The position numbers and the translations under genes are program-made. From assembly GCA_016840425.1 (NCBI GenBank), contig JAEOSI010000140.1, positions 1-6,144 of the forward strand: a DNA stretch of 6,144 nt. Direction: 5' to 3'. Of the stretch, positions 1 through 6,144 are shown in pieces (the first letter of the stretch is position 1; each line of letters opens with the position of its first letter). The notes under the pieces are model-generated. The model was given only the letters and a program-made list of their open reading frames with translations. It did no database searches and was not told the DNA's origin. The stretch is from Candidatus Wukongarchaeum yapensis. GTDB lineage: Archaea > Asgardarchaeota > Wukongarchaeia > Wukongarchaeales > Wukongarchaeaceae.

Positions 1-198
1 GTAGTAAGCCTCTTTTTGCTCAGGTGTTGGAGCCCATCTAATCATCTTGTTAAGAATTTCCACAGCCTTAATGTAATTGTCTAAAGCCGCTTTTTTCTGA
101 CCTTTCTTCTCATTTTCAATAGCTTTCTTAGCATAAGAAATGGCATACTGATAGAGTTCCTGCATTGCTGAAAGTTCTTTCTGACTGCTTTTAGACAT
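1..198 (-). CDS. MIT-domain protein, N-terminal 66 aa (partial, runs off window); probably Vps4/CdvC-type AAA+ ATPase
   Basis: Manual translation from ATG at 198: MSKSSQKELSAMQELYQYAISYAKKAIENEKKGQKKAALDNYIKAVEILNKMIRWAPTPEQKEAYY. It fits the MIT three-helix pattern (A..YA..A...E..G....A...Y..A.E.L) and has a GGTGG SD-like motif 6 nt upstream. The AAA domain is outside the window, so the Vps4 identity rests on context. Confidence 0.8.
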   Translation of the reverse strand, partial: MSKSSQKELSAMQELYQYAISYAKKAIENEKKGQKKAALDNYIKAVEILNKMIRWAPTPEQKEAYY

Positions 199-204
199 TA
201 CTAG

Positions 205-209
205 CCACC
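205..209 (-). promoter_or_regulatory. Shine-Dalgarno-like GGTGG for the MIT gene
   Basis: CCACC on + strand (GGTGG on -), 6 nt before the ATG at 198. Confidence 0.55.
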
Positions 210-667
210 ACATAAATTAATATGTAAAATAACATTAAAATTAGTTTCCCATCCCTAAAATAGGGAACAAAAAAGGAATTGATATAGAAAGATTTTCAGG
301 AGAAGGAAAAAAGGGAGAAGTTTAAGACGCTTAAGACAAAAATTTTAAAAGAAGAGTTTAATCGGGTGTTGCGAAAAGGGAGGCACATGGTTTTAGTAAA
401 CATGACTTACGGGAACCCTATTTTCAACGCTTTTTGATCACTTTTATACCGCTTTTTCTCTCACAAGATAAGCGGTTGTCGTTCAGTTCAAGCAAAACCC
501 TTTGTTGAATATGCTGGTTTCAAAGTTGTTAAATGTGAAAAGATTACGCAAAAAGGTTTTCCCTTAGAGATTATAAAGGCTTTAAAAATATGATGGATTA
601 AAGATATTTTTAGAAACGGTAATCCTTAATATATTTTAAACAATACTAATATTATAAACATGGGTTT

Positions 668-672
668 GGTGA
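668..672 (+). promoter_or_regulatory. Shine-Dalgarno GGTGA for ESCRT-III gene A
   Basis: GGTGA 6 nt upstream of the TTG start at 679, the typical archaeal SD core; supports the TTG start. Confidence 0.65.
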
Positions 673-678
673 TCTTCA

Positions 679-1287
679 TTGGTTTTCGGTAAGTTTGTTA
701 ATTGGTTGATGGGTGGTCGTAGTACTCGGGATTGGATTATTCGTCTTAGGTTGATAGAGCGTAGGATTGAGAGGCAACGCATGAAGTTGAAGAAGGATGA
801 GAATAAGATGATGAAAGAGGTTAGGAGGGCTGTAGAACAGGGGGACATGGAAGCTGCAAAAGTTTTTGCTCAGGATGTTGTAAGGAGTAGGCGTTTTGCT
901 TTGGGTTGTGCAAGGCTTAATTCTAGACTTAAGGGAATTATTGCTAAGATGGAGCACACGGATGCTGTTCAGAGTATAGTGAAGGATATGAAAGGTTTGG
1001 CTATATCTCTTAGGCAGCTTAACCGTTCGCTTAGAGTTCCTCAACTAGGTCGATATGTTGAACAGCTGGAAGAGGGTCTTACTGGTATTGAGGTTTCAAC
1101 GGAAACGATTGATGAAGAACTTGAAGGAGCTTTAAGTTCTGATATTGACGAAGAGGAAGTTACCAGGATTCTTGGGGAAGCAGGGGCGGTTGTAAGCGTG
1201 ACTACGGAGCATGGTCTTCCTACCCCATCAGCAAAGGAGAAAGAGATTAAGGAAGAATTAGAACGTTTACGCGAAGAGGAGAGTTAA
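679..1287 (+). CDS. ESCRT-III protein, Vps2/24/46 (CHMP1-3)-like class (Snf7 fold)
   Basis: 202 aa with a basic N-half and acidic C-half. N-terminal amphipathic segment MVFGKFVNWLMGG, long helical hairpin, motif GDMEAAKVFAQDVVRSRR resembling CHMP2/3 'AK..AK..VR.R', then LPTP and a terminal MIM1-like helix EKEIKEELERLR. Confidence 0.88.
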   Translation: MVFGKFVNWLMGGRSTRDWIIRLRLIERRIERQRMKLKKDENKMMKEVRRAVEQGDMEAAKVFAQDVVRSRRFALGCARLNSRLKGIIAKMEHTDAVQSIVKDMKGLAISLRQLNRSLRVPQLGRYVEQLEEGLTGIEVSTETIDEELEGALSSDIDEEEVTRILGEAGAVVSVTTEHGLPTPSAKEKEIKEELERLREEES

Positions 1288-1300
1288 AGCTTTAATAAGA

Positions 1301-1322
1301 TTCTTTTGTTAACCTCTTTTTT
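1301..1322 (+). terminator. Candidate archaeal oligo-T terminator
   Basis: Pyrimidine/T-rich tract TTCTTTTGTTAACCTCTTTTTT beginning 13 nt after the stop of gene A. Confidence 0.4.
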
Positions 1323-1401
1323 CCTTATACATTGTAGGGGATATTAGGCATAACTTAACACTTTTTAGGGTTTATTTGGGTTTTATAGGAGTTGTTAGGT
1401 T

Positions 1402-4125
1402 TTGGAGATAGGAAGGCCTTTATGCCAGATACTTCCACCACTCGTTGAGAGTTTAGATAGATTGGATCGAGTGGAAGAGCGTCTTCGTCCTTCTTTTGTT
1501 GAAGCGTTATTTCATGCCTACAAAGTTACCGGAGAGGAACGGGTTAAAGCAAGAATGCAAGATGTATTGTTTGGGCTTTTGACATTGCAGGAAGCGGATG
1601 GAAGCTTCTTTGTAGAAGAAGAGGATGATTTAGAGCTTTTTTCTGCTCTTTCCTTAAGGGCTTTATTTTATGTAAAGGAAGTTGTGGAGGTTCAAAAAGA
1701 AGTTTTTGAAAGCGTTTCAGAGTTTTTCCGTAAAGAAGGAAAGGATTGGCCGGCAGTTATGGGTTTATCTTTTTCTTATCTTTTAACAGAAAAAGAAGAG
1801 GATTTGGCTATAGCTCAGAAAATCACGGAAGGATTGGAGGGGGAGAGTAAGGTTAGGGGTCTATGCGCCCTCTATGTTGTAACTCAGGAGAAAGAACTTT
1901 TAGAAAAAGCTTATAGTTCGCTCGCTTCGCTTAATAAGAGAGATAATGAGGAGGCTTTTAAAGATTTAAACGTGGAGTTAGACATTATTTTGTGGGATAT
2001 TAGTGGTTTTGATCCGAAATTTTATCCTTCAGAGATTGTTTCAAGGAATGAGATAGCGAAAAGAATGGAAGTTAAGGAGGAGGTTGAGTGGTTAAGGTGG
2101 GGTTTTGGAGCGGTAGAGGGGGAACTTCTGGTTGGTGAAGGATCGGATAATTATTGGGCGAAACTGCTTGAGGAAAGGAGGTATCTTGTAAAAGCTCCTT
2201 TAAAGCCGAGGTATACGCCGTTAAAAGATGCTTTGCTTTTAGGTAAAAAGTTTAAAGCAAAGAAGGGTGTAGGGTGTAAAGGGGCCCTTTTCATAGGAAG
2301 GGTTGCGGAAAAGGGTTTGAAAACAAGCGATGTTGGAGAGATAGAGGAGATTTATGCAAAGTCTGTTGTTATTAACGCCTTGTTTCCGTTTGTTGTTTTT
2401 ATTTGCGGTCACAGAGGTTCTGGTAAGAGTTATACTATGGGGGTTTTGGCTGAAGAGTTGGCGCGGTCGAATTTGGGTATAGGTATCATAGTAATTGATC
2501 CTTTGGGCGTTTTTTATTCTATGAAACACCCTAATGTTGAATCAAAAGAAGTCGAAATTCTTAAAAAGTGGGGTATGAGACCTAAGGGTTATCCTAATAC
2601 TAGGGTGTATGTGCCGATAGAGCTTGCTTCTGATTTTCCTCCTGAAAGTTGGGATGTTAGATTTTCAATATCTGCTTCTGAGCTTTCAGTTGATGACTGG
2701 TGCCACGCTTTTGGAATTGATAGGTTTGCACCCCAAGGGCTGCTCATATCTCAAGCCATAGATAAGGTGAAGAAGGGTTATATTGCTGAAATTGAAGAAG
2801 GTGAACAAGTAGAGGTTGAAGGGAAGGAGAACTTCACTATTGATGACTTAACAAAGTGTATTGAAAGGGATATCGATATATCGTCAAAGTCTGTGGGATT
2901 TTCAAAGACTACGCAGAGAGCGGCGGTTGCAAGGCTTAATTCTGCGAAAAAGTGGGGTGTTTTAAGCGAAGTGGGGACGCCTTTAACAGAGTTGAGCGTT
3001 CCAAATCAAGTGACGGTTATTGATGTCAGTCATCCAAGGTTAGGGGAGGGATTGCGCGCACTTTTTGTGGGTATACTAGCGCGTAAAATCCTTAGAGAGA
3101 GGACAAAAGCTGCAAGGTATGAGGAAACAGAAGAAATGTTAATAGAGGTGGGGAAAGAAGCCCAAGAGATGAGAAAAGAGGAAATACCATTTACTTGGCT
3201 TGCGATAGATGAAGCACACCTTCTTGTACCTTCAAGAAAGGAAACAGCAGCAAGTATACCTATAGTTGAATATGCGAAACAGGGACGGAAACCGGGTTGC
3301 GCCTTACTAGTTTGCACCCAACAACCAAGTGCAACAGATCCGAGGGTTTTATCCCAAGCGGATTTAATGATTGTACACACTCTCACCTATGAAGATGATG
3401 TGAAAGCGTATATAAGACGTGCGCCTTCCCCTATACCTGATGAGTTAAAAAGCGCAGATTTTGTAAGAAGGCTTCCGGTAGGGGTTGCCATAGTTTCTGA
3501 TAAGGAGTCGGATAGGGGGATTGTTGTAGCGATAAGGGCTAGGTCTTCTATGCATGCTGGGAGAGAAGCCAGGCCGAAGATGGAGGAAAAACCTGAACCA
3601 TCACCCGTTGAAGAGGTCCTGGAACTTGTTTCCGAAGTTCTAGAGGAAGAGGGTGTGGGCGATGTTGGTGTCGAAGCTCCTACACCTCCTAGTGAAGTAA
3701 AGGTTACAGCGGAGGATGAAAAGGAGGGTTTGAGAGGGATTTCAACTATATCTCCGAGTGATGTGCCGAGAAGTCTTCTTAAAGATTTTTTGAAACGTAA
3801 ACTTTTGTATCCTCATTTTACCGACGCCTTGGCGAAAAGTAAGGATGGTCGGGTTCTGCCTTATGAAGTTTCCTCGATAAAATTAGGTTTAACAGGGGCA
3901 AATAGTGCGTCTATCGTTATTTCACGCATTAGGGATGTTGGGTGGAAAATAGTTAAGATCCAGGAAAGTGATAAGTTTCCTGCGGTTATTTTTGACAGAG
4001 GAGGGATGAAGCTTGGGTTGGTAATGGCCCTTGTAGAGGATGGCCTTGAAATCGTATTTACGATAAGCCCTCCGAATCTTTCTGTCCTTTCTGAATTAAA
4101 AAGGGCGATTGAAGGACGAACATGA
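1402..4125 (+). CDS. HerA/FtsK-superfamily (DUF87-type) P-loop ATPase with N-terminal helical-repeat region and extra C-terminal domain
   Basis: Walker A GHRGSGKS (nt 2407-2430), IVIDPLG motif, Walker B WLAIDEAH (3196-3219), arginine-finger QGRK (3280-3291), TQQP (3316-3327) and terminal RSSMHAG, all diagnostic of HerA-like ATPases. TTG start with AGGAG ~10 nt upstream and an in-frame TAG just before it. Confidence 0.9.
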   Translation: MEIGRPLCQILPPLVESLDRLDRVEERLRPSFVEALFHAYKVTGEERVKARMQDVLFGLLTLQEADGSFFVEEEDDLELFSALSLRALFYVKEVVEVQKEVFESVSEFFRKEGKDWPAVMGLSFSYLLTEKEEDLAIAQKITEGLEGESKVRGLCALYVVTQEKELLEKAYSSLASLNKRDNEEAFKDLNVELDIILWDISGFDPKFYPSEIVSRNEIAKRMEVKEEVEWLRWGFGAVEGELLVGEGSDNYWAKLLEERRYLVKAPLKPRYTPLKDALLLGKKFKAKKGVGCKGALFIGRVAEKGLKTSDVGEIEEIYAKSVVINALFPFVVFICGHRGSGKSYTMGVLAEELARSNLGIGIIVIDPLGVFYSMKHPNVESKEVEILKKWGMRPKGYPNTRVYVPIELASDFPPESWDVRFSISASELSVDDWCHAFGIDRFAPQGLLISQAIDKVKKGYIAEIEEGEQVEVEGKENFTIDDLTKCIERDIDISSKSVGFSKTTQRAAVARLNSAKKWGVLSEVGTPLTELSVPNQVTVIDVSHPRLGEGLRALFVGILARKILRERTKAARYEETEEMLIEVGKEAQEMRKEEIPFTWLAIDEAHLLVPSRKETAASIPIVEYAKQGRKPGCALLVCTQQPSATDPRVLSQADLMIVHTLTYEDDVKAYIRRAPSPIPDELKSADFVRRLPVGVAIVSDKESDRGIVVAIRARSSMHAGREARPKMEEKPEPSPVEEVLELVSEVLEEEGVGDVGVEAPTPPSEVKVTAEDEKEGLRGISTISPSDVPRSLLKDFLKRKLLYPHFTDALAKSKDGRVLPYEVSSIKLGLTGANSASIVISRIRDVGWKIVKIQESDKFPAVIFDRGGMKLGLVMALVEDGLEIVFTISPPNLSVLSELKRAIEGRT

Positions 4126-4256
4126 AAAAATAGAAACCCTTTTTAGTTACAGCTATCTTTAATACATAAAAGAAAAATAATCCTTAAGACTAATAAAAAA
4201 AATAGTTTAAGTGATTGTTGTTTATCTTCAATATTTTTTAGATGGAGATTTTAATA

Positions 4257-4934
4257 ATGGGCATTAGGAATTTTCTCTTTGGGGATAAACGAAGAAAACC
4301 ATCAGAAACCATAGCTAAGCTTAGGGCAGTGATCAATCGCTATGAACTGAAATCAAGGGCCATAAGGCGTAAAGCAGATGAGCAACGTTCGTTAGCTATA
4401 GAAATGGTTCGTGATGGCAATAAGATGGGAGCAAAAAAATCTTTATTGAGGAGACAACTTTACCTTAAGAAGCTTGAAAGTACAGAGAATAAAATCCTTA
4501 ACATTAATCGTGTTATAGAGACCATTGAAACTGTGAAAGATAATATTGAGCTTAGTGGCGCTCTTAGAGAGGCAGACGTCGTTATAAATGAGGGTTTGAG
4601 GGAAGTGGGACCGGAAGTAACAGAGGAACTTATGGTACGTCTTGAAGAGGGGATGGAAAGGGCTGCTATGGCTGATGAAGCCCTTTCTGATGTTACTTCT
4701 GCCGAAGCAGAACTTGATCTAGAAATAGAAGAATCTATTGATGCAGAAATCGCCGCTATGGAACGCCAACTCTTGGGAGCAGAAGGAGTAACTACTGAAC
4801 CCGCATCCAGAACCTCTGCAGAAAAACCAAAAGAAACCCGTGTAGCAGACAAAGAAAAACTGGAAGCAGAAGAATCAGAAATAGAAAAGGAGATAAAACT
4901 TCTGAAAAAGCAATTAGAAACATCCTCCCAATAA
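4257..4934 (+). CDS. ESCRT-III protein, Snf7/Vps20/32/60 (CHMP4-7)-like class
   Basis: MGIRNFLFGDKRRK...IAKLR...GNKMGAKKSLLRRQLYLKKLE matches the Snf7 pattern (G.LFG.K, I.KLR, NK..A...L.R...Y...L). Acidic C-half and terminal amphipathic helix. Start placed at the second ATG (4257) because GGAG at 4244-4247 precedes it by 9 nt; ATG 4242 is the alternative. Confidence 0.88.
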   Translation: MGIRNFLFGDKRRKPSETIAKLRAVINRYELKSRAIRRKADEQRSLAIEMVRDGNKMGAKKSLLRRQLYLKKLESTENKILNINRVIETIETVKDNIELSGALREADVVINEGLREVGPEVTEELMVRLEEGMERAAMADEALSDVTSAEAELDLEIEESIDAEIAAMERQLLGAEGVTTEPASRTSAEKPKETRVADKEKLEAEESEIEKEIKLLKKQLETSSQ

Positions 4935-4989
4935 AAACTTAAACAAAAAACTGTAAACTTCAAAAACGCTAAATAAAAGTCGAAAACAC

Positions 4990-5001
4990 TTTTTTATTTT
5001 T
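4990..5001 (+). terminator. Candidate oligo-T terminator for ESCRT-III gene B
   Basis: TTTTTTATTTTT 55 nt after the stop codon. Confidence 0.45.
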
Positions 5002-5141
5002 ATACTGTAAGAAGATCCCTTTACGCAAGAGAGGGAATGAATTGCTATAGATGTCTATTAGCAGAGTTTTTATATGAACCCAGAAGCGATCAGTGCGATA
5101 AACATTTTGTTTGCTACTTTTCTTTTAACTTATTCAGCGAG

Positions 5142-5162
5142 AAGTCCCCTTGTGCAAGGGAG
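5142..5162 (+). repeat. IS200/IS605 left-end hairpin with guide tetranucleotide
   Basis: AAGT followed by CCCCTTG-TG-CAAGGG(A)G, containing a perfect 6-bp stem at 5147-5160. The GAAG(T/C)..CCC...GGGAG layout is similar to the right end. Confidence 0.6.
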
Positions 5163-5365
5163 GGGGGTGAATCGCGGTGTTTATAAAAGTTTTCAAGAAA
5201 AGAAGAGTAAGATGCAGCAGCTAAACCAGAAGATAAGATCAAGCTCAGGATACTCCTTTCAAAGGGGAAGAAGAAATCCTTTAGAGTTCAAAAAATCGAA
5301 AAACAGGGGACAAAAAGCAAATCTTCCCCTGTTTAGAAACCTGTAAAGCCAGGGTAGGTAAAAAA

Positions 5366-5985
5366 ATAATAGCTTATAAATTTAGGCTGTATCCTAGCCC
5401 AGAGCAAGAAAAAAGACTGTTATGGACCTTGGAAAGATGCAGGTTTTTATACAACCAGATGTTAAAAGGCTTAAACCAGCAGGAAGATAAGCCTAACAGG
5501 TTAGAGCTGCAAAACTCCCTCCCAGAGTTAAAAGAAAACCATCCAGAGCTCAAAAAAGTTTACTCTAAAGTTTTACAATACGAATCATACCTGTTGAGAA
5601 ATTAGACGTAAACGGTTTGATAAGGATTAGTTATAATGCTCGGAACATAATGGATTCCTCTTGGAACAAATTCACGCAATTTCTGTCTTACAAGGCTGAA
5701 AGAGCTGGTAAGACGGTTGTAGAAGTGAGCCCGAGAGGAACTACCCAAGAATGTTATAAATGCGGCAAAGAAGTGGAGAAAAGTTTGGCTGTAAGAACCC
5801 ATAAATGCCCCCATTGCGGGTTAGATATAGGCAGAAACTACAACTCCTCATTCGTAGTCTTGAAAAGAGGTTTAGAAGAACTGTTAGGGCAGGGACTGCC
5901 CGAATTTACGCCTGCGGAGACAGAGCCTCTACCGAGAAAGATCTCGGCAAGTTCAGTCGTTGAAACAGGAAGCTCCCTGCGATAG
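5366..5985 (+). pseudogene. tnpB: Internally deleted and frameshifted TnpB (RNA-guided endonuclease) remnant
   Basis: Frame 1, 5366-5605: IIAYKFRLYPSPEQEKRLLWTLERCRFLYNQML...ELKKVYSKVLQYESY (TnpB N-terminal HTH/REC start), stop at 5603-5605, no ATG seen. Frame 2 from ~5593: VEKLDVNGL (RuvC-II Glu)...YKAERAGK..VEVSPRGTTQECYKCG...HKCPHCG (Zn finger 5752-5817)..GRNYNS. RuvC-I and the middle of the protein are absent. Confidence 0.92.
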
Positions 5986-6020
5986 CTGGGAGTAGTTCAC
6001 ATGATTGGACTCCCAAAGCG
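5887..6020 (+). ncRNA. Putative TnpB reRNA/omegaRNA scaffold plus flanking guide
   Basis: Hairpins GGGCAG-GGA-CTGCCC (5887-5901), CCGAGA-AAGA-TCTCGG (5932-5947) and the right-end hairpin overlap the tnpB 3' end, as is established for reRNAs. The guide would be the flank from 6001 (ATGATTGGACTCCCAAAGCG). Boundaries and expression are not demonstrated. Confidence 0.55.
5969..6000 (+). repeat. IS200/IS605 right-end hairpin and TCAC cleavage site
   Basis: GAAG-CTCCC-T-GC-GATA-GC-T-GGGAG-TAGTTCAC: stem 5973-5992 with one T/T mismatch, ending in TCAC. Confidence 0.8.
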
Positions 6021-6143
6021 GTTTTTTCTACGGTCTAATTCTTTTCTAATCATAAACTTTTGCTGGTTATAATGTTTTATCTGGCGTATATAGTCCGGTC
6101 CGTTTATTTCGCCCCTTTCAAATCTTTCATGGAGGGTGTTTAA
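5997..6143 (-). CDS. C-terminal 48 aa of a convergent gene (partial); steadiness-box (Vps23/Vps37 core)-like
   Basis: Manual translation: LNTLHERFERGEINGPDYIRQIKHYNQQKFMIRKELDRRKNRFGSPIM*. Aligns without gaps to the TSG101 steadiness box as I recall it (LGEALRRGVIDLDVFLKHVRLLSRKQFQLR). A generic SHOCT-like motif is an alternative. The stop codon lies inside the IS right end. Confidence 0.55.
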   Translation of the reverse strand, partial: LNTLHERFERGEINGPDYIRQIKHYNQQKFMIRKELDRRKNRFGSPIM

Positions 6144-6144
6144 A

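Follow-up and report, generated by a model that had tools for sequence, protein, structure and literature searches.

Ubiquitin-ESCRT gene clusters of Asgard archaea have been described with Vps4, Vps25, ESCRT-IIIA, ESCRT-IIIB, and Znr_CC_PH_SB (Hatano 2022, PMC9192718; Makarova 2024, PMC10936438), the last being a protein family already described in the second of these studies. The window analyzed here (the whole stretch of DNA, 6,144 nucleotides) is the entire 6.1-kb contig JAEOSI010000140.1 of a 2.2-Mb Asgard MAG, Candidatus Wukongarchaeum yapensis, so assembly GCA_016840425.1 provides no wider context. It carries, in order, the MIT end of Vps4 (−), ESCRT-IIIA (+), a 907-aa ATPase (+), ESCRT-IIIB (+), and the tail of a Znr_CC_PH_SB gene (−) (Table 1). 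The ESCRT components match the described clusters in their usual arrangement. Neither the main texts of the two studies nor the consulted parts of their supplements mention an ATPase between the two ESCRT-III genes; Hel_GB_B, drawn in the synteny figure of Hatano 2022, carries it. A preliminary description of this DNA knew of no characterized ESCRT system with such a component, in agreement with the ESCRT literature searched, where the ATPase is not described. Because it is encoded between the only two ESCRT-III genes of its genome, an arrangement shared with at least eight further Asgard families, the ATPase is probably an undescribed partner of machinery that eukaryotes inherited.

Table 1. 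Features of the 6,144-nucleotide window
Feature	Coordinates	Strand	Basis or remark
Vps4 N-terminus, 71 codons, MIT domain	1..213	-	Pfam MIT E=6.5e-9; gene truncated by contig end
Divergent intergenic region, vps4/ESCRT-IIIA	214..678	.	AT-rich; presumed promoters, from sequence reading
ESCRT-IIIA (Vps2/24/46, CHMP1-3-like), 202 aa	679..1287	+	Snf7 E=1.2e-13
Spacer, ESCRT-IIIA/ATPase	1288..1401	.	114 nt, T-rich
DUF87/HerA-clade ATPase, 907 aa	1402..4125	+	Pfam DUF87 (PF01935), 52.7 bits vs cut-off 23.2
N-terminal domain, predicted acidic alpha/alpha toroid, residues 1-268	1402..2205	+	AF2 model
ATPase core, HerA/DUF87-type P-loop motor, residues 270-725	2209..3576	+	PF01935, 52.7 bits
Walker A GHRGSGKS, residues 336-343	2407-2430	+	motif reading
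Walker B WLAIDEAH, residues 599-606	3196-3219	+	motif reading
Core motif GRKPG	3283-3297	+	motif reading
Core motif TQQPS	3316-3330	+	motif reading
Core motif HAGRE	3553-3567	+	motif reading
Acidic low-complexity linker, residues 726-782	3577..3747	+	pI 4.1, net charge -12; poor conservation
C-terminal domain, predicted alpha/beta, residues 783-907, plus stop codon	3748..4125	+	AF2 model
ESCRT-IIIB (Vps20/32/60-like), 230 aa as longest ORF	4242..4934	+	Snf7 E=1e-12
Degraded IS200/IS605-type TnpB remnant, 872 bp	5129..6000	+	Cas12f1-like_TNB E=3e-20; NCBIfam guided_TnpB E=1.4e-23
TnpB fragments within remnant	5429-5605, 5617-5985	+	family matches
Znr_CC_PH_SB-type ESCRT-I-like protein, last 48 codons (steadiness-box tail)	5997..6143	-	G001 orthologue

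The order of the five genes, their positions, and the labels first given to the flanking four (MIT, ESCRT-IIIA, ESCRT-IIIB, and steadiness-box-like) all hold. The truncated Vps4 also matched the NCBIfam CdvC N-terminus (E=7.7e-8); the JGI contig L031, whose ATPase gene translates identically to that of the window, encodes a full Vps4 of 386 aa (MIT-AAA-Vps4_C). ESCRT-IIIA is of the A type considering that its best solved relatives include CHMP2A (1.3e-13) and CHMP1B (1.5e-11), the top PDB matches, as well as CHMP3; it has a conserved LPxxP motif and a MIM-like helix at its terminus (alignment A3). The best solved relative of ESCRT-IIIB is Heimdallarchaeota ESCRT-IIIB (9ftl; E=5e-29), and its true start is probably the ATG at 4257, since orthologues open with MGIK/MSIK (alignment A4). 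These two are the only Snf7 genes found in the Wukongarchaeum genome. The Znr_CC_PH_SB gene, convergent on ESCRT-IIIB and roughly 531 aa at full size, is a conserved neighbor in families f1, f2, f7, and f18. Its orthologue from the same genus (G001, L022:6010-7611) has 533 aa, six CxxC motifs, a PH-like region, and a subthreshold Vps23_core (steadiness box) match at residues 482 to 518 (E=5.6e-5). The divergent intergenic region contains no ORF matching any family; this position is taken by a gene for a methyltransferase in one relative (L032).

By sequence, the 907-aa ATPase belongs to the HerA clade within the FtsK-HerA superfamily and is a ring-type P-loop motor with intact catalytic motifs. 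Walker A, Walker B, and the GRK, TQQP, and HAGRE motifs were invariant across 13 divergent orthologues (alignment A5), and the best solved sequence relative was the DNA translocase HerA (PDB 4d2i; E=1.8e-8). It resembles the archaeal HerA of HerA-NurA(-Mre11-Rad50) (S. solfataricus, 4d2i) in P-loop clade, DUF87/HerA central domain, and HerA_C, with the Walker A/B, arginine, and sensor motifs conserved. However, identity to repair HerA is about 20% or less and restricted to the core, NCBIfam HerA models scored 40 bits against cut-offs of 800 to 970, and no NurA gene adjoins the ATPase. An acidic linker and an additional C-terminal domain extend beyond the repair HerA architecture, and a helical toroid stands where repair HerA has its N-terminal HAS barrel. 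A canonical NurA-HerA-Mre11-Rad50 operon lies on a separate contig of the same genome, leaving this paralogue free for another role. The initial judgments that the protein does not look like repair HerA and lacks an obvious beta-rich HAS barrel are thus borne out, by a distinct HerA-clade paralogue and a modeled N-terminus that is all helical.

Bacterial FtsK belongs to the same superfamily and follows a similar logic, in which a domain for targeting and a long linker accompany a ring motor that is encoded or placed with division or scission machinery. The ATPase differs in that PF01580 gave no match, membrane-spanning segments are absent, and the gamma-type winged helix is missing from the Asgard clade, and the partner of the ATPase would be ESCRT-III rather than FtsZ. 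The likeness is one of mechanism and not of membership; no true FtsK was found in the Wukongarchaeum genome. Vps4/CdvC, encoded divergently upstream, is a hexameric ATPase that is likewise encoded in an ESCRT-III cluster, but it is an AAA+ protein with an MIT domain, whereas the 907-aa ATPase is of the FtsK-HerA (RecA-like) class, and an MIT HMM had no match in its family.

The N-terminal domain was modeled (AF2; pLDDT 86.5) with 13 helices, and all of its top 50 structural matches by VIA were (alpha/alpha)6 toroids (Z 14.1 to 10.7). The best Foldseek matches were complement TED and GH76, and protein-language features were closest to squalene-cyclase, prenyltransferase, and TED clusters. The toroid was acidic in all 28 sequences compared (median pI, 4.9), so it does not itself serve as a surface for binding DNA or membranes. 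Its only invariant residues are W198 and P209, with no conserved catalytic or ligand-binding signature. The C-terminal domain, with a modeled element order of alpha-beta-alpha-beta4-alpha (pLDDT 87.4), is predicted to be small and of the alpha/beta class, with uncertain kinship; its fold matches were middling (AP-2 appendage platform, Z 7.9; KA1 domains, Z 6 to 7.4), and an AFDB entry named TrmB_C was matched at E=1.1e-5. It was detected more weakly in Asgard paralogues that lack the toroid, and its pI spans 4.9 to 9.6, with inconsistent positive charge.

The closest core relatives are uncharacterized archaea-wide DUF87 giants that combine DUF87 with DUF835 and/or a TrmB-type winged helix-turn-helix and occur in Thermoplasmatota, Hadarchaeota, Methanofastidiosia, Iainarchaeia, and other DPANN. 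They share 40 to 46% identity over the best tblastn segment (query residues ~216 to 786), with 45 to 51% for some of them, and form one FastTree clade with the toroid-bearing proteins (104 rows; support 95), but lack the toroid and the Asgard C-terminal domain. Weak C-terminal TrmB-type winged-helix matches (17 to 21 bits) were found in three of seven non-Asgard relatives scanned, and the Pfam annotation of P0178 and P0179 includes PF01978, at an unstated position. Their layout of a motor with a C-terminal winged helix resembles that of FtsK (FtsK gamma), unlike the Asgard toroid-bearing clade, where no winged helix was found.

Genomic coupling of the toroid-bearing ATPase to ESCRT-III is strongly supported. 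Among 31 assessable genomes with a toroid-bearing orthologue, 26 have it next to ESCRT-III, across nine families (Jord-, Hel-, and Heimdall-labeled, and others) that include f1, f2, f7, f18, f23, f24, f25, and f32 and with varying outer flanks. The synteny is therefore not limited to one genome or genus, which the preliminary description had named as part of the outcome that would refute an ESCRT link. In comparison, ESCRT-III adjacency was 0/82 for relatives without the toroid (17 Asgard paralogues and 65 non-Asgard loci, the latter with no conserved neighbors either). Contigs of two further relatives also lacked ESCRT-III. A toroid-domain HMM matched ESCRT-linked proteins only. A tree constrained to keep the ESCRT-linked proteins in a single clade was not rejected (p-AU 0.535; lnL 2.3 above the free tree).

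The interpretation we favor, with somewhat less than even confidence, is an ESCRT-III-docked HerA-clade motor that threads a polymer, most probably double-stranded DNA. A functional tie to ESCRT-III is by itself likely, and the DNA-pump step, drawn by analogy, is tentative. We propose that the ATPase, in one Asgard-specific clade, has become an integral part of the ESCRT-III module. The conserved, often tight, codirectional gene order suggests that it is coproduced with ESCRT-IIIA and ESCRT-IIIB, and its family suggests that it forms a hexamer. Contigs of a metatranscriptome over ESCRT-IIIA and over two stretches of the ATPase gene give a hint of expression, a weak one because they may stem from DNA carry-over. 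Since the toroid is the sole feature that tracks with ESCRT linkage, it may replace the HAS barrel and, at a membrane neck, dock the ring on either the ESCRT-III polymer or an ESCRT adaptor. By analogy with HerA and FtsK, the motor could then thread DNA through its pore, either clearing the neck before scission or loading it into a bud, vesicle, or protrusion. The nearest solved relative (HerA) and the weakly FtsK-like winged-helix layout of several non-Asgard relatives might point to a DNA substrate; the acidic N-terminal domain, the inconsistently charged C-terminal domain, and the winged helix missing from the Asgard clade argue against a DNA pump. HerA-type rings also serve as scaffolds or activators in defense systems, and the fold is therefore no proof of such a pump.

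It is possible, but unlikely, that the ring acts on protein instead, as a second motor that remodels or disassembles ESCRT-III filaments or their cargo, or as a chaperone of their assembly; the acidic toroid would then grip a tail peptide or the basic core of ESCRT-III. The linkage to ESCRT-III fits this equally well, such toroids commonly hold peptides or proteins, the winged helix of the relatives is missing, and the superfamily contains VirB4-type secretion ATPases, to which NCBIfam gave a weak match (2.8e-7). However, this role falls in all known ESCRT systems to Vps4, which is encoded next door, and the nearest characterized sequence relatives are DNA motors.

Several observations argue against any ESCRT coupling of the favored motor. 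Most sampled Asgard genomes lack an orthologue (e.g., 134/135 in f9 and 31/31 in f4), and the gene is missing from most Asgard ESCRT systems, which to our knowledge do not need it. In f23, ESCRT-IIIA is nonadjacent and no ESCRT-III lies near 4 of 9 assessable loci. The Wukongarchaeum spacers (114 nt, and 116 nt between the ATPase and ESCRT-IIIB) are T-rich with T-tracts, as first described, and TATA-like runs, and may allow separate transcripts. All of this would suit a bystander with an unrelated role, e.g., genome maintenance, in an inherited gene order. We regard that as quite improbable: the order is kept in nine families despite differing outer flanks, adjacency tracks exactly with toroid gain, the ESCRT-IIIA/ATPase spacer shrinks to 49 nt (f18), 24 nt (f2), and 5 to 6 nt (f7 and f32), and in f18 a gene (F2_345) overlaps the ATPase stop codon and is followed by ESCRT-IIIB. 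Least probable is a regulated scaffold or sensor instead of a pump, as in Sir2-HerA-type systems, coupling a toroid-bound ligand (such as an isoprenoid or a glycan) or nucleotide state to ESCRT-III activity: the toroid resembles the lipid-, glycan-, or target-binding folds of terpenoid cyclases, prenyltransferases, and TED, and PADLOC HerA models match the C-terminal half of the core (E=2.7e-16), but the toroid has no ligand signature, no effector gene (Sir2 or nuclease) adjoins the ATPase, and anti-phage HerA equivalogs reach 33 bits against cut-offs of 800 to 850.

The TnpB remnant between ESCRT-IIIB and the steadiness-box gene was not mentioned in the preliminary description. It is an insertion polymorphism missing from other populations, as contigs from two other metagenomes run from position 5128 straight into 6001. 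The ~414 nt at its 3′ end recur almost in full on nine other contigs of the same genome, at 82 to 90% identity.

The window is the complete contig C143 of an Asgard MAG of 2.16 Mb in 277 contigs (92% complete, 38% G+C), and metagenomes holding the same population came from marine sediment, marsh, and mangrove. Genes called from six-frame ORFs and family scans upheld the gene order and labels of the preliminary description, from which the TnpB remnant at the right-hand end was absent. The Asgard ESCRT-III/Vps4 module is complete, with one A-type and one B-type ESCRT-III and a Vps4 carrying a MIT domain. Since the two Snf7 genes of the window are the only ones found in the assembly, the ATPase gene lies inside the organism's sole ESCRT-III set, not in a spare copy. 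The genome contains an FtsZ gene, and no true FtsK was found. It encodes a further putative ATPase of the HerA/FtsK superfamily on a different contig (G000:C101:4912-5076), a 573-aa ORF whose P-loop match to FtsK_SpoIIIE is marginal (24.6 bits). Each of the two window ESCRT-III proteins ends in a short amphipathic helix (ELEKEIKKLKEE / EIExLRKxLE) preceded by a proline motif (LPxxP / PxVP). Both elements are conserved across families, in an arrangement typical of MIM2 plus MIM1-like, putative Vps4-binding elements.

Genes and gene fragments of the window, with the basis of each call
Feature	Position	Strand	Basis or closest relative
Vps4 N-terminus with MIT	1-213	-	Family scan; full 386-aa MIT-AAA-Vps4_C on a JGI contig with identical ATPase translation
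ESCRT-III, A-type	679-1287	+	Best solved relatives CHMP2A, CHMP1B, CHMP3
DUF87/HerA-type ATPase, 907 aa	1402-4125	+	Family scan
ESCRT-III, B-type	4242-4934	+	Best solved relative Heimdallarchaeota ESCRT-IIIB 9ftl, E=5e-29
TnpB gene fragments	5429-5985	+	Family scan
Last 48 codons of a longer gene (SB protein)	5997-6143	-	Orthologue in same-genus genome G001

The ATPase consists of an N-domain (residues 1 to 268), a P-loop core (270 to 725), an acidic low-complexity linker (726 to 782), and a C-domain (783 to 907). Residues 334 to 560 matched the HerA central domain (Pfam PF01935) at 52.7 bits (cut-off, 23.2). Walker A (GHRGSGKS, 336 to 343), Walker B (WLAIDEAH, 599 to 606), GRKPG (628 to 632), and TQQPS (639 to 643) are invariant in 13 orthologues, as is HAGRE, also in the core. 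On sequence, we assign the protein to the HerA/DUF87 clade of the FtsK-HerA superfamily. Its nearest solved relative by sequence is Sulfolobus solfataricus HerA, at an E value of only 1.8e-8, and against the NCBIfam models for canonical repair HerA, with cut-offs of 800 and 970, it scored 39.9 bits; it fell far below all NCBIfam HerA, anti-phage HerA, and CedD cut-offs. Neither nurA nor mre11/rad50 adjoins the ATPase gene, either here or at any of the 30 orthologous loci. The canonical NurA-HerA-Mre11-Rad50 operon of this genome lies separately on contig C191, so the ATPase is an additional paralogue, distinct from the repair enzyme, as had been proposed from the lack of repair genes in the window and of an obvious HAS barrel in the protein. 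Compared with the HAS beta-barrel of repair HerA, residues 1 to 258 model as 13 helices, the ~75 residues before the P-loop being outside the model. An FtsK/SpoIIIE identity was rejected, with no PF01580 match at an E value of ≤1, no winged-helix match, and no membrane-helix segment (none of typical hydrophobicity outside the P-loop strand). Anti-phage HerA (Sir2-HerA, DUF4297-HerA, and similar) was dismissed at 33 and 32 bits against cut-offs of 800 and 850; PADLOC HerA-system matches were confined to the C-terminal portion of the core, and whereas such systems have an adjacent effector gene, the neighbors here are ESCRT genes. A MIT HMM built from the neighboring Vps4 proteins found no MIT domain in the ATPase family members searched.

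The N-domain is predicted to adopt a compact twelve-helix alpha/alpha toroid fold. Its model (pLDDT 86.5) has 13 helices, and in an exhaustive structural search (VIA) the best 50 matches were all alpha/alpha toroids (Z of 14.1 to 10.7 over 196 to 254 aligned residues), including GH76, complement and A2M thioester domains, terpenoid cyclases, and LanC-type proteins. The top Foldseek rows against the PDB and AlphaFold clusters agree on a toroid, with no match to the PDB at an E value of ≤0.001 for either the N- or the C-domain. Weak Pfam matches in orthologues were also to toroids (C5-epimerase_C, GH88, GH47, and pectate lyase 2), and the protein-language-feature neighbors (squalene cyclase, prenyltransferase, and TED clusters, at 0.77 to 0.79) serve as a lead only. 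Because helical models can reach such Z scores through arrangement alone, we claim no kinship to any particular toroid family. None of the catalytic or ligand residues of toroids (DxDD, zinc ligands, thioester CGEQ, or acid pair) is conserved in the orthologous N-domains, where W198 and P209 alone are fully invariant, followed by the nearly invariant L122, R215, and E241. All orthologous N-domains are acidic (median pI of 4.9). So acidic a toroid cannot bind DNA or lipid headgroups through its own surface and is more likely a protein-docking module. Complex prediction for ESCRT-IIIA with the toroid scored 0.00 with a verdict of "no answer," which counts neither for nor against binding.

A total of 400 Asgard genomes were scanned, and full-length ATPase orthologues (E<1e-100) were recovered from families f1, f2, f5, f7, f18, f23, f24, f25, and f32. 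Relatives carry the names Jord-, Hel-, Heimdall-, and Promethearchaeota. In the large family f9, 134 of 135 sampled genomes gave no orthologue. The scan also returned a second class of ~750 aa, matching in the core only and found mainly in f6. ESCRT-III, Vps4, and the SB protein were then mapped with HMMs grown from the window proteins in the flanks (up to ~8 kb on each side) of 49 loci. ESCRT-III adjoins the toroid-bearing ATPase at 26 of 31 assessable loci: in f1 (2/2), f2 (1/1), f7 (4/4), f18 (6/6), f24 (3/3), f25 (2/2), f32 (3/3), and f23 (5/9), with none at the single f5 locus (0/1). The linkage noted in the preliminary description thus extends over several families and is not confined to one genome or genus. 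In comparison, ESCRT-III was found near none of 17 toroid-less Asgard paralogues, and neither ESCRT-III nor Vps4 occurred within ~6 kb of any of 65 non-Asgard relatives (Thermoplasmatota, Hadarchaeota, Methanofastidiosia, Thermococci, Iainarchaeia, and other DPANN; one genome per species), giving a contrast of 26/31 toroid-bearing against 0/82 toroid-less loci. No ESCRT-III was present on the contigs of two further relatives with precomputed Pfam annotation. The toroid HMM matched ESCRT-linked proteins only, while the C-domain HMM also matched f6 and f33 paralogues, more weakly. Considering these control loci and the range of the toroid HMM, ESCRT linkage tracks with the toroid, and the data strongly support a genomic coupling between ESCRT-III and a toroid-tagged HerA-clade motor.

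The common order is ESCRT-IIIA, ATPase, a 345-aa gene in three of the families (f18, f23, and f32), and ESCRT-IIIB, with the SB gene convergent. Vps4 and Vps25 are divergently upstream in five families, and the outer flanks differ from family to family. The ~345-aa gene (L023:7182-8249(-) and equivalents), directly after the ATPase gene and before ESCRT-IIIB, encodes a predicted helical protein with no Pfam or PADLOC match; in f18 the two genes overlap by 8 nt at the ATPase stop codon, and the window's family lacks the ~345-aa gene. It may encode a further partner of the ATPase. In Jordarchaeia-type genomes (L023, L025, and L035 to L038; f18 and f7), the genes upstream of ESCRT-IIIA encode a TauE/SafE exporter and an RNA methyltransferase of the SPOUT type in place of Vps4 and Vps25. 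In the same genomes, the gene after that for the SB protein encodes a proteasome alpha subunit, and the Vps4-like gene, at 723 aa, is twice the usual length. In f23 MAGs labeled "Heimdallarchaeota" (L045 to L057), the place of ESCRT-IIIA ahead of the ATPase gene is taken by a 1,038-aa gene without annotation, a LarC-like gene for nickel insertion, and a gene of 347 aa. One of these f23 contigs is deposited in GenBank under Bathyarchaeia, in what looks like a mislabel.

A HerA/FtsK tree had been suggested as a check for an ESCRT-linked clade. Constraining the toroid-bearing rows to one clade gave a slightly better likelihood (p-AU of 0.535 for a group comprising these rows plus four nested short rows, added after the tree was inspected). 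Such a clade is therefore compatible with the data, but the backbone of the core trees is unresolved and monophyly was not demonstrated. A single origin is compatible with the data and is not proven.

The spacers around the ATPase gene in the window measure 114 and 116 nt and carry the T-tracts already noted, together with TATA-like runs; separate transcripts are possible in this genome, as had been cautioned. Between ESCRT-IIIA and the ATPase gene, the spacer is 5 to 6 nt in f7 and f32, 24 nt in f2, and 49 nt in f18 (longest ORFs), and these short spacers argue for an operon in those families. Contigs from metatranscriptome X20, in which DNA carry-over is possible, covered ESCRT-IIIA (757 to 1095) and the ATPase gene (1938 to 2143 and 3102 to 3289), and none bridged a gene junction. 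A sigma-70 and intrinsic-terminator scan, using models not applicable to archaea, returned counts at shuffle level.

The C-domain model (pLDDT 87.4) has the order alpha-beta-alpha-beta4-alpha. Its fold matches were only middling, to the AP-2 beta2 appendage platform (Z of 7.9), KA1 domains (Z of 6 to 7.4), and the gamma-COP appendage (Z of 6.1), and it also matched an AFDB entry named after the TrmB C-terminal domain (E=1.1e-5). A protein-language-feature search with this domain gave no usable match, and its net charge is variable among orthologues. Profile-profile comparison found it unrelated to the C-terminal regions of 46 non-Asgard relatives (probability 0.1, E=0.43). A TrmB-type winged helix near the C terminus was found, below threshold, in 3 of 7 non-Asgard relatives scanned, and PF01978 appears in the stored Pfam annotation of two others. 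FtsK has a motor-plus-winged-helix layout, which non-Asgard relatives with a TrmB-type winged helix would share; the Asgard ESCRT-linked clade has no detectable winged helix. These hints about the substrate of the ATPase, together with the movement of DNA by characterized relatives, are thin.

Characterized relatives of the ATPase family move DNA, and ESCRT-III with Vps4 is regarded as a complete two-part scission engine, both in archaea and in models of eukaryogenesis. To our knowledge, no study has connected membrane scission to DNA or polymer handling through such a motor. By analogy, a DNA-translocase mechanism would be the most likely reading for the ATPase. The conservation of a second motor, of the DNA-pump class, between the two ESCRT-III genes in several Asgard classes suggests that scission is linked to the handling of DNA or another polymer. 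More tentatively, and on balance we think it rather unlikely, ESCRT-III in some Asgard archaea might work with two motors, with Vps4 recycling the polymer and a toroid-tagged HerA-type ring pumping DNA through the membrane neck, or out of it, as the neck closes. If so, the system would be an archaeal, ESCRT-based counterpart of FtsK, or a DNA loader for ESCRT-made vesicles or protrusions, in the lineage that gave eukaryotes their ESCRT machinery. Iyer and coworkers reportedly proposed in 2004, from comparative genomics, that HerA may be the archaeal stand-in for FtsK. The ATPase is a concrete candidate for how archaea without FtsK clear DNA from a closing neck, or how DNA enters ESCRT-dependent vesicles. 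As soluble proteins of modest size, the components lend themselves to direct tests of the idea with recombinant material, and the toroid, as the marker of ESCRT linkage, is an obvious handle for interaction studies.

As far as can be told, the coupling of this motor to ESCRT-III is unpublished. We found no paper that connects ESCRT in Asgard archaea with an ATPase of the HerA, FtsK, or DUF87 type and none naming both "DUF87" and "ESCRT"; among the matches listed, papers combining "ESCRT-III," "HerA," and "Asgard" dealt with other subjects. A cell-cycle review treating Asgard archaea and ESCRT-III mentions FtsK only for bacteria. The ATPase is absent from the main texts of Makarova 2024 (PMC10936438), Hatano 2022 (PMC9192718), and Souza 2025; in the supplements of the first, the Helarchaeota loci lie outside the part covered, and an asCOG-named entry is possible there. 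Hel_GB_B, drawn in the synteny figure of Hatano 2022, carries the ATPase gene, which is probably in plain sight there as an uncolored arrow.

At the right-hand end of the window, the truncated gene has a 533-aa orthologue in the same-genus genome G001 (L022:6010-7611(+)), with six CxxC motifs (three zinc ribbons), a PH-like region, and a C-terminal Vps23_core match (PF09454, residues 482 to 518) that is sub-threshold at 23.5 bits against a cut-off of 26.8. Such an architecture is named Znr_PH_CC_SB in the text of Makarova et al. 2024 and Znr_CC_PH_SB in its supplement (PMC10936438), where it is regarded as an ancestral Asgard ESCRT-I-like protein. Since the ribbons, PH-like region, and C-terminal box match that architecture, the earlier label "SB-like" is reasonable. 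The C-terminal region of the orthologue also holds two tandem ~27-residue motifs (KVLN.L...F.RGEI..PEYMR....Y) that by eye resemble SHOCT-type repeats; Pfam gave only the sub-cut-off Vps23_core. Contigs of two other metagenomes join 5128 straight to 6001, skipping 872 bp (5129 to 6000). The 3' ~414 nt of the skipped segment has near-full copies on nine other contigs of this genome (82 to 90% identity), and its last ~116 nt occurs on many more. Given the skip and the repeat copies, 5129 to 6000 is a decayed IS200/IS605-type TnpB element. It lies exactly at the SB gene stop codon and alters only the last residue of the SB protein; in the ancestral arrangement, as in relatives, ESCRT-IIIB is convergent with the SB gene. 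Read depth over the element is 5 to 10 times that of its flanks.
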